This document shows, one piece after another, positions 1 to 64,000 of a DNA stretch of 64,000 bases (positions are counted from its first letter, which is position 1; each line of letters starts with the position of its first letter). Source of the stretch: an uncultured Chloroflexia bacterium. GTDB lineage: Bacteria; Chloroflexota; Limnocylindria; Limnocylindrales; CSP1-4. Under the pieces are notes generated by a model. That model ran no database searches. It worked only from the letters and a program-made list of their open reading frames with translations, and had not been told where the DNA came from. The translations under genes were made by a program, and so were the position numbers. The stretch lies in the NCBI GenBank assembly GCA_963746845.1, contig CAVVCZ010000006.1:96001-160000 (forward strand), written 5' to 3'.

Positions 1-202
1 CAAGGGTTCGCGAGGCCCTTTCAGGATCGCGTCCGATGAGGTTGCCGAATTTCGACTCCCTGTCTGCCGCCGCTCGCCAGCCGGTCGGTTGACCGCGCGG
101 TAATGTTCGTCCAGGCGGACATCGGCCGCGAACGCTGCAGGCCACCGCCTTCCAGCGCCTGTTGCGCGCGATCCCGCGATCGACGACCGAGGGGGAGCTC
201 AC

Positions 203-1993
203 GTGGCTGCGACAGCGACAACCACAAAGCGACCGAGTCGCGCCCTGCCGGTCCTCGACGGGATCCTGCCGATCGACCGGGCGCGGATCCCGGGCGACCT
301 CATCGCCGGCGCGACCCTGGCCGCGCTCGCGATCCCCGAGGTCATGGGCTACACGAAGATCGCGGGCATGCCGGTCGTCACGGGCCTGTACACGATCCTG
401 TTGCCTGTTGCCGTGTTCGCCCTGTTGGGCTCGTCACGGCACCTCGTCGTGGGAGCCGACTCGGCGACGGCGGCGATCATGGCCACCGGCATCGTCGCGA
501 CCGGCGCCGTGGCCGGTTCTCCGCAATACGTGGCCCTGGCCTCGCTGACTGCCCTCATGTGCGCCGCGCTCCTCATCGGCGCCCGGCTCCTGAACCTCGG
601 CTTCATCGCCAACTTCCTGTCGCGCAGCGTGCTGATCGGCTTCCTCACGGGCGTCGGCATCCAGGTGGCGATGGGCCAGGTGGCCGGCATGTTCGGCGTC
701 GACGCCGGTAGCGGCGGAACAATCGAGAAGTTCGTCAACACCCTCAAGGCCATCCCGACCTCGACCCAGGGTGCGACCCTGGCCGTCTCGGTCAGCGTCC
801 TCGTGGTGATCATCGGCCTCGAGCGGGTCAACAAGAGGATCCCGGGCGCCCTCATCGCGGTGGTCGGGGCAATCGCCGTCAGCTACTTCCTGGACCTGGC
901 CGCGCGTGGTGTCACGACCCTCGGGACGGTCCAGGGGGGGCTCCCGACGTTCGGCCTCCCGCCGGACGTGATCACGACCGAAAACGTCCAGGCGCTGCTG
1001 CCGACGGTCTTCGCCATGTTCGTCGTCATCCTCGCCCAGAGCGCCGCTACGTCACGCGCCTACGCGATGAAGTACGGCGATCGCTTCGACGAGAACGTCG
1101 ACCTGGTCGGACTCGGCCTCGCGAATGCCGCCGCCGGCCTGTCCGCGACATTCGTCGTGAACGGCAGCCCGACGAAGACCTCGATGGTCGACAGCGCGGG
1201 CGGCCGGAGCCAGATCGCCCAGCTGACGACCGGCGCGATCGTCCTCGTCGTCCTTCTCTTCCTCACCGGCCCGCTCGCCTACATGCCCAACGCCGTCCTT
1301 GCGTCGGTCGTCTTCCTCATCGGGATCCGCCTCGTCGACGCGCGGGGAATGCGGGACATCGCGGCCGTCCGGCCCGGCGAGTTCGGCGTCGCCCTCCTGA
1401 CGGCTGCGACGGTCGTCGTCGTCGGCGTCGAGCAGGGCATCGTCCTCGCCATCATCCTGTCGATCGTCGTCCACCTCTATCACAGCTACCGACCGTACGA
1501 CACGCTCCTCCACATGACCCCGGACGGTCACATCCACGCGTCGTCGCCGTCCGACGGAGCGCAGCTCGCGCCCGGCCTGGCCGCCTATCGGTTCGGGGCC
1601 AGCCTGTACTACGCCAACGCGACTCGGTTCACCGCCGAGATCATGGACATCGTCGAGAACGCCGATCCTCCGATCCGCTGGTTCGCGGTCGTGGCCTCGG
1701 CCATCGGCGACATCGACTACTCGGGGGCCAATTCACTGCGGAGCGTGCACGAGGAGCTCGCCGCGCGCGACATCACGTTGATCCTCCTCGACGTCGATCC
1801 CCGAGTCCGCACGCTCCTCGACCGCTACGGGCTTACCGAACGGATCGGCGCGGCGCGCATCTTCGAGACGATCGGAGACGCGGCCGACGCGTACGTCGCG
1901 GCGACCGGCGATCATGCCACGGCGAACGCGGTCGAACCGGCCGGCACAGACGCGCCGCCGCCCGATCCATCCGGCGCGGCCGAGTCCGGATAG
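203..1993 (+). CDS. sulP: SulP/SLC26 family anion permease with C-terminal STAS domain
   Basis: GDLIAG..IPEVMGY..GLYT..FALLGSSRHLVVG signature, many TM segments, STAS motifs YRFGASLYYANA and DIDYSG. Confidence 0.95.
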   Translation: MAATATTTKRPSRALPVLDGILPIDRARIPGDLIAGATLAALAIPEVMGYTKIAGMPVVTGLYTILLPVAVFALLGSSRHLVVGADSATAAIMATGIVATGAVAGSPQYVALASLTALMCAALLIGARLLNLGFIANFLSRSVLIGFLTGVGIQVAMGQVAGMFGVDAGSGGTIEKFVNTLKAIPTSTQGATLAVSVSVLVVIIGLERVNKRIPGALIAVVGAIAVSYFLDLAARGVTTLGTVQGGLPTFGLPPDVITTENVQALLPTVFAMFVVILAQSAATSRAYAMKYGDRFDENVDLVGLGLANAAAGLSATFVVNGSPTKTSMVDSAGGRSQIAQLTTGAIVLVVLLFLTGPLAYMPNAVLASVVFLIGIRLVDARGMRDIAAVRPGEFGVALLTAATVVVVGVEQGIVLAIILSIVVHLYHSYRPYDTLLHMTPDGHIHASSPSDGAQLAPGLAAYRFGASLYYANATRFTAEIMDIVENADPPIRWFAVVASAIGDIDYSGANSLRSVHEELAARDITLILLDVDPRVRTLLDRYGLTERIGAARIFETIGDAADAYVAATGDHATANAVEPAGTDAPPPDPSGAAESG

Positions 1994-2001
1994 GAGGGGA
2001 C

Positions 2002-3348
2002 ATGGCATCGCTCGCGACGCCGGCCGAGCGACGCGCGGCCGGCGAGAAGGCCCGCTCGGCGGTACCGCTCGAGGTGCATGCGACATGGAAGCCGCCGGCC
2101 AAGCGAGCGGATCCCGTCGCCCTGCTCGAGAGCCAGGCCGCGAGCCGCATCCCGAGTCTCGTGCCGGTCCGCTACGGCCGGATGATGGCCTCGGCGTTCT
2201 CCTTCTACCGGGGGGCCGCCCTGCCGATGGCCGCAGACCTCGCGTCGGGGCCGTCGAGCGGCATCATCGTCCAGCTCTGCGGCGACGCCCATCTCTCGAA
2301 TTTCGGGCTGTTCGCCTCCCCCGAGCGTGACCTCGTGTTCGACATCAACGACTTCGACGAGACGTTGCCGGGCCCGTTCGAGTACGACGTGAAACGGCTT
2401 GCCACGAGCCTTGTCGTCGCCGGCCGATCCCGGGGCTTCTCGGCCCACGAGACCGCCCGCGTCGCCCGCGCTGCGGTCAAGGCATATCGCGTGCGGATGG
2501 CCGAGTACGCAGGCATGCGGGCGATCGACGTCTTCTACGCGCGCGTCGACGCCGCCGGGATCCTCGCCTACGTCGATCGGCGGGCCCGACCGTTCCTCCA
2601 CTCGACGGTGAAGTCGGCCGCCCATCACGACGCCCTCCACGAGCTGCCGAAGCTCTCGGAGATCGGGCCCGATGGGCAACGCCGCATCGTCGACCACCCG
2701 CCGATCATCCGCCACGTCAACGTCACGATGCCGGTCGAGCAGGCCACGCTCGATGCCTACCTCGAAACGCTCCAGGAGGACCGCCGTTTGCTCGTCGAGC
2801 GGTACCGGCTCGTGGACGCGGCACTGAAGGTTGTCGGGGTAGGCAGTGTCGGACTCGGAGCCTATGCCTGCCTCCTCGATGGCGGCGGCGGCGAGGATCC
2901 GCTCTTCCTCCAGGTGAAGCAGGCCGAGGCTTCGGTCTACGAACAGTTCCTCGGCCCAGGCGGGTATCCCCACCACGGTCAGCGCGTCGTGACCGGCCAG
3001 CGCCGACTCCAGGCCGCCAGCGACATCCTCCTCGGCTGGGTGACGGGGCCGCGCGGCCGCAGCCTGTACGTCCGCCAGCTCCAGGATCAGAAGGGCAGCG
3101 CGGTGGTGGAGGCGATGACGATCGCCGACCTCCGGAGCTGGGGAGAGCTGTGCGGCTGGGCCCTCGCGCGAGGCCACGCCAGCAGCGGCGAGCCGGCGAC
3201 GATCGCCGGGTACCTCGGGACCGGCACCGAGTTCGACCACGCGATCGGCGACTTCGCCACCGCCTACGCCGACCAGACCGAGCACGATCACGCCGCGCTC
3301 GTGGCGGCGGTCGAGGCCGGTCGCATCGCCGCCGTGACCGGCGTCTGA
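2002..3348 (+). CDS. DUF2252 family protein (kinase-like fold)
   Basis: RYGRMMASAFSFYRG, CGDAHLSNFG, FDINDFDE, KVVGVGSVG, QVKQA and YVRQL motifs; AGGAGG RBS. Confidence 0.92.
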   Translation: MASLATPAERRAAGEKARSAVPLEVHATWKPPAKRADPVALLESQAASRIPSLVPVRYGRMMASAFSFYRGAALPMAADLASGPSSGIIVQLCGDAHLSNFGLFASPERDLVFDINDFDETLPGPFEYDVKRLATSLVVAGRSRGFSAHETARVARAAVKAYRVRMAEYAGMRAIDVFYARVDAAGILAYVDRRARPFLHSTVKSAAHHDALHELPKLSEIGPDGQRRIVDHPPIIRHVNVTMPVEQATLDAYLETLQEDRRLLVERYRLVDAALKVVGVGSVGLGAYACLLDGGGGEDPLFLQVKQAEASVYEQFLGPGGYPHHGQRVVTGQRRLQAASDILLGWVTGPRGRSLYVRQLQDQKGSAVVEAMTIADLRSWGELCGWALARGHASSGEPATIAGYLGTGTEFDHAIGDFATAYADQTEHDHAALVAAVEAGRIAAVTGV

Positions 3349-3418
3349 TCGATCCGCTCTGGGGCTGGCGGTCCACACGGGCCGCGGCCGGTGGGATCGC
3401 CGCGGTCGGGTCCTTCGG

Positions 3419-3488
3419 GCCAGGATGTGTCATGGGCGAAACCGGTGTCCCGGATAGTCGACACATTCTGTCAGCAATCGGCTATGCT
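3419..3488 (+). promoter_or_regulatory. Leaderless promoter of the WYL gene with two GAC-N7-GTC-like boxes
   Basis: GCCAGGATGTGTCA at 3419-3432, GACACATTCTGTCA at 3460-3473, -10 TATGCT at 3483-3488, 8 nt before the ATG. Confidence 0.55.
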
Positions 3489-3496
3489 GGCGGGCG

Positions 3497-4525
3497 ATGC
3501 GCGCCTCGCGGTTGGTTTCGCTTCTCCTGCTCCTGCAGTCGCGCGGCGGCCAGACCGCTGCCGAGCTGGCCGAGGAGCTCGAGGTCTCGGTCCGGACGAT
3601 CCATCGCGACGTCGACGCGCTGAGCGCATCCGGCGTCCCGATCTACGCCGACCGCGGACCGCACGGCGGGATCCGCCTCGTCGACGGCTACCGCACCCGG
3701 CTCACCGGCATGACCGCGGACGAAGCCGAGGCGCTGTTCCTCGCCGGTCTGCCGGGCCCAGCCGCGGAGCTCGGGCTCGGGACGGTCGTGGCCGCCGCAC
3801 GGCTCAAGGTCCTTGCCTCCCTCCCGACCGAGCTGCGCGGCCGTGCGTCACGCCTCGTGGAGCGGTTCCATCTCGATGCGGCCGCCTGGTATCACGCGGA
3901 CGAGGCCGTGCCGCATCTCGGTGAGCTGTCCGAGGCGGTCTGGGAAGCTCGCCGGGTGAAGATCGGCTACAACCGCGGCGACAAGACCGTCGATCGGATC
4001 CTCGAGCCACTCGGCCTCGTCCTCAAGGCGGGCGTCTGGTACCTCGTGGCGCAGGCCGACGGCCAGCCGCGGACCTACCGCGTCTCGCGCGTCAGCCGCG
4101 TGGAGACGCTCGATGAGAGCTTCGAGCGGCCCGACCGGTTCGACCTCGCGGCGTTCTGGACCGAATCGAGCGCGGCCTACGAACGGGACACGCCGCGGGT
4201 CGAGGTTGTCCTCCGGATCGCCCGCGACCGGATCGACCGCCTCCGCGACGTGATCGGCGAACGGCCGTACGACACGATCGAACGGCTCGGCGACGACGAC
4301 GAGGGCTGGGTGCGTCTCCGGGTCAGGCTCGACTGGCCCAACGAGGTGACGACCCAGATCCTCGCGGTCGGGCCGGGCTGCGAGCTGCTGGAGCCGGAGC
4401 CGTTGCGCCGGCGGATCGCCGAGGAGGCGCGCCGGCTGGCCGCCCGGTACGACGACGAGGCGGCCGTCACGTCCGCCTCGTCGATCGCCCCGGCGCCGCC
4501 CGCGCCGGCCGTGGCCGCAGGCTAG
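3497..4525 (+). CDS. YafY/DriD-like HTH-WYL-WCX transcriptional regulator
   Basis: N-terminal wHTH (LAEELEVSVRTIHRDVDAL), WYL domain (EPLGLV..GVWYLVA..RTYRVSRV), WCX tail (LLEPEPLRRRI). Confidence 0.95.
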   Translation: MRASRLVSLLLLLQSRGGQTAAELAEELEVSVRTIHRDVDALSASGVPIYADRGPHGGIRLVDGYRTRLTGMTADEAEALFLAGLPGPAAELGLGTVVAAARLKVLASLPTELRGRASRLVERFHLDAAAWYHADEAVPHLGELSEAVWEARRVKIGYNRGDKTVDRILEPLGLVLKAGVWYLVAQADGQPRTYRVSRVSRVETLDESFERPDRFDLAAFWTESSAAYERDTPRVEVVLRIARDRIDRLRDVIGERPYDTIERLGDDDEGWVRLRVRLDWPNEVTTQILAVGPGCELLEPEPLRRRIAEEARRLAARYDDEAAVTSASSIAPAPPAPAVAAG

Positions 4526-4728
4526 GCGACCTCGCACGCCGGTCCGCCCGACCGCTCGGCCCGGCTCGCCGGTCGCGCTCCCACGACCGTCGCCGGACGC
4601 GTGATCCGCGGCGAATCGACCGTCTCCGCCCATGGCCCGGACAGGAGCCGCCGCTCGCGACTCGCCCGCTCGAGCTGACGCTCGCGATCCGCCTGGATCG
4701 CGCTCATCAGCGGATGGGAAGGAAACAT
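4522..4728 (-). CDS. Small hypothetical protein (68 aa), convergent with the WYL gene
   Basis: GAGGTG RBS before the ATG at 4728; sequence MFPSHPLMSAIQADRERQLERASRERRLL; stop overlaps the WYL stop. Confidence 0.7.
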   Translation of the reverse strand: MFPSHPLMSAIQADRERQLERASRERRLLSGPWAETVDSPRITRPATVVGARPASRAERSGGPACEVA

Positions 4729-4882
4729 CTCGCACCTCGTCTGACCGTCATCCGACTGTCGACTGTCGTCCACTCCGTCATCCTGACGGATGTACCTGTC
4801 AGAACCTGTCAACAGTGTCGGGCGCGGCGCGAAACCGGACGGCAGACGCGCGATCGAGCGGCTGTGCGATACCCTCCCCCCG

Positions 4883-5752
4883 ATGACGTTCGACCCGAAC
4901 GCACAGCTCGATCCCACCCAGGTCACGGACGTCCGCGGACGGTCCGTGGGCCGCGGCGGCGGCCTGGCCGTGGGTGGCGGCGGGCTCGGCCTGATCATCG
5001 TGCTCATCTACACGCTGCTCGGCGGCAACCCGGGCGACCTCCTGAGCTCGGGCGGTGGCGGCGGCACGATCGACACGAACGGCCCGAACAGCTCCGCGCT
5101 CGCTGCATGCACAAGCGGCGCGCAGGCGAACGCGCGCGAGGATTGCCAGATCGTCGGCTACGTCAACAGCATCCAGGCGTTCTGGGCGACCCAGGTGCAG
5201 GGCTACGAGAAGGCCGAGACGATCATCTTCACCGGAGCGGTCTCGACGGGCTGCGGCGACGCCTCATCGGCCACGGGCCCGTTCTACTGCCCGGTCGACA
5301 AGAACGTCTATCTCGATCTCGGCTTCTTCCAGGAGCTCCAGGATCGGTTCGGCGCGAAGGACGCGCCGTTCGCCCGCGCCTACGTGGTCGCCCACGAGTA
5401 CGGGCATCACGTGCAGGACCTGGTCGGCGACCTCGGCTCGGGCAGTGGCGAGACCGGCGCGTCCGGACGATCCGTCCGCACGGAGCTCCAGGCGGACTGC
5501 TACGCGGGCGTGTGGGCCCACAGCGCGAGCTCGACCGGCTTCATCCAGCCCCTGACGCAGGACCAGATCGGGGCGGCCGATGACGCGGCGACGGCCGTCG
5601 GCGACGATCGGATCCAGGCGTCCGTCGGTGGCGGGGTCGACCCCGACAGCTTCACCCACGGGACGTCGGCCCAGCGGGTCCGCTGGTTCACGGCCGGGTA
5701 CGACTCGGGTAACCCGCGCGACTGCGACACGTTCAACGCACAGCAGCTGTAG
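4883..5752 (+). CDS. Neutral zinc metallopeptidase (YpfJ/KPN_02809-like)
   Basis: TGCG..GPFYCP.D, AHEYGHHVQ (HExxH), ELQADCYAG, FTHGTSAQR; N-terminal TM; TACCCT -10 7 nt upstream. Confidence 0.93.
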   Translation: MTFDPNAQLDPTQVTDVRGRSVGRGGGLAVGGGGLGLIIVLIYTLLGGNPGDLLSSGGGGGTIDTNGPNSSALAACTSGAQANAREDCQIVGYVNSIQAFWATQVQGYEKAETIIFTGAVSTGCGDASSATGPFYCPVDKNVYLDLGFFQELQDRFGAKDAPFARAYVVAHEYGHHVQDLVGDLGSGSGETGASGRSVRTELQADCYAGVWAHSASSTGFIQPLTQDQIGAADDAATAVGDDRIQASVGGGVDPDSFTHGTSAQRVRWFTAGYDSGNPRDCDTFNAQQL

Positions 5753-5782
5753 ACGGGCTCGCGCCCCCCGGCGTCCGCCGGG

Positions 5783-6289
5783 CTAGGCGACGGCGCCGGC
5801 GAAGGCGAAGGCGAGGGTTGGTGCCGTGCCGGTCTCGGGCGCCTCGACCGCCTCGGTCGCGCGAGCTGTCGACTCGTCGGTCCGGCGGGTCTCGCCGAAG
5901 GCCGACAGGGCGAGGGCGATCAGGCTGACCTGGAGGGCCCAGACGAGCGCCGAGGCGATGTCGATCGTGCCGAACAGGATCGCCTGCTGCTGAGCGGGCT
6001 CGGCGATCCCGGCGAGCGAGATCGCGACCGCGAGGACGACCAGCCAGAGCGCCGCGCGCCGGCCGCCACGGGTCGGGCGCGCCGCGATCGTGGCGAGGAG
6101 GCCGACGAAGACCAGGGCGATGAGCGATGGGGAGATCGCGGTGCCATGGGCCCAGACGTCGGCCGAGATGGAGGACACGTCGCCGTGGCCACCGAACGTG
6201 TACGGCAGGTGCTGGGCGACGCCGATCTTCGTCAGGGCGAGGCCGATGGCGATGACGATCGTGGCGATCGCGGCGGGTCGGGTGCGCAT
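5783..6289 (-). CDS. Hypothetical membrane protein (~4 TM)
   Basis: GGAGG RBS, hydrophobic helices, GC3-rich codon usage. Confidence 0.7.
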   Translation of the reverse strand: MRTRPAAIATIVIAIGLALTKIGVAQHLPYTFGGHGDVSSISADVWAHGTAISPSLIALVFVGLLATIAARPTRGGRRAALWLVVLAVAISLAGIAEPAQQQAILFGTIDIASALVWALQVSLIALALSAFGETRRTDESTARATEAVEAPETGTAPTLAFAFAGAVA

Positions 6290-6618
6290 GATGCCTCCGG
6301 GAGTGATCGAGGATCGAACTGCCGGGATCGTGGCGACCGGCACGCCGCGCGACGACCGCCTCTCGTCGCCGCCGATGATGGACATCCGTCGCATCGCCCG
6401 CGACCGGCGGGCACCTCGGCCCTTCTCGTTCGTGTGCCTGAGCCTCACGTCGACGCGCGGCCTTGGCATGCGTGTGCCATGCACATGCGCCGTGACGTCA
6501 CGCGGCCCCGCCAAGCACGAGCTCCGAGGCGATGTGCCTGCGGCAACGTTCTCGGGTGTGTCACGCCCACGCGCGCGAACCCGAGACCGGATCGGAGCGC
6601 GCAGGGCGGCGGCGGCGC

Positions 6619-7020
6619 TCACGACGTCGGGTCGATCACCACCTCGATCAGGGGGCTCTCGGCGACCATCCGGTCCACGTCGGTCCGGCCCCACGCTCGG
6701 GCGACCCGTTCGAGGATCGGCCGGCGCTCTGCCTCGTCCCTCACGATCCGGGCGGTTGCGGGCAGGTCGGCGACCGCAATCGGGCCCTTCAGATGGACCG
6801 TGAGGCGCGGGTCTGCCTCGAGGTTCGCGATCCACGATCGCTTGCGCGGCGACGGCCTGCCGGAGATCCACATCCGGCCGTCGATCCGGTGGAACACGAT
6901 CTCGATCCGGCGAGGCTCCCCGGAGCGACGACCGGTCGTCGTGATGTCGATCGTGCCGCCCAGCGACAGCGCGGCGCGGTTCTGGTCGTCGGCGGCCGGT
7001 CCCACGGTGGCCTCAGCCAC
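6619..7020 (-). CDS. Nitroreductase/DDN family (F420-dependent split-barrel) oxidoreductase
   Basis: TTTGRRSGEPR and WIANLEADP motifs; GTG overlaps the upstream stop (start approximate). Confidence 0.85.
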   Translation of the reverse strand: MAEATVGPAADDQNRAALSLGGTIDITTTGRRSGEPRRIEIVFHRIDGRMWISGRPSPRKRSWIANLEADPRLTVHLKGPIAVADLPATARIVRDEAERRPILERVARAWGRTDVDRMVAESPLIEVVIDPTS

Positions 7021-7579
7021 CTGCGGCGGCCCGCTGCTCGGCCTTCCGGGCGCCCTTCCACGTCTGGTATTCACGGAGGGACTCCGGCGAGTCCACGTCC
7101 CCGAGCGTCATGTGGTCCGGGACGTAGGCCTCCCATCCGGCCGGAGCGACGCCGAGCCGCTTGCCGAGGATCGCGACGAGCGTCCCGGCCTTCATCGGGC
7201 CGAAGCCCGGGATGTCGAGCAGGCGGGCGTGGAGGTCGGCGCCGTCCTTCGCCTCGCGCCAGATCCGTGATGCGTCGCCGTCGTAGCGCTCGACGAGGTA
7301 GGCGCACATCTCCTGGGTCCGCTTCGCCATGTTGCCGGGGAAGCGATGGAGGGCCGGCGGCGTCCGGAACACGGTGTCGAGCTCGGCGGGGTCCATCGCC
7401 GCGATCGCCCGGGCGTCGAGGCCGCCGATCCGCTTGCTGAGCTCGAGCGGCCCGGAGAACGCCTTCTGGAGGGTCACCTGCTGATCGAGCGCGAAACCGA
7501 TCAGGAGCGCGAGCGGGTCGTCGACCAGGAGCTGGTCGGCATCGGGATTGCCGGTGAAGGGCAGGTGGGCAGTCGTCAT
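7013..7579 (-). CDS. HhH-GPD-type base excision repair family protein
   Basis: ADQLL..DPLALLIGFALDQQV..AFSGP, ALHRFPGNMA, HhH motif IPGFGPMKA. Confidence 0.9.
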   Translation of the reverse strand: MTTAHLPFTGNPDADQLLVDDPLALLIGFALDQQVTLQKAFSGPLELSKRIGGLDARAIAAMDPAELDTVFRTPPALHRFPGNMAKRTQEMCAYLVERYDGDASRIWREAKDGADLHARLLDIPGFGPMKAGTLVAILGKRLGVAPAGWEAYVPDHMTLGDVDSPESLREYQTWKGARKAEQRAAAGG

Positions 7580-7631
7580 CGCCAGATGGTAGGTCGTCCG
7601 GCCGAAGGGCGACCGGCGCGGCCGATCCCGG

Positions 7632-7841
7632 TCAGGCGCGGCGCGTCCCGAAGGTCTGCCCCTCGGCTCCGGCGAGGCTCCGGCCGGCCGAGATCAGGGC
7701 GTGGCCGGTCCACCGGCGTGCCCGCTCGACGATGCCGGGGTGGGCCGAATCGGCCGCGAGCAGTCGTTCGGTCCGGAGCCCCTCGATCTCGCGATCGAGG
7801 TCGGCGCGATGGATTCGGCTGGCTTCATGGTCGTAGGTCAT
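7632..7841 (-). CDS. Small hypothetical protein (69 aa)
   Basis: AAGGAG RBS; sequence MTYDHEASRIHRADLDREIEGLRTERLL; follows the DUF2089 operon. Confidence 0.7.
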   Translation of the reverse strand: MTYDHEASRIHRADLDREIEGLRTERLLAADSAHPGIVERARRWTGHALISAGRSLAGAEGQTFGTRRA

Positions 7842-7875
7842 GAGAGTGGTCTCCTTCCGTGGTGGGGTCGTCGGG

Positions 7876-8259
7876 TCACTCGAGGGCGATCCGGACGCGG
7901 TCTCCGTCGTCGTCGTCGACGACGAGCAGGGTTCCGATCCGGCCATCGGCCAGGGCGCGCCGGACGAGGTCGGCGCTGTCGTCCGAGAGTCCGGGGATCC
8001 GGTTGAGGGCGAGACGGCTGAGCGGCACGGGGATCCGGAGGTTGACGACCTTCCGGCCGGCCTCCGTCACCTCGATCCGGAGCGACGAGGCGCTGCCGGA
8101 GGCGGTCGGGCGTTCGGCGTCGTCCGCGGGCGGGATCGAGCTCTCGCCGGCGTCGTCGAGGCCCTCGGCCCCGAGCGCATCGAGGATCGGGCCGGCCTCC
8201 GCGGCCGTCAGGCGACCTTCGGACACGAGCCGGAGAACCTGCTCGAGCGCGTCAGACAT
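7876..8259 (-). CDS. SHOCT-like domain protein (YvlB-like)
   Basis: VLRLVSEGRLTAAEA SHOCT-like N-terminus; LRIEVTE..VVNLRIPV C-terminus; overlaps the upstream gene. Confidence 0.8.
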   Translation of the reverse strand: MSDALEQVLRLVSEGRLTAAEAGPILDALGAEGLDDAGESSIPPADDAERPTASGSASSLRIEVTEAGRKVVNLRIPVPLSRLALNRIPGLSDDSADLVRRALADGRIGTLLVVDDDDGDRVRIALE

Positions 8260-9361
8260 GACCGCCGTCCTCGACCTCGGCCTCGCGCGCGTCGAGCTCG
8301 GCCAGGCGGTCCAGCGCGGTCCGGACGTCCAGCTCGCCGCTCTCGAGGGCCCGGAGGATCGCGAGGCGCCCGTCGTCCGCGACCGACGGGCCCGGCTCCC
8401 CGCTCGCCGCCTGGCCGTCGGAGATCGCGTCGACGCGGGAGAGTGCCGACCGATCCTCCGACAAGCCCGGCAGCGGCGGGAGTGGCGGAAGCTGGGGGAT
8501 AGACGGGGCCGGCGGCAGTTCTGGTGCGCCCGGCGCTGGTGGAGCGGACGGAGCCGACGGTTCGACGGGTCGGGAGCGAACCCCGGAGCCGTCGTGGATC
8601 CGCAGGTCACCGGACACGGAGCGGAAGGCCAGCTCCACGTCGCCGTCGCCGATCACGGCCATCCGCTGGCCGGGCCGGCCCTCGCTCCGGTGCGGCAGGG
8701 TGCTCGACAGGTCGCCGGACACCGTTCGGGCATGGACACGGAGACCGCCGCTCGCGACCAGGGAGACGTCGCCGCTCAGGGTCTCGATCGTGTTGCCGGT
8801 CTTCGCCGTGAGGGGCGTGTCGAGGCGGACATCGCCGCTCGTCGTCTGGACGCGAACGACGTCGAGCGTCCCGCCGGCGACCCGGACGTCCCCGGACACC
8901 GTCCGGATCGCCAGCTCGACGGTTCCGGACAGCTCCATCTCGACGTCGCCCGAGACGGCGTTCACATCGATCCGGCCGGCCGCTTCGACGAGGCGCAGCT
9001 CGCCCGACGCCGTCCGGTAGTGCTGTGGGCCGTGGAGCCCGCGGCCACTGACCGAGCCGCTGGCCGTGTCGACGGTGACGTCGGTCTCGGGCGGGACCCC
9101 GACCTCGAGCTCGACCGACTGCCGGCCGTGTCCGAAGGTCAGGCCCAGGGCGTCCTTCTCACGGATCGTCAGACCGCCGTCGACGGCCTCGATCACGACC
9201 CGATCCGGGAGCGGGCGACCGCCCGGCGACCGCACGGTCGCGCGTTCGCCGTCCTCTCCGTTGATCCGGATGTCGGCCGAGGCAAGACGGATCGCGAGGC
9301 GACCATGGCGGCCGATCGGATGGTCGAGCAGGAGCGTGGCCTCGTCGTGGACGGCGGTCAT
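8252..9361 (-). CDS. DUF4097 beta-strand repeat protein with C-terminal SHOCT-like domain
   Basis: Repeated (T/V)xSGD(V/L) strands, Pro-rich linker, RLAILRALESGELDV. Confidence 0.88.
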   Translation of the reverse strand: MTAVHDEATLLLDHPIGRHGRLAIRLASADIRINGEDGERATVRSPGGRPLPDRVVIEAVDGGLTIREKDALGLTFGHGRQSVELEVGVPPETDVTVDTASGSVSGRGLHGPQHYRTASGELRLVEAAGRIDVNAVSGDVEMELSGTVELAIRTVSGDVRVAGGTLDVVRVQTTSGDVRLDTPLTAKTGNTIETLSGDVSLVASGGLRVHARTVSGDLSSTLPHRSEGRPGQRMAVIGDGDVELAFRSVSGDLRIHDGSGVRSRPVEPSAPSAPPAPGAPELPPAPSIPQLPPLPPLPGLSEDRSALSRVDAISDGQAASGEPGPSVADDGRLAILRALESGELDVRTALDRLAELDAREAEVEDGGHV

Positions 9362-9774
9362 GAGCGGGTCCTCCCGAGCGCCCTGATCGCCACGGCGGCG
9401 TCGTCGGCGCTGATCTCGCGTCGGGCCAGCCGCTCGAGGATCTCCTCGCGGCTGGTGGGTTCGGTGGGGGTCTCGCCGTCGGTCGCCGGGGCGTCGTCGT
9501 CGGGTCGCGGGCCGAAGCCCAGGGCCCGCACCAGCGCCTCGACCCGGGCGCGGACGGTCGGATAGGAGATGCCGAGCTCGCGCTCGACGTCGCGGAGGTT
9601 GCCGCGGGACCGGAGGAAGCTCTCGAGGAGGGCCATCTGGTCGCGGCTCAGCCGGGCGAACCGGCCGACCGAGAACTCGCCCTCGAGCGTCGTTCCGCAC
9701 GAGGTGCAGCGCAGCCGGGTGACGGCGAGCTCGCCGGAGCAGACGGGACAGGTGGAGATGACGTCGTGCGGCAT
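9358..9774 (-). CDS. DUF2089 family protein (zinc ribbon + HTH + SHOCT-like)
   Basis: CPVC..LRCTSCGTTLEGEF, RGNLRDVERELGISYPTVRAR, EILERLARREISADDA. Confidence 0.93.
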   Translation of the reverse strand: MPHDVISTCPVCSGELAVTRLRCTSCGTTLEGEFSVGRFARLSRDQMALLESFLRSRGNLRDVERELGISYPTVRARVEALVRALGFGPRPDDDAPATDGETPTEPTSREEILERLARREISADDAAVAIRALGRTRS

Positions 9775-9816
9775 GGGTTCCTCGATGGAGGTGGCGTTGA
9801 CCGCATCGTCGTACGC

Positions 9817-9833
9817 TGACATCACATTGTCAA
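9817..9833 (-). promoter_or_regulatory. Palindromic operator overlapping the -35 of the DUF2089 operon
   Basis: TGACA-N6-TGTCA inverted repeat; reads TTGACA on the minus strand. Confidence 0.5.
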
Positions 9834-10012
9834 GGGCCGGTTGCACTTTTCGTAATCAACGAGGCTCGAATGAGCGGCACAACACCACGACGGCCGCACC
9901 CGAGCCCGGGCCGAGCACGATCAGCCGAAGGGTCTTGACAGGCATGATTTGATATGCGCACAACGTTCATCCATTGGTGAATGATTGTCAATCACCGAAC
10001 ATGGCGGAGACG

Positions 10013-10636
10013 ATGACAAACGACGATCCGATCCCGGAGCGGGTCATCTCCGACGTCGAGACCCTCAAGGCGCTGTCCGATCCCGTCCGCCTCCGGATCC
10101 TCGAGACGATGGTCCAGGCCCCGGACGACGCGTGGACGGTCAAGCGCCTCGCGGCGGCCCTCGAGGTCGGCCCCACCAAGCTCTACCACCACATCGCGAT
10201 CCTGGAGGAGCGCGAGCTCATCCGCGTCGCCGGAACGCGCGTCGTGTCCGGGATCATCGAGACGAGCTACCGGATCGCCCAGCTCAGCGTCCGCCTGGAC
10301 CGGTCCCTCCTCTCGGCCGGCCCGGACGGGGCCGGGGCGAACGCCATGGAGGACGTTCTGCGGACGCTCTTCGACACCGCCCGCGACGACGTCGGGCGCG
10401 CGCTCCAGCGCGGCGCGATCGGCATGAACGCCGACCCGGCGAGCGGCCGCGGGATCCTCCGCCAGGACCTCCGCCGGCTGACCGCCGCCCAGGCCGTCGA
10501 GTTCCGGACCCGGCTCACGGCCCTCCTCGACGAGTTCGACACGGATCCCCTCGGCCCTGCCGAGGGTGAGCCGTTCGGGCTGCTGATCGCCTTCTACCCC
10601 GTCGCCGACACGAGCAAGGAACCGACCGATGACTGA
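10013..10636 (+). CDS. ArsR-like winged-HTH transcriptional regulator
   Basis: LKALSDPVRLRIL..TVKRLAAAL..KLYHHIAILEE; GGAG RBS. Confidence 0.88.
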   Translation: MTNDDPIPERVISDVETLKALSDPVRLRILETMVQAPDDAWTVKRLAAALEVGPTKLYHHIAILEERELIRVAGTRVVSGIIETSYRIAQLSVRLDRSLLSAGPDGAGANAMEDVLRTLFDTARDDVGRALQRGAIGMNADPASGRGILRQDLRRLTAAQAVEFRTRLTALLDEFDTDPLGPAEGEPFGLLIAFYPVADTSKEPTDD

Positions 10637-11909
10637 CCTGCCCGCGACCGCGCCCGCCCCGCTCGGGGTGCGCGACATCCTCCGGATCCGCAACTACCGC
10701 CTGCTCTGGACGGGCCAGCTGATCTCGGAGGCCGGTGACGGCCTGACGAACCTCGCCCTGCTGCTCCTCGTCAACGCTCTCACCGGCTCGACAGCCGCCC
10801 TCGCCGGCATGGCGATCGTCCTCGCGATCCCGCCCCTGACGATCGGCCTCGTCGCCGGGACGTACGTCGACCGGTTCGACCGCCGCCGGATCATGCTGGC
10901 CTCGGACGCCATCCGCGCGATCGTCGTCCTCGGCTTCATCTTCGTTGGCAGCGCGGACACCCTGTGGCTCCTCTACATCCTCGCCTTCGTCCAGTCGGCC
11001 GTCGGCACGTTCTTCACCCCGGCCCGCGGCGCCATCCTGCCGCGCGTCGTCCCGGGCAACGGCCTCCTCGCCGCCAACTCGCTGTCCCAGGCGACCCGTG
11101 TCGTCTCCGGGATCGTCGGCTCGGCGCTCGCGGGGCTGATCGTCGGCGTGCTGGGCACGTTCTGGCCGGCGTTCGTCCTCGACTCCGCGTCGTTCCTCCT
11201 GTCGTTCATCCTGATCAGCCGGCTGCCCTCGGAGATCGGGCACGTCCGCGCCGCCGCGAAGCGCGCCGCAACGGGGGTCGGTGCCGCGCTCGGTCAGGGC
11301 ATCCGGACGATCGCCGGGTCGCGCGTCCTCCTGACGACGATCCTCGCCCTGGCCATCTCGATGCTGGGCCTCGGCGCGGTCAACGTCCTGTTCGTCCCGT
11401 TCGTCGTGACCGACCTGGGGGTCGGTCCGGTCTGGCTCGGACCCGTCGAGCTCGCCCAGAGCGCCTCGATGATCCTCGCATCCGGGCTGATCACGGTCCT
11501 CGCCCGCCGATTCGCCCCGAGTGCGATCGTGTCGATCGGCATGGCCGGCATCGCCACGATCATCGCGCTGGCCGGGTTCGTCACCGGGATCTGGCAGCTC
11601 CTCGCCCTGATGTTCGCGATCGGCTGGTTCCTGACGCCGCTGCAGGCGTCGGTCATCACGATCCTCCAGACGTCCACGGCGGACGAGGAGCGCGGCCGGG
11701 TGATGTCCGTCCTCCAGGCGGCGATGTCCGCGTCGAGCATCCTGTCGATGGGCTTCGCGGGGATCGCCGGTGACGCCTTCGGGGTCCGCGAGGTGTTCTT
11801 CGCCGCGGGCGCGATCACGGCCGCCGGCTGCCTCGTGTCGATCGTCGGCTACCGGCGCCGCTCGATCGCGGCGACCGCTCCGGCGGCCTCGGTCCCGACC
11901 GTGAGCTGA
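10629..11909 (+). CDS. MFS transporter (DHA3/macrolide-efflux-like)
   Basis: 12 TM; motif A GTYVDRFDRRRIM; overlaps the regulator stop. Confidence 0.93.
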   Translation: MTDLPATAPAPLGVRDILRIRNYRLLWTGQLISEAGDGLTNLALLLLVNALTGSTAALAGMAIVLAIPPLTIGLVAGTYVDRFDRRRIMLASDAIRAIVVLGFIFVGSADTLWLLYILAFVQSAVGTFFTPARGAILPRVVPGNGLLAANSLSQATRVVSGIVGSALAGLIVGVLGTFWPAFVLDSASFLLSFILISRLPSEIGHVRAAAKRAATGVGAALGQGIRTIAGSRVLLTTILALAISMLGLGAVNVLFVPFVVTDLGVGPVWLGPVELAQSASMILASGLITVLARRFAPSAIVSIGMAGIATIIALAGFVTGIWQLLALMFAIGWFLTPLQASVITILQTSTADEERGRVMSVLQAAMSASSILSMGFAGIAGDAFGVREVFFAAGAITAAGCLVSIVGYRRRSIAATAPAASVPTVS

Positions 11910-12098
11910 CCGGGCGATCGGGCGGGACGCCGGGGTCGCGAACCCGCGAGGGTCGTCATCCGTCCACGTCGGCCTCGGCGGATCGTTCGGCCGGATTGAC
12001 GACGGCCGACCGCTGGCCGGTGCACGTGCGAGGCCTACCGTTCGGATCACGAGCGGTCGCCAGATCGCCATCACAGGCCCGAAAGGAGACTCGATCCG

Positions 12099-12218
12099 AT
12101 GTTCGCGCAGTCGCATGTCGTCGAGAACGACCTGCTCGGCGCCTTCCCGGCGCTCCTGCTCCTGCTCGTTCTCGTCCTCACCGCACTCGGCGTCGTCGCT
12201 CACGCGTCATTCGCCTAG
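12099..12218 (+). CDS. Small single-TM protein (39 aa), absent from the ORF track
   Basis: AAAGGAG RBS at 12082-12088; MFAQSHVVENDLLGAFPALLLLLVLVLTALGVVAHASFA; GC3-rich codons. Confidence 0.65.
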   Translation: MFAQSHVVENDLLGAFPALLLLLVLVLTALGVVAHASFA

Positions 12219-12454
12219 CGTCCGCGGGCCGGCCCTGACGGCCGCGCCTCTCACGAGATCCCATGGCCCCGGCGGCTTCACGATGCGGTGGAGCCGGCCG
12301 GGGCCTCCGCGTGTCTACGTCCTTTGCCCCATCGGGCCGTCGAGCGAACGTCGCCCGCGACTGACGCCCGGCGACGATCCTCCGAGCGGGCGGGCAGGGC
12401 CAACATCGGGGCATGCCCGACAGCGAGCCGGGCCACCCACCAGGAGTCACCGCC

Positions 12455-12601
12455 GTGCGCACGATCAAGCTCTGCGCAGCCCAGACCCGCCGGCCGACGA
12501 CCCTGCTCGAGGCGATCGCCCGATCCGTCGCCGAGCTCGAGAAGAGCGGACGCCCGGTCCGCACGGTCCGCCTGCCGATCGCGCGGAGCGCGTTCGCCTG
12601 A
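12455..12601 (+). CDS. Small basic protein (48 aa)
   Basis: CAGGAG RBS, GTG start, MRTIKLCAAQTRRPTTLLEAIARSVAELEKSGRPVRTVRLPIARSAFA, followed by a hairpin. Confidence 0.6.
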   Translation: MRTIKLCAAQTRRPTTLLEAIARSVAELEKSGRPVRTVRLPIARSAFA

Positions 12602-12617
12602 CCCCGAACAGAAACGA

Positions 12618-12647
12618 CGAGGGCGCCCGCCGGAGCGGACGCCCTCG
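12618..12647. terminator. Probable bidirectional terminator hairpin
   Basis: CGAGGGCG...CGCCCTCG stem between convergent genes. Confidence 0.65.
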
Positions 12648-12671
12648 CTCGATTTCCGTGACCGTCAGGTC

Positions 12672-13514
12672 TCAGCCGCCGCGCCAGGTAGTGGCGGACA
12701 TGTTGAGGTCACCGACCACGGACCGGTAGTAGTGGTTCGAGTGAGCGATCGGGTCGAGGATCCCGGTCCGGCCCGGCGTCCGGACCGAGTGGAACGTGAA
12801 GTCCCAGCGCATGTCCCGGGCCGGATCGGTGTAGAAGATCTGCTTGATCGTCCCGGTCGACGTGAACAGCCCGGTGAGGACGAACCCGACCCCGTTGACG
12901 CCCTCGGCGAAGACGGCCCGCGCTCCCGTTCGGAGGAACCCGGCGCCGAAGTTGTCGACCCGCTTGGTCGCGGTCGACTTCGCGGGGTAGCCGGTCCCCC
13001 ACTCGGAGTTGCCCGAGGCGTAGCACAGCCGGTTCAGGATCACGACGCTGTTCGGGGCGAAGGTCAGGTAGCGGTCGACGTAGTAGGCCCCGTAGTACTT
13101 GAGCGTCGAGCTGCCGTCGGAGGCGTTGAGCCCGAGTCCGTCCTTGGTCTTCTCCTGGAACGGCCCGTACGGGCTGGGCCAGCCGTTGCCGTGCCCGAGG
13201 TAGATGAACAGGTTGGCGCCCTTCGAGACGCTCCGCACCCGCGACCACGTCGCGTGGGGGCTGTAGACCTCGTAGACCGCGGCGCCGTAGGAGCGGGCCT
13301 GCGCGGCGATCTTCCTGGCGCTCGCGATGTAGCTGGCGGTCTGCGACCCGACCGGGCCGACGACGATGACGACCTTCTTGCCGGCGGCGAGCGCGGTCCC
13401 CGGCTGCGTGGACAGTCCCCCGACCGCGAGGACGGTGGCGAGCATCGCCAGCCCGATCAGCCGGAAGGGGTGGTGGCGAGACGCCCGCTGGGCGCCGCTC
13501 TGGGCAACTGGCAA
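12672..13514 (-). CDS. Secreted protein with a caspase/gingipain-like His-Cys motif pair
   Basis: GAGGAGG RBS before TTG at 13514; signal peptide ending ALA; FIYLGHG and VILNRLC motifs. Confidence 0.75.
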   Translation of the reverse strand: MPVAQSGAQRASRHHPFRLIGLAMLATVLAVGGLSTQPGTALAAGKKVVIVVGPVGSQTASYIASARKIAAQARSYGAAVYEVYSPHATWSRVRSVSKGANLFIYLGHGNGWPSPYGPFQEKTKDGLGLNASDGSSTLKYYGAYYVDRYLTFAPNSVVILNRLCYASGNSEWGTGYPAKSTATKRVDNFGAGFLRTGARAVFAEGVNGVGFVLTGLFTSTGTIKQIFYTDPARDMRWDFTFHSVRTPGRTGILDPIAHSNHYYRSVVGDLNMSATTWRGG

Positions 13515-14054
13515 CGCTCGTGCCTCCTCTCCGCCGGAACGCCGGGCATGGGGCTCGGCGACGGTGGTGTGGGCCGCCGACGGCAGGAGGTGCGCGCGGT
13601 CGAACGCGAGCGCGGTCGCGTGGACGCGTGTGCTGGAGGCGGCCGGGTGAGCACCGACCGGAGGCGGGGCAGACAAGGCGGGCTCGACGGGTGAGCATGC
13701 TCGTCAGCCGGTGACGACAGGATCCTGCCGTGGGAGGCGGCGGTCTTCGGTTGTGCCTGTCTGTCGGGGGTGGATGCAGCCTGGGGGCCTGTCGGCAGTA
13801 TGCCAGCCGGGTCAAATCAGCGCGTCCCCCGAAGGCACCATGCCCGACCCGCCGAAGGGACGGGTTCCCACGCTCAGCCGGTGACCCGGTGCGCCGGAGG
13901 CCGGTGCCTGGACGCTCCACGGCGGCCGATCGGCTATGCTCCGCGCGATCCACGCTCGCACCGCGTCGTTTGCACGACGTCAAGGGAGGCGAGCGGGAGA
14001 CGACCCAGATCCGCCGACCGCGCAACCCCCCGTGCGCGGCGGCCCAGGAGCCAG

Positions 14055-15323
14055 ATGACCTTCGATACGCTCGGCCTGTCGGCCGATCTCATCCGGACCG
14101 TGGCCGAAGAGGGCTACCTCGAGCCCACCCCGGTCCAGGCCAAGGCGATCCCCCTCGTCCTCGAGGGACGCGACGTCCTCGCAGCCGCCCAGACCGGCAC
14201 CGGCAAGACGGCGGCCTTCACGCTGCCGATCCTCGACCGCCTCCGGCCCCACGCCAACACATCGTTCTCGCCGGCCCGCCATCCGGTCCGCGCGCTGATC
14301 CTCGTGCCGACGCGCGAGTTGGCGATGCAGGTCGACGAGAGCGTCCGGACGTACGGCCGGACGGTGCCGCTCCGCTCGACGGTCGTCTATGGCGGGATGC
14401 CGATGGATCCCCAGATCAAGGCCCTCCGCGACGGCGTCGAGATCCTCGTCGCGACGCCCGGCCGGCTGCTCGATCTCGTCGGCCAGCGGGTCGCGAACCT
14501 CGGCCAGGTCGAGGTCCTCGTCCTCGACGAGGCGGACCGGATGCTCGACATGGGCTTCCTGCCGGACATCCAGCGGATCATCGCCCTCCTCCCCGCCCGT
14601 CGCCAGAACCTGATGTTCTCGGCGACCTTCTCGGACGAGATCCGGCGGCTGTCGCGGACGATCCTCAACAACCCCGACGAGGTCGAGGTGGCTCCCCGCA
14701 ACACGACGGTCGAGGCGATCCGCCAGATCGTCTATCCGGTCGATCGCGACCGGAAGGAGGAGCTGCTCGCGCACCTGATCCGGAAGCACGATCTCCGGCA
14801 GGTCCTCGTCTTCACCCGGACGAAGATCGGGGCGACCCGGCTCGCGACCTGGCTCGACCGCCAGGGGCTGAACGCGGTGGCGATCCACAGCGATCGCTCG
14901 CAGCCGGAGCGGACCCGGGCGCTGGAGGAGTTCAAGACCGGCGAGATCCGGGTCCTCGTCGCGACCGACGTCGCCGCGCGCGGTCTCGACATCGAGGACC
15001 TGCCGCACGTCGTGAACTTCGAGCTGCCGTGGAACCCGCAGGACTACATCCACCGGATCGGGCGGACGGGCCGGGCGGGCGCGACGGGCGAGGCGATCAG
15101 CCTCGTCTGCATCGACGAGGCAGACCTGCTCCGGGGCGTCCAGCGCCTCCTCCGCCAGGCGATCCCCTGGACCGTCGAGGACGGCTTCGTCCCGGACCGG
15201 AACGTCGAGCCGCGACCGCTCCGCGGCGGGATGGACGGCGGGCCTCGCGGCGCTCCGCGCGGCGCCAGCCGGCCCGCGCATCACCCGCACCGGAAGCCGG
15301 TCCAGTACCGGGCGGGCGCCTAG
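14055..15323 (+). CDS. DEAD-box RNA helicase (RhlE-like)
   Basis: Q motif [44 protein letters not shown]; AGGAG RBS. Confidence 0.97.
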
Positions 15324-15369
15324 CCCCGTCTGCGCGTCGGCGTCGGCGCCGGGTCCGGCGCCAGGCTGA

Positions 15370-15996
15370 TCAGACCGGCGGACCGGTGGCCGGGAGGACC
15401 GGACGCTCCTCCGGTTCCTCGTCCGCCTCGGCTGCCGCCGGATCGACGGGCGGGGCCTCGGGCCTCGCGGGGATGAACATCAGGAGCGGCTCCTCGACCT
15501 TGGCCGAGATCATCTCGGCACCGGGGAAGAAGAACCCGAGCATCAGGTCCGCCTCGACCCGATCGACGACGTAGCGGTTGACGAGGGCCATCGGCCGCGG
15601 CAGGCCGGTCCCCTCCTCCGCGATCAGGCTGATCGTCACGTCGCGCAGCTGGACGAACTCACCGGTCGGACGGGCAAGGGCCCGGCCGGGGTCGAAGCCG
15701 GGCATCGTCGCCAGCTGGCCGAGGACGCGATACGGACCGACGTCCAGCACGATGTCGTGCCACTGGGCGTGGACGGGCAGATCCTCGGCTTCCTCGGCGG
15801 TCGCGACATGGATGTCGTCGGGCGGGAGGATCAGCTCCGCGCTCTGGCCGGCCGGCGACTCGTCGATCGGGTGCCAGGTCGCGTCCTCGATGCGCACGCT
15901 TCCGCCCGCCTCGAGCGCGTCGCGCAAGTGCGTGGCGCGCGCGACGACGCCAACGGCGATCCCCCCGGCGGTATAGATCTCGACCCGGATCGGCAT
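15370..15996 (-). CDS. Hypothetical protein (possible tandem DUF6812-like beta domains)
   Basis: Typical codon usage; two beta-rich halves (IRVEIYTAGG and IVLDVGPYRVLG). Confidence 0.65.
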   Translation of the reverse strand: MPIRVEIYTAGGIAVGVVARATHLRDALEAGGSVRIEDATWHPIDESPAGQSAELILPPDDIHVATAEEAEDLPVHAQWHDIVLDVGPYRVLGQLATMPGFDPGRALARPTGEFVQLRDVTISLIAEEGTGLPRPMALVNRYVVDRVEADLMLGFFFPGAEMISAKVEEPLLMFIPARPEAPPVDPAAAEADEEPEERPVLPATGPPV

Positions 15997-16156
15997 GCCT
16001 GCTCCCGAGCAGGACCCGAGTCTGCGCCACGGGCGCAAGGGGGTCGCATGACCCGTCGGTACCGACGGTGCGACCCCCGTTGGTCCTGTGGTCAGCCGAT
16101 CGCGGGCTGGGCCCGGCCGGCCCCGATGGCGCCCTCGGTCCGGCGGTGACGAGCCG

Positions 16157-17599
16157 TCAGCCGCCGGCTGACGGCGACGGCGACGGCGACGGCGCGGCCG
16201 AGCCCGCGGGCTTGACCGGCGGCGGCGCGACGACCTTCAGCATCGAGCGGACGATCGCGGCCGGGTCCGCGCGGCTCTGGTTCGTGAGCACGGCGATCGT
16301 GAACCCGTCGGTCGGGAAGTGCCGGACCGCACCCCGGAACCCCAGCAGCTTGCCGCTGTGGCCGAGGCTCGGGTGGCCGTCGATCGTCAGCGCCTGGACG
16401 CCGAAGCTGTACGAGACACCCGGCAGGTAGCCCGTCGTCCGGGTGAAGTCGCTGAGCAACAGGGCCGTCCCGACCGGCCCGAGGACGTCGCCGCCGTACA
16501 GGGCCCGGGCCCAGCGGGCGATGTCCGCGCTCGTGCCCGCCAGCGAGCCGGCACCGCCGGCCGCCGTCACGACCGAGCGGAACGGCGCGACGCCGCTGCC
16601 ATCGGCAAGGTCCGCGGGGCGGGCCGTCGGCTTCGTGCTCGTGACGCGGTAGCCGTCCGCGAGCGGCGCGCGGTTCTTCTCGACCGCCTGGAACCAGGTC
16701 GCCCCCAGGCCGAGCTTGTCGAGGAACCGGGTCCGGATCGAGGTCGCGAGGGGCTGGCCGGTGGCGCGTTCCGCGATGAGCCCGAGGAGGAGGTAGTTCG
16801 TGTTCGAGTAGTGCCACGCCTTGCCGGGCGGCGAGAGCGGCTTGCCGACAAAGCGGAGGGCGTCGGCCGGGGTCCAGGTCCGGGTCGGGTTGCGCTGGAG
16901 GGCGCGATCGATCTTCGGGTTCAGGAAGTAGTCCGCGAGACCGCTCGTGTGGTCGAGCAGCATTCCGACGGTGATCCGTTTGTCGACGGTGATCGGGAGA
17001 CCGGCCGGCAGGAGCGTCGCCGCCGAATCGCCAAGCCGCAACTTGCCTTCCGCCACCAGCTCCAGGACGAGCGCCGACGTGAACGTCTTGCTCATGCTCG
17101 CGAACGCGAAGCCGGTGTCGGGAGCGACGGGGGTCTTCGCGGCGACGTCGGCGAAGCCCGACGCACCCGTCCAGATCGAGCCGTCGGGGAAGATCACCGC
17201 GACGGAGGCGCCGGGGATGGCGAGCTTGACGCGGACGCGGTCGAGGGTCGACTGGAGCCGTCGCTCGAGGGCCGTCCGCGCATCGACCGGGGCCGCGCTT
17301 GAAGACGGTGTCGGGCCGCTGGTCGCGGGGGCCGGCGATTGGGGGCCCGCGACGATCGGCGACGGGCCGGTCGACGCGACGCTGGCCGCCGGTGAGCCGC
17401 CCGCCGGTCTGCCGGTGGGCGGCGATGACGCGGCCGCGAGGACGGGCGGGCTCGACGAGCCCGGGCCCCCGAAGGCGCCGGCGAGCCCGACCCCGAGGAC
17501 GGCCAGGCCGGTGACCAGCACGGCCCCGACGGCGACGCGTCGCGGCGTCGACGCCGCGCGGCGGGGCGTGGGGCGGCTCGGCGTGACGGGTCGGGCCAT
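16157..17599 (-). CDS. Serine hydrolase, beta-lactamase/D-Ala-D-Ala carboxypeptidase family, membrane-anchored or secreted
   Basis: SxxK (SMSK), LLDHTSG, YSNTNY, GHSG; N-terminal TM plus Pro/Ser linker. Confidence 0.92.
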   Translation of the reverse strand: MARPVTPSRPTPRRAASTPRRVAVGAVLVTGLAVLGVGLAGAFGGPGSSSPPVLAAASSPPTGRPAGGSPAASVASTGPSPIVAGPQSPAPATSGPTPSSSAAPVDARTALERRLQSTLDRVRVKLAIPGASVAVIFPDGSIWTGASGFADVAAKTPVAPDTGFAFASMSKTFTSALVLELVAEGKLRLGDSAATLLPAGLPITVDKRITVGMLLDHTSGLADYFLNPKIDRALQRNPTRTWTPADALRFVGKPLSPPGKAWHYSNTNYLLLGLIAERATGQPLATSIRTRFLDKLGLGATWFQAVEKNRAPLADGYRVTSTKPTARPADLADGSGVAPFRSVVTAAGGAGSLAGTSADIARWARALYGGDVLGPVGTALLLSDFTRTTGYLPGVSYSFGVQALTIDGHPSLGHSGKLLGFRGAVRHFPTDGFTIAVLTNQSRADPAAIVRSMLKVVAPPPVKPAGSAAPSPSPSPSAGG

Positions 17600-17676
17600 G
17601 TCGGTGCGACGATACCGTGGCCGTCGTCCGGACCGCGTCCGACCGGCCCGTCCGCTCTCAGACCTCGAGGTGTCGA

Positions 17677-18042
17677 TTGATCCGCTCCCTCCGCTTCCTC
17701 GGTGTCCGCACCGGCGCGTTCGATGCGACCGTGGCCCTGTATCGGGACGCGCTCGCCCTCCAGCCCGTGCTGGAGCGGCGCGGCGCGGCGTGGTTCCGCG
17801 CCGCGGACGGCGCCTCGATCCACGTCTACGACACCTCGGACGAGGACCACGACTTCTTCGACCACGGCCCGGTGGTCGGCTTCGAGGTCGACGACTTCGA
17901 AGCCGCCCGTGCGGCGCTCCTGGTGGCCGGGGTCTCATTCATCGGGGAGCCGCAGCGGGACGGCGGCGTCGCGTGGAACCACTACCGCGGCCCCGACGGC
18001 AACGTCTACGAGATCATCGGGCCGGATCGGAGCGGGACGTGA
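17677..18042 (+). CDS. VOC/glyoxalase family protein
   Basis: GAGGTG RBS with TTG start; VGFEVDDFEAA and RGPDGNVYEI motifs. Confidence 0.88.
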   Translation: MIRSLRFLGVRTGAFDATVALYRDALALQPVLERRGAAWFRAADGASIHVYDTSDEDHDFFDHGPVVGFEVDDFEAARAALLVAGVSFIGEPQRDGGVAWNHYRGPDGNVYEIIGPDRSGT

Positions 18043-19280
18043 CGAGCGTGCCGGGCGCCGCGGACCTCCTTCGGGACGTCGGGCTGCTCGCGGACGGTCC
18101 CGTCGTGTGGGGGCGGCCGGTGGGTGCCCGGCGGGGCGGGATCTTCCTCGTCGAGCTGCCCGAGCCGCGGCCGACCGCGCCGATCGGGCTGACGCTCGTC
18201 GGCAAGTGGCTCGAGCGGGTGCCGGACCTCCGCCTGGACGGATCCCGCCCGAGCTCGCGCGCGCTGGCCGCGCGTCTGGCGGCGTTCTGGCTGCCGTCAG
18301 CGCGGGTGCTGTACGTCGGCGCGACGGACGGCTCGATCGGCGGGCGGGTGGAGGCGATCCGGGCGACCGTCCTCGGCGATCAACGGCCACACAGTGGCGG
18401 GCACTGGCTCCACACGCTGAACGGGCTCGACAAGGCTCGGGTCTGGTGGGCACCGACCGACGCGGCCGAGGAGTACGAGGACGCGGTCCTCGATGCGTTC
18501 GCGGCGACGGTCCCGGCCGCGGAGCGGGCCGCGCTGCCGGACCCGGTGACGGTGCTGCCGTTCGCGAACCTCCGGACCGCGATGGGTGTCCGGAAGGCGA
18601 CCGGGCTGTCGAACAGCCTGCTGGCGGCCGAGACGGAGCGTCCGACGGTGATCCGACGGGTCGTCGAGCTGCCACCGGGCGCCGCCGAGGGAGCGAGCGG
18701 GATCCCGCCGACCCGGGCCGCCGGCGGGACGGTGCGCCGGGCGCCGCGACCGACGACTCGGGTCGCCACCGGGGCGACCGCGACGGGCACGACCGTCGCG
18801 GCCCGCCCCGCCGCCGAGACGACCTGGATCTCGGCGGACGGTCTCGAACGCCTGCGAGCCGAGCACGCAGAGCTCGTCGGCGTCCGCCGCCCGGAGGTCA
18901 TCGCCCGGATCAAGGCCGCCAAGGAGCTCGGCGACCTGAAGGAGAACGCCGACTACGCCGCGGCGCGCGAGGAGCAGTCGTTCCTGGAGGGCCGCATCGC
19001 GACGATTGAAGGGCTGCTGCGGGCCGCGGTCGTGATCGAGGAACCGGGCGCCGACGGGCGCATCCGCGTCGGATCGAGCGCGTCGGTCGAGGAGATCGGC
19101 GGCGACGGGGAGACCGTCGTGTACCGGATCGTCGGGTCGACCGAGGCGAATCCGGCGGCCGGCCGGATCTCGAACGCGTCACCGGTGGGACGAGCGCTCA
19201 TCGGACGGAGCGTCGGCGACGTCGTCACGGTGACGACGCCCCGCGGGGCGGTCGAGTACCGGATCGTCGCGGTCGAATAG
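18039..19280 (+). CDS. greA: Transcription elongation factor GreA with a long N-terminal GIY-YIG-like domain
   Basis: C-terminal GreA (AKELGDLKENADYAAAREEQ; IVGSTEANP..ISNASPVGRALIG); N-terminal GIF..LYVGAT..R..E..PFAN; GTGA overlap with the VOC stop. Confidence 0.88.
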   Translation: MTSVPGAADLLRDVGLLADGPVVWGRPVGARRGGIFLVELPEPRPTAPIGLTLVGKWLERVPDLRLDGSRPSSRALAARLAAFWLPSARVLYVGATDGSIGGRVEAIRATVLGDQRPHSGGHWLHTLNGLDKARVWWAPTDAAEEYEDAVLDAFAATVPAAERAALPDPVTVLPFANLRTAMGVRKATGLSNSLLAAETERPTVIRRVVELPPGAAEGASGIPPTRAAGGTVRRAPRPTTRVATGATATGTTVAARPAAETTWISADGLERLRAEHAELVGVRRPEVIARIKAAKELGDLKENADYAAAREEQSFLEGRIATIEGLLRAAVVIEEPGADGRIRVGSSASVEEIGGDGETVVYRIVGSTEANPAAGRISNASPVGRALIGRSVGDVVTVTTPRGAVEYRIVAVE

Positions 19281-19492
19281 GCAGACGGCCGGAGCTGCCG
19301 CCAAAGGAGGCGAAGGGAACACGGCCGCGCGGCGCGGTCCCGCGCGGGTCGGCGGGACTGGAATCGGCGGCCGGGATGGGGGGACTCCCGGCCGCGGAGC
19401 TCAGGGTCGCCGCCGGACGGGTCCGGCGGCCACGGGCGATCGTCCGGTCCCGGCCCCGACGTCCGTCGAGGCCCGCGCCCGGCCGATTGTCG

Positions 19493-20158
19493 TCAGTCCC
19501 TGGCCGGTTCGACCAGCTTGTGCTCGACCGCCCAGAGGGCGGCCTGGGTCCGCGACGCGAGCCCGAGCTTGCCGAGGATGTTCGAGACGTAGGTCCGGGC
19601 GGTCCGCTCGGTGATGAACAGCGCGGAGCCGATCTCCTTGTTGCTCATCCCCTGGCCGAGCAGGCTCATGACGTCCTTCTCGCGGTCGGTCAGCGGCTCG
19701 ACGGGCTCGTCCTCGCCGGTCTTCTTCGCGCGCATCCGCTGGGCGAGGAGCCGGGCGACAGCGGGGTCGAGGTGGACCTCGCCCGCATAGGCAGCCCGGA
19801 CGGCGGCGGCGACCTCTTCGGCCTCGGCGTCCTTCAGGACGTAGCCGGAGGCGCCGGCCTCGAGGGCGGCGGTGACCTTCTCTTCCTCGATGAACGAGGT
19901 CATCGTGACGATCTCGATCTCGGGCCGCTCGGCCTTGATCCGGCCGATCGCGGTGACGCCGTCCATGTTCGGCATCAGGAGGTCCATCAGGACGACGTCC
20001 GGCTCGAGCCGGCGGGCCATCGCCACGCCCTCGCTGCCGTCCGCGGCCTCGCCGACGACGGTGATGTCGTCCTGCAGGTCGAAGAACACCCGCAGCCCCA
20101 TCCGGACGACGGAATGGTCGTCGACGATGAGCACGCGGATGCTGGTGTCGTCGGACAC
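19493..20158 (-). CDS. NarL/LuxR family response regulator
   Basis: VLIVDDH..PDVVLMD..GYVLKD receiver; LTDREKDV..SNKEIG..YVSNILGKLG HTH; GGAGG RBS. Confidence 0.96.
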   Translation of the reverse strand: MSDDTSIRVLIVDDHSVVRMGLRVFFDLQDDITVVGEAADGSEGVAMARRLEPDVVLMDLLMPNMDGVTAIGRIKAERPEIEIVTMTSFIEEEKVTAALEAGASGYVLKDAEAEEVAAAVRAAYAGEVHLDPAVARLLAQRMRAKKTGEDEPVEPLTDREKDVMSLLGQGMSNKEIGSALFITERTARTYVSNILGKLGLASRTQAALWAVEHKLVEPARD

Positions 20159-20247
20159 GGTTCCTCCGAGGGCAGCCGGCCGGGAGTGACGGGACGCGGT
20201 GGCGGTCGGCACGGTCGAGTCTAGCAAGGTACGGATCTCCTCTCGGC

Positions 20248-20637
20248 TCACGCGACCGACCGACCCGAGGTCGAGACCACGGCGTCGATCAGCTCGTGCG
20301 GCCGGAATGTCTTTCGAGCGTAGGCATCGGCGCCGCTGGCCAGGTCCGCGGTATCGGACCAGTTGAGGACGAGGACACGGGCGGTCGGAGCGACCACCCG
20401 GATCTTCGCGATCAAGGCGGCACCGGCGTCGACACCCGGCAGGCGGGGATCGACGACGACGACATCGGGTTCGGAGTCCTTGGCGAGGCGAAGGGCGGCG
20501 TCGGCGGTGCCGGCACTGCCCACGACGAGACAGCGTTGACCGATCCGGAGCAAGCCGGCGAGGCTTTCGCGTACGCGATCGTCGGGATCGACGAGAAGCA
20601 CGCGGAGCGGAGCCGGCGCTGCAGCAGAGTCGGTCAT
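20248..20637 (-). CDS. Single-domain response regulator receiver
   Basis: VLLVDPD..PDVVVVDPRLP..GADAYARK. Confidence 0.85.
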   Translation of the reverse strand: MTDSAAAPAPLRVLLVDPDDRVRESLAGLLRIGQRCLVVGSAGTADAALRLAKDSEPDVVVVDPRLPGVDAGAALIAKIRVVAPTARVLVLNWSDTADLASGADAYARKTFRPHELIDAVVSTSGRSVA

Positions 20638-20701
20638 GAGCCGAAGTGTCGGCTCGTTGACACGGCAACCGACAGCGACCGACGTCGAGTCTCGGCCTAC
20701 G

Positions 20702-23700
20702 TCATTCCGCCGATGCGCGGATCGAGGCGACCGTCTCGCCCGACGGGGCGGACTCGTCGGCGGCGCGCGCGATCGCCTCCGGTGGGACGGTCACGACGAT
20801 CGTCGTCCCGTCGCCGATCCGGGAGTCGACGTCGAACCGGGCTCCGATCTTCTCGGCCCGGGCGCGCATCCCCGCGAGCCCCAGGTGGCCGTCCGGCACG
20901 GACGCGGCGTCGAAGCCCTTGCCGTCGTCGCGGATCCGGAGGACGACCGCGCCGCCCTTGCGCCCCACGGTCAGCTCGACCTGCCGGGCGCCGGCGTGCT
21001 TGACGACGTTGTGGAGCGCCTCCTGGGAGATCCGGTACAGGACCTCCTCGAGCGCGAGCGGCAACCGGTCGCCGAGGTCGCTCGTCACGACGATCGGCAG
21101 CCCGATCCGGCCCTGGAGGGCCGACGCGTGGGTCCGGAGGGCCAGCAGCAGGCCGTCGTTCTCGAGGTTGCCGGGGCGCAGCTCGAAGATCAGCGCCCGC
21201 ATCTCGGCGAGGGCCTCACGCTGGAGATCGCGGAGGGAGCCCAGCTTCTCCTTGGCGGCGGCCGGATCGCGGTCCACGAGCAGCTCCGTGCTCCGCGTGA
21301 TCAGGGTCATGCTGAACAGGGCCTGGGTGACCGAGTCGTGGAGCTCTCGGGCGAGGTGGGCGCGCTCCTGGCTCGACGCGAGCTCGCCCGCCTGGCGCAT
21401 CAGGTCGCGCTCGAGACGCTCGCGCTCGGTGATGTCGCGGGTCGCGCCGTGGATGCCGGTGAAGACACCGTCGACGGTCGCGCCGATCGAGCTGACCTCG
21501 ACCGCGACGGTCCCGCCGTCCTTGCGCAACAGCTCGAGCTTCACGACCTGGCGGGCCGACGGCTCGGCGACCAGCTGGGTCCAGCGGTCCACGGCAACCT
21601 CGAGCGACGCGGGATCGATGATCCGCGAGAAGTGCTGGCCGACCAGCTCGGTCTGGAGGTAGCCGGTCATCGTCTCGATCGTCTCGGACAGGAACGTGAA
21701 CACGCCCTGGTCGTCCGTGGAGAAGACGACGTCCGGGGCGTTCTCGACGAGGAACCGGTAGCGCTCCTCGGATTCGCGCAGCTCGCGCTCGAGGCGCGTC
21801 TGCTCGCTCATGTCGCGGACGCTCCCGTTCGCGCCCCCGAAGTGGCCGGTCTCGTCGCGGGTCGCGAACGCGATGAACTCGGTCGGGATCGGGTGACCGT
21901 CCTTGTGGAGCAGGTTCACCCGGCCACGGAGCTCCCGCCCGCCGCTGCCGTCGTCGGCGGCCAGCCCGACCGTCCAGTCGATCTCCGCGACCTCGCGCGA
22001 GGACTCGTGGACGAGGGCCCCGAAGTGCTTGCCGAGGAGCTCGTCGGCACCCCAGCCGGTCAGGCGCCGGCTCGTCGAGTCGGAGACGAACGTGAACCGG
22101 GCGTCGGCGTCGATCGACCAGACGAGGTCCGGCGAGTTCTGGACGAGGTTGCGGTAGCGCGCCTCGGACTCGCCGAGGAGCTCGTACAGGTTGGCGTTGG
22201 TCAGGGCGATCGCGGCCTGGTCGGCCAGGCCCTGGAGGAGGTCCAGCTCGTCGGGCAGGATCTCCCGCGGCCGGGCGTACGAGACCGCGAGCGTGCCGAT
22301 CACCTCGCCCGCGGGTGCCCGGAGTGGCGCCGCGGCGAGGGCCCGGAGCTGAAGCCGCTCGGCCGCGAGCTCGTCGTCGGGCTCGTGCGGGATCCGGGGG
22401 TCGTTCGCGTAGTCGTACGTCCAGACCGGCTGGACCTCGAGGGCAGCCAGGCCGTTGATCCCACCGCCGAGCGGGAACTGCATGCCCTTCAGCCAGTCCT
22501 CGGTGTCGCTGTCCATGCCGCCCGCGACGATGACCGGCACGAGGAAGGTGCCGTCGTCGGACATCCGGGTGAGGTGGGCGCCGTCGGACCCCAGCAGCCG
22601 GCGCGACTCCTCGACGACCCGGGCCAGGAGCTCGCCTGGATCGCCGAGCGAGGTGATCCGCGAGGCGATGTCCCGGAGCGATCGCTCGGTTTCCGCGCGC
22701 GCCGCGAGCTCGCGCTGCGAGCGCTCCAGCTCGTCGATCAGCCGGGCATTGAGCATCGCGATCGCCGCCTGGTCTGCCAGGGCGCCAAGGAGGTTCGCCT
22801 CGTCCGCCCCGAACGTGCCGGGCGTCGACGAGAAGACCGCGAGCGTGCCGAGCGCACCGCGCTCGGACACGAGCGGCGCGATCGCGATCGCCCGAAGCCC
22901 GATCTCCTTCGCGACCGCCGCGCCGTCGGCATCGGGCGCGAAGCGCGGGTCGCCGAGGTAGTCGATCGTGAAGAGGGGCGCTCGCCCGGCGATCGTCCGG
23001 CGGACGATGTCCTCGCCGACGCGCGTCGTCTCCCAGCGCCGGCTGCGCTCCTCGTCGAGGCCGCCGACGTAGCCCATCGCGATCGTTCCACTGATCGGGT
23101 CGAGCAGGTCGATGATCGCCCCGTCCGAGCCGAGCAGGCGGGCGGCCTCGTCGGCGACGTGCTGGAGCAGCTCGGGCGTGTCACGGATCGCGGTGATCCG
23201 GGCCGCGATCTCACGCAGGGAGCGTTCGGCCTCGGCGCGCCGGCTGATGTCCCGGCGCGACTGGTTCAGCTCCTCGATGAGGCGCGTGTTCGTGATCGCG
23301 ATCGCGGCCTGGGCGGCGAGCGAACGGATGACGCCGGCATCATCCGCGTCGAACGCCCCGGAGGCGCGGGAGTAGACCTCGAGCGCTCCGAGCGGACCGG
23401 CTTCCCCGCTGATCGGGGCGATGATCATCGAGCGGAAGCCGGTCACCCCGAAGAACCGGTCGTTGACCGCGGACGGCGGGAAGTGCAGCCCGAGATCGTC
23501 GCTGGCGGTCACCAGCCGGTTCTCGGCCACCGCGACGCCGGTCGCCCCGACGCCGACCGGGATCGTCAGCTCGGCGATCTCCTCCGGCGTGAACAGCGCG
23601 CCGATGCCCGAGTCGTAGGTCCAGCGCAGCACTCCGGCGCCCGGGTCGAGGAGGTCGAGCACGGACCCGTCCGCGCCCACGAGCCGCTGCGCGGCGTCGA

Positions 23701-26686
23701 CGACCTGCTGGAGAAGCGATCGCGGGTCGCGGGTCGCGGTGATCTCGGCGGCGATCTCACGGAGCGACTGCTCCGCGTCCGCGCGCCGCGCGAGCTCCGT
23801 CGACGACCGGTCGAGCTCCTCGATCAGGCGGGCGTTCTGGATCGCGATCGCCGCCTGGTCGGCGAGTCCCTGGAGCAGGTCCGCCTGGGCCTCCGTGTAC
23901 TGGTCGGGCTGCACGCTGCTGACCGAGATCGACCCGAGCGACCCGGATTCGCCGCGGAGGGGCGCCGCGAGGACGGACCGGAAGCCGGTCGCCCGGACGA
24001 GCGCATCGGACCGTGCGACGTGCTCGAACCGGGTGTCGACGAGGTAGTCGCCCGACCGGAAGGCCTCGCCCGTGGCAACGGTGCGGCCGGCGATCCCCTC
24101 CCCCAACCGGAACTCGCGGTCGAACCCCTCCTCGCGGGTCCGGATCGCGTCCTCGCCGGAGGCGTAGGCCCAGCGCAGCGTCACCCCGTCGTCGTCGAGC
24201 ATGTCGATCCGGGCCGACGTCGAGTCGAGGAGCCGCCGCGCCTCGTCGACGGTCTGCTGGAGGATCGCATCGGTGTCACGGAGGGCAGAGATGTTCGCCG
24301 CGATCTCGCGGACGGCACGCTCGGCGTCGGCGCGACGGGAGATCTCGACCTTCGAGCGGCCGAGCTCGTCGATCAGGCGGGCGTTCTGGATCGCGACGAC
24401 GACCTGGTCCGCGAAGGCCGCCATCAGCTTGGCGTCCTCGTCGTCGAAGGCGTCGCGCCGGGTGGTGGCGACCTTCAGGACGCCGAGGAGCGTGGACTCC
24501 GACAGGAGCGGCGTCGCGACGACGGACTTGATCCCGACCTTCCTGACGTAGGCATCCGACTCGGGGACGTGCAGGATCCGGGCGTCATCGAGGTAGTCGC
24601 CGGTCACGACGACGCCACGCTCGACGATCGCCGCCGCGTTGATCCCCATCTCGGCCGCGGCCCCCTCGTGCGCGCCCGGGAGATCCAGCCCGAACTCCCC
24701 CTCGCCGGAGGCGGTCGTCCAGCGGATCAGGCCGGTCGCCGGGTCGACGATGTCGAGCTGGGAGCGCTCGGCCGACAGGAGCCGCCGGGCCGCGTCCGTG
24801 ACCTGCTGCAGGAGCTCCGACGGGTCGCGGATCGCCGTGATCGTCGTGGCGATCTCGCGCAGCTCCTGCTCCGCGCGGGCGCGCCGGCGGATCTCCTCCC
24901 CCGAGCGCTCGAGAGCCTCGATCAGGCGCGAGTTGCGGATCGCGATCGCGGCCTGGTGGGCGAGCGCCTCGACGAGCGCGACCTGCTCGGGCTCGAACGC
25001 GGCGATCTCGCTCGCGCCGACCTGGAGCACGCCGAGCATGGCGTCCTCGACGATCAGCGGGGTGATGACCAGGGACCGGACGCCGTCCTGCCCGACGGCC
25101 GCGTCCAGCTCGGGGTCGTGGGTGAACGACAGGTCCGCGAAGTAGTCGTCGACGACCACCGTCCTCCGCTGGTCGATGGCCTGGCCCGACGCCCCGTAGT
25201 GGTACGGCTCGCCGACCTCGTCGACGGCGGCCCCGCCGATGTGGCGCCCGGCCCCGAGGAACGTGTAGCCGACGCGGCCCGCGCCGCGGCCGATCAGGTC
25301 GATCCGGACACGTTCGGCGTGGAGCAGCCGGGCGGTCTCGTCGACAACGTCCTGGAGGAGGTCCGACGGGTCGCGGATCGCGGTGATCCGGGCCGCGATC
25401 TCGCGGAGGGCGCGCTCCTCGTCGGCCCGCTGCCGCTCGGCGGCCCGCGAAGCCGCCAGCGCCTCGATCAGGCGGGCGTTGGTCATCGCGATCGCGGCCT
25501 GTCCGGCCAGCGCCTCGAGCAGGCCGGCATCGGCCTCGTTGAACGCGTCGACCTCGCCGGTGTAGACGGTCAGCGTCCCGAGCGGACCGCGGTCGCCGAC
25601 GAGCGGCACCGCCACCACGGAGCGGATCTGGTACCGACGGACATGCTCGTCCGGCGCGGAGGCGTGCTCGAAGCGGTCGTCGGCCAGATAGTCGCCGGTG
25701 ACGACGGGCCGGAGCTCGCGCACCGCCCGGCCGGAGAGCCCCTCGCCGGCCTTCGCTTCGCCCGTCCCGCCGATCGGGCCCATCCCGGGCCGCCGGCCCG
25801 TCGTGGCGTCGTAGGCCCAGTACAGGGCGCCATCGCGCTCGCTCAACAGGTCGATCCGGGCGCCGTCGGCGCCCAGCAGGGCGGCCGCCTCGTCGACGGC
25901 GAGCTGGAGGACCTCCGCGGGGTCGCGCAGGGCGGTGATCCGGGCGGCGATCTCGCGCAGCGCCCGCTCCGTCTCGGCGCGCCGCTCGACCTCGGCCCGC
26001 GAGCGGTCCAGCTGGTCGATCAGCTCGGCGTTGGCGATGGCAAGCGTCGCGTGGTCCGCGAGGGCCTTGACCAGGGCGATCTCGGCTTCGCCGTAGGCGC
26101 CGACCCGCGGCGTGTAGGTGCCCATCGCCCCGAAGACACGGTCGCCGGCGATCATCGGCGCGACGATGAACGAGCGGATCCCGAGCGTCCGGACGAGACG
26201 GTCCGCGCCCTCGAAGTGGACGAAGGACGGGTCGTTCGGGTAGTCGTCGCTGATGACGGTCCGGCGTTCGGCGACGGCTCGCCCGAACATCCCGGCGCCC
26301 GGCTCGACACGCAGCTGGCGGACCCACCGGCGCCGCCGGTCGTCGGTGATCCCCGCGTCGTCGGCGAACTGGAGGATGCCCGTCGCGGGGTCGAGGAGAT
26401 ACGCGAGCGCGCCGGCAGAGTGCAGGAGCCGGGCGGCCTCCTCCAGGGCGTGGTGGAGGATCGCCTGGTTCTCGGGAGTGACCAGCCCGGCCGCGTCGGA
26501 CGAGAGGTCGAGCCCGTCGCCGCCGTGCCCGTCGAGGTCGGCGACGGTCGGATCGGCCTCGATCGGGGTCGTCGTCGAGGGTTTCTTCGCCTTCGGCTTC
26601 GTCGGCTCGGGCTTCGCCGGCTTCGGAGGCTGAGTCGGCTTCGCATCCCGGCGCCCTGGCGCGCGACGCGGACGGGTGGTGGCCAC
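20702..26686 (-). CDS. Giant cytoplasmic sensor histidine kinase (8 GAF + 2 PAS + HisKA_3 + HATPase)
   Basis: Eight repeats running L..(v)deAarLL...A.(Q/H)..(I/V)A(I/M/L).N; two PAS domains (NSPDLVW, NAPDVVF); ERAHLARELHDSVTQ, QEALHNVVKHA, DDGKGF, HLGLAGMRARA; leaderless TATCCT 6 nt before GTG. Confidence 0.93.
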   Translation of the reverse strand: MATTRPRRAPGRRDAKPTQPPKPAKPEPTKPKAKKPSTTTPIEADPTVADLDGHGGDGLDLSSDAAGLVTPENQAILHHALEEAARLLHSAGALAYLLDPATGILQFADDAGITDDRRRRWVRQLRVEPGAGMFGRAVAERRTVISDDYPNDPSFVHFEGADRLVRTLGIRSFIVAPMIAGDRVFGAMGTYTPRVGAYGEAEIALVKALADHATLAIANAELIDQLDRSRAEVERRAETERALREIAARITALRDPAEVLQLAVDEAAALLGADGARIDLLSERDGALYWAYDATTGRRPGMGPIGGTGEAKAGEGLSGRAVRELRPVVTGDYLADDRFEHASAPDEHVRRYQIRSVVAVPLVGDRGPLGTLTVYTGEVDAFNEADAGLLEALAGQAAIAMTNARLIEALAASRAAERQRADEERALREIAARITAIRDPSDLLQDVVDETARLLHAERVRIDLIGRGAGRVGYTFLGAGRHIGGAAVDEVGEPYHYGASGQAIDQRRTVVVDDYFADLSFTHDPELDAAVGQDGVRSLVITPLIVEDAMLGVLQVGASEIAAFEPEQVALVEALAHQAAIAIRNSRLIEALERSGEEIRRRARAEQELREIATTITAIRDPSELLQQVTDAARRLLSAERSQLDIVDPATGLIRWTTASGEGEFGLDLPGAHEGAAAEMGINAAAIVERGVVVTGDYLDDARILHVPESDAYVRKVGIKSVVATPLLSESTLLGVLKVATTRRDAFDDEDAKLMAAFADQVVVAIQNARLIDELGRSKVEISRRADAERAVREIAANISALRDTDAILQQTVDEARRLLDSTSARIDMLDDDGVTLRWAYASGEDAIRTREEGFDREFRLGEGIAGRTVATGEAFRSGDYLVDTRFEHVARSDALVRATGFRSVLAAPLRGESGSLGSISVSSVQPDQYTEAQADLLQGLADQAAIAIQNARLIEELDRSSTELARRADAEQSLREIAAEITATRDPRSLLQQVVDAAQRLVGADGSVLDLLDPGAGVLRWTYDSGIGALFTPEEIAELTIPVGVGATGVAVAENRLVTASDDLGLHFPPSAVNDRFFGVTGFRSMIIAPISGEAGPLGALEVYSRASGAFDADDAGVIRSLAAQAAIAITNTRLIEELNQSRRDISRRAEAERSLREIAARITAIRDTPELLQHVADEAARLLGSDGAIIDLLDPISGTIAMGYVGGLDEERSRRWETTRVGEDIVRRTIAGRAPLFTIDYLGDPRFAPDADGAAVAKEIGLRAIAIAPLVSERGALGTLAVFSSTPGTFGADEANLLGALADQAAIAMLNARLIDELERSQRELAARAETERSLRDIASRITSLGDPGELLARVVEESRRLLGSDGAHLTRMSDDGTFLVPVIVAGGMDSDTEDWLKGMQFPLGGGINGLAALEVQPVWTYDYANDPRIPHEPDDELAAERLQLRALAAAPLRAPAGEVIGTLAVSYARPREILPDELDLLQGLADQAAIALTNANLYELLGESEARYRNLVQNSPDLVWSIDADARFTFVSDSTSRRLTGWGADELLGKHFGALVHESSREVAEIDWTVGLAADDGSGGRELRGRVNLLHKDGHPIPTEFIAFATRDETGHFGGANGSVRDMSEQTRLERELRESEERYRFLVENAPDVVFSTDDQGVFTFLSETIETMTGYLQTELVGQHFSRIIDPASLEVAVDRWTQLVAEPSARQVVKLELLRKDGGTVAVEVSSIGATVDGVFTGIHGATRDITERERLERDLMRQAGELASSQERAHLARELHDSVTQALFSMTLITRSTELLVDRDPAAAKEKLGSLRDLQREALAEMRALIFELRPGNLENDGLLLALRTHASALQGRIGLPIVVTSDLGDRLPLALEEVLYRISQEALHNVVKHAGARQVELTVGRKGGAVVLRIRDDGKGFDAASVPDGHLGLAGMRARAEKIGARFDVDSRIGDGTTIVVTVPPEAIARAADESAPSGETVASIRASAE

Positions 26687-26937
26687 GACCTGAGGATATC
26701 CGACCGTTTTCGCTTCCCGCGATCGACCGTGGGCGGGCCCGTCTACGTCATTCGTCGCGTTCCGAGGTCGTCTGGTCGCCGAGCGGAGACGGCCCATCGA
26801 CGGTCGGCGGCCGCGGCCAACGTCACGCCGCCTTGTCGACGGCAGCCGACGGCCGGTGCCACGACCCGGGATCGACGATGCGACCCGACGCCGACGAACC
26901 GGCGACACCCCCTCCACCACAGAGGTACCGCTCCGCC

Positions 26938-27363
26938 ATGAACCCCCGCAGCAGCCTGCGCCCGCTCGACGTGGTCATCCGGATCGCGATCGTCGGTCTC
27001 GTCCTCGGCACCGCCTACATCCACTCGACGCTCGGCGGTCTCCTGTTCACGCTCAACGCCACCGGCTATCTTGTCGCCGCAGTCGCGATCGTCATCCCGC
27101 TCGGGCTCGCGATCCGCTTCCGCTGGTTCATCCGCCTGGGCCTCATGGGCTACGCGGCGACCGCGATCGTCGCCTGGGCCATCCAGGGTCCGTACTACAC
27201 CACCGCCTACATCGCGAAGGCGATCGAGGTCACGCTGATCCTCCTGCTGGCGGTCGACTTCGCCCGCATGGACGGCAACCCGATCAACGTCGTCAAGAGC
27301 GAGCTCGGCCTGCTGGCCTCGAAGATGGGTCGCCGCCCGGCCACGAGCCAGGCCGGCGCCTGA
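26938..27363 (+). CDS. Hypothetical 4-TM membrane protein
   Basis: AGAGG RBS-like sequence; TM helices; His in AYIHSTLGG. Confidence 0.75.
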   Translation: MNPRSSLRPLDVVIRIAIVGLVLGTAYIHSTLGGLLFTLNATGYLVAAVAIVIPLGLAIRFRWFIRLGLMGYAATAIVAWAIQGPYYTTAYIAKAIEVTLILLLAVDFARMDGNPINVVKSELGLLASKMGRRPATSQAGA

Positions 27364-27440
27364 TCCCACAGCCCACGGGACCCGATCCGCTCGGGTCGGG
27401 TCCCGACCTCCAACCCCGTCGCATCACGGAGCTGCCAGAC

Positions 27441-27821
27441 ATGAAGCGCCTCGTCCTCACGCTCGGGCTCGTCGCCATCGCCGCGATCAGCGCGGCCTGC
27501 TCGACCGCCGCCGCCCAGCCCGCCCCGTCCGGCCCGATCGACCCGAACGGCCCGACCATCGTCGCCAAGGACATGAAGTTCCAGACGCCGTCGGTCGAGG
27601 TCAAGGCCGGCGAGAACGTCACGATCCACTTCGACAACCAGGACTCCGCGCCGCACAACGTCGGGATCTACGCCGACAGCAGCGCGTCCAAGTCGATCTC
27701 GGTGGGCGAAGTCGTGAGCTCCGCCAAGGCCGACCAGGTCGTGCCGGCGCTCCAGCCCGGGACGTACTTCTTCCGGTGCGACGTCCACCACGACATGACG
27801 GGGACGATCGTCGCCAAGTAA
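27441..27821 (+). CDS. Cupredoxin (plastocyanin/azurin-like) lipoprotein
   Basis: Lipobox SAAC; type-1 Cu ligands PHNV and FFRCDVHHDM. Confidence 0.9.
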   Translation: MKRLVLTLGLVAIAAISAACSTAAAQPAPSGPIDPNGPTIVAKDMKFQTPSVEVKAGENVTIHFDNQDSAPHNVGIYADSSASKSISVGEVVSSAKADQVVPALQPGTYFFRCDVHHDMTGTIVAK

Positions 27822-27848
27822 GGCGCACCGGCGGCTCCCGCACCCGTT

Positions 27849-27880
27849 GGCGACCCCGGGCCTTCTGGCCCGGGGTCGTC
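27849..27880 (+). terminator. Stem-loop terminator after the cupredoxin gene
   Basis: GGCGACCCCGGGCC-TTCT-GGCCCGGGGTCGTC. Confidence 0.7.
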
Positions 27881-27941
27881 GGATTCCCCGGGACAATGGG
27901 GCCGGTTACCCGCGGTCTCGAGATCTTGCCGACCTGACCTC

Positions 27942-27979
27942 TTGACAGGCGTTCGCGACGATGTATTGTATTAATACAA
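27942..27979 (+). promoter_or_regulatory. Sigma70-type promoter with a perfect palindromic operator
   Basis: TTGACA at 27942-27947, TATTGT -10, perfect palindrome TTGTATTAATACAA at 27966-27979 in an otherwise GC-rich region. Confidence 0.75.
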
Positions 27980-28019
27980 CGTATCCTTGCTAGACCACGC
28001 TGACTCGAGGGACAGATCG

Positions 28020-28547
28020 ATGCCACATCCGTTCGCCCGCCTCTGGCGGGCCATGCCGGACGCGACCCGCCGGACCCGCAGGTTCTGGGTGATCCTCGCC
28101 TTCGTCGGCTACCCGCTGATGAACGTCGGGTACGCGACGCTCGTCGCGTCCGGCCGGATCTCCACGACGGTCTGGGCGCCGATCGCGATCCTCCTGTTCT
28201 CGGCGACTCTCGCCGGGGTCGTGGCCATCTACGGCTATGCCCGCGACCGGGCATCCATGGATGCCGATCTCGACGAACGCCAGCAGCGGGTCCGCGACCA
28301 GGCCTGGATCGCGGCATACGGTGTGCTGACGACCGTGGTCGTCGTGGTCACGCTGTGGCTCGTCGTCCTCGTCTCGTTCAACGGACCGGTCTCGATCGGG
28401 ATGGACGTCCTGACCCCGGTCGGGATCGCGCTCGGGCTGTACCTTCCGATCCTGCCCGCAGCGACGCTCGCATGGAGCGAGCCCGAGACCCTCCGCGACG
28501 AGCCGGACGTCGCCCGCCCGGCGGCCGACGGTTCGGCCGGCCGATGA
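28020..28547 (+). CDS. Membrane protein (DUF2178-like DER motif)
   Basis: 4 TM; LDERQQRVRDQA; GAGG RBS. Confidence 0.75.
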   Translation: MPHPFARLWRAMPDATRRTRRFWVILAFVGYPLMNVGYATLVASGRISTTVWAPIAILLFSATLAGVVAIYGYARDRASMDADLDERQQRVRDQAWIAAYGVLTTVVVVVTLWLVVLVSFNGPVSIGMDVLTPVGIALGLYLPILPAATLAWSEPETLRDEPDVARPAADGSAGR

Positions 28548-28825
28548 CCCGCCGGCCCGCGACGCCGATCCACAACCGGATCGCCGTGCTGCGCGCTGAA
28601 CGCGGCCTCTCCCGCCAGGACGTCGCCGACGCGCTCGGGATCAACTACCAGACCGTGGGCTACATCGAACGAGGGGAGTACAACCCGAGCCTCGACCTCG
28701 CCTTCGCGATCGCGGCGTTGTTCGGGCTCCCGCTCGAGGCGGTGTTCTCTGCGACGCCGTTCGAGCCGATGTCGGCCAGACTGTACCCACGCGTCGACCC
28801 CGCGGAGTCCGCCCGAAATGCTTGA
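28544..28825 (+). CDS. XRE-family HTH transcriptional regulator
   Basis: HNRIAVLRAERGLSRQDVADALGINYQTVGYIERGEYNPSL; ATGA overlap. Confidence 0.93.
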   Translation: MTRRPATPIHNRIAVLRAERGLSRQDVADALGINYQTVGYIERGEYNPSLDLAFAIAALFGLPLEAVFSATPFEPMSARLYPRVDPAESARNA

Positions 28826-29708
28826 GATCGCTGACCTGTCCAAGGCCTACGGCCCCGTCGTCGCCCTCGATCGGGCGACCTTCTCGGTGCGCCCCGGGCG
28901 GCTCGTCGGATTCCTGGGCCCGAACGGAGCCGGCAAGACGACGACGATGCGGTGCATCTTCGGGCTCGCGCAGCCGGATCGAGGGACGATCACCTGGCAG
29001 GGCCAGCCGATCGAACGAGCCGAGCGGCTGCGGTTCGGGTACATGCCCGAGCAGCGCGGTCTCTATCCGCGCATGAAGGTCGTCGACCAGCTCGCCTACT
29101 TCGCGGAGCTCCACGGCATGCCGGCACCCGGCGCCCGGGCCGCCGCAAGGCGCTGGCTCGACGGGCTCGAGCTCACCGACCGCGCCAGCTCCAAGCTCGA
29201 GACGCTGTCGCACGGCAACCAGCAGCGGGTCCAGCTTGGCGCGGCGCTCGTCCACGACCCGGAGCTGCTCGTCCTCGACGAGCCTTTCAGCGGCCTCGAT
29301 CCACTGGGGATCGAAACGATGTCGAACATCCTCCGGGCCCGCGCTGCCCAGGGCGTGGCGGTCGTCTTCTCGAGCCATCAGCTCGACCTCGTCGAGGACC
29401 TGTGCGAGGACGTCGTGATCATCAACCGCGGCCGAATCGCCGCCGCGGGCGCGATCGACGAGCTGCGGGCGGCGTCGACGCGGCGGCACCTCGAGGTCGA
29501 GGTCGAGGGCAACGCCAACCGCTGGCTCGAGCAGTGCCCGGAGCTGACGGTCGAGGAGACGCGAGCCGACTTCGCTCGGCTGGTCGTGCCGTCGGGGATC
29601 GACCTGGCCGGCGTCCTGGCGACCGCGTCGGCGGCTGGGCCGATCCGGCGGTTCGCCTATCAGCCGCCGACCCTGTCCGAGCTGTTCCTGGAGGTCGTGC
29701 GGGCATGA
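28818..29708 (+). CDS. ABC-2 type transporter ATP-binding protein
   Basis: GPNGAGKTT, LSHGNQQ, LVLDEPFSGLD, SSH. Confidence 0.95.
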   Translation: MLEIADLSKAYGPVVALDRATFSVRPGRLVGFLGPNGAGKTTTMRCIFGLAQPDRGTITWQGQPIERAERLRFGYMPEQRGLYPRMKVVDQLAYFAELHGMPAPGARAAARRWLDGLELTDRASSKLETLSHGNQQRVQLGAALVHDPELLVLDEPFSGLDPLGIETMSNILRARAAQGVAVVFSSHQLDLVEDLCEDVVIINRGRIAAAGAIDELRAASTRRHLEVEVEGNANRWLEQCPELTVEETRADFARLVVPSGIDLAGVLATASAAGPIRRFAYQPPTLSELFLEVVRA

Positions 29709-30838
29709 GCCGGTGGCGCACCATCTGGCTGGTCGGCAAGCGCGAGCTGATCGAGCGTGGGCGGAGCCGCGGCTTCGTGTTCGGGCTCGCGCTGTCCGTG
29801 GCGATCATCGTCGCGGGCGTGATCCTGCCGTCGCTGATCGGCGACAAGTCGACCCAGCATCTCGGGATCGTCGGGTCCCCGCCGGCCGGCTTGACGGACA
29901 CGCTCCAGCAGACCGCCGGGGTCGTCTCGCTCGACGTGCGGATCGAGCCGGTCCCGGACGTCGCCGTCGGAGAGGGCAAGCTCCGCGACGGCTCGCTCGA
30001 CGCGGTCCTCGTCATCCCGCCCGACGGCTCGACGCCGTCGTATGTCGTCAAGACCCGCGGCGACCCGTTGCTCCAGCAAGTGGTGGCGGCCGCGTTCACG
30101 ACGCCGCCGCAGGTCGCGTTCCGCGAGCTGGAGCCGAGCGACCCGAACCACGACACGTCGTTCGTGTTCGCCAACATCGGCGTCATCCTGCTGTTCATCT
30201 CGATCTTCACGTTCGGGACCTGGGTCCTGACCGGGGTCGTCGAGGAGAAGCAGAGCCGCGTCGTCGAGGTCGTGCTGTCCACGGTCCCACCGCGCGACCT
30301 GCTGATCGGGAAGGTCGGCGGGATCGGGCTGCTCGGGATCCTCCAGCTGATCGTGATGGTCGGGGTCGGGGTCGGGGTCGGCGTTGCGCTGCACCGGTTC
30401 ACCCTGCCCACGACGACCCCGTCGGCGATCGCGATGCTCCTGCTCTGGTTCGTCCTGGGCTACGCCTTCTACGCGACCGCCCTCGCGGTCCTCGGGGCGC
30501 TCGCCTCACGCATGGAGGAGGCATCGAACGCCTCGAGCCCGGTGTCGTTCCTCGCGGTGGCCGCCTACCTGTTCGCGCTGTTCGTCGCGCTGAACAACCC
30601 GTCAGGCGCGGCCGCGACGATCGCGACGTTCCTGCCACCGGTCGCGCCGATGGTGGTGCCGCTTCGGGCGGCGCTCGGGGCGATCGAGCCGTGGGAGGTC
30701 GTCTTGTCGGTGATCATCATGCTGATCGCGATCTGGGCGCTGTTCGTCGCCGGCGGCCGGATCTACTCGGGCGCGGTGCTGCAGACAGGCGCCCGGATGC
30801 GTCTGCGCGACGCCTGGCGCGCGTCCGGCCGCGGCTGA
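29705..30838 (+). CDS. ABC-2 transporter permease (NatB/YhaP-like)
   Basis: VVEEKQSRVVEVVLS..LLIGKV motif; TM pattern; ATGA overlap. Confidence 0.92.
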   Translation: MSRWRTIWLVGKRELIERGRSRGFVFGLALSVAIIVAGVILPSLIGDKSTQHLGIVGSPPAGLTDTLQQTAGVVSLDVRIEPVPDVAVGEGKLRDGSLDAVLVIPPDGSTPSYVVKTRGDPLLQQVVAAAFTTPPQVAFRELEPSDPNHDTSFVFANIGVILLFISIFTFGTWVLTGVVEEKQSRVVEVVLSTVPPRDLLIGKVGGIGLLGILQLIVMVGVGVGVGVALHRFTLPTTTPSAIAMLLLWFVLGYAFYATALAVLGALASRMEEASNASSPVSFLAVAAYLFALFVALNNPSGAAATIATFLPPVAPMVVPLRAALGAIEPWEVVLSVIIMLIAIWALFVAGGRIYSGAVLQTGARMRLRDAWRASGRG

Positions 30839-30862
30839 CGGGGCGCCCCGCGCCGCGGCGGG

Positions 30863-31852
30863 CTAGGTCATCCGCTCGAACAGGCCGGGCCCGCCCCCGG
30901 CATGCCAGAACACCACGGGGCCCTCGAGGCGTCCGTCGCGGACCCGCGCGACGAGACCCGCCAGGGCCTTCGCCGTGTAGATCGGGTCGACGAAGATCCC
31001 CTCGGTCCGTGCGAGGAGCCGGGTGGCCTCGTCGGCCGCCTCGGTCGGTCGGCCGTAGCCCTCGCCGAGCTGGTCGTCTTCGAGGATGACGGCGTCCGGC
31101 GCGACGGTCGCGCCGGCGAGCGGTGCGAGCCCGTCCAGGAGCGCCAGGATCGTTGGCCTGAGCTCGGCGGACGGCGCCGCGACGGCGATCCCGAGCACCG
31201 TCCGCGCCGGGGGCGCCGCGAGGGCCAGACCGGTGGCCACGCCGGCGTGGGTCCCGCCGGTGGCCGACGGCAGGACGACCGTCGCCGCGGCGATCCCGGC
31301 GGCCGCCAGCTGGTCCGCGAGCTCGAGACCGGCGAGGACCTGACCCGCCGCGCCCATCGGACCCGTCCCGCCGACGCCGATCACGAACGGCCGCCGTCCG
31401 TCGGCCCGCAGCGCCGCCGCGAGCCGATCCACGGTCGCGGCACGGTCGGCGCGATCGTCGGTCGCGGTGACGTGGATCGTCGCACCGAGGAGCTCGTCGA
31501 GCCGCTGGTTCGGGCCCTCCGTGCCGGGCGCGGGCGGCGGGCCGGTGAGGACGAGATGGACGTCGAGCCCGGCCCGGGCGCCGGCCGCGGTCGTGAGCCG
31601 GCAGTGGTTCGACCAGCGGCGCCCGGACGTGATCAGCGTGTCCGCCCCCTCCGCCAGCGCGGCGCCGACGAGGAACTCGAGGTTCCGGAGCTTGTTCCCG
31701 CCGAACGCGAGCGGCAGGAGGTCCTCCCGCTTGATCCAGACCTCGGCCCCGCCGCCGAGGGCGGACGAGAGCCGGCGCAGCGGCGTCAGGGGCGACGGCC
31801 CGTCGAGCAGGGCGAACCGCGGCAGGGCGGCGATCGCGGGCGGGATGACCAT
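30863..31852 (-). CDS. D-cysteine desulfhydrase/ACC deaminase family PLP enzyme
   Basis: WIKREDL..FGGNKLRNL, SNHCR, ATGGT, DPIYTAKA. Confidence 0.92.
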   Translation of the reverse strand: MVIPPAIAALPRFALLDGPSPLTPLRRLSSALGGGAEVWIKREDLLPLAFGGNKLRNLEFLVGAALAEGADTLITSGRRWSNHCRLTTAAGARAGLDVHLVLTGPPPAPGTEGPNQRLDELLGATIHVTATDDRADRAATVDRLAAALRADGRRPFVIGVGGTGPMGAAGQVLAGLELADQLAAAGIAAATVVLPSATGGTHAGVATGLALAAPPARTVLGIAVAAPSAELRPTILALLDGLAPLAGATVAPDAVILEDDQLGEGYGRPTEAADEATRLLARTEGIFVDPIYTAKALAGLVARVRDGRLEGPVVFWHAGGGPGLFERMT

Positions 31853-31887
31853 CCGCCGATCGTAGCCGGTGCTAGGCTCGCGGGACC

Positions 31888-33105
31888 GTGAGCGATCCCA
31901 TCCACCGGGTCCTGTACCGCGACGCCGCGCTCGCCGACGGACGGAGCGACCGGCTGCAGGTCGGCGTCAGCATCCTCGTCGAGGGTGACCGGATCGCGTG
32001 GATCCGGCCGACGGACGGTGAGGAGGATCCGGGCGGCCCGGTCCGGGTCGTCGATGCCGGCGGGGCGACGATCGTGCCCGGGATGGTCGACGCGCACAGC
32101 CACCTGACCCTCCCGGGTGGGTCGCACTGGATCGACCGGATCGAGGACACCCCGGAACGGCTCGTCGAGACGGCCGCTCGCAACGCTGCGCTGCTGACGT
32201 CCGCCGGCGTCCGGTGGGCACGCGACGTCGGCGCGCCGCCGGGCGTCGATCCGGTCGACGGGCGGCAGCGGGCGCTGAGCCTCGGCGTCCGCGACCGGGC
32301 GCGCGGTCGCGCGGGCTGGCCGCACATCGTCGCGGCCGGGACGTGGATCGGCGGGCCCGGCTCGCTCGGCGAGTTCGGTGTGGAGGTCGCCGGAGGCGAC
32401 GAGCTCGTGGCAGCCGGCCTGGCCCAGCTCGACGACGGCGCGGACTTCATCAAGCTCTATCTCGACGGCGAGGACCGGAGGGTCTGCCCGTGGTCGATCG
32501 ACGAGATCGCCCGGGTCGTGGCGGCCGTCCATGCTCGGGGCGGGCGGGTCACGGCACACTCGACAGCGCTCGCCGGGGCGCGCGCAGGGGTGGCGGGCGG
32601 GGTCGACGCCATCGAGCACGGCGACGAGCTGGACGCCGACGTGGCGGCCGAGATGGCGCGGCGCGGGACGTTCCTCGTGTCGACCCTCGCGGTGTACCGG
32701 TCGTGGGCGACGTTCGGAACGACGACGCGCATCGAGGGGTTCACCGCCCAGGACCGGCGGGCCGCGCTCACGCCGCGCCGCGAGAAGGCGGAGGCATCGA
32801 CCCTGCTCGCCCACCAGGCCGGCGTCCGGATCGCGACCGGGACCGACTTCGGGGGCGGCTCGCTCCGGGCGAACCAGCTCGCGTGGGAGGTCGAGGCGCT
32901 GGTCGGTGCGGGCCTGACGCCGTGGGAGGCTCTCGGCGCCGCGACCTGGCGCGGCGGGGAGCTGCTCGGCGAGACGGATGCGGGTGCGCTCCGGGAGGGC
33001 GGACCGGCCGATTTCATCCTCGTCCACGGCGATCCCCTGTCGGATCCGGCCTCGCTCTGGCGCGTCTGGCGAGTCTCGTGGGCGCCGGACCCCGTCGTCG
33101 TCTAG
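31888..33105 (+). CDS. Amidohydrolase family protein
   Basis: PGMVDAHSH, ADFIK, VTAH, IEHG, GTDFG, ADFILV. Confidence 0.92.
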   Translation: MSDPIHRVLYRDAALADGRSDRLQVGVSILVEGDRIAWIRPTDGEEDPGGPVRVVDAGGATIVPGMVDAHSHLTLPGGSHWIDRIEDTPERLVETAARNAALLTSAGVRWARDVGAPPGVDPVDGRQRALSLGVRDRARGRAGWPHIVAAGTWIGGPGSLGEFGVEVAGGDELVAAGLAQLDDGADFIKLYLDGEDRRVCPWSIDEIARVVAAVHARGGRVTAHSTALAGARAGVAGGVDAIEHGDELDADVAAEMARRGTFLVSTLAVYRSWATFGTTTRIEGFTAQDRRAALTPRREKAEASTLLAHQAGVRIATGTDFGGGSLRANQLAWEVEALVGAGLTPWEALGAATWRGGELLGETDAGALREGGPADFILVHGDPLSDPASLWRVWRVSWAPDPVVV

Positions 33106-33119
33106 GAAACGGAGGTTCG

Positions 33120-33503
33120 ATGGCTACCCGGATCCGCCCCGAGGAACGGTCGACCTCGAGCGGCCAGAACGCCGACATGGAGCGCTCGATCGCGATCAGC
33201 GCCGAGCGGGTGGGCTCCGTCGGGCTGTACTCGTCCGTCGTCACGACCGCCCCGGGCGCGCGGACGCGGGTCCACCATCACGGCGAGTGCGAGACGTCGA
33301 TCTGGATCGCGTCCGGGGCCGCGCGGTACACGTTCGGGCCGACGGGCCTGGAGGAGACGTTCGACGCCGGCCCAGGCGACTTCGTGTACATCCCCGCCGG
33401 GGAGATCCACGTCGAGGAGAACGCGTCGGACACGGAGCCGCTCGTCGTGGTGATCACCCGGAACTGCCCGGGCTCGGTCGTCCACTACCTCGACGAGGGA
33501 TGA
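33120..33503 (+). CDS. Cupin domain protein
   Basis: HHHGECE..GDFVYIPAGEIHVEEN; GGAGG RBS. Confidence 0.9.
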   Translation: MATRIRPEERSTSSGQNADMERSIAISAERVGSVGLYSSVVTTAPGARTRVHHHGECETSIWIASGAARYTFGPTGLEETFDAGPGDFVYIPAGEIHVEENASDTEPLVVVITRNCPGSVVHYLDEG

Positions 33504-34651
33504 GCCCGGGCTGGCGCGACCGGCCGGTCGCCGACCTCCTCGAGGAGCTCGGGCTGACGGGTCTGCCCGAGCATGAGTTCCCGACGGACGGCTGGTCGGG
33601 GGCGGCGTTCTCGATGATCGAGCGCCCGGGTGACGCGAGCCGTCCGCCCGAGCGCTTCGTCCTGAAGCGGACGTCCGCGTCGATCGACTGGATCGCCGCC
33701 GCGACGAACGACGGCTCGCTGCGGGAGGCCTGCCTGGCGTCCTCGGATCGGCGTCGCGCCGATGGGTTGCTCGGACGGACGCTCCCGTATCTCGGGGCCG
33801 CTGCCGACCCGGATGGATCGGCCGTCATCGTCATGCCGGACCTGTCGTTGGAGCTCCTCGCCTGGGAGCGACCGGCACACGATCGTGGCGACATCGACAT
33901 CGCGGTGGTCGACCGGACGCTCGATCGGCTGGCGTCGCTGCACGCGAATCCGTGGCCGTATCTCGTCGATCCCGCCGCATTCGAGACGCCGGATCGCCCG
34001 TCGTTCCCGTGGTGCCCGCTACCGGAGCGGCTGACGCTGACCGCGCGGCCGACCTGCCTCCGGCACATCGAGCGTGGGATCCCGGCGGGCGTGGAGTCCG
34101 CGGGCAAGCTGCTGGCCGGCTGGGATGCGTTCGATCGCGTCGCGCCGCCAGCGGCCCGCGACCTGATCGCGTCACTCGGGGCCGACCCGGGTCCCCTGGT
34201 CGACGCGCTCGCCCGACTGCCGGCCGTCGGGCTCCACGGGGACCTGAAGCTCGCGAACGTCGCGATCGGTCCGGGAGCGGACGAGGTCCGGTTCATCGAC
34301 TGGCAGATGACGATCCAGTCACCGATCGCCGTCGAGCTCGGCTGGTTCCTGGTCACGAACAGCGCGTCCCTGCCCGAGCCGCCGGTGGCGATCCTCGAGC
34401 GGTACCGGACGTCGCTGACCTGGTTCCTCGGGCGGATCGGCTACGGCGACCGGCGGTACGACCACGACACCGTCGTCGGCGACTGGGACGCCCAGGTCGA
34501 TCTGGCACGGATCATCGGACTGTTGCTACGGGGCTGGCGCAAGGGCCTCGATGCGGAGAGCGGGGCGACGCTCGGCTCGGGAGTCAGCGGGGTGGACGAC
34601 CTTGCCGAATGGTGCTCAACGGCGGTCGAGGCGGCGGCGCGCCGACTCTGA
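33500..34651 (+). CDS. Aminoglycoside phosphotransferase/choline kinase-like protein
   Basis: FVLKR, LHGDLKLANV, FIDWQ; ATGA overlap. Confidence 0.85.
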   Translation: MSPGWRDRPVADLLEELGLTGLPEHEFPTDGWSGAAFSMIERPGDASRPPERFVLKRTSASIDWIAAATNDGSLREACLASSDRRRADGLLGRTLPYLGAAADPDGSAVIVMPDLSLELLAWERPAHDRGDIDIAVVDRTLDRLASLHANPWPYLVDPAAFETPDRPSFPWCPLPERLTLTARPTCLRHIERGIPAGVESAGKLLAGWDAFDRVAPPAARDLIASLGADPGPLVDALARLPAVGLHGDLKLANVAIGPGADEVRFIDWQMTIQSPIAVELGWFLVTNSASLPEPPVAILERYRTSLTWFLGRIGYGDRRYDHDTVVGDWDAQVDLARIIGLLLRGWRKGLDAESGATLGSGVSGVDDLAEWCSTAVEAAARRL

Positions 34652-34692
34652 CGGTTCTGGCCTGCCGGGTCGACGCCCGACATGTCGGCGGA

Positions 34693-35496
34693 TCAGCTCG
34701 GGGCGGCGAGGTCCCGGCGCGGGAAGACGACCAGCGCCCAGCCGATCGCGATCGCCGCGACCACGGCGAGGAGGGCGAACCCGGCCACGTTCACGGTGCC
34801 GGCGAGGACGTCGGCGGCCGCCAGGTAGTGGAACAGCGAGTACCGCTGGAGCCCGGCCGCATCCGGCCACAGCGAGCCGAGGATCTGGATGAAGTACGAC
34901 ACGACGACGATCGCGACCGTGGCGCCGACCGCGGGCGTCAACCGGTCGAACGAGACCGACGCCGCCAGCCCGATCGCTCCGATCGCTCCCCAGAGCAGGA
35001 GGCCGTTCAGCCAGAGGAGCGGCAGACGGTCGATCGTCAGCTCGTCGAGCACGCCCGCGAGCGCCGAGCCGATCATCGTGCCCACGATCGACGCGGCCAG
35101 GATGATCGCTAGGAACAGGAGCAGCGAGACGAGCAGGGTCGTGTAGAGCACCCGGCGCGAGACCGGTCGGGCGAGCACGACCTCCAGCGTCCCCCGCTGC
35201 CGCTCTCCGGCCACGGCCGTCGTGGAGAACCCGACCGCGAAGATCGCGACGAGGACGATCGCGATCGGGTGGATGTAGCCGAGCGCGATCGACCCGCCGA
35301 GCGAGAACGGGTCGCCGCCGCCGAAGTTCATCAGCTGCCGCGGGATGATCCCCGAGTCGACGATCTGCTTGACCTGCTGACCGAACGACCCGTAGATGAT
35401 CGGCAGGAACACGCTCCAGACCGCGATGGCGATCGCGACGATCAGCAGCTTCGTCCGTTGCGACCGGAGGACGTGTCGGAACAGGGCGACATTCAT
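34693..35496 (-). CDS. ABC-2 transporter permease
   Basis: AVAGERQRGTLEVVLARPVSR; 6 TM. Confidence 0.9.
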   Translation of the reverse strand: MNVALFRHVLRSQRTKLLIVAIAIAVWSVFLPIIYGSFGQQVKQIVDSGIIPRQLMNFGGGDPFSLGGSIALGYIHPIAIVLVAIFAVGFSTTAVAGERQRGTLEVVLARPVSRRVLYTTLLVSLLLFLAIILAASIVGTMIGSALAGVLDELTIDRLPLLWLNGLLLWGAIGAIGLAASVSFDRLTPAVGATVAIVVVSYFIQILGSLWPDAAGLQRYSLFHYLAAADVLAGTVNVAGFALLAVVAAIAIGWALVVFPRRDLAAPS

Positions 35497-36476
35497 GCGA
35501 CCGACTCCGCCGGCTCGGCGAGGGACGGGTCGTCGTCCGGCTCGACGTCCTCGTACAGCTCGAGGAACGCCTCCTCGAGATGCGCCGGCTCGATCGTCAG
35601 GTCCGTGATCGGGAACCCGGCGATCGCTGCGAGGAACGGCCCGACATCACCCTCGAGCTGGCACGTCACCCGGCCGTCGGCCGCGCGGCCGACCGCGCTG
35701 ACGCCGGCGACGCCGGCCAGGGTCGGGACCGCGTCGCCCGTGATCCGCATCTCCACGTTCCGCTTCCGGTGCTCGAGCAGGCTCCCGACGTCCTGGAGCG
35801 CGACGAGCCGGCCGCGCCGGACGATCGCGACCCGATCGCACACTCGCTCGACCTCGGACAGGATGTGGGACGAGAAGAAGATCGTCCGGCCGGCCGCCCG
35901 CAGCTCGTCGAGGATGTCGTAGAAGGCCCGCTGCATGAGCGGGTCGAGGCCCTCGGTCGGCTCGTCGAGGATCGCGAGCTCCGGGTCGTGCTGGAGCGCC
36001 TGGATGATCCCCATCTTCTGGCGCATCCCGCGCGAGTAGTCGCGGACCGGTCGCGCGAGCGTCCGCGCCGACATCTCGAGCCGGTCGAGGAGCTCGGTCC
36101 GGCGCGTCGGCTGCCGGCCGGTCAGGTGCCCGAGGTAGTCGAGCAGCCGCTCGCCGGTCAGCGAGTCGTACAGGGCGATGCCGCCCGGCAGATAGCCCAC
36201 GCGTCGGCGGATCTCGACGCTGTCATGGACGATGTCCCGGCCGAGGACCGTCGCGCCCCCGGCGCTCGGATGGAGATAGCCGAGCAGCAGCCGGATCGTC
36301 GTGGACTTGCCGGCCCCGTTCGGGCCGAGGAACCCGAAGATCTCGCCCTCGCGCACGGCGATCGAGAGGTCGTCCAGGGCGAGGATCTCCCCGGTCGACC
36401 GGTGGCCGGGTCGGTGGATCGGCGGCTCGCGGTGGCCGTAGCGCTTCGTCAGGGCCGTCGTCGTCAGCGCGTCCAT
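35493..36476 (-). CDS. ABC transporter ATP-binding protein
   Basis: GPNGAGKST, YSRGMRQ, ILDEPTEGLD. Confidence 0.95.
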   Translation of the reverse strand: MDALTTTALTKRYGHREPPIHRPGHRSTGEILALDDLSIAVREGEIFGFLGPNGAGKSTTIRLLLGYLHPSAGGATVLGRDIVHDSVEIRRRVGYLPGGIALYDSLTGERLLDYLGHLTGRQPTRRTELLDRLEMSARTLARPVRDYSRGMRQKMGIIQALQHDPELAILDEPTEGLDPLMQRAFYDILDELRAAGRTIFFSSHILSEVERVCDRVAIVRRGRLVALQDVGSLLEHRKRNVEMRITGDAVPTLAGVAGVSAVGRAADGRVTCQLEGDVGPFLAAIAGFPITDLTIEPAHLEEAFLELYEDVEPDDDPSLAEPAESVA

Positions 36477-36555
36477 CCGGGCCGAAGGCTACACGAACCG
36501 GGTCGTCGCGACCCGTAGACTCGGAGACGAGCAACCCACGATCAGGAGGCACCCT

Positions 36556-36933
36556 ATGCCGAAGACCATCCCATCGCTCCCAGGGCCCCCGAGCGAGCTG
36601 CCCTTCTCGAAGGTCGTTGAGGCCAACGGCTTCGTGTTCCTGGCCGGCCAGGTCGGCGACATGCCGGACACCCGTGGCGTGGTCCCGGGTGGGATCGAGC
36701 CAGAGACGCGAGCCACGCTCGACAACATCGGCCGCTTGCTCCGGGCGGTCGGGCTCGACTACGCCGACGTCGTGAAGTGCACGGTCTATCTGACCGACTT
36801 CGACGACTTCGTCCCGATGAACGCGGTGTACCGCGAGTACTTCCCGAAGGACATGCCGACCCGTGCGACGGTCGTGGTCACCCGCCTCGCGCTCGGCGCG
36901 CGGGTCGAGATCGAGGCGATGGCCGCGCGATAG
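36556..36933 (+). CDS. RidA/YjgF family protein
   Basis: FLAGQVG, VVKCTVYL, MNAVY..PTRATV..VEIEA; AGGAGG RBS. Confidence 0.93.
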   Translation: MPKTIPSLPGPPSELPFSKVVEANGFVFLAGQVGDMPDTRGVVPGGIEPETRATLDNIGRLLRAVGLDYADVVKCTVYLTDFDDFVPMNAVYREYFPKDMPTRATVVVTRLALGARVEIEAMAAR

Positions 36934-36947
36934 GCCCGGACAGCGCA

Positions 36948-36979
36948 ACGCCCGCCCCGGCACTCGCCGGGGCGGGCGT
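36948..36979. terminator. Bidirectional terminator hairpin
   Basis: ACGCCCGCCCCGGC-ACTC-GCCGGGGCGGGCGT between convergent genes. Confidence 0.75.
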
Positions 36980-36999
36980 CGACACGCCTGGGGGCGAGG

Positions 37000-37866
37000 T
37001 CAGGTCCCGACGATCAGCTCGTCGATCGCGACGGGCCGGCCCGTGCTCGAGACCGAGATCCGGATCGTGTGCTGGCCGCCGGCCGGGAAGGCCTTCGAGA
37101 ACAGCAGGGTCCGGGCATGGAAGGTCGACTTCTTGAGGTTGATCGCGGCCACGAACTTCCCGTCGATGTAGACACGTGCGGTGCCGCGGGTCGGGCCGAC
37201 TGGTCCGATCCAGGCAATCCCCGCTCCGGTGAAGGTCAGCGTCGCCGACGCCCCGACCTTCGTCGCGTACTTGACCTGGCGACCGGAGTACGCCGAGTAG
37301 CGCGCGGTCGCCCAGCCGCCCCGGTAGACGATGGCCGCCGCCGTCTCGCCGAGACGGGTGTCCTTCGCGTCCAGCCATCGGATCGACCGCGCGGCCGCCG
37401 AGGCGCTGCGGATGCCGGGCCCGGCCTTCATCACCGCCATGACCCGGTTCACGTAGGTCCGGGAGAAGGATGACCAGAGGGATGAGTTGCGCTCCCCGGA
37501 TCCGGTCAGCCACCAGTGGGCGACGGCCGGCCACGAGTCGAGCCAGACGTACAGCGCCGTGACCTTGCGGTGGGCCACGATCTCCTGGTTCGCCGGGGTC
37601 TGCGGGGCGGTCGAGCTGCCGAGGTAGGACTTCGCCCAGGCGGCCCAGTTGCTCGGGATGATCTGGTACTTCCCGTAGGCGCCGCTCGTCGGGTTGCGGG
37701 CGTCATACCGTCCGCCGGTCTCGACCTGACCGAGTGCGTCGAGGAAATTCTCGAGTCCTGCCGGCGGGGTGGCGGTGTTGGCCACGGCGGGGACGATCGA
37801 GACGAGCAGGACCGCGGTCAGGAATGCCGCAGGGACCGCACGACGGCGGCCGTTCGCTTCTGGCAA
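37000..37866 (-). CDS. Secreted lysozyme-like/lytic transglycosylase with C-terminal beta-sandwich domain
   Basis: Signal peptide; VETGGRY..SGAYGKYQI..W..PANQE; C-terminal VYIDGK..HTIRI; AAGGAG RBS with TTG start. Confidence 0.82.
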   Translation of the reverse strand: MPEANGRRRAVPAAFLTAVLLVSIVPAVANTATPPAGLENFLDALGQVETGGRYDARNPTSGAYGKYQIIPSNWAAWAKSYLGSSTAPQTPANQEIVAHRKVTALYVWLDSWPAVAHWWLTGSGERNSSLWSSFSRTYVNRVMAVMKAGPGIRSASAAARSIRWLDAKDTRLGETAAAIVYRGGWATARYSAYSGRQVKYATKVGASATLTFTGAGIAWIGPVGPTRGTARVYIDGKFVAAINLKKSTFHARTLLFSKAFPAGGQHTIRISVSSTGRPVAIDELIVGT

Positions 37867-37983
37867 TGGTGCTCCTTCCTACCGGGACGGCACGGTGAGC
37901 GTGCCGGCGATGGGATGCGGAAGCGCGGGGGTTCCGACCCAGCATACGGGCCCTGTCCACCCCGGACTGCACCGGACCCCACC

Positions 37984-38033
37984 TCGCGATCACCCGGCGC
38001 TCACATCGCGATCACCCGGCGCTCACCCGGCGC
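37984..38033. repeat. Tandem direct repeat (21-mer x2; TCAC x4 at 11-bp period)
   Basis: TCGCGATCACCCGGCGCTCAC at 37984 and 38006; TCAC at 37990, 38001, 38012 and 38023. Confidence 0.85.
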
Positions 38034-38073
38034 GCGGCACGCCCGGGAGGCGTCCCGGGCTTCGCGTCAGTGG

Positions 38074-38616
38074 TCAGGCATGGGCCAGGAGGAAGGCCGC
38101 GGCGCGGTCGAGGGCGTCGTTCAGGACGGGCTTCAGGGTGTGGCCGAGCCGCGGATAGGTGACCAGCTCCGCGTCCCGGAGGAGGACCACACGGGCGCGC
38201 AGGAGCTCGATCCGGGCGAACGGATCGGCCTCGCCGGAGAGCAGCAGGACCGGGCACGAGATCGACGGGAAGTGACTGGATCGTGTCTCGGCCTTCTCCG
38301 GATGCCCGGGCGGATGGAGCGGGTAGCTGAACAGGACGAGCGCCGCGTAGGACGTGTCGGGCAGGGCAGCGGCCAGACTCGCGACCCGGCCGCCGTACGA
38401 CTGGCCGCCCACGGCGATCGCGTCACCGTGCGCGTCCGGGGCCGTCGGACCGTCCGGGACGATCGCACGGAACGCCGGGACGGCGTCCTCGGCGAGCCTC
38501 ACCGGCAGGTCGATCGCCCGCGCGTCGACGCCACGGGCGACGAGCCCCAGGACGTGCCCGGCCATGCTGACCGCCGACCCGCTGGCACCGTGACCCACGT
38601 AGAATCGGAGCGTCAT
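38074..38616 (-). CDS. Alpha/beta hydrolase (KANL3/Tex30-like)
   Basis: HGASG, GGQSYGGR, SYPLHPPG, GEADPF, GHTL. Confidence 0.88.
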   Translation of the reverse strand: MTLRFYVGHGASGSAVSMAGHVLGLVARGVDARAIDLPVRLAEDAVPAFRAIVPDGPTAPDAHGDAIAVGGQSYGGRVASLAAALPDTSYAALVLFSYPLHPPGHPEKAETRSSHFPSISCPVLLLSGEADPFARIELLRARVVLLRDAELVTYPRLGHTLKPVLNDALDRAAAFLLAHA

Positions 38617-38753
38617 CGCGACAGGGTACGCGGCGGTCCCGTGCGCGGGCTCGCCTGACCCGATCGGATCGGCCGGCTGACCCCGTCGACCCATGGCCCG
38701 GTGCCTCCCCGCACCGGCAAGGTGGACCGGCTCGCAGAGGAACCTCGCTTCCG

Positions 38754-40166
38754 ATGGTGTCGTCCCGCGTCACCCAGCCCGGCCGCGGCTCCCGGCCGGC
38801 ACGCGCAGCCGGTTCGTCCGGCGCGGCCGCCAGGGTCGCGGCCGTCGTCGTCGTTGCGATCGTCGCGCTCGGGCTCCTCCCGGTGGCCGTCGCCGGTGCC
38901 GACCGCTGGCCGTCGCCGCCCGCACCGCCGATTGGCGTGGTCCGCCCGCCCCGACCCGAGATCACGCCCCAACCTCCGCCGCCTTCGACCACGATCACGT
39001 TCTTCGGCCGCGGCTACGGCCACGGGGTCGGGATGTCCCAGTACGGAGCGCGGGGCCGCGCGCTCGACGGCCAGCTCGCGCCCGCGATCCTCGCCCACTA
39101 CTACCCGAAGACGACGCTGGGCCAGCGGGACCCGGCGACGATCGTCCGCGTGCTGGTGCTGACCGGGTTCGCGGCCACACCCGCCAAACCGGCAACGATC
39201 ACCGGCCGCGGCGGCCCGTGGACGATCGACGGGATCGCGACGACGTTCCCGGCCGACGCGCGGCTCACCCTCGCCCCGACCGCCGTCGGCGCGTCGACGT
39301 GGACGCTCACGGTGCTGTCGTCGACCTCGAGCCTCCTCGCCACCGCGACCGTGAAGACCGCGGTCATCGTCCGCCCGGCGGCCCCGGTGAGCCTGCTCGA
39401 GCTGACCTCGACGGCGTCGACCGCGAACCTGTACCGCGGCTACCTCCGGGTCCGCCTGACGACCACGGCGATGGTCATCGACCACGTCGCGCTCGACCAG
39501 TACCTGCGTGGCGTCGTCCCCGCGGAGATGCCGTCGCGCTGGCCGGTCGAGGCGCTGAAGGCGCAGGCGATCGCCGCGCGCTCCTACGCCCTGTATCGGA
39601 GCCACCCGACCACCGGGACGTACGACCTGACCGACGACACGCGTTCGCAGGTCTACCGGGGCCGGCGGGCCGAGACGGCGGCGACGGACGCCGCGATCAG
39701 CGCGACCGCGGGGACCGTCGTCCTCAGCGGGTCGAGCCCGGCCAACGCGATGTACCACTCGGCGGACGGCGGCTGGACGGAGAACAACGAGAACGTCTTC
39801 GTCAGCTCGACCGGGGCGGTCGTTGCGGGCGCGGTGGCCTACCTGCGCGGGTCGAGCGATCGCAGGCCGGACGGGACCTCGTACGACGCCGCCTCGCCGT
39901 ATGCGACGTGGAAGACCGCGACGTACACGAACGCCGCTCTGTCGGCGATCCTCGCAAAGGATCCGCGGACGAACGTCGGGACCGTGACGGCCCTCGACCT
40001 GTCGCAGCGCGGCGTCTCCGGCCGCCTGATCCGGGTCGTGCTGACGGGGAGCCTCGGGTCCAAGACCGTGTCCGGCGACGTCTTCGTCGCGGCGTTCAAC
40101 GCGGGACGGCCGCCGTCCGATCCGAGGCTGCGCGGCACCCTCTTCGCGACCGCGCCGGTCCCCTGA
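38754..40166 (+). CDS. SpoIID/LytB domain cell-wall hydrolase
   Basis: GRGYGHGVGMSQYGA, YLRGVVPAEM, EALKAQAIAARSYA, SQVY; N-terminal TM. Confidence 0.92.
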   Translation: MVSSRVTQPGRGSRPARAAGSSGAAARVAAVVVVAIVALGLLPVAVAGADRWPSPPAPPIGVVRPPRPEITPQPPPPSTTITFFGRGYGHGVGMSQYGARGRALDGQLAPAILAHYYPKTTLGQRDPATIVRVLVLTGFAATPAKPATITGRGGPWTIDGIATTFPADARLTLAPTAVGASTWTLTVLSSTSSLLATATVKTAVIVRPAAPVSLLELTSTASTANLYRGYLRVRLTTTAMVIDHVALDQYLRGVVPAEMPSRWPVEALKAQAIAARSYALYRSHPTTGTYDLTDDTRSQVYRGRRAETAATDAAISATAGTVVLSGSSPANAMYHSADGGWTENNENVFVSSTGAVVAGAVAYLRGSSDRRPDGTSYDAASPYATWKTATYTNAALSAILAKDPRTNVGTVTALDLSQRGVSGRLIRVVLTGSLGSKTVSGDVFVAAFNAGRPPSDPRLRGTLFATAPVP

Positions 40167-40200
40167 GCGCCGGCGGGCCCGGGCCGGGTATCGTCGGTCC

Positions 40201-40806
40201 GTGACCGACCCCGGCTTCGACCCCGATCTCCCGCGCTGCCGCTGGGCCGGCGCGTCGGGTCCGAACCCGGATCCGCTCATGGTCCGGTATCACGACGAGG
40301 AGTGGGGCACACCCTGCCACGACGACATCGAGCTGTTCGAGCGGCTCGCCCTCGAGTCGTTCCAGGCCGGTCTGTCGTGGTCGACGATCCTCCGCAAGCG
40401 CGAGGGGTTCCGGGCCGCCTTCCGGGGCTTCGATCCCGTCGTCGTCGCGGCCTTCGGGCCGGGCGATGTCGAGCGGCTGATGGCCGACGCCGCCATCGTC
40501 CGGAACCGGGCGAAGATCGACGCGACGATCGGCAATGCCGGGGCCTGGCTCGCGATCGCGGCCGAGCAGGAATCCGGCGATACGTACCTCGCGCGGATGG
40601 TCCCGCCTCCGCCCGGGCGCCTGGGCCGCGACGCCATCGCCGGCGGCATCCCGGATCGGACCCCCGTCAGCGATGCGCTGTCGAAGGACCTCAAGAGGCG
40701 GGGGTTCCGGTTCGTCGGATCGACGATCGTGTATGCGTTCATGCAGAGCGTCGGGCTCGTCGACGACCATGTTCCCGGCTGCTTCCGGTACGTCGATTCG
40801 CCGTGA
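40201..40806 (+). CDS. tag: DNA-3-methyladenine glycosylase I
   Basis: RCRWA..YHDEEWG, LESFQAGLSW, IVRNRAKI, GFRFVG..MQSVGLVDDH...C. Confidence 0.96.
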   Translation: MTDPGFDPDLPRCRWAGASGPNPDPLMVRYHDEEWGTPCHDDIELFERLALESFQAGLSWSTILRKREGFRAAFRGFDPVVVAAFGPGDVERLMADAAIVRNRAKIDATIGNAGAWLAIAAEQESGDTYLARMVPPPPGRLGRDAIAGGIPDRTPVSDALSKDLKRRGFRFVGSTIVYAFMQSVGLVDDHVPGCFRYVDSP

Positions 40807-40837
40807 CACGCTAGGTGTCACAGCGCAGGCCCAATCT
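40803..40837 (+). promoter_or_regulatory. Palindrome plus -10 of the leaderless micro-ORF promoter
   Basis: GTGACAC-N5-GTGTCAC at 40803-40821, then N10, CAATCT, 7 nt, ATG. Confidence 0.55.
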
Positions 40838-40844
40838 CCTGCCC

Positions 40845-40982
40845 ATGATCACGATCGAATGCGCCTGGTGTGACACGGAGCTGGCCCTCGAGAGCCTGGA
40901 CGCCACGAGCGTCGAGTGCCCGGAGTGCCTCGTCACGGTCGAGCTCGCCCCGGATCCCGAGCCGCTCGCGCTGGCCGCCTGA
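40845..40982 (+). CDS. 45-aa zinc-ribbon microprotein, absent from the ORF track
   Basis: MITIECAWCDTELALESLDATSVECPECLVTVELAPDPEPLALAA; two CxxC; GC3-rich codons. Confidence 0.8.
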   Translation: MITIECAWCDTELALESLDATSVECPECLVTVELAPDPEPLALAA

Positions 40983-41078
40983 ACTCCACCCGCCCCGCGC
41001 TTCCGGTCGTCCGGGCGCGCGCCCAGTTGCGATACTGGGCCGGGCGGTCGAGGCGCGACCGTGGGAGCGGAGGATGGG

Positions 41079-41738
41079 ATGGACGCACGCAAGTACCTCG
41101 CCGAGCTGATCGGGACCTTCATCCTGGTCGTCGTCGGTTCGATGTCGATCGTCGGCGCCGGGCTGGTGACGCCGCCGGCCCCGGTCCTCCTGGTCGCGCC
41201 CTTCGGGTTCGGGCTCGCCCTGCTCGCCGCCATCCAGGTGTCGGGCCACGTGTCGGGCGGACACTTCAACCCGGCGGTGACCCTCGGAGCGTTCCTCGAC
41301 AAGCGGATCGATCCGATGAACGCGCTCGGCTACGTCGTCGCCCAGGCGATCGGCGCGATCGCGGCGTCGGGCGTGATCCTGCTCCTGGCCGGACAACCCG
41401 CAGTCGTCAGCACGGCTAGCGCGTTTCCGGAAGGCAAGGCGATCGAGGCGCTGGTCGTCGAGGGGCTGCTGACCGCGATCTTCGTGATGGTGATCCTGAC
41501 GGTGACCAAACGCTCGCCGAACCAGGCCGCGTTCGCGATCCCGTTGACGCTCGTCGTCATTCACTTCGCCGGGATCCCGTTCAGTGGCGCGTCAGTGAAC
41601 CCGGTTCGATCGCTCGCCCCGGCTCTGGTCGGCGGGACCCTGGATGTGAACATCCTTGTCTGGATCGTCGGCCCGCTCGTCGGCGCGGCGATCGGCTGGG
41701 GGTTGTACCGCGCGCTGGAGGACGGCTCGACCCGCTGA
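41079..41738 (+). CDS. MIP/aquaporin family channel
   Basis: AELIGTF, SGGHFNPAVT, GASVNPVRS, WIVGPLVGA; GGAGG RBS. Confidence 0.94.
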   Translation: MDARKYLAELIGTFILVVVGSMSIVGAGLVTPPAPVLLVAPFGFGLALLAAIQVSGHVSGGHFNPAVTLGAFLDKRIDPMNALGYVVAQAIGAIAASGVILLLAGQPAVVSTASAFPEGKAIEALVVEGLLTAIFVMVILTVTKRSPNQAAFAIPLTLVVIHFAGIPFSGASVNPVRSLAPALVGGTLDVNILVWIVGPLVGAAIGWGLYRALEDGSTR

Positions 41739-41769
41739 TCGCGGACCGCATCACAAGCCGCCTGGGTCG

Positions 41770-42330
41770 TCAGCGATCCGGGTGGCTGAACCGCCGGGCG
41801 TTGCCCATCGCGGGCCACGCCCGGGACTGCGCGTTCGCCAGCAGCTGGCGGATGTGGTTCCGGTCGTGGAAGACCCACTCGTGCATCAGGTTCTCGATCG
41901 TGACGCGTCCGACCGCGCTGTGGATCGCGAACCGCTCCAGGTCCTCCGCCCGCAGCCCCTCCACGACGGCGATGCCGGCGTCGCGCCCGGCGACGAACTC
42001 CTCGAGGATCGCCGCGACCGACCGCTCCCGGTCGCGGCGTGAGGCGGCGACCTCCAGCTGGTTCCAGCCCTGCTCGGCGACGCCGTCCTCGGCGAGGATC
42101 CGCCGGATCCGCCCGCCGAACCCGCGCCGGTCCGCCTCGATCAGGTGGCCGACGCATTCGTTGGCGGACCATTCGTCCGGCGTCGGACGCCACCGGGCGA
42201 TCGCATCGCCCATCACCGTGAGCTCGGAGACGACATGATCGCGCGCCGCCCGCAGGAACCTCGCGACCTCGAGCGGCGTGAGGGGTGCGAGGCCGTCGGT
42301 CGCGGTGACGTCGGCCGGGTCGAAGCCCAT
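41770..42330 (-). CDS. DinB/YfiT family protein
   Basis: EWSANECVGHL...HDRNHIRQL three-His pattern. Confidence 0.88.
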   Translation of the reverse strand: MGFDPADVTATDGLAPLTPLEVARFLRAARDHVVSELTVMGDAIARWRPTPDEWSANECVGHLIEADRRGFGGRIRRILAEDGVAEQGWNQLEVAASRRDRERSVAAILEEFVAGRDAGIAVVEGLRAEDLERFAIHSAVGRVTIENLMHEWVFHDRNHIRQLLANAQSRAWPAMGNARRFSHPDR

Positions 42331-43421
42331 CAGGTCGTGTCCTCCCTCGAGACCACCGGGGGGAGCACCGGCAGGGACTTGCCGCCCTCGACGAGCCAGC
42401 ACGCGGCCTTCTGATCGGGGCCCACGTCGAACAGCGGCGGCTCCTCCACGCGACATCGGTCGAAGGCGTACGGGCAGCGCGGATGGAACCGGCAGCCGGT
42501 CGGGATGTGGACGGCATCCGGCGTCTCCCCGACGAGGATCGTCCGCCGGGCGCGCTCACCCCGGCTCGGCGGATCCGGCGAGGGCGACACGGAGACCAGG
42601 GCCTGGGTGTACGGGTTGTGGGGCGCCCGGATGACCGCCTCGGCCGGCCCGATCTCCATGATCTTGCCGAGGTACATCACCGCGATCCGGTCCGAGATGA
42701 CCCACGCCAGCGACAGATCGTGGGTGATGAAGAGATACGTCAGCCCGAGCTCCCGGCGCAGGTCGAGCATCAGCCGGAGGAGCTCCGTGCGGATCGAGAC
42801 GTCCAGCATCGAGACCGGCTCGTCGGCGACGATCAGCTCCGGCCGCATCACGAGCGCACCGGCGATGACGACCCGCTGGCGCTGGCCGCCGGACAGCTCG
42901 TGCGGGAAGCGATACGCGAAGTCGGCGGCGGGCCGCAGGCCCGACGCCTCCATCGCACCGAACGCCCGCGTGACCCGGTCTTCATGGTCGGTGCCGATGT
43001 CGTTGACCTCGAGCGGCTCCATGACGAAGTCGAGGATCTGCTGCTTGGGGTTCAGCGTCTCGTACGGGTCCTGGAAGATCAGCTGGACCCGCCGCCGATA
43101 CGCCCGGAGCGCCTTCGTCCCCCACAGGTCCGAGACGTCGGCTCCGTCGAAGACGAGCCGCCCCCCGGTGTGCCGGGTCAGCTTCACGATCACCCGCCCG
43201 GTCGTCGTCTTGCCGCTCCCGGACTCCCCGACCAGCGCGAGCACCTCGCCCCGGCGCAGCTCCAGGTCGATCCCGTCGACGGCCCGGACCCACGCCTTCG
43301 GGACACCCGAGAACGAGTCGAGGAAGCCGGTCCGGATCGCGAAGTGGACCTTCACGTTCTCGAGCCGGTAGAGGACGTCGGCGTCGGCCGCGTCGCGTGC
43401 GGTCACGTCGGTGTCGGTCAT
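42330..43421 (-). CDS. Oligopeptide/dipeptide ABC ATP-binding protein (OppF-like)
   Basis: GESGSGKTT, ELSGGQRQR, ADEPVSMLD, C-terminal GCRFHPRC. Confidence 0.95.
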   Translation of the reverse strand: MTDTDVTARDAADADVLYRLENVKVHFAIRTGFLDSFSGVPKAWVRAVDGIDLELRRGEVLALVGESGSGKTTTGRVIVKLTRHTGGRLVFDGADVSDLWGTKALRAYRRRVQLIFQDPYETLNPKQQILDFVMEPLEVNDIGTDHEDRVTRAFGAMEASGLRPAADFAYRFPHELSGGQRQRVVIAGALVMRPELIVADEPVSMLDVSIRTELLRLMLDLRRELGLTYLFITHDLSLAWVISDRIAVMYLGKIMEIGPAEAVIRAPHNPYTQALVSVSPSPDPPSRGERARRTILVGETPDAVHIPTGCRFHPRCPYAFDRCRVEEPPLFDVGPDQKAACWLVEGGKSLPVLPPVVSREDTT

Positions 43422-44662
43422 GACGACGTGTCCCGGTACGGCGGGTCGATGAGCTCCTGCTGGTGGCCCGGCAGCATGTCGGTCAACCGTTGCTCGACGT
43501 GGTCGACCGCCCCGATCGGCGCCTCCTCGAGCGGCGCCTCGATGATCGGCTCACCCTCGGTCAACGCGTCGATCGTCGGCTGACGGATCGGCTCACCGGT
43601 CGAGCCCTCCGGGTACAGGTGGCAGGCAACCCGGACGCCGGCGAACACGGTCTCGGGCGGCACGACCTCCGAGCAGATCGCCATCGCCATCGCGCATCGC
43701 GGCGCGAACCGGCAGCCGGGCGGCGGCCTGCGCAGGTCCGGCGGCGACCCGGGGATGACGTCGAGCGTCCGGCGATCCGTCCGGATGTTCGGGAACGACG
43801 CGAGGAGCTTCTGGGTGTAGGGGTGCCGTGGCCGGACGAAGATCTCGGAGACCGGACCTTCCTCGGCGACCCGGCCCGCGTACATGATCAGGGCCCGGTC
43901 GCAGGTCTCGGCGATCACCGACAGGTCGTGGGTGATCAGGATCAGCGACAGTCCGAGCTTGTGCCGGAGGTCCTCGAGCAGCTCGAGGATCTGGGCCTGG
44001 ACCATGACGTCCAGCGCGGTGGTCGGCTCGTCGCCGATCACGACCGCCGGGTCGCAGGCCAGCGCCATCGCGATCATCGCCCGCTGGCGCATCCCGCCGG
44101 ACAGCTCGTGCGGATAGGCGCTGGCCCGCTTCTTCGGGATGCCGACCAGCTCGAGCAGCTCGCCCGCGCGCTTCCGGGCGGCCTTCTCGCTCACGCCGAG
44201 CCGCTCGGTCAGCGGCTCCACGAGCTGGTCGCCAAGACGCTGGACCGGGTTCAGCGCGTTCATCGCCCCCTGGAACACGATCGAGATCTCACGCCAGCGG
44301 TACCGGCGCATCGCATTCGCGTTCTTCGTGACCAGGTCGATCCCGAAGTACCGAACGGAGCCCCCGACGACGCTCGCGTTGGCGGGCAGCAGCCGGACGA
44401 GCGAGAGCGCCGTCGTCGTCTTGCCGCAGCCGGACTCGCCGGCGATCCCCAGCGCCTCGCCCTGCTCGAGGCGGAAGCTGACCCCGTCCACGGCGTGGAC
44501 CGTGGCGCCGTCCAGGCTGAAGTGGGTCTGCAGGTCCTCGACGACGAGCAGCGGCTGACTCGGGTCGGCCTGGCGCGGGAGGACCCGGCCGCGGGCGTCG
44601 CGCGGCAGCGCCGGGTCGGCGGATGGGGTCTCCGGTCCGGGTTCCGCGGATGGCGTCGTCAT
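43418..44662 (-). CDS. Oligopeptide/dipeptide ABC ATP-binding protein (OppD-like)
   Basis: [34 protein letters not shown]. Confidence 0.95.
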
Positions 44663-45603
44663 CACCGGCCCCGGCGCTTCGGGTTCAGCAGGTCGTCGAG
44701 GGCGCTCCCCACCAGGGTGAAGGACAGAACGACGAGGACGATCCCGATGCCGGGCGGCATGAAGTACCACCAGGCGCCGAGCCCCGGCGCCCCCGCGGCC
44801 CGGGCGGACTCGAGGATCTGGCCCCACGACGGCTGGAACGGGTCGCCGAGCCCGACGAACGAGAGGGTGGTCTCGATCAGCACCGCGCCGGCGAAGGTGA
44901 GCACGGCGTTGGCGACGATCAGATTGATCGTGTTCGGCAGGATGTGGCGCCACATGATGTGCCGGCTGCCCGCCCCGATGACGCGGGCGCGATCGACGAA
45001 CGAGCGCTCCTTCAACGACAGCGTCTGCGACCGGATGATCCGGGCCGTCGACGACCAGCTGGTGATCCCGATGACGATGACGATGACGATCAGCGTCGTC
45101 CGGATCCCGAAGATCTCCGTCGTCGCCGACCCCACGAGGTCCCGGATGATCGGCGTCAGGATCAGGGCGAGGACGAACGTCGGCAGGACGAGGAAGAAGT
45201 CCGTGAACCGCATGAGGACGGAGTCGGACCAGCCGCCGAGGAACCCGGACACGACGCCGATGACCGCCCCGAGCGCGACCGTGACCGCCGTCGCGAGGAG
45301 CCCGAGGACCATCGACACGCGCGCCCCGTGGACCGTGAGGTTGAGCATGTCCCGCCCGAGCTCGTCCGTCCCCAGCCAGTGCGCGCTCGACGGCGGCTCG
45401 AGGCGGCCACCCGTCGCGGTGACGGCCGTCTGGAGCGGACCCACGAGGATCTGGGGGATCGCGGCCATGACGACGAAGACGAGCAGGATCAGGAGCCCGA
45501 TCAGGCCCTCCGGTCGCTTGAGCAGGCGTGCGAACAGGCTCCCGACCGAGGTGACCGACCGGAATCGACGGGCGCCCGGGCGCTGGATCGCCGTCGTCGT
45601 CAC
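44662..45603 (-). CDS. Oligopeptide ABC permease (OppC-like)
   Basis: HWLGTDELGRD, RHILPN, LSFVGLG, PSWG. Confidence 0.94.
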   Translation of the reverse strand: MTTTAIQRPGARRFRSVTSVGSLFARLLKRPEGLIGLLILLVFVVMAAIPQILVGPLQTAVTATGGRLEPPSSAHWLGTDELGRDMLNLTVHGARVSMVLGLLATAVTVALGAVIGVVSGFLGGWSDSVLMRFTDFFLVLPTFVLALILTPIIRDLVGSATTEIFGIRTTLIVIVIVIGITSWSSTARIIRSQTLSLKERSFVDRARVIGAGSRHIMWRHILPNTINLIVANAVLTFAGAVLIETTLSFVGLGDPFQPSWGQILESARAAGAPGLGAWWYFMPPGIGIVLVVLSFTLVGSALDDLLNPKRRGR

Positions 45604-46577
45604 GTCTTCACCCGCGGGTCCAGGAATCCGTAGATGAGGTCGGCGGCGAGGTTGGCGAGGACCACCGACACGCTGAGCAGCAGGAAGACTCCCTGGAGCA
45701 CCGGGTAGTCGCGGGCCTCGAGGGCTTCGACCGAGAGCGTCCCGAGCCCCGGCCAGCTGAACACGACCTCGACGGTGATCGCCCCCGCGACGACGAAGCC
45801 GAGGTTGATCGCGATCAGCGACACGGTCGGCAGGAGCGCGTTCGGCAGGGCGTGCCGCCGGAGGACTCGCCGCTCCGACAGGCCCATCGCCCGCGCGGTC
45901 GTGACGTAGTCCTCCGACAACGTCTCGACAATCGACGAGCGCATGACGATCGAGTACTGGCCGACCAGGCCGAGCGCGACCGTCAGCAGCGGGAGGACGA
46001 GGTGGGAGCCGAAGTCCGCGAGCTGCTCGAGGAAGTTGTCGTACTGGGCGCCGGCGGTGAGCATCCCGTAGGTCGGGAACCAGTGGAGGGTCGTGGCGAA
46101 GATCAGGAGGAACGCCATCCCGAGGAGGAAGTACGGGGTCGAGTAGAGAACGAGCGAGATGCTGTTGCCGATGTAGTCGACCGGGCCGCCGCGTTTCCAG
46201 CCCGAGTACGCGCCCAGGGTGAGACCGATGACGATCGCGATGACCTCGCCCAGACCGAACAGGATGATCGTCGGCCAGATCCGCTGGGACAGCACCTCGC
46301 CCACGGTCTGGCCGCGGGCGACGAACGAGAAGCCGAGATCGCCCCGGGCCGTCGCCGAGAGGTAGGCGACGAACTGGTCCGGAAAGAGCGGCTTGTCGAG
46401 GCCCCACCGCTCACGCGTCTGCTGGAGGATCTGCGCGGTCACGTTCGGCGTGTGACCGAGGATCACCCGCTCCGGCGATCCGGGCATCGCCCGGAACAGC
46501 AGGAAGTTGATCAGCGTGATCAGGATGATCGTCACGAACGCCGACGCCAGACGCCGGACGAGGTAGCGCAGGCTCAT
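45600..46577 (-). CDS. Oligopeptide ABC permease (OppB-like)
   Basis: EDYVTTARAMGL, HALPNA, EVVFSWPGLG, RDYPV. Confidence 0.95.
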   Translation of the reverse strand: MSLRYLVRRLASAFVTIILITLINFLLFRAMPGSPERVILGHTPNVTAQILQQTRERWGLDKPLFPDQFVAYLSATARGDLGFSFVARGQTVGEVLSQRIWPTIILFGLGEVIAIVIGLTLGAYSGWKRGGPVDYIGNSISLVLYSTPYFLLGMAFLLIFATTLHWFPTYGMLTAGAQYDNFLEQLADFGSHLVLPLLTVALGLVGQYSIVMRSSIVETLSEDYVTTARAMGLSERRVLRRHALPNALLPTVSLIAINLGFVVAGAITVEVVFSWPGLGTLSVEALEARDYPVLQGVFLLLSVSVVLANLAADLIYGFLDPRVKT

Positions 46578-46613
46578 CGGCGCCCCCGGCCGTCACCCGG
46601 ATCGCGTCGCATC

Positions 46614-46637
46614 GGGGGGCGACGGTGGTCGCCCCCC
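46614..46637. other. Intercistronic stem-loop between the oppA-like and oppB-like genes
   Basis: GGGGGGCGAC-GGTG-GTCGCCCCCC; typical position for stabilising the binding-protein mRNA. Confidence 0.6.
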
Positions 46638-46683
46638 GACCCAGACCGGTCGCCGGTGCCGAAGGGCACGCGACGGGCCGGGC

Positions 46684-48603
46684 TCACTCCTCCTCGGTGG
46701 TCCCCCGACGGCCGCGCATCAGGACGAGGCCGACGGCGATGATCGCGACGAGGGCCACGACCCCGAGGATCAGCGGCAGCATCGAGCTCGATGACGACGA
46801 AGCCGGGGTCTGGTCCGTCGGCGCGGACGCGCCCGGCGCTGCGCTCGACCCGCTCCCCGGCGCGGCTCCGGGCTGGGACGGAGCCGCGGACGGCGCGGCC
46901 TTGGCGTCGGTCAGGAGGTTGTACCCGCCCGACCCGTAGCCGAACAGCGGTGTCCCGTCCTGCGGCGGCTGGTTGACCCAACCCGCGAACTTGTCGGTCC
47001 GGTAGGCGTGGAGCTCGGCGTCGTAGTACAGGATGTGGTACGGAGCCTCGTCGTAGACGAGGTTCTGCATCTCGGCGAGGAGCGCCTTGCGCTTGACCGG
47101 GTCCGGCTCGGCGCGTTGCTGCTTGAACAGCTCGTCGTAGTGCGGGTTCGAGTAGTAGCTGTCGCTCGACGCCCCGATCTCACTCGTCTGGAAGAACTTC
47201 AGGAGCGAGTTCGGATCCGGGTCGCCGGTCCAGCCCCACATGTAGATGTCGTAGTTGGCCGGGCCGTCCGGTGGCCCGGTGACATCGGTGGTCAGCTTGC
47301 CTTCCTCGGTCACCGCGGCATTCACGGTGATGCCGAGCTCCCCGAACCACTGGACGAGGAACTGGGCGACGCTCGAGTCCTGGGCCTCGGAATCCGGCCA
47401 GGTCAGGCGCAGGATGATGACCTTGCCGTCCTTGTCGAGGAGCTTCCCGTCGGCGTTGAGCTTGTAGCCGGCCGCGTCGAGTCGGCGCTTCGCCTCCTCG
47501 ATGTCGAAGCGGCGCGGATGATCCGGCTCGACATGCCAGCGGCTCTGGTAGGGCGGGATGATCGTCGTTCCGACGGTCCCGTACCCACCCAGGGTGGAGT
47601 CGACCAGCTTCTGGTGGTCGATCGCGTAGCCCAGCGCGTCGCGGAACGCGACGTCGGACAGCGCCGACGTGGACCCGCCGTAGCCCTTCTTGTTGCCACC
47701 GGTGTTGAACGACAGCTCCGAGTACCCGTTGGCGACCCCGGCGACCGTCTGGATGTTCGGCTCGTTCTTCAGGGCGTTGAACTGGTCCGGCAGAACGTGC
47801 CTGACGTAGTCGAGCTCACCGGTCTTCAACGCCTGGACCATGGTGTCCGGGGCGGCGAACTGGGTGAGGATGATCTCGTCCTCGGCGCCCTTCTGGGTCC
47901 CCCAGTAGTTGGGGTTGCGGGCGAACCGGATGAACGAGCCGGGCTTCCACTCGACGGCCTGGTACGGGCCGGTCCCGACGACCGGCGGCTCGTTCTTGAA
48001 GAAGCCCGCGGCCTCCGGATCGCCGATCTGGGCGAGCGAGTACTTCGACCAGATGTGCTTCGGCAGGATCGGGACGTAGGCCTGCAGGATCACCGAGTTC
48101 GCGAAGTCCGTGGTGAGGACCAGGGTCTGCGGATCCGGCGCCTCGACCTTGCTCAGGCCGGCGTCGGACAGGTAGGCCTCCAGGTAGCCCTCGCCGAGGT
48201 AGCCACGCTCGGAGGCGATCCCGTCGAGGATCGTCTGGTACGTCCAGCGGGCGTCTTCCGACGTCGCGGGCTGGCCGTCCGACCACTTCAACCCGGGCTC
48301 GATCTTGAACGTCCACTGCTTGCCGTCCGCGGACTGGGTCCAGGATTGCGCGAAGCCCGGCACCGGCTCGATGCTCGGCCCGAAGTTCACGAGCAGGTCG
48401 TAGTTGAGGGTGAACACCTCGAAGTCGGCGACGGTGACCGACTCGAACGGGTTGAGGACCTGGAGCTTCTGATCGGTGCCGGCGCGCAGGACCAGGTCGC
48501 CGTCGGCGGCGCTCGTCGCCCCCGCGGCCGGCAACATCGTCGAGAGCAGCAGCGCGAGGGCCCCCGCCACCCGGGCGGCTCGGCCTCGCAGGGGCGTTCG
48601 CAT
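46684..48603 (-). CDS. Family-5 ABC substrate-binding protein (OppA/DppA-like) with C-terminal TM anchor
   Basis: LKWSDGQPATSEDA, PVVGTGPY, FARNPNYW, FRDALGYAID; Sec signal, Ser/Pro linker and C-terminal TM. Confidence 0.93.
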   Translation of the reverse strand: MRTPLRGRAARVAGALALLLSTMLPAAGATSAADGDLVLRAGTDQKLQVLNPFESVTVADFEVFTLNYDLLVNFGPSIEPVPGFAQSWTQSADGKQWTFKIEPGLKWSDGQPATSEDARWTYQTILDGIASERGYLGEGYLEAYLSDAGLSKVEAPDPQTLVLTTDFANSVILQAYVPILPKHIWSKYSLAQIGDPEAAGFFKNEPPVVGTGPYQAVEWKPGSFIRFARNPNYWGTQKGAEDEIILTQFAAPDTMVQALKTGELDYVRHVLPDQFNALKNEPNIQTVAGVANGYSELSFNTGGNKKGYGGSTSALSDVAFRDALGYAIDHQKLVDSTLGGYGTVGTTIIPPYQSRWHVEPDHPRRFDIEEAKRRLDAAGYKLNADGKLLDKDGKVIILRLTWPDSEAQDSSVAQFLVQWFGELGITVNAAVTEEGKLTTDVTGPPDGPANYDIYMWGWTGDPDPNSLLKFFQTSEIGASSDSYYSNPHYDELFKQQRAEPDPVKRKALLAEMQNLVYDEAPYHILYYDAELHAYRTDKFAGWVNQPPQDGTPLFGYGSGGYNLLTDAKAAPSAAPSQPGAAPGSGSSAAPGASAPTDQTPASSSSSSMLPLILGVVALVAIIAVGLVLMRGRRGTTEEE

Positions 48604-48753
48604 GAAGGTTCTCCTCCTCGTCCGGCCCGCGCCCCGCGGCGTGAGTCCGTTGTCCGCGACCTCCTCCCGGCCGAAGTGCGCGGAAGGATGGCATGAGGTC
48701 CGAAGGGCTGCAAGCGTGAGCCCGTACCGCGCGCCACATCCTGTCCGCCGAGG

Positions 48754-49719
48754 TCAGTCGGAGGTCACGACCTCCTCGACGACGAGCGTGCCGGCGCCGG
48801 CGTCGAGCGTTGCCAGCGCCCCGAGCGGAACGGTCGCGTGGTGCTTGCCGTGGCCGATCGGGAGGCCGAACACGAGCGGCAGGCCGAACGGCTCGAAGAG
48901 CTCCTCGACGATGTCCTCGGCCGACAGATCGCCGATCCCGTCGCTCGGCGTCGTCCTGAGATCCCCGACGGCGATCCCGGCCGCGCCGTCGAGCAGCCCC
49001 GCGTTCCGGAGCTGGGTGAGGATCCCGTCGAGCACCTCCCCCTCCAGGTCGATCTCCTCGAGGACGACGATCCGGCCCCGCAAGTCCGGCTGGAGGCGCG
49101 TTCCGATGGCGCTGGAGAGCAGTCCGGCGCAGCCACCGGCGAGACGTCCGGTGACGCGCCCGCCGACGATCGTCCGGACATACGGGTCGTCCGGGTCCGG
49201 CCCGATCGGTCCGAGCGGCTCGTCGCTGAAGAGGGCGCGCCGGAGGTGCTCCTTGGAGAAGTCCGTGACATCGGTCGCCCCGATCCCGAGGGCGCCGTTG
49301 GCATAGAAGCTGATCACGTTCGCCCAGCGCTCCTGGGCCAGGTGGAGCGTCGTGATATCGCTGTAGCCGCACAGGATCTTCGGGTTGGCGGCGAAGCGCG
49401 GCTCGTCGAGGAGCGGGATCAGACGCGGCGTGCCGTAGCCGCCCTGGAGGCACATCACCGCCCGGACGTCGGGATCGGCGAGCGCGACGTGGAGATCCGC
49501 GACGCGGTCGACGTCGCTGCCGGCGAGGTAGCCGTGACGGTCGTTGACGTGTTCGCCGAGCCGGACCGTCAGGCCCCACGCCTCGAGGGCGGCGACCGCC
49601 CGGAGCAGGTCGCTCCGACTCTCCCACGGGCTCGCCGGGGCGACGATCGCGACCGTGTCGCCGGCCCGCAGGCGGCGCGGCTTCCGCGGCCCTTCGTCGT
49701 GGTGGGTCATCGCGACCAT
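48754..49719 (-). CDS. LD-carboxypeptidase (peptidase S66/MccF-like)
   Basis: VAIVAPAS, GGYG, GYSDIT nucleophile, LEEI, PIGHG; the start may be 49710. Confidence 0.92.
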   Translation of the reverse strand: MVAMTHHDEGPRKPRRLRAGDTVAIVAPASPWESRSDLLRAVAALEAWGLTVRLGEHVNDRHGYLAGSDVDRVADLHVALADPDVRAVMCLQGGYGTPRLIPLLDEPRFAANPKILCGYSDITTLHLAQERWANVISFYANGALGIGATDVTDFSKEHLRRALFSDEPLGPIGPDPDDPYVRTIVGGRVTGRLAGGCAGLLSSAIGTRLQPDLRGRIVVLEEIDLEGEVLDGILTQLRNAGLLDGAAGIAVGDLRTTPSDGIGDLSAEDIVEELFEPFGLPLVFGLPIGHGKHHATVPLGALATLDAGAGTLVVEEVVTSD

Positions 49720-49726
49720 CTCGACA

Positions 49727-50905
49727 TCAGACGAGGAAGCTCGTCGTGGGATCGGCCTCGAGGAGGATCGGCCGGTCGATCCGGAAGCGCTCGATCTCGC
49801 CGGCGGACGGGGTCGAGCCGTCGACGACGAGCTCCGACAGGATCCGTCCGAGGACCGACGCGAACTTGTACGCGTGCGCGGCGCCGAGCGCGACGACGAC
49901 GCCCGGGTGATCGGGCAGCCGGTCGACGACGAAGTCGCGATCCGGGGTCAGGGTGTAGAGGCAGGTCTTCGTGAGGATCTCCGGTCCGAGCTGTTCCGGC
50001 AGGTGCCGGCCGAGGAAGCCCGTCAGCCGGGCGAAGCCGATCTCGTTCCGATCGTACGTCCGGGTCGCGGGCGTGACCTCGTCGCCGCCGACGTCCTCGG
50101 CCGATTTCGGGCCCGCCTCGCCGTACGTCGGGAAGCCGTAGAACGACGGGTCGTCCATCCAGATCCAGATCGGGAAGCGATCGGGCGCGAACCGAGCCGG
50201 ATCGGGCGAGGCGAACCAGGTGACCTGGGCCTGGATGATCGTCAGCGGCAGACGGCGGTCGAACGGCGCGAGCAGGTCGTTCGTCCACGCGTCCGCCGCC
50301 AGGACGACCTGTCGCGCGTGATGGACCGTCCCGTCGTCGAGGGCCGCCTCGGTCGTGCCGTCGGCACGCGGCCGCAGCCCGCTCACGCGGACGCCCTCGC
50401 GGAGCGTCGCGCCGTGGGCGACGGCGAGGCGTTGGTGGGCGGCGTTCCCGCGGTTCGGGTCGGCGATCCCGGCGTCGGCCTGGAACAGACCGTGATGCTC
50501 GTCCCCGAGGCGCCATTGGGGCCAGCGACGGACGATCTCCGGCCCGTCGAGGTGCTCGAACTGGACGCCCTCGGCGGTCATCGCGTCGACGTAGTCGCCG
50601 AGCGGGATCGCCGCCTCGCGCGGTCCGATGTCCAGGCCGCCGGTCCGTGTCACGATCGTCGCGCCGCTCTCCGCCTCGACGTCCGTCCACGAGGCGTAGG
50701 CGCGCCGCGCGAGCCGGACGTAGTCCGGGCGGTGGTACGAGAGCCTGATGATCCGGCTGTGGTCCTGGCCCGCGCCGCGGGAATGCCCGAGCTCGAACTG
50801 CTCCAGGCCCAGGACGCGGTCGCCGAGCCGACGGCTCAGCCAGTACGCCGCGCCGGAGCCGATGGCGCCCAGCCCCACGACGATCGCGTCCCACTCGTTC
50901 CGCAC
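49727..50905 (-). CDS. solA: Monomeric sarcosine oxidase / N-methyl-L-tryptophan oxidase family flavoprotein
   Basis: VVGLGAIG, HSRIIRLSY, FYGFP, KTCLYTLTPD (FAD-linked Cys), HAYKFA. Confidence 0.85.
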   Translation of the reverse strand: MRNEWDAIVVGLGAIGSGAAYWLSRRLGDRVLGLEQFELGHSRGAGQDHSRIIRLSYHRPDYVRLARRAYASWTDVEAESGATIVTRTGGLDIGPREAAIPLGDYVDAMTAEGVQFEHLDGPEIVRRWPQWRLGDEHHGLFQADAGIADPNRGNAAHQRLAVAHGATLREGVRVSGLRPRADGTTEAALDDGTVHHARQVVLAADAWTNDLLAPFDRRLPLTIIQAQVTWFASPDPARFAPDRFPIWIWMDDPSFYGFPTYGEAGPKSAEDVGGDEVTPATRTYDRNEIGFARLTGFLGRHLPEQLGPEILTKTCLYTLTPDRDFVVDRLPDHPGVVVALGAAHAYKFASVLGRILSELVVDGSTPSAGEIERFRIDRPILLEADPTTSFLV

Positions 50906-50963
50906 CCGCCGATCCTACCCGGGCCGGATGCCCGCTCCGGCGTGCGGTCCCGGTCGCCGAGGA

Positions 50964-50992
50964 TTGACGTGCGCACAGGTGTGTGCCATCGT
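50964..50992 (+). promoter_or_regulatory. Leaderless vapBC promoter with palindromic operator
   Basis: TTGACG-N17-CATCGT-N6-ATG; GCACA-N4-TGTGC in the spacer. Confidence 0.7.
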
Positions 50993-50998
50993 CTGCGC

Positions 50999-51280
50999 AT
51001 GAACGTGCGCACGAACCTGCTCCTGCCGAAGGAGCTCCTCGACGAGGTCGACAGGTTCGCCGGCGAACGCGGACGGAGCCGCTACGTCGCCGAAGCCCTC
51101 CGGGTGAAGCTGAAACGCGACCGGTTCCGGGAGATGATCGAGCGCACAGCGGGCGTCCTGAGCTCGGAGGACTACCCGGAGTGGGCCACCTCCGAGCAGG
51201 TCGTGGAGTGGGTTCGGGCGCGTCGACGCGAAGTCACCGACACCGTCGGGATCGACACGGATGAGGAGGCTCACGGGTGA
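50999..51280 (+). CDS. vapB: RHH/CopG-type antitoxin
   Basis: RTNLLLPKELLDEVD...RSRYVAEAL; GTGA overlap with the PIN gene. Confidence 0.85.
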   Translation: MNVRTNLLLPKELLDEVDRFAGERGRSRYVAEALRVKLKRDRFREMIERTAGVLSSEDYPEWATSEQVVEWVRARRREVTDTVGIDTDEEAHG

Positions 51281-51657
51281 GGCTCGTCCTGGACTCCAGC
51301 TTCGTCATCGACCACCTCCGGGGGCTACCAGAAGCGGTGGATCGGATGGAGTCGATGTTCGAGGTGGGGGACGAGGCGTACGTGACCGACGTTGTCGTGT
51401 GCGAGGTCCGGGCGGGACTCCGCGCGGAAGCCGAGCATCACCTGCTGGCCGTGCTGGAGCCGATCGAGTTCATCCAGGCGGGACCGGAGCAAGCCATCCT
51501 CGCCGGCCGTTGGCGGGCCGAGCTACGGTCTGCCGGGCGCACGCTCAGCCTCGCTGATGCCTTGATCGCTTCAGCAGCAGCGTCGCTCGGCGCCGCGGTG
51601 CTGACGCGGAACCGACGGGACTTCGCGCTGACGCCGGTCGCGGTCGAGACCTACTGA
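51277..51657 (+). CDS. vapC: PIN-domain toxin
   Basis: VLDSSFVID, VCEV, SLADALIASAA, LTRNRRDF. Confidence 0.93.
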   Translation: MRLVLDSSFVIDHLRGLPEAVDRMESMFEVGDEAYVTDVVVCEVRAGLRAEAEHHLLAVLEPIEFIQAGPEQAILAGRWRAELRSAGRTLSLADALIASAAASLGAAVLTRNRRDFALTPVAVETY

Positions 51658-52328
51658 CCGCCGTCCTCGCGGGCCTCGAGCCACTCGACCCGGCCGCCGA
51701 TCTCGACCATGCCGTCCGGCTGCGGCCGGACGAGGATCTCGGACGCGACGCCCTGGTGGATCGTCACGTCGCGTCGCAGGTCGCCGCCCATCGCGACGGC
51801 AGCCGCGCCGGTCGCCTCGTCCTCGGCGATCCCGTAGTCGGTCGCGAAGTAGCGAGCGCGGATGTCGCCCGCGGCCTCGTCCAGCCAGGCCCAGACGTAG
51901 ATCCCCGGGTCGCCCATCCGGGGCGGGTCGTAGCCGTCGACGGCGGCAGGAGTATCGAGGCGGACCCGCCGGTGCTGATGGATCCACGACGGGTTGGCGC
52001 AGACCCACGTCCGCTCCTCGTCATGACGGACCCGGACCTCGCCGGCCGGCGGACGCAGGACGGCAACCGGAGTCCCCTCGCGGCGCAGCAGCCACCCGGT
52101 CCCGACCGTCGGGTGGCCGGCGAACGCCAGCTCCGCGGCGGGAGTGAAGATCTGGATGGTCCCCTCGGCCCGGTCGTCGACGAACACGGTCTCCGAGAAG
52201 CCGAGCCGCGCCGCGACGGCCTGGCGGCGGTCGCTCGGGATCGTGCCTCCGTCGAGGAACACCCCGAGCGGGTTGCCGCCGCGTCCGTCCGGCCCGATGA
52301 ACACCCGGAGCACGTGGAGCGTCGTCAT
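51651..52328 (-). CDS. PhzF family isomerase/epimerase
   Basis: GNPLGV, FSETVF, IFTP..ELAFAGHPTVG, EDEATGAA, IHQG. Confidence 0.92.
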   Translation of the reverse strand: MTTLHVLRVFIGPDGRGGNPLGVFLDGGTIPSDRRQAVAARLGFSETVFVDDRAEGTIQIFTPAAELAFAGHPTVGTGWLLRREGTPVAVLRPPAGEVRVRHDEERTWVCANPSWIHQHRRVRLDTPAAVDGYDPPRMGDPGIYVWAWLDEAAGDIRARYFATDYGIAEDEATGAAAVAMGGDLRRDVTIHQGVASEILVRPQPDGMVEIGGRVEWLEAREDGGQ

Positions 52329-52945
52329 GCGGTTGGTCCCTCCTGCCCGGTCAGGGTCGGCCGGCGGGCGCCGCTCCGATCGAGCGCGACCGCCTGGATC
52401 CCCACGATCGACATCGCGTCGGTGATCTCGCCGGTCCCGATCATCGCCAGCGCGTCGTCAAAGAACACCCAGCGGACGACCAGGTCCTCGCTGGGCTCCG
52501 GCGCCGCGGTCCCGTGGTGGCTCGCTCGCGCCGCGAACAGGACGCCGGCCTCGTCGCTGATCGAGTTCGACAGGTGGAGCCGGCACAGCTCCCGCCAGCC
52601 GTCTGCCTCGACGCCCGTCTCCTCACGGAGCTCGCGCCGCGCCCCGTCGAGCGCCGACTCGCCGGCCGGGACGCCACCCTCCGGGATCTCCCAGGAGTAG
52701 GCGTCGAGCGTGTAGCGGTGCTGCCCGACGAGCAGGAGCCGATCCGCCTCGTCCAGGACGATGACGCCGACGGCGAGGTTCAGGAAGTGGACGACGCCGT
52801 AGATCCCGTCGCTCCCGTCCGGTCGATCGACCTCGTCGTGCCAGACGGTGATCCAGGCGTTCGCGTAGGCGTCGCGGCGCGTCCGGCGACGCCACGGCCC
52901 GACGGCAATCGGCGGATCGAGGGGCTCAGGTGTCATCGCCGTCAT
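52325..52945 (-). CDS. NUDIX hydrolase (ADP-ribose pyrophosphatase-like)
   Basis: Nudix box PEGG....ESALDGARRELREETG. Confidence 0.92.
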   Translation of the reverse strand: MTAMTPEPLDPPIAVGPWRRRTRRDAYANAWITVWHDEVDRPDGSDGIYGVVHFLNLAVGVIVLDEADRLLLVGQHRYTLDAYSWEIPEGGVPAGESALDGARRELREETGVEADGWRELCRLHLSNSISDEAGVLFAARASHHGTAAPEPSEDLVVRWVFFDDALAMIGTGEITDAMSIVGIQAVALDRSGARRPTLTGQEGPTA

Positions 52946-53003
52946 CGTCGCACGGCCCGGGCGGCGCGGCCGGGCGCGTCCCGGACCCGCCTATCCTCGG
53001 CGG

Positions 53004-55091
53004 ATGCCGGACCCCGACGACGCGGAGCGGACTCGCCCCGCCAGCCAGCCGACCCACGGCGTCGCGGCGCTGTCCGACGTCCGGATCCGGGCGTCCGACG
53101 GGGTCGAGCTGTCGGCGAACCTGTGGCTGCCGGAGCCGCATGCCGACGGATCGGGGCCGCGGGTGTTCCCGGCGGTCCTCGAGATGCTCCCCTACCGCAA
53201 GGACGACTGGCACGCGGCGAGCGACCAGGGGTTCGGCGAGTGGCTCGCGGCGCGTGGCTACGCCTACTGCCGGCTGGACGTCCGGGGAACGGGCTCGTCG
53301 GATGGGGTCGCGCTGGACGAATACACGGCGCGCGAGACGCAGGATGGTGCAGAGGTCGTCGAGTGGCTCGCGGCCCAGGGCTGGTCGAACGGCAAGGTCG
53401 CGATGTGGGGGATCTCGTACGGGGGCTTCACCGCGATCCAGGTCGCGCTGCTCCGGCCACCCCATCTCGCCGCGATCGTCCCGATGATGGCGAGCGACGA
53501 CCGCTACACGGACGACGTCCACTACATCGGCGGGTGCATGACGGTGTCCGAGCTGAGCCAGTACGCGGTGAGCATGGTCGGGATGAACGCGCTGCCACCC
53601 CTCGCCCCGACGACCGGTCCGGGATGGGTGGAGGCCTGGCGCGAACGTCTCGAGCGGACGCCGATCTGGCTCTTCTCGTGGCTGCGCGATCAGCGGGACG
53701 GCCCGTCCTGGCGGCAGGGCTCGCTCGCCCCGCACTGGGACCACCTCACGACGCCGACCTTCCTCATCGGCGGCTGGATGGACGAGTACGTCGATGCGGC
53801 CCTCCGGATGCTCGAACGCTGCACGAATGCCCCGCGACGGGCGCTGATCGGCAACTGGGTCCACAGCTACCCGGATCTCGCCTATCCGGGGCCGAACGTC
53901 GACTGGCGTCACGAGATGCTCCGCTTCCTCGACCACTGGCTGAAGGGCATCGACAACGGCGTCATGGACGAGCCGCCGCTCGTCGTCTACCGCCACGAGT
54001 GGGCGGCGCCGGAGCCGTTCCCCGAGGCGTGGCCCGGCGGGTGGGTGGCGGAGAGCGCCTGGCCGGCGCCGGATCGCGCCGAGCGGGTCCTCCACCTCGC
54101 GCCCGGCGAGCAACCGCTCGTCGGCCGGCTGGCGGAGGCGCCGCCGGTCGAGCCCGCGATCGAGGCGTTCCGCCACCGCGCGTCGGCCGGGACACGCGCC
54201 GGGCTGTCGTGGGGCGCCGGTCACGCGCCGAACGGTCTCGCCCGCGATCTCCGTCCGGACGACGCGACCGGCCCGGTCTTCACCTCCGCGCCGCTGGCCG
54301 CCGATCTCGACGTCGTCGGCTCGCCGTCGGTGGTCCTGACCTGGGAGTCACCCGTGCCGGTCGCGACGGCGGTCGTCCGGCTGCAGGACGTCGCCCCGGA
54401 CGGGACGCCCTTCCAGGTCTGCGCCGGGATCCTGAACCTCACCCATCGAGCGTCCCACGCGGAGCCCTCGCCGCTCGAGCCCGGCTGGCCGACCGAGGTC
54501 CGCATCGACCTGCGGGCGACGGCCCACCGGTTCGGTGCCGGGCATCGGATCCGGCTGTCGGTCGCGTCGTCGATGTGGCCGGTGGTCTGGCCGTCGCCGT
54601 TTCCGGCGACGTACCGGCTCCATCTCGGCGGCCGGCACACCGCCCGGCTCGTCCTGCCGATGCTCCCCGCCGGCCGGTCCGAGACGCCGGTGCCACCGTT
54701 CAAGACGACGCCGGCCGGCGTGCGGGACGTCGGGAGCGAGCGCGGCGACCCGCCCGTCTGGGAGGTCGTCGAGGACGTCCTCGCGGGCTCCGTGACGGTT
54801 CGGTCCAGCGAGTTCGGCGAGCTCGTCCTGCCCGACGGCGTCTCGACGCTGGCGAGCGGCGAGCGGCTGGAGATGATCGCGCGCGACGTCGACCCCGCAC
54901 ACGCCGAGATGCGCAACGACGTCGTCTACCGGCTGCGTCGGGCGGAGGCCGACGTCCTCATCGAGTCCGACGGGACGATCCGGACGACCGAGACGGACAT
55001 CGAGATGACGGTGCGGCTCCGCGTCCAGCTGGACGGCGAGCCGTTCTTCGAGCGCGACTGGCACGAGACGGTGGGGCGCGACCTGCTCTAG
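53004..55091 (+). CDS. CocE/NonD family hydrolase (peptidase S15-like)
   Basis: LPYRKD, DVRGTGSSDG, WGISYGG, GGWMD, IGNWVH, HRIRLSV. Confidence 0.93.
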   Translation: MPDPDDAERTRPASQPTHGVAALSDVRIRASDGVELSANLWLPEPHADGSGPRVFPAVLEMLPYRKDDWHAASDQGFGEWLAARGYAYCRLDVRGTGSSDGVALDEYTARETQDGAEVVEWLAAQGWSNGKVAMWGISYGGFTAIQVALLRPPHLAAIVPMMASDDRYTDDVHYIGGCMTVSELSQYAVSMVGMNALPPLAPTTGPGWVEAWRERLERTPIWLFSWLRDQRDGPSWRQGSLAPHWDHLTTPTFLIGGWMDEYVDAALRMLERCTNAPRRALIGNWVHSYPDLAYPGPNVDWRHEMLRFLDHWLKGIDNGVMDEPPLVVYRHEWAAPEPFPEAWPGGWVAESAWPAPDRAERVLHLAPGEQPLVGRLAEAPPVEPAIEAFRHRASAGTRAGLSWGAGHAPNGLARDLRPDDATGPVFTSAPLAADLDVVGSPSVVLTWESPVPVATAVVRLQDVAPDGTPFQVCAGILNLTHRASHAEPSPLEPGWPTEVRIDLRATAHRFGAGHRIRLSVASSMWPVVWPSPFPATYRLHLGGRHTARLVLPMLPAGRSETPVPPFKTTPAGVRDVGSERGDPPVWEVVEDVLAGSVTVRSSEFGELVLPDGVSTLASGERLEMIARDVDPAHAEMRNDVVYRLRRAEADVLIESDGTIRTTETDIEMTVRLRVQLDGEPFFERDWHETVGRDLL

Positions 55092-56446
55092 GTGCCGGCG
55101 CCCGCCGCATCGCGGGCTGCCCGTTCGATCGGCCCGAGGAAGTGGTCGCCGCCGCCGGTCATCGTGTAGCGGGTCGCCGGCTCGAGACCGCGGCGGATCC
55201 CGTCGTAGCTGATCACCTGGTACGCCGCCCCGGCGACGAGGATGTCGTCCAGCCGCTCGCGGAGCCGTGACGCCGGCATGACCGGCGACCAGGCATCGAT
55301 CCAGGCGTCGACGGCCGCGTCGATCTCCGCGACGCGATCCTCGCTCCACGAGATCCAGGTCACGAGGTCGACGAGCGGGCTGCCGACGGCGGCATCGGAC
55401 CAGTCGATGATCACGATCCGCCCGTCGATCAGGCCCGCGTTGCCGGAGTGGTAGTCGCCGTGCACGAGAGTCTCGGGCACGCCGAGGCCTTCGACGCGCG
55501 TGACCGCCGCCGTCACGGTCGCGACCAACGCCTCGCGCTCGCCGTCCCCCCATGACCGGTCCTCGACGACCATCCCATCCGGGCCGATCGCCGCCGCAAA
55601 GGCCGCCGGCACGCCCGCGAGCGGCCGGTGCTGCGCCCCGCCGGCCGCGAGCGCGGCCAGGTCCGCCGGGCGATCGGCCATCGCCAGCTGGACGCCGACG
55701 ATCGCCCGGGCGCCTGCGGCAAGGGCGGCCGGACGCTCGGCTTCCGGGAGGTCCCCGACCCACGGCGCCCGGACGTCCTCGACCAGCAGCCAGCCCTCGT
55801 CGGCCTCGATCGCGAGGACGCGCGGGACGGTCGCCGGGAACCGCTCGGCGAGGAGCTGCGTGAGGTCCGGCTCCGCGTGGAACGGCGGGAACACCGCCTT
55901 CAGGAACAGGTCGGCATCGTCCGTCGGGGCGCGGAGCAGCGCGGAGATCCCGCGGAGGAAGAACGGCCGCGGCTCGCCGGTCAGCGGCCGGCCGGCACCC
56001 TCCGCGGCCTCGCCCATCCACGCGGTCGCGCGGCCCATCCACCCCGGCCGCGCCCAGCGCGGCCGGAGCGCGGGCGGCGGTGCGCCGGTCCGGAGCTCCT
56101 CGAGCAGCTCGAGCGCCCGCGGCCGGATCGACGCGGGGAGCCCATCCAGCTCGATCGGCAGCGGCGCGAAGGTCAGCCCGTCCGGCGGTGTCCAGTCCGC
56201 GGGCGCCCGTTCGGTCGTCGCGAGGGTCGGGATCGGCGCACCGTCCGGGACGCCGACCCAGCGCGGATGCGTCTCGAGGACCGGCGCGGTGAAGGCCCAC
56301 GACCCTCGGAGGAACGCGTCGACGGCCACGACCGCCATGTCTTCCTCGCCGCTCTCCAGGATGACCGCCGGCAGCCGGCCGTCGTGGTCGACGAGGACCG
56401 TCGTGCCGGCCGGCCCGGGCACGGCGAGCCGGGCGTCGAGCTGCAT
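55088..56446 (-). CDS. Aminoglycoside phosphotransferase family protein
   Basis: RWARPGW, LFLKA, TLVHGDYHSGN, IIDWSDA. Confidence 0.85.
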   Translation of the reverse strand: MQLDARLAVPGPAGTTVLVDHDGRLPAVILESGEEDMAVVAVDAFLRGSWAFTAPVLETHPRWVGVPDGAPIPTLATTERAPADWTPPDGLTFAPLPIELDGLPASIRPRALELLEELRTGAPPPALRPRWARPGWMGRATAWMGEAAEGAGRPLTGEPRPFFLRGISALLRAPTDDADLFLKAVFPPFHAEPDLTQLLAERFPATVPRVLAIEADEGWLLVEDVRAPWVGDLPEAERPAALAAGARAIVGVQLAMADRPADLAALAAGGAQHRPLAGVPAAFAAAIGPDGMVVEDRSWGDGEREALVATVTAAVTRVEGLGVPETLVHGDYHSGNAGLIDGRIVIIDWSDAAVGSPLVDLVTWISWSEDRVAEIDAAVDAWIDAWSPVMPASRLRERLDDILVAGAAYQVISYDGIRRGLEPATRYTMTGGGDHFLGPIERAARDAAGAGT

Positions 56447-56470
56447 GGCCGAGAGCCTACGATACGGCCC
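56447..56470. promoter_or_regulatory. 24-bp bidirectional leaderless promoter
   Basis: + strand TACGAT at 56458-56463 and - strand TAGGCT at 56459-56454, each exactly 7 nt from its ATG. Confidence 0.7.
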
Positions 56471-57634
56471 ATGCGCCGGATCAGCCGCAAGGCCGAGAGC
56501 TTCACCGAGTCCGTCATCCGCGAGATGAACCGCCTCGCCGTCGCCGCCGACGCCGTGAGCCTGGCCCAGGGGTTCCCGGATTTTCCCTGTCCGCCCGAGC
56601 TGAAGGCCGCGGCGGCCGAGGCGGTCGCCGCGGACCACAACCAGTACGCGATCACCTTCGGATCGAAACCCCTGCGTGACGCGATCGCCGCGAAGAGCGC
56701 CCGGTTCCACCCGGACTGGATTGTCGACGCGGACACGGAGATCACGGTCGTCAACGGGGCGACCGAAGGGATGATCTCGGCGATGCTGGGCCTGCTCGAC
56801 CCGGGCGACGAGGTGATCGTCTTCGAGCCGTTCTACGAGAACTACGGGCCGGACGCGATCCTCACCGGGGCGGTCCCGCGCTACGTGACGCTCCACGAGC
56901 CGGACTGGTCGATCGATCCGGACGAGCTCCGGTCGGCGATCACGCCACGGACACGGGCGATCGTCGTGAACAGCCCGCACAACCCGACCGGCAAGGTGTT
57001 CACGCGCGCGGAGCTCGAGCTGATCGCCGGCCTGTGCCGCGAGCACGACCTGCTCGCGTTCACCGACGACATCTACCAGCACCTGGTGTACGAGGGCGAG
57101 CACATCCCGCTCGCGACGCTGCCGGGGATGCGCGAGCGGACGATCGCGATCGACTCGATGTCGAAGACGTACTCGGTGACGGGCTGGCGGGTCGGCTGGG
57201 TGATCGCGTCGCCCGAGCTGTCGATCGGCGTCCGCCGCGTCCACGACTTCCTGACCGTCGGGGCCGCGGCGCCGCTCCAGCAGGCGTCGGTCGCGGGGCT
57301 GCTGATGGCCGACGCGTACTACGAGCGTCTGCTCGCGGACTACCGCGAGCGGCGCGACGCGCTCCTGCCCGCGCTCGAGGCGGCCGGCTTCCGGGTCCAT
57401 CGCCCGGCCGGTGCCTACTACGCGATGACGGACATCCGCGACCTGACATCGGAGGACGACGTCGCGTTCGCGCGGCGGCTGATCGCCGATCCGGGGGTCG
57501 CGGCGGTGCCCGGCTCGTCGTTCTTCTCGCGGCCCGAGCTCGGCCGGACGAAGCTCCGGTTCGCCTTCCCGAAGCGGCTCGAGACGCTGCAGGCAGCGGC
57601 CGAGCGGCTCACCCGGATCCGCGCGGCGGTCTGA
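56471..57634 (+). CDS. Class I/II PLP-dependent aminotransferase
   Basis: LAQGFPDF, NSPHNPTG, DDIY, SMSKTYSVTGWRVG, LRFAF. Confidence 0.95.
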   Translation: MRRISRKAESFTESVIREMNRLAVAADAVSLAQGFPDFPCPPELKAAAAEAVAADHNQYAITFGSKPLRDAIAAKSARFHPDWIVDADTEITVVNGATEGMISAMLGLLDPGDEVIVFEPFYENYGPDAILTGAVPRYVTLHEPDWSIDPDELRSAITPRTRAIVVNSPHNPTGKVFTRAELELIAGLCREHDLLAFTDDIYQHLVYEGEHIPLATLPGMRERTIAIDSMSKTYSVTGWRVGWVIASPELSIGVRRVHDFLTVGAAAPLQQASVAGLLMADAYYERLLADYRERRDALLPALEAAGFRVHRPAGAYYAMTDIRDLTSEDDVAFARRLIADPGVAAVPGSSFFSRPELGRTKLRFAFPKRLETLQAAAERLTRIRAAV

Positions 57635-57651
57635 CGAAGGCATGGCCGGAC

Positions 57652-59541
57652 ATGGCTGACCCGACTGCCGGCGGAGGGTCGCCGTCGACTGCCTCGAGCG
57701 GTGTCCGCGCCGGCTCCGTGACCCGGGGCTTCCTGTTCTCGGACCTGCGCGGGTACACGAAGTTCCTCGAGACCCGCGGCGCCGCGGCCGCGGCCGACGT
57801 CCTGCTTCGATATCGGGACCTCGTCCGCGGGCTCGTGCAGCAACACGCAGGGGCCGAGATCCGGACGGAGGGCGACAGCTTCTATGTCGTGTTCGCCGCG
57901 GTCAGTGATGCTGTCCAGTGCGGCCTCGCGATCGCCGCGGAGGCTCGCGCGGCATCGATCGAGCGCCCCGAGGCGCCGATCGCGGTCGGCATCGGGATCC
58001 ATGCCGGCGAGACGATCGAGACGCCGGATGGATATGTCGGTGGGTCGGTCAACATCGCGGCTCGGCTGTGCGCCCTGGCCGGGGCCGGCGAGGTCCTCGT
58101 CAGCGACACGGTCCGGGCACTGACCTACACCGTCCTCTCGGTCAGTTTCGTGCCCCGCGGCAAGAAGGCCCTCAAGGGGGTGACCGACCCGGTCGCCGTC
58201 TATGCCGTGGTGCCCACCTCGGAGGCGCCGCACCCGACCGCCACCGGCCGGCTGCGCCGGCTGTCGCGGGGCGCCCGCGCCGGCATCGCGGTCGTGGTCG
58301 CCATCGCCGTCATCGGCGTCGGGGCGTTCGCCTTCACCGCCCTCCGCCATGGCGCGGGCCTCCCTGCCGGGGCATGGAAGATCGGGCTGGACGTGCCGCT
58401 CACGGGCGACGCCGCATTCCGCGGCATGCAGATCAAGAACGGGGTCACGCTCGCCCTGGACGATGCGAATGCCGCCGGCGGGGTCGGCGGTGCCCAGGTG
58501 GCGCTGGACGCAAAGGACGACGCGGGCAACGCGGACACCGACCAGGATCCGGTCGCCGGCGCGGCGAACGCCTCTGCGCTGGTCGCCGACCCGAACGTCC
58601 TGGCGATGGTCGGCCCGGCCGGGTCGCCGGTCGCCAAGGCGGAGATCCCGATCACGAACCAGGCCGGGCTCCTCGAGTGCAGCCCGGCGAACACGCTTCC
58701 GGGGCTGACGAAGCCGCGCGACGGCGCCCTCGATCTCCGGTCGGCGTTCCCGACTCGGATCAACTACATCCGGACGGCGCCGTCGGACGACATCCAGGGC
58801 CCGGCGCTCGCCTCGTTCGTCTTCCACGACCTCGGCGCGACGTCGACGCTCGTGATCGACGATGCCGACCAGGGGCGGCAGGTCGCGGACGACTTCGCCG
58901 CGGCCTACACGAAGCTCGGGGGGACCGTGGTCCGCCGGGCCCTGAACCCGGGCGACCAGCCGGACTCCGTCCTCGCGCCGCTCGCGACCGCGAGCGGCGC
59001 TCCGGCCGCGGTGTTCTTCGGCGGCTTCACCGAGACGGGTGCCCCCGAGGTCCGCGAGGCGATGGTCGCAGGCGGTCACGCCGACGTGCCATTCGTGAGC
59101 TGGGACGGGATCCAGGACGGGTCCGGCGCCGACAAGGGCTCGTTCATCCAGACCGCCGGGCCGGCCGCCGTCGGCTCGTACTTCTCGCACGCGTCGTTCG
59201 GGGCTCCGAAGGCCGACTTCGTCACTCGCTATCGCGCCCGGTTCAACGACGATCCCGACGAATATGCGACGGCGGCGTTCGCCTGCACGCAGGTCATCCT
59301 GGGCTCGCTCCGGGCCGTGGCCGCGACCGGGCCGAGCGCCGACGGGCTCCGCGACGCCGTCCGCGCCTACGCCGTCGACCCGAGCAACCGGTTCGACACG
59401 GTCATCGGCTCGGTCGGGTTCGATGCCAACGGCGACTCGCTCCAGCAGTTCGTCACGTTCTACAAGGTCGATGGTTCGGCCGCCGGCGGAACGGGCGACT
59501 GGGTGATCGACAAGCAGCAGGACTTCGGCCCGGCGCCGTAG
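57652..59541 (+). CDS. Class III adenylate/guanylate cyclase - TM - LivJ-type Venus-flytrap fusion
   Basis: FLFSDLRGYT, TEGDSF, GIGIHAG, VNIAARL, LKGV; one TM; then IGLDVPLTG..ALDDAN..RTAPSDDIQG..VGFDANGD. Confidence 0.88.
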   Translation: MADPTAGGGSPSTASSGVRAGSVTRGFLFSDLRGYTKFLETRGAAAAADVLLRYRDLVRGLVQQHAGAEIRTEGDSFYVVFAAVSDAVQCGLAIAAEARAASIERPEAPIAVGIGIHAGETIETPDGYVGGSVNIAARLCALAGAGEVLVSDTVRALTYTVLSVSFVPRGKKALKGVTDPVAVYAVVPTSEAPHPTATGRLRRLSRGARAGIAVVVAIAVIGVGAFAFTALRHGAGLPAGAWKIGLDVPLTGDAAFRGMQIKNGVTLALDDANAAGGVGGAQVALDAKDDAGNADTDQDPVAGAANASALVADPNVLAMVGPAGSPVAKAEIPITNQAGLLECSPANTLPGLTKPRDGALDLRSAFPTRINYIRTAPSDDIQGPALASFVFHDLGATSTLVIDDADQGRQVADDFAAAYTKLGGTVVRRALNPGDQPDSVLAPLATASGAPAAVFFGGFTETGAPEVREAMVAGGHADVPFVSWDGIQDGSGADKGSFIQTAGPAAVGSYFSHASFGAPKADFVTRYRARFNDDPDEYATAAFACTQVILGSLRAVAATGPSADGLRDAVRAYAVDPSNRFDTVIGSVGFDANGDSLQQFVTFYKVDGSAAGGTGDWVIDKQQDFGPAP

Positions 59542-59778
59542 CGGCCCGATCTGGCCGGTTCCACCCGCCGGTCAGGCGCCGGGCGCGTCAAACGACGTTC
59601 GGCGCCGCCCGCGGATCCCGATTGGCGCTTTCGGACATCAGACGACGCGCTGGACGCTCGATTCGACGGCCGACGGGGCTGTTGCCGGCGACTTCGGGCG
59701 GTGCGGACGTCGTTTCACGCGGTGAGCGCCTGAAGGGGTGTCGGCGCGCCCCCGCGGCCGGGCAGCTTCCGCGATGGG

Positions 59779-60843
59779 TCAGGCGAGGAGGGCGACCAGC
59801 GCTGCCCGCCCGGTGATCGCGGTGATGATCGCGACGGCGACGCTGGCGAGCGTCCCGAGCAGGTAGTACTCGGCGAAGTCGCGGTCGTCGAGGAGCCGGA
59901 ACCGAGCGAGGGTCTTGGCCGCGACGACAAAGCCGATCGCCGCCTCGGTACCGGTCAGCACGAAGACCACGACGAGGATCCGCTCGAGGACGCCGATCGT
60001 GGCCCCGACGCGCGCGGTCTGGGCGCGCGGTGCGGCGACGGCCAGGACCGCTTCGGCGGCCGGAGGCGGCGGATCCGGCTCCGCCTCGATCCGCGTCTCC
60101 AGCGGGCCGATCCGGACCGACCAGCCGCGCGACCGGTCGAGGGGCGCGGGGCCCGACGACGGCGCGGCACCGACCCCGCCAACCGGTGGCGCGTCCACGA
60201 CCGACGGGCCGGCGCGTCCGCCCCAGCGCGTCTCGCCCTCCGTCTGCTCGACCGGCCGGACGAGGACGGCGACGAAGATCGACGCCGCCAGGATGTTCGC
60301 GATCGCCAGGCTCGAGAGGACCACCCCGGCGGACACGACGTCGTGGACCGCGGCGCGGTCCCAGCTCCCGAGGATCTGGTTGACGGCGTCGGTCCACCCC
60401 TGCAGCAGAGGGGCGCTCGACAGGAGCACCGCCCACGCGACGAACGCGACCAGCAGGTGGGCCAGCTGGTCGAGGATGAACAGCGCCGCGGGCCACGGCG
60501 TCCACGCCCGGCCCAGGTGGTCGGATGGCTGGACGCCCTCGTGCCGCCCGTGGGCGGCGACCAGCGCCGACGCGGCCGCGCGCCGGGTCAGCAGGACCTT
60601 CGAGCGGTCGATGAGCATGTGGAGGATCGCGGACGCGGCCAGGAACGCCCAGCCCGGCCCGCCCCACGCCAGCCCGACGGGGATCAGGCAGACCGCGACG
60701 ATCGCCCCGTGGGCGACCAGCCCACGCAGCGCGCGCGAGCCGTGGTCGGACTTCGCGCGGACGATCGAGGTGGTCTGGAACAGGAAGTCCGCCGCGAGAT
60801 GGGCGAGGACGAGCCAGGCGAGGACAAGGATCGGGTCGGTCAT
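59779..60843 (-). CDS. DUF3307 family membrane protein
   Basis: AHLAADFLFQ, HG, HMLID, DQLAHL, IGVLER, AAKTLARF, AEYYLLGTLAS. Confidence 0.88.
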   Translation of the reverse strand: MTDPILVLAWLVLAHLAADFLFQTTSIVRAKSDHGSRALRGLVAHGAIVAVCLIPVGLAWGGPGWAFLAASAILHMLIDRSKVLLTRRAAASALVAAHGRHEGVQPSDHLGRAWTPWPAALFILDQLAHLLVAFVAWAVLLSSAPLLQGWTDAVNQILGSWDRAAVHDVVSAGVVLSSLAIANILAASIFVAVLVRPVEQTEGETRWGGRAGPSVVDAPPVGGVGAAPSSGPAPLDRSRGWSVRIGPLETRIEAEPDPPPPAAEAVLAVAAPRAQTARVGATIGVLERILVVVFVLTGTEAAIGFVVAAKTLARFRLLDDRDFAEYYLLGTLASVAVAIITAITGRAALVALLA

Positions 60844-61469
60844 CCGGGACCCTCCGCCGGGCGGGCGAGGAGCGTCCGGATCACTCGCGCGAGCTCGCCG
60901 ATCGAGCGCAGGTGAGCGCGATCTGCGGCGACGGAGACCGTCGCCCGGCTGACACCCAGCCGTGCCGCGGCCTCGGATTGACGGAGGCCGTCGACGAGGA
61001 TCGGCCAGGCGATCTCCCGCTGCCGCTTCGTGAGGTCGTCGAGCAGCTCGCCGAGGAGGGGCGCGAGACCGTTGAGCAGGTCGTCGGTCGGGGGGTCGCC
61101 ACGGACCGCGGCGACGGACTCGCGACGCGAGGCGGCGCCGGCGAGGCGCTCGCGGGCCGTGATGAACGCCGGTCCGCTGCGCTGGGTGGCCGGTCCGTGG
61201 CCCGGATCGACCTCGCCCCGGACGAGGACCCAGCGCATCGGGAGCCGATCCGGATGGAGGGACGCGCGGAGGACGGCCCGGGTCGGGTCGGCGGCGGGCG
61301 TGAGCAGGCCCTGGATCTCGTCGCCCTGCGTGAACTCGAACGCCGCGAGCCGATCACCCGCGGGGTAGGCGGCGTCCAGATCGGCCGTCAGCATCCGGAG
61401 CCAGGCCGTCGCCGCCGGCGCATTGCCGCGCGAGCGGACCACGTCGCCGAAGAGCACCACGGCGTCCAT
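60840..61469 (-). CDS. satD: SatD family protein with C-terminal HTH
   Basis: GDVVRSR, TQGDEIQG, GPAFITAR, LTKRQ..RQSEAAARLGVSRATVS; ATGA overlap with DUF3307. Confidence 0.82.
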   Translation of the reverse strand: MDAVVLFGDVVRSRGNAPAATAWLRMLTADLDAAYPAGDRLAAFEFTQGDEIQGLLTPAADPTRAVLRASLHPDRLPMRWVLVRGEVDPGHGPATQRSGPAFITARERLAGAASRRESVAAVRGDPPTDDLLNGLAPLLGELLDDLTKRQREIAWPILVDGLRQSEAAARLGVSRATVSVAADRAHLRSIGELARVIRTLLARPAEGPG

Positions 61470-61475
61470 CGCCCG

Positions 61476-61528
61476 AGGCTAACGCGAGCAGAGTTAGCCG
61501 TCAACGACTAATCCGGGTCGAGTTAGCC
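61476..61528 (-). promoter_or_regulatory. Leaderless satD promoter with a tandem inverted-repeat operator
   Basis: GGCTAAC-N9-GTTAGCC at 61477-61499 and GACTAAT-N9-GTTAGCC at 61506-61528; - strand TAGCCT 6 nt before ATG. Confidence 0.65.
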
Positions 61529-61551
61529 ATCTCCGGCAAGCGAGGAGAGGC

Positions 61552-63117
61552 TCATCCGGCGACCGCAGCCGATCGCGCCTCGTCGACGATCTCCGCAACG
61601 CGCGCCCCGATCGCCGGCGTGTCGAACCGGAGCAGCGGGTCGGGATCGATCATCCGCTCCTCGACCTTCCCGTCGCGCCGGAAGTAGACCACCGGGTAGA
61701 TCGCCCCGCTGCCGTCCGCCTCCAGGGTCAGCGCGAGCAAATCGCCCGTGCCGTCGTCGCCGACCCCGTCCACGAACGCCGCCAGGGGCACGATCCCCTC
61801 GTTCCGCGGCCCCTCGCCCGGATCGAGCGAGATCACCCGGGCAAGGTAGGCCCGCTGGTGCCACAGCTCTGGCGCCATGGCGAGCTCCGCCTGGATCATC
61901 GTCACGAGGTCGTCCGCGGCGACCGGGGGTCGCTCCGGGGCCACCCCGAAGACCGTCCGGGCCACGTGGTTCGCGAGGACGCGGGCGTTGTACCGGGCAC
62001 CATGGACCGCGCCGGAGTTCGCGGGCAGGCCGTGCTTCTTCAACCCGGCGGATCCCTGCCCGATCGTCCCGGCGAAGAAGATGCCGGGCAGCGACGCGCT
62101 CTCCCAGTACGGCGTCTGGGCCGGGAGCCGGCTCTGCCCGAAGGTCGTCACCCCGAGATCCGGCAGGTCCAGGAGCGGCGTGACGAACCCGGTTGCCGAG
62201 ATGACCTCGTCGGCCTCGATCACGAGCTCGTCGCCGCCCGCCGATGGCCGCACCCGGACGATCAGGCCGTCGCCGCCCTCCGCCCGCTCGATCCCCCCGA
62301 TCGACGCGTCGAGGATCGTGACGCCGCCGCCGAGGACGTGATCCTCGAACGGCTGGACGTAGCGCGCCCGGACGCCGACGAGGGACTTCGTGTTGACCGA
62401 CAGCTTCGCCGGCGATGGTGAGGCGAGGACGATCCGGCGGGCCCAGGGCAGCAGCCCGGACGCCAGCTCGAAGCCCGAGTTCTGCTTGCCCATGATGAAG
62501 ACGCGGTGACCGGCGTACGTCTCCGCGGGCCGGGTGTCCGCATAGTGGGCGGCCAGCTCGATCCCCGGCGTCGCGGGCGCGTACGGCTCGGCGACGCCGA
62601 CCGCGAAGATCGCGACGCGGGCGCGGTACTCGCCGTCAGCCGTCTCGAGGATGAAGCGGTCGCCGTCGGCGGTCTCCTCTCGGCGGGTCGCGGTCCAGCG
62701 GCAGTCGTACCGGATCCGGACCCCGGTCTGCTTCGCGAACGTGCCGAGGTTCAGCTCCATCTCCGGTCGCGACGGGAAGTAGGACGTCCCGTCCATGAGG
62801 CCCGGCATCAACGAGCGGTGCTCGGGCTCGTCGGCGAGGAGGCTGTTCCAGTCGTAGCGCTCGTAGGCCCGGCTCGATTGCTCGACGGGGGCGTACGGCT
62901 TCGTCCACGACAGGAGCCGCTGGAAGAACGGCCAGCGGCGGAACATGCCGCCGGGCGCCGGATCGGCCGAGATCACCGCATGGTCGAGCCCGACGCGGTC
63001 GAGGGCGTACGCCACCTGGATCGCCCCGGGACCGCTGCCGACGACGATGACCGGGTAGTCGCCCGGTGGGAACGGTCGCTCGGCGTCGCGATCCCCCGAA
63101 GCGGTCAGCTCCGCCAC
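61552..63117 (-). CDS. FAD/NAD(P)-dependent oxidoreductase, FOXRED2/ERFAD-like
   Basis: VVGSGPG, RYDWNSLL, IMGKQNSGFE, ISATGF, ES..PGIFFAGT, VHGARY, IYPVVY; start overlaps the upstream gene. Confidence 0.82.
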   Translation of the reverse strand: MAELTASGDRDAERPFPPGDYPVIVVGSGPGAIQVAYALDRVGLDHAVISADPAPGGMFRRWPFFQRLLSWTKPYAPVEQSSRAYERYDWNSLLADEPEHRSLMPGLMDGTSYFPSRPEMELNLGTFAKQTGVRIRYDCRWTATRREETADGDRFILETADGEYRARVAIFAVGVAEPYAPATPGIELAAHYADTRPAETYAGHRVFIMGKQNSGFELASGLLPWARRIVLASPSPAKLSVNTKSLVGVRARYVQPFEDHVLGGGVTILDASIGGIERAEGGDGLIVRVRPSAGGDELVIEADEVISATGFVTPLLDLPDLGVTTFGQSRLPAQTPYWESASLPGIFFAGTIGQGSAGLKKHGLPANSGAVHGARYNARVLANHVARTVFGVAPERPPVAADDLVTMIQAELAMAPELWHQRAYLARVISLDPGEGPRNEGIVPLAAFVDGVGDDGTGDLLALTLEADGSGAIYPVVYFRRDGKVEERMIDPDPLLRFDTPAIGARVAEIVDEARSAAVAG

Positions 63118-63527
63118 CGGTTCGCGTTCCGCAGACGGCGCGCCTGCGCCTGAAGCATCCGGTACATCAACGGCGGGTTGTCGAGGAGGACACCGCGCAC
63201 CGCCGGTCCGCCGAGCACGAGTGTCCGCATCTCGCGGGAGGCGACGATGTCGGCGCCGGGCGGCTCGCCCAGCAGGATCGACACCTCGCCGAAGAAGTCG
63301 CCGCGGGACAGGGTGGCCCGCTTCTGGCCGTCGATGATCACGTCGGCCTCGCCGTCGAGGATCACGTGGAACGCCGAGCCGGTCAGGCCCTGCCGGAGGA
63401 TCCGGGTGCCCTGGGCGTGGACCTCCTCCTCGAACATGTGGGCGATCCGCTCGAGCTGCGGCGTCGTCAGGTCGGCGAAGAGCGCGAACCCGGCGATCTG
63501 GTCGACGATCTCGTCGCGACTGGCCAT
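63105..63527 (-). CDS. Cyclic nucleotide-binding domain protein (stand-alone)
   Basis: LFADL..ILRQG..FHVILDG..GDFFGEVSIL; GGAGG RBS. Confidence 0.9.
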   Translation of the reverse strand: MASRDEIVDQIAGFALFADLTTPQLERIAHMFEEEVHAQGTRILRQGLTGSAFHVILDGEADVIIDGQKRATLSRGDFFGEVSILLGEPPGADIVASREMRTLVLGGPAVRGVLLDNPPLMYRMLQAQARRLRNANRWRS

Positions 63528-63670
63528 GGACGGGTCGTCCCTCCAACGGAGCGTGGTGGACGCATTCTGGCACTTGCCACCGTTCGGCGATGACCGCTCC
63601 CTCGCGGACGTCGCGGTTGACGCCGACCGGGCGCGGCGCGCAGCATCACGAGGAACTCACAGGAGGCTCC

Positions 63671-64000
63671 GTGACCCTCACCCTCGACCGGCGGAACGAG
63701 CTGCTCGGCAACTGTCCGCTGTTCCGCGGCGTGACCGGCGACGACCTGTCGGCGGTCGCCGACCGGGCCGTCGAGGTCGACTTCCCGGCCGACCACGTGA
63801 TCGCCCGGCAGGGCGAGATCGAGACCGGCTTCTTCGTCGTCATCGAGGGGTCCGTGCGGGTCGTCCGGGACGGGCAGGAGCTGGCCCGCCTCGGGCCCGG
63901 CGACTTCTTCGGCGAGATGTCGGTCATCGACGGCCTGCCCCGGGTGGCCTCCGTCGCGACGGAGGAACCGACCCGCTGTCTCGCCCTCGCGAGCTGGGAG
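63671..64000 (+). CDS. Cyclic nucleotide-binding domain protein (Crp-like), truncated by the window end
   Basis: AGGAGG RBS with GTG start; PLFRG..IARQGE..FFVVIEG..GDFFGEMSVIDGLPRVASV; open to the end of the window. Confidence 0.9.
   Translation, partial: MTLTLDRRNELLGNCPLFRGVTGDDLSAVADRAVEVDFPADHVIARQGEIETGFFVVIEGSVRVVRDGQELARLGPGDFFGEMSVIDGLPRVASVATEEPTRCLALASWE

Follow-up and report, generated by a model that had tools for sequence, protein, structure and literature searches.

Gre factors are textbook single-purpose proteins, and ordinary GreA, at ~160 aa, stands alone. The locus described here, from a host lineage of abundant uncultured soil Chloroflexota, raises the question of what a GreA is doing at the end of a 413-aa polypeptide, and what the rest of that polypeptide contributes. 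The initial annotation of the window (the whole stretch of 64,000 nt that was analysed) read the gene as GreA joined to a GIY-YIG-like endonuclease domain, and proposed a nuclease tethered to stalled RNA polymerase. A whole-word literature search, run also with the word 'fusion', found no paper combining GreA with GIY-YIG in the library searched, and public annotation names the fused homologues plain 'GreA', a label that masks a Gre architecture in which an N-terminal nuclease-fold domain sits on a long tether. The gene and its parts are arranged as follows.

17617..18042, forward strand: VOC/glyoxalase-family gene directly upstream, its stop overlapping the start of the fusion gene
18039..19280, forward strand: whole fusion gene, GIY-YIG-fold domain, linker and GreA, with the stop codon at 19278-19280
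18039..18623, forward strand: N-terminal domain, residues 1-195, GIY-YIG fold
18624..18815, forward strand: linker, residues 196-259, predicted disorder
18816..19277, forward strand: GreA part (residues 260-413), made up of a coiled-coil N-terminal domain that bears the acidic tip D299/E302 and a globular C-terminal domain

The 413-aa ORF reads through the window without an internal stop, and the GC content at codon position 3 stays between 0.87 and 0.97 across its full length in its own frame, as expected of the single uninterrupted frame first described. The frame signal in codon-position GC switches just 5' of 18030, at the end of the VOC gene, and aligned homologues start ~10 residues or less from the start point of the fusion protein. 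The GTG start (18039-18041) overlaps the VOC stop TGA (18040-18042) and is preceded, 6 nt upstream, by GGAG; given this overlap and nearby GGAG, the translational coupling to the VOC gene claimed at the outset is plausible. That two genes were joined in error during sequencing or assembly, or that the 5' portion is a non-coding extension of greA, has a negligible chance of being correct: long spurious open frames do occur in high-GC genomes, and the frame here is open as far back as 16947, but the codon-position signal spans the entire ORF, homologues of 399-462 aa (at least 120 listed) come from JGI, ENA, NCBI and Logan assemblies, both domains lie in one frame in 22 species-level loci and in 8 of 11 family loci, and the N-terminal domain is conserved at 58% identity. 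The orthologue data settle the single-gene question in favour of one gene rather than two and, for practical purposes, have already refuted the artefact reading.

The C-terminal moiety is an intact GreA, as had been recognized. It matches PF03449 at residues 263-332 (84.6 bits against a cut-off of 24.5) and PF01272 at residues 339-413 (80.4 bits, cut-off 26.9) in Pfam, as well as the NCBIfam models TIGR01462 (154.6 bits, cut-off 139) and NF001263 (157.2 bits, cut-off 145). Escherichia coli GreA (1grj) aligns with it end to end at E 2e-30, its GDLKENAEY pairing with GDLKENADY here, and the acidic-tip residues D299 and E302 are invariant in all 42 fused sequences compared. We take the corresponding tip residues of the E. 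coli protein to be D41 and E44. The fusion thus shares both Gre domains and the acidic tip with GreA/GreB, whereas ordinary GreA lacks the ~260 extra N-terminal residues and the folded nuclease-type domain seen here; at 413 aa, the protein does not have the stand-alone ~160-aa GreA architecture.

Nor is the fusion the sole greA of the genome, a point that the initial annotation had marked for checking: a canonical stand-alone greA is present on a different contig, and the Gre part of the fusion is 49% identical to it. In 35 of 41 genomes of the family, greA is matched at least twice, by a short frame as well as by a long one. The fusion is probably best explained as a lineage-specific second GreA paralogue. 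The closest precedents in the model collections are NF004969 ('transcript cleavage factor/unknown domain fusion protein') and NF011309, in which a Gre module also lies C-terminal in a much longer protein. Both match the Gre part alone, far below their cut-offs (E 9e-14 and 1.3e-20, respectively), and in this model search their N-terminal parts give no match to the N-terminal domain of the fusion.

The N-terminal domain adopts an alpha/beta GIY-YIG fold, with a three-stranded sheet and flanking helices, in a structure model of high predicted quality (residues 1-195, pLDDT 97, pTM 0.91). Its elements are given below by residue.

Residues 34-39: strand 1 (GIFLVE)
Residues 51-81: two-helix insert
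Residues 90-96: strand 2 (VLYVGAT)
Residues 100-109: Arg helix
Residues 134-139: strand 3
Residues 143-157: Glu helix

The two helices inserted between the GIY and YIG strands set these 55 residues apart. When the model was compared by VIA-align with 48,161 chains, 14 chains reached a Z of at least 2, and the best seven of these were all GIY-YIG nucleases: the four highest-ranking were T4 EndoII (2wsh, Z 7.0), the UvrC N-terminal domain (1ycz, Z 6.1), GRXS16-N (Z 6.0) and I-TevI (1ln0, Z 5.7), followed at ranks five to seven by Eco29kI (3mx4, Z 4.7), PD-T4-3 (9u75, Z 3.9) and Hpy188I (3oqg, Z 3.8). The match to 1ycz covers 81 residues at an rmsd of 2.4 A, with model residues 23-178 set against chain residues 4-89. 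An hhalign comparison with UvrC N-terminal domains gave a probability of 92% (E 6e-7), and the named ESM-Atlas neighbours of the domain are GIY-YIG clusters only. The fold proposed from motifs is thereby corroborated.

Sequence searches are much quieter. Residues 1-260 have no Pfam match, and their relatives reach just E 0.003-0.06, below the cut-offs; weak GIY_YIG_2 matches appear in 6 of 31 family members and weak GIY-YIG Pfam matches in 4 of 31. The domain is unmatched by sequence in NCBIfam, the PDB (phmmer and profile), PHROGs and PADLOC. Foldseek against the PDB returned nothing at E <=0.001, the best meaningful hit being Eco29kI at E 0.39, and against BFVD likewise nothing at E <=0.001, an uncharacterised phage protein (E 0.006) coming ahead of a GIY-YIG protein (E 0.07). 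A clear ranking of folds came from the exhaustive VIA-align search only. The domain is a member of an unannotated GIY-YIG family, which the present analysis defines. Clustered at 50% identity, this family has 817 representatives, and its domain occurs with several different C-terminal partners.

Whether this fold still carries a working nuclease depends on its active-site residues, which are located as follows.

18144..18146, forward strand: F36, at the 'GIY' Tyr position, counterpart by motif of Thermotoga maritima UvrC Y19
18153-18155, forward strand: E39, a member of the acidic cluster
18312..18320, forward strand: Y92-V93-G94, the 'YIG' motif, Y92 paired by hhalign with UvrC Y29
18345..18347, forward strand: R103, the conserved helix arginine, paired by hhalign with UvrC R39
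18468..18482, forward strand: E144-E145-Y146-E147-D148, in which E147 is paired by hhalign with the metal-binding Glu, UvrC E76
18567..18569, forward strand: N177 in LPFAN, candidate equivalent of UvrC N88 from motif and fold-alignment range only

Residues were counted in an alignment of 160 fused homologues and 64 stand-alone relatives. Arginine 103 is kept in 158 of the fused sequences and in every stand-alone relative, E147 in 154 and 62, and N177, before which the hhalign match ended, in 154 and 64. Position 92 is Tyr in 115 fused homologues and Phe in 44, and Tyr in 63 of the 64 stand-alone relatives. At position 36, Phe is found in 135 of the 160 fused sequences, this protein included, and Tyr in 23, while all 64 stand-alone relatives have Tyr; in a quick tree of the N-terminal domain, 2 to 5 changes of the Phe36 state are needed. 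F36 is the likely equivalent of the GIY tyrosine, judging from the PGVY/GGIF motif, its place within strand 1 and the fold-alignment ranges, with the hhalign match stopping short of strand 1. The hallmarks first listed for the domain hold as motifs and conserved columns at F36, Y92/G94, R103, E147 and N177, but the 'GIY' site itself is a phenylalanine.

Two further changes accompany this substitution. The Tyr pair that follows the Arg is absent from all 160 fused sequences, none of which has Tyr at position 107, and an acidic cluster, E39/E144/E145/D148, is invariant in the GreA-fused clade only (E39 in 160/160, E145 and D148 in 158/160 each). H118 is present in 64/64 stand-alone relatives. 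The 23 fused homologues that retain Tyr36 do so along with Y92, R103, H118, E147 and N177, so the architecture may have arisen as an active nuclease and, judged from these residues, may be one still in some lineages. Stand-alone relatives with the full set, a fused Tyr36 subclade and a fused Phe36 majority, with the acidic cluster in all fused members, form a natural contrast that amounts to a ready-made test of GIY-YIG catalysis and of the domestication of a mobile endonuclease.

A passage of PMC3045582 gives the GIY tyrosine the proposed role of general base, with both tyrosines required. In CMoRE, mutation of the GIY-YIG tyrosines to Phe or Ala abolished cleavage in vitro, and anti-phage activity was better preserved in the Phe mutant at the structural equivalent of the GIY Tyr than in the Ala mutant, as given in passages of PMC12923530. 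Eco29kI Y49F is an inactive variant per the PDB title of 3nic. With Phe at this site in the present protein as in most fused homologues (135 of 160), a change that abolishes in-vitro cleavage by CMoRE and inactivates Eco29kI, the nuclease step of the initial proposal is not supported, and the roles in transcription-coupled repair or R-loop processing that were proposed with it are putative.

The two folded parts are joined by a linker of ~65 aa (residues 196-259) rich in Pro, Ala, Thr, Gly and Arg; composition and disorder prediction agree with the Pro/Thr/Ala-rich connection noted earlier. In the full-length model, the domains are two rigid bodies, linker pLDDT is about 42-54 and overall pTM is 0.54, and no docking of the N-terminal domain onto GreA is predicted at that pTM. 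A conserved Gly-Gly-Thr-x-Arg-Arg patch occupies linker residues 229-234. Averaged over sequence pairs, identity reaches 0.58 in the N-terminal domain and 0.65 and 0.54 in the two GreA domains, against 0.35 in the linker; the N-terminal domain and the GreA part are each intact, and they are conserved to an equal degree.

The fusion is also conserved. All 23 genomes sampled from the organism's family contain its N-terminal domain, and the fusion occurs in 22 of 80 species-level loci, every one in Chloroflexota, which answers the call for a check on its conservation. Stand-alone relatives are scattered sporadically across at least nine phyla, some within prophages. In three related prophage loci they lie between the terminase and portal genes; elsewhere, an integrase adjoins in one locus and a helicase/REase gene in one locus. 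When 50,697 phage records were searched by tblastn with a stand-alone member from a prophage, just one weak partial match appeared, so the label 'phage-borne' applies to those three related loci only. A Rosetta-stone test across the 80 loci found no separate greA beside stand-alone N-domain genes. Other family members end in a 'QRVT...GQIRIP...WDPR' tail, for which sequence searches of Pfam and the PDB found nothing; it may resemble a B3/AbrB-type barrel.

Upstream of the fusion gene lies an RhlE-like DEAD-box RNA helicase, separated from it here by three inserted genes:

13770..15323, forward strand: RhlE-like DEAD-box RNA helicase

Of the 22 fused loci, 17 have such a helicase 5' of the fusion gene and in the same orientation, a synteny drawn from one order of related genomes and hence not independent evidence.

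Among known systems, the N-terminal domain of UvrC/Cho (1ycz) shares the fold and aligns at the YIG Tyr, the Arg and the Glu, but the insert of about 50 residues with two helices and the Phe in place of the GIY Tyr set the fusion apart from it. The UvrC/Cho architecture continues from the GIY-YIG domain into UvrB-interacting and C-terminal endonuclease/HhH regions; the fusion lacks the UvrB-binding and C-terminal UvrC domains and matches no UvrC/Cho model in Pfam or NCBIfam, and the genome has its own uvrC elsewhere, as a 621-aa frame on contig 4. A UvrC/Cho-like descent of the domain is not supported: its relatives are free-standing genes, some of them associated with mobile elements. The best structural matches, EndoII, I-TevI, Eco29kI and Hpy188I, point to the free-standing or modular GIY-YIG endonucleases, with which the fusion shares a layout of nuclease domain, flexible linker and variable C-terminal targeting domain. 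In those enzymes, however, the partner domain binds DNA, whereas in the fusion an RNA polymerase factor takes that place, and the fused clade has a degraded set of catalytic tyrosines. CMoRE/PD-T4-3, too, combines a GIY-YIG domain, a flexible linker and a second domain, but it is a defence enzyme with all tyrosines present, a C-terminal domain that senses modified cytosine, and acidic residues near the active site implicated in autoinhibition, as far as the relevant passages of PMC12923530 go; in the fusion, the acidic residues are on the Glu helix rather than a lid loop, and PADLOC gives no match.

A functional parallel is offered by Mfd (TRCF), a translocase that recruits UvrA at stalled RNA polymerase. 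The concept in common is that a polymerase-bound factor brings the capacity for DNA processing to the site of a stall; to our knowledge, Mfd carries no nuclease, uses a different site on the polymerase and has no sequence relation to the fusion.

We favour, with moderate confidence, the interpretation that the N-terminal domain binds phosphate and metal and is tethered to RNA polymerase by GreA, canonical hydrolysis having been lost or strongly attenuated. The replacement of Tyr36 by Phe, the lost Tyr pair and the new acidic cluster, with Arg, Glu and Asn kept, suggest such a binding module. By homology with ordinary GreA, the Gre moiety would dock in the secondary channel of RNA polymerase and would thereby keep the N-terminal domain within tether reach of DNA or RNA near a paused or backtracked elongation complex. 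There, the domain would bind nucleic-acid phosphate and metal, with hydrolysis lost or strongly weakened, and would serve as an anchor or a sensor, concentrating the Gre factor on particular transcription complexes or positioning it there, rather than as a free-running nuclease. If the N-terminal domain does act on nucleic acid at stalled polymerase, transcript rescue would be physically connected, in a new way, to the processing of DNA or RNA.

An active nickase tethered to RNA polymerase, cutting DNA or an R-loop near a stalled or backtracked complex for Mfd-independent repair or clearance, is possible but on balance unlikely. An acidic-cluster carboxylate or His118 would then have to replace the missing Tyr as general base. 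The GIY-YIG fold, the retention of Arg, Glu and Asn in 154-158 of 160 fused sequences, the conservation of the domain on a par with GreA, the subclade of 23 that keeps the GIY Tyr, and the stand-alone relatives with a full catalytic set in contexts typical of mobile endonucleases would all fit, as would the RhlE-like helicase in 17 of 22 loci. Against these stand the Phe at the general-base position here and in 135 of 160, the loss of the post-Arg Tyr pair throughout the fused clade, the inactivity in vitro of Tyr-to-Phe variants in two characterised enzymes (title of 3nic; passages of PMC12923530) and the restriction of the helicase synteny to one order of related genomes.

The same residues leave room for a different chemistry, since retention of Arg, Glu and Asn together with the added carboxylates could signify an altered yet real catalysis. 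A secondary-channel factor might in that case bring a remodelled, carboxylate-rich GIY-YIG site to backtracked polymerase and incise DNA, extruded RNA or the RNA:DNA hybrid within an R-loop, a version that we hold to be rather improbable. The RhlE-like helicase might then be a partner, and the Tyr36 and Phe36 clades might be fast and gated versions of one enzyme; if true, this would constitute transcription-coupled nucleic-acid processing without Mfd or UvrABC.

More doubtful still is a regulatory Gre paralogue whose N-terminal domain is mainly a protein-interaction or autoinhibitory element with no nucleic-acid role: it would tune occupancy of the secondary channel in competition with canonical GreA, its acidic face bound, for instance, to a surface of the polymerase or to the basic patch in the linker. 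Coexistence with a canonical greA to which the Gre part is 49% identical, the limitation of the acidic cluster to the fused clade, the conserved basic patch in the linker and the acidic autoinhibitory element described for the GIY-YIG enzyme CMoRE in a passage of PMC12923530 are all in keeping with it, but pure protein binding leaves the retained phosphate- and metal-contacting Arg, Glu and Asn unexplained, and the domain is not docked on GreA in the full-length model (pTM 0.54). We give very little credence to a domesticated mobile or defence endonuclease for which GreA is only an address, cutting foreign DNA, for example that of phages, under host transcription: relatives between terminase and portal genes (three loci), beside an integrase (one) and beside a helicase/REase gene (one), and their sporadic spread over at least nine phyla, are countered by the lack of PADLOC and PHROGs matches, by vertical conservation of the fused gene across all 23 family genomes, where its neighbourhood is of a housekeeping-like kind, by the lost catalytic Tyr and by there being nothing in the protein to distinguish foreign from own DNA.

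The VOC gene was considered as a conserved partner of the fusion and rejected in that role, as phmmer places a VOC gene upstream in 1 of 22 fused loci, that of the closest relative (L092) only. A VOC gene also lies 5' of a stand-alone homologue in locus L042, which we regard as coincidence.

The gene at 18039..19280 joins a GIY-YIG-type N-terminal domain (the N-domain) to the transcription factor GreA. The fusion is real and conserved, and gives a known factor a new domain architecture; no paper joining GreA and GIY-YIG was found among 8.1 million PMC and 0.36 million bioRxiv texts, subscription-only papers lying outside this scope. The gene and its neighbours are as follows:

13770-15323 (+): RhlE-like DEAD-box RNA helicase
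15370-16038 (-): 222-aa ORF
17617-18042 (+): VOC gene
18039-19280 (+): fusion gene, 413 aa (N-domain 1-195, linker 196-259, GreA 260-413)
19493-20227 (-): LuxR-type response regulator
20248-20637 (-): lone receiver-domain gene
20702-26920 (-): 2072-aa open frame

Because long open frames are common at the 72% GC of the window (the fusion frame is itself open upstream to 16947), its coding signal was checked. Each 90-nt block from 18030 to 19280 has 0.87-0.97 GC at codon position 3, with the minimum at position 2, and the pattern changes directly upstream, at the end of the VOC gene, which lies in another frame. The GTG start at 18039 shares GTGA with the VOC stop and has GGAG 6 nt to its 5' side, while homologue starts fall at most about 10 residues from that of the fusion protein. 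The codon-position GC and the homologue start points bear out the single uninterrupted ORF proposed in the initial annotation.

The C-terminal part is a GreA with an acidic tip, as had been proposed. In a Pfam scan, PF03449 (residues 263-332) and PF01272 (339-413) both score well above their cut-offs, and the protein also passes TIGR01462 (154.6 bits against 139) and the GreA equivalog NF001263 (157.2 against 145). Residues 266-413 align to Escherichia coli GreA (1grj, E 2e-30), with GDLKENADY opposite the 1grj tip GDLKENAEY, and none of the 42 aligned fused sequences varies at tip residues D299 or E302. The fusion is not the only greA of its genome (12 contigs, 92% complete): contig 4 carries a canonical stand-alone copy (176.9 bits) that shares 49% identity with the fusion's Gre part. 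At least two greA matches occur in 35 of 41 genomes of the family, the usual pair being one in a short open frame and the other in a frame of at least 390 aa.

Residues 1-260 have no match in Pfam, NCBIfam or PDB sequences. With residues 1-205 as query, exhaustive HMMER searching (E <= 0.001) recovered 817 representatives of the N-domain family, 83 of which were used for a structure model (pLDDT 97, pTM 0.91). Foldseek returned nothing from the PDB at E <= 0.001, its top non-spurious matches being the GIY-YIG enzymes Eco29kI (E 0.39) and Hpy188I. Exhaustive VIA-align comparison with 48,161 chains gave 14 with Z >= 2, of which the first seven are all GIY-YIG proteins: T4 EndoII (Z 7.0, 107 residues, 2.8 A), the N-domains of UvrC (6.1) and GRXS16 (6.0), I-TevI (5.7), Eco29kI (4.7), PD-T4-3 (3.9) and Hpy188I (3.8). 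These Z values are middling alone, and their weight comes from the exclusively GIY-YIG top ranking. An independent hhalign test matched a profile built on 31 family members to one of UvrC N-domains from the same genome and relatives (probability 92%, E 6e-7, 64 columns). Weak matches to GIY_YIG_2 occur in six of the 31 members and to the GIY-YIG Pfam model in four, and the named ESM-Atlas neighbours are GIY-YIG clusters only. Structure-based search and UvrC profile comparison thus agree on the GIY-YIG fold that had been suggested from motifs.

The 120 best listed full-length homologues (399-462 aa; JGI, ENA, NCBI and Logan assemblies) all have both Gre domains, and the named ones are called 'transcription elongation factor GreA', mainly from Candidatus Limnocylindrales MAGs. 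Across 401 sampled genomes of the phylum, the N-domain occurs in 23/23 genomes of the organism's own family, 0/4 of a sister family (small genomes) and 1/16 of another family of the class, where the copy has a different tail; a distant family gave weak partial matches only (3/25). This sampling assigns the architecture to a single family rather than to the class at large. The N-domain shares one frame with GreA in eight of the 11 loci fetched from this search. Among 80 loci kept from a species-level collection, 22 are GreA-fused, all in Chloroflexota; 36 are stand-alone, from at least nine phyla; 18 have other C-terminal tails, three are split and one has GreA in another frame. A quick maximum-likelihood tree of 137 N-domains places every one of the 45 fused rows in a single 54-row set (SH-aLRT 99), together with Limnocylindrales tail variants and probable fragments.

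Pairwise identity, averaged over 42 fused sequences, reaches 0.58 in the N-domain, 0.35 in the linker and 0.65 and 0.54 in the two GreA domains, indicating selection on the N-domain about as strong as that on GreA. The full-length model consists of two rigid domains whose mutual orientation is not fixed (pTM 0.54), the linker having pLDDT of about 42-54. Within the otherwise variable linker lies a conserved patch, PPGxAEGAxG...AAGGTxRRAPRP (18690-18760, residues ~213-240); a like patch in non-GreA Limnocylindrales paralogues assigns it to the N-domain side.

Catalytic positions were numbered by aligning the genome's own UvrC to Thermotoga maritima UvrC (1ycz) and joining this with the hhalign result. 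In the N-domain model a two-helix insert of 50 residues separates the GIY and YIG strands and places the GIY strand beyond the reach of hhalign; this strand reads PGVY in stand-alone relatives and UvrC, but GGIF in the fusion protein.

Table. Residues at catalytic and adjoining positions in the window protein, 64 stand-alone and 160 GreA-fused sequences.
F36 (GIY Tyr): stand-alone Y 64/64; fused F 135/160, Y 23, L 1, V 1
Y92 (YIG Tyr; UvrC Y29 by profile alignment): stand-alone Y 63/64; fused Y 115/160, F 44
R103 (UvrC R39 by profile alignment): stand-alone R 64/64; fused R 158/160
I107 (after Arg): stand-alone Y/F 60/64; fused I, L, M or F, never Y (n=160)
R108 (after Arg): stand-alone Y 55/64; fused Y only 8/160
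H118: stand-alone H 64/64; fused H 121/160, Y 27
E147 (UvrC E76 by profile alignment): stand-alone E 62/64; fused E 154/160
N177 (LPFAN; likely UvrC N88, by motif and fold-alignment range only): stand-alone N 64/64; fused N 154/160

Of the hallmarks initially listed, the YIG Tyr, Arg and Glu align with UvrC, but the GIY position is Phe. Passages of PMC3045582 give the GIY Tyr as the proposed general base and describe a proton shuttle formed by a nearby Tyr or His and a YIG Tyr that touches the scissile phosphate, both tyrosines being required. For CMoRE, passages of PMC12923530 report in-vitro cleavage gone in all active-site mutants, Tyr-to-Phe among them, and a Phe mutant of the GIY-Tyr structural equivalent more active in vivo than the Ala mutant. 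The PDB title of 3nic designates Eco29kI Y49F an inactive variant.

With the general base lost and the phosphate- and metal-contacting residues kept, the N-domain of the window protein most likely binds rather than cuts nucleic acid. Less probably, it is an active or remodelled nuclease: Tyr36 is kept in 23 fused sequences, and the fused clade has added carboxylates (E39 in 160/160, E144 in 154, E145 in 158, D148 in 158) at positions variable in the stand-alone proteins. For the nuclease tethered to RNA polymerase that was originally envisaged, fold and fusion stand, but the missing general-base Tyr weakens the plain reading. By established Gre biology, the Gre part would bind the secondary channel of RNA polymerase. 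The Gre N-terminus lies outside this channel, so that a tethered domain should be tolerated, and the linker would keep the N-domain in range of the nucleic acids at a paused complex.

At three prophage loci (L036 5920-6609, L037 5977-6612, L038 5989-6609), stand-alone members (~200 aa) occupy the gap from the large terminase gene to the portal gene, a typical site of free-standing homing endonucleases. Others adjoin an integrase (L039), a WYL regulator and large helicase/REase gene (L075) or a UDG-family gene (L112). GIY-YIG enzymes usually pair a nuclease domain with a variable partner, and this family is likewise modular, other members having C-terminal tails of ~90 aa of two unrelated kinds. 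The first (~90 aa; QRVT..D...G.IRIP...WDPR..ERSGV) occurs at loci L053, L062, L063, L066, L069, L081, L082, L097, L100, L103, L104 and L107 and in proteins P0225, P0249, P0253, P0256 and P0257, chiefly in Actinomycetota (Chloroflexota, Myxococcota and Pseudomonadota contribute one locus each); neither Pfam nor PDB sequences gave it a match. The second (~80 aa; ..LQRLAC...LL+.GKIEG..Q....W.I) is found in Limnocylindrales paralogues (L060, L064, L065, L071, L012, L013) and coexists with the GreA-fused form in genomes G205 and G253. A second N-domain copy in the latter (G253:C1:673295-673813) has an in-frame TGA and may be a pseudogene or a sequencing error.

The helicase of the window (586 bits against NF007882, below the cut-off of 743) is separated from the fusion gene by an unknown gene, a beta-lactamase-fold gene and the VOC gene. 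In 17 of 22 fused loci an RhlE-like helicase gene precedes the fusion gene on its strand, as it does in two more loci whose fusion gene is truncated or frameshifted; the genomes concerned are all kin, making this synteny a lead rather than evidence of shared function. The 222-aa ORF matches nothing in Pfam or NCBIfam and has a conserved counterpart in L092, the closest relative (E 7e-59). By eye, the 2072-aa frame seems to contain many repeated sensor units and a histidine-kinase-like C-terminus; with the adjoining receiver and LuxR-type genes it forms a block conserved in L092 and L096. At L042 (a Steroidobacteraceae MAG), a VOC/glyoxalase gene (5355-5753) immediately precedes a stand-alone N-domain gene (6001-6609), a pairing whose resemblance to the VOC-fusion pair of the window is probably a coincidence.
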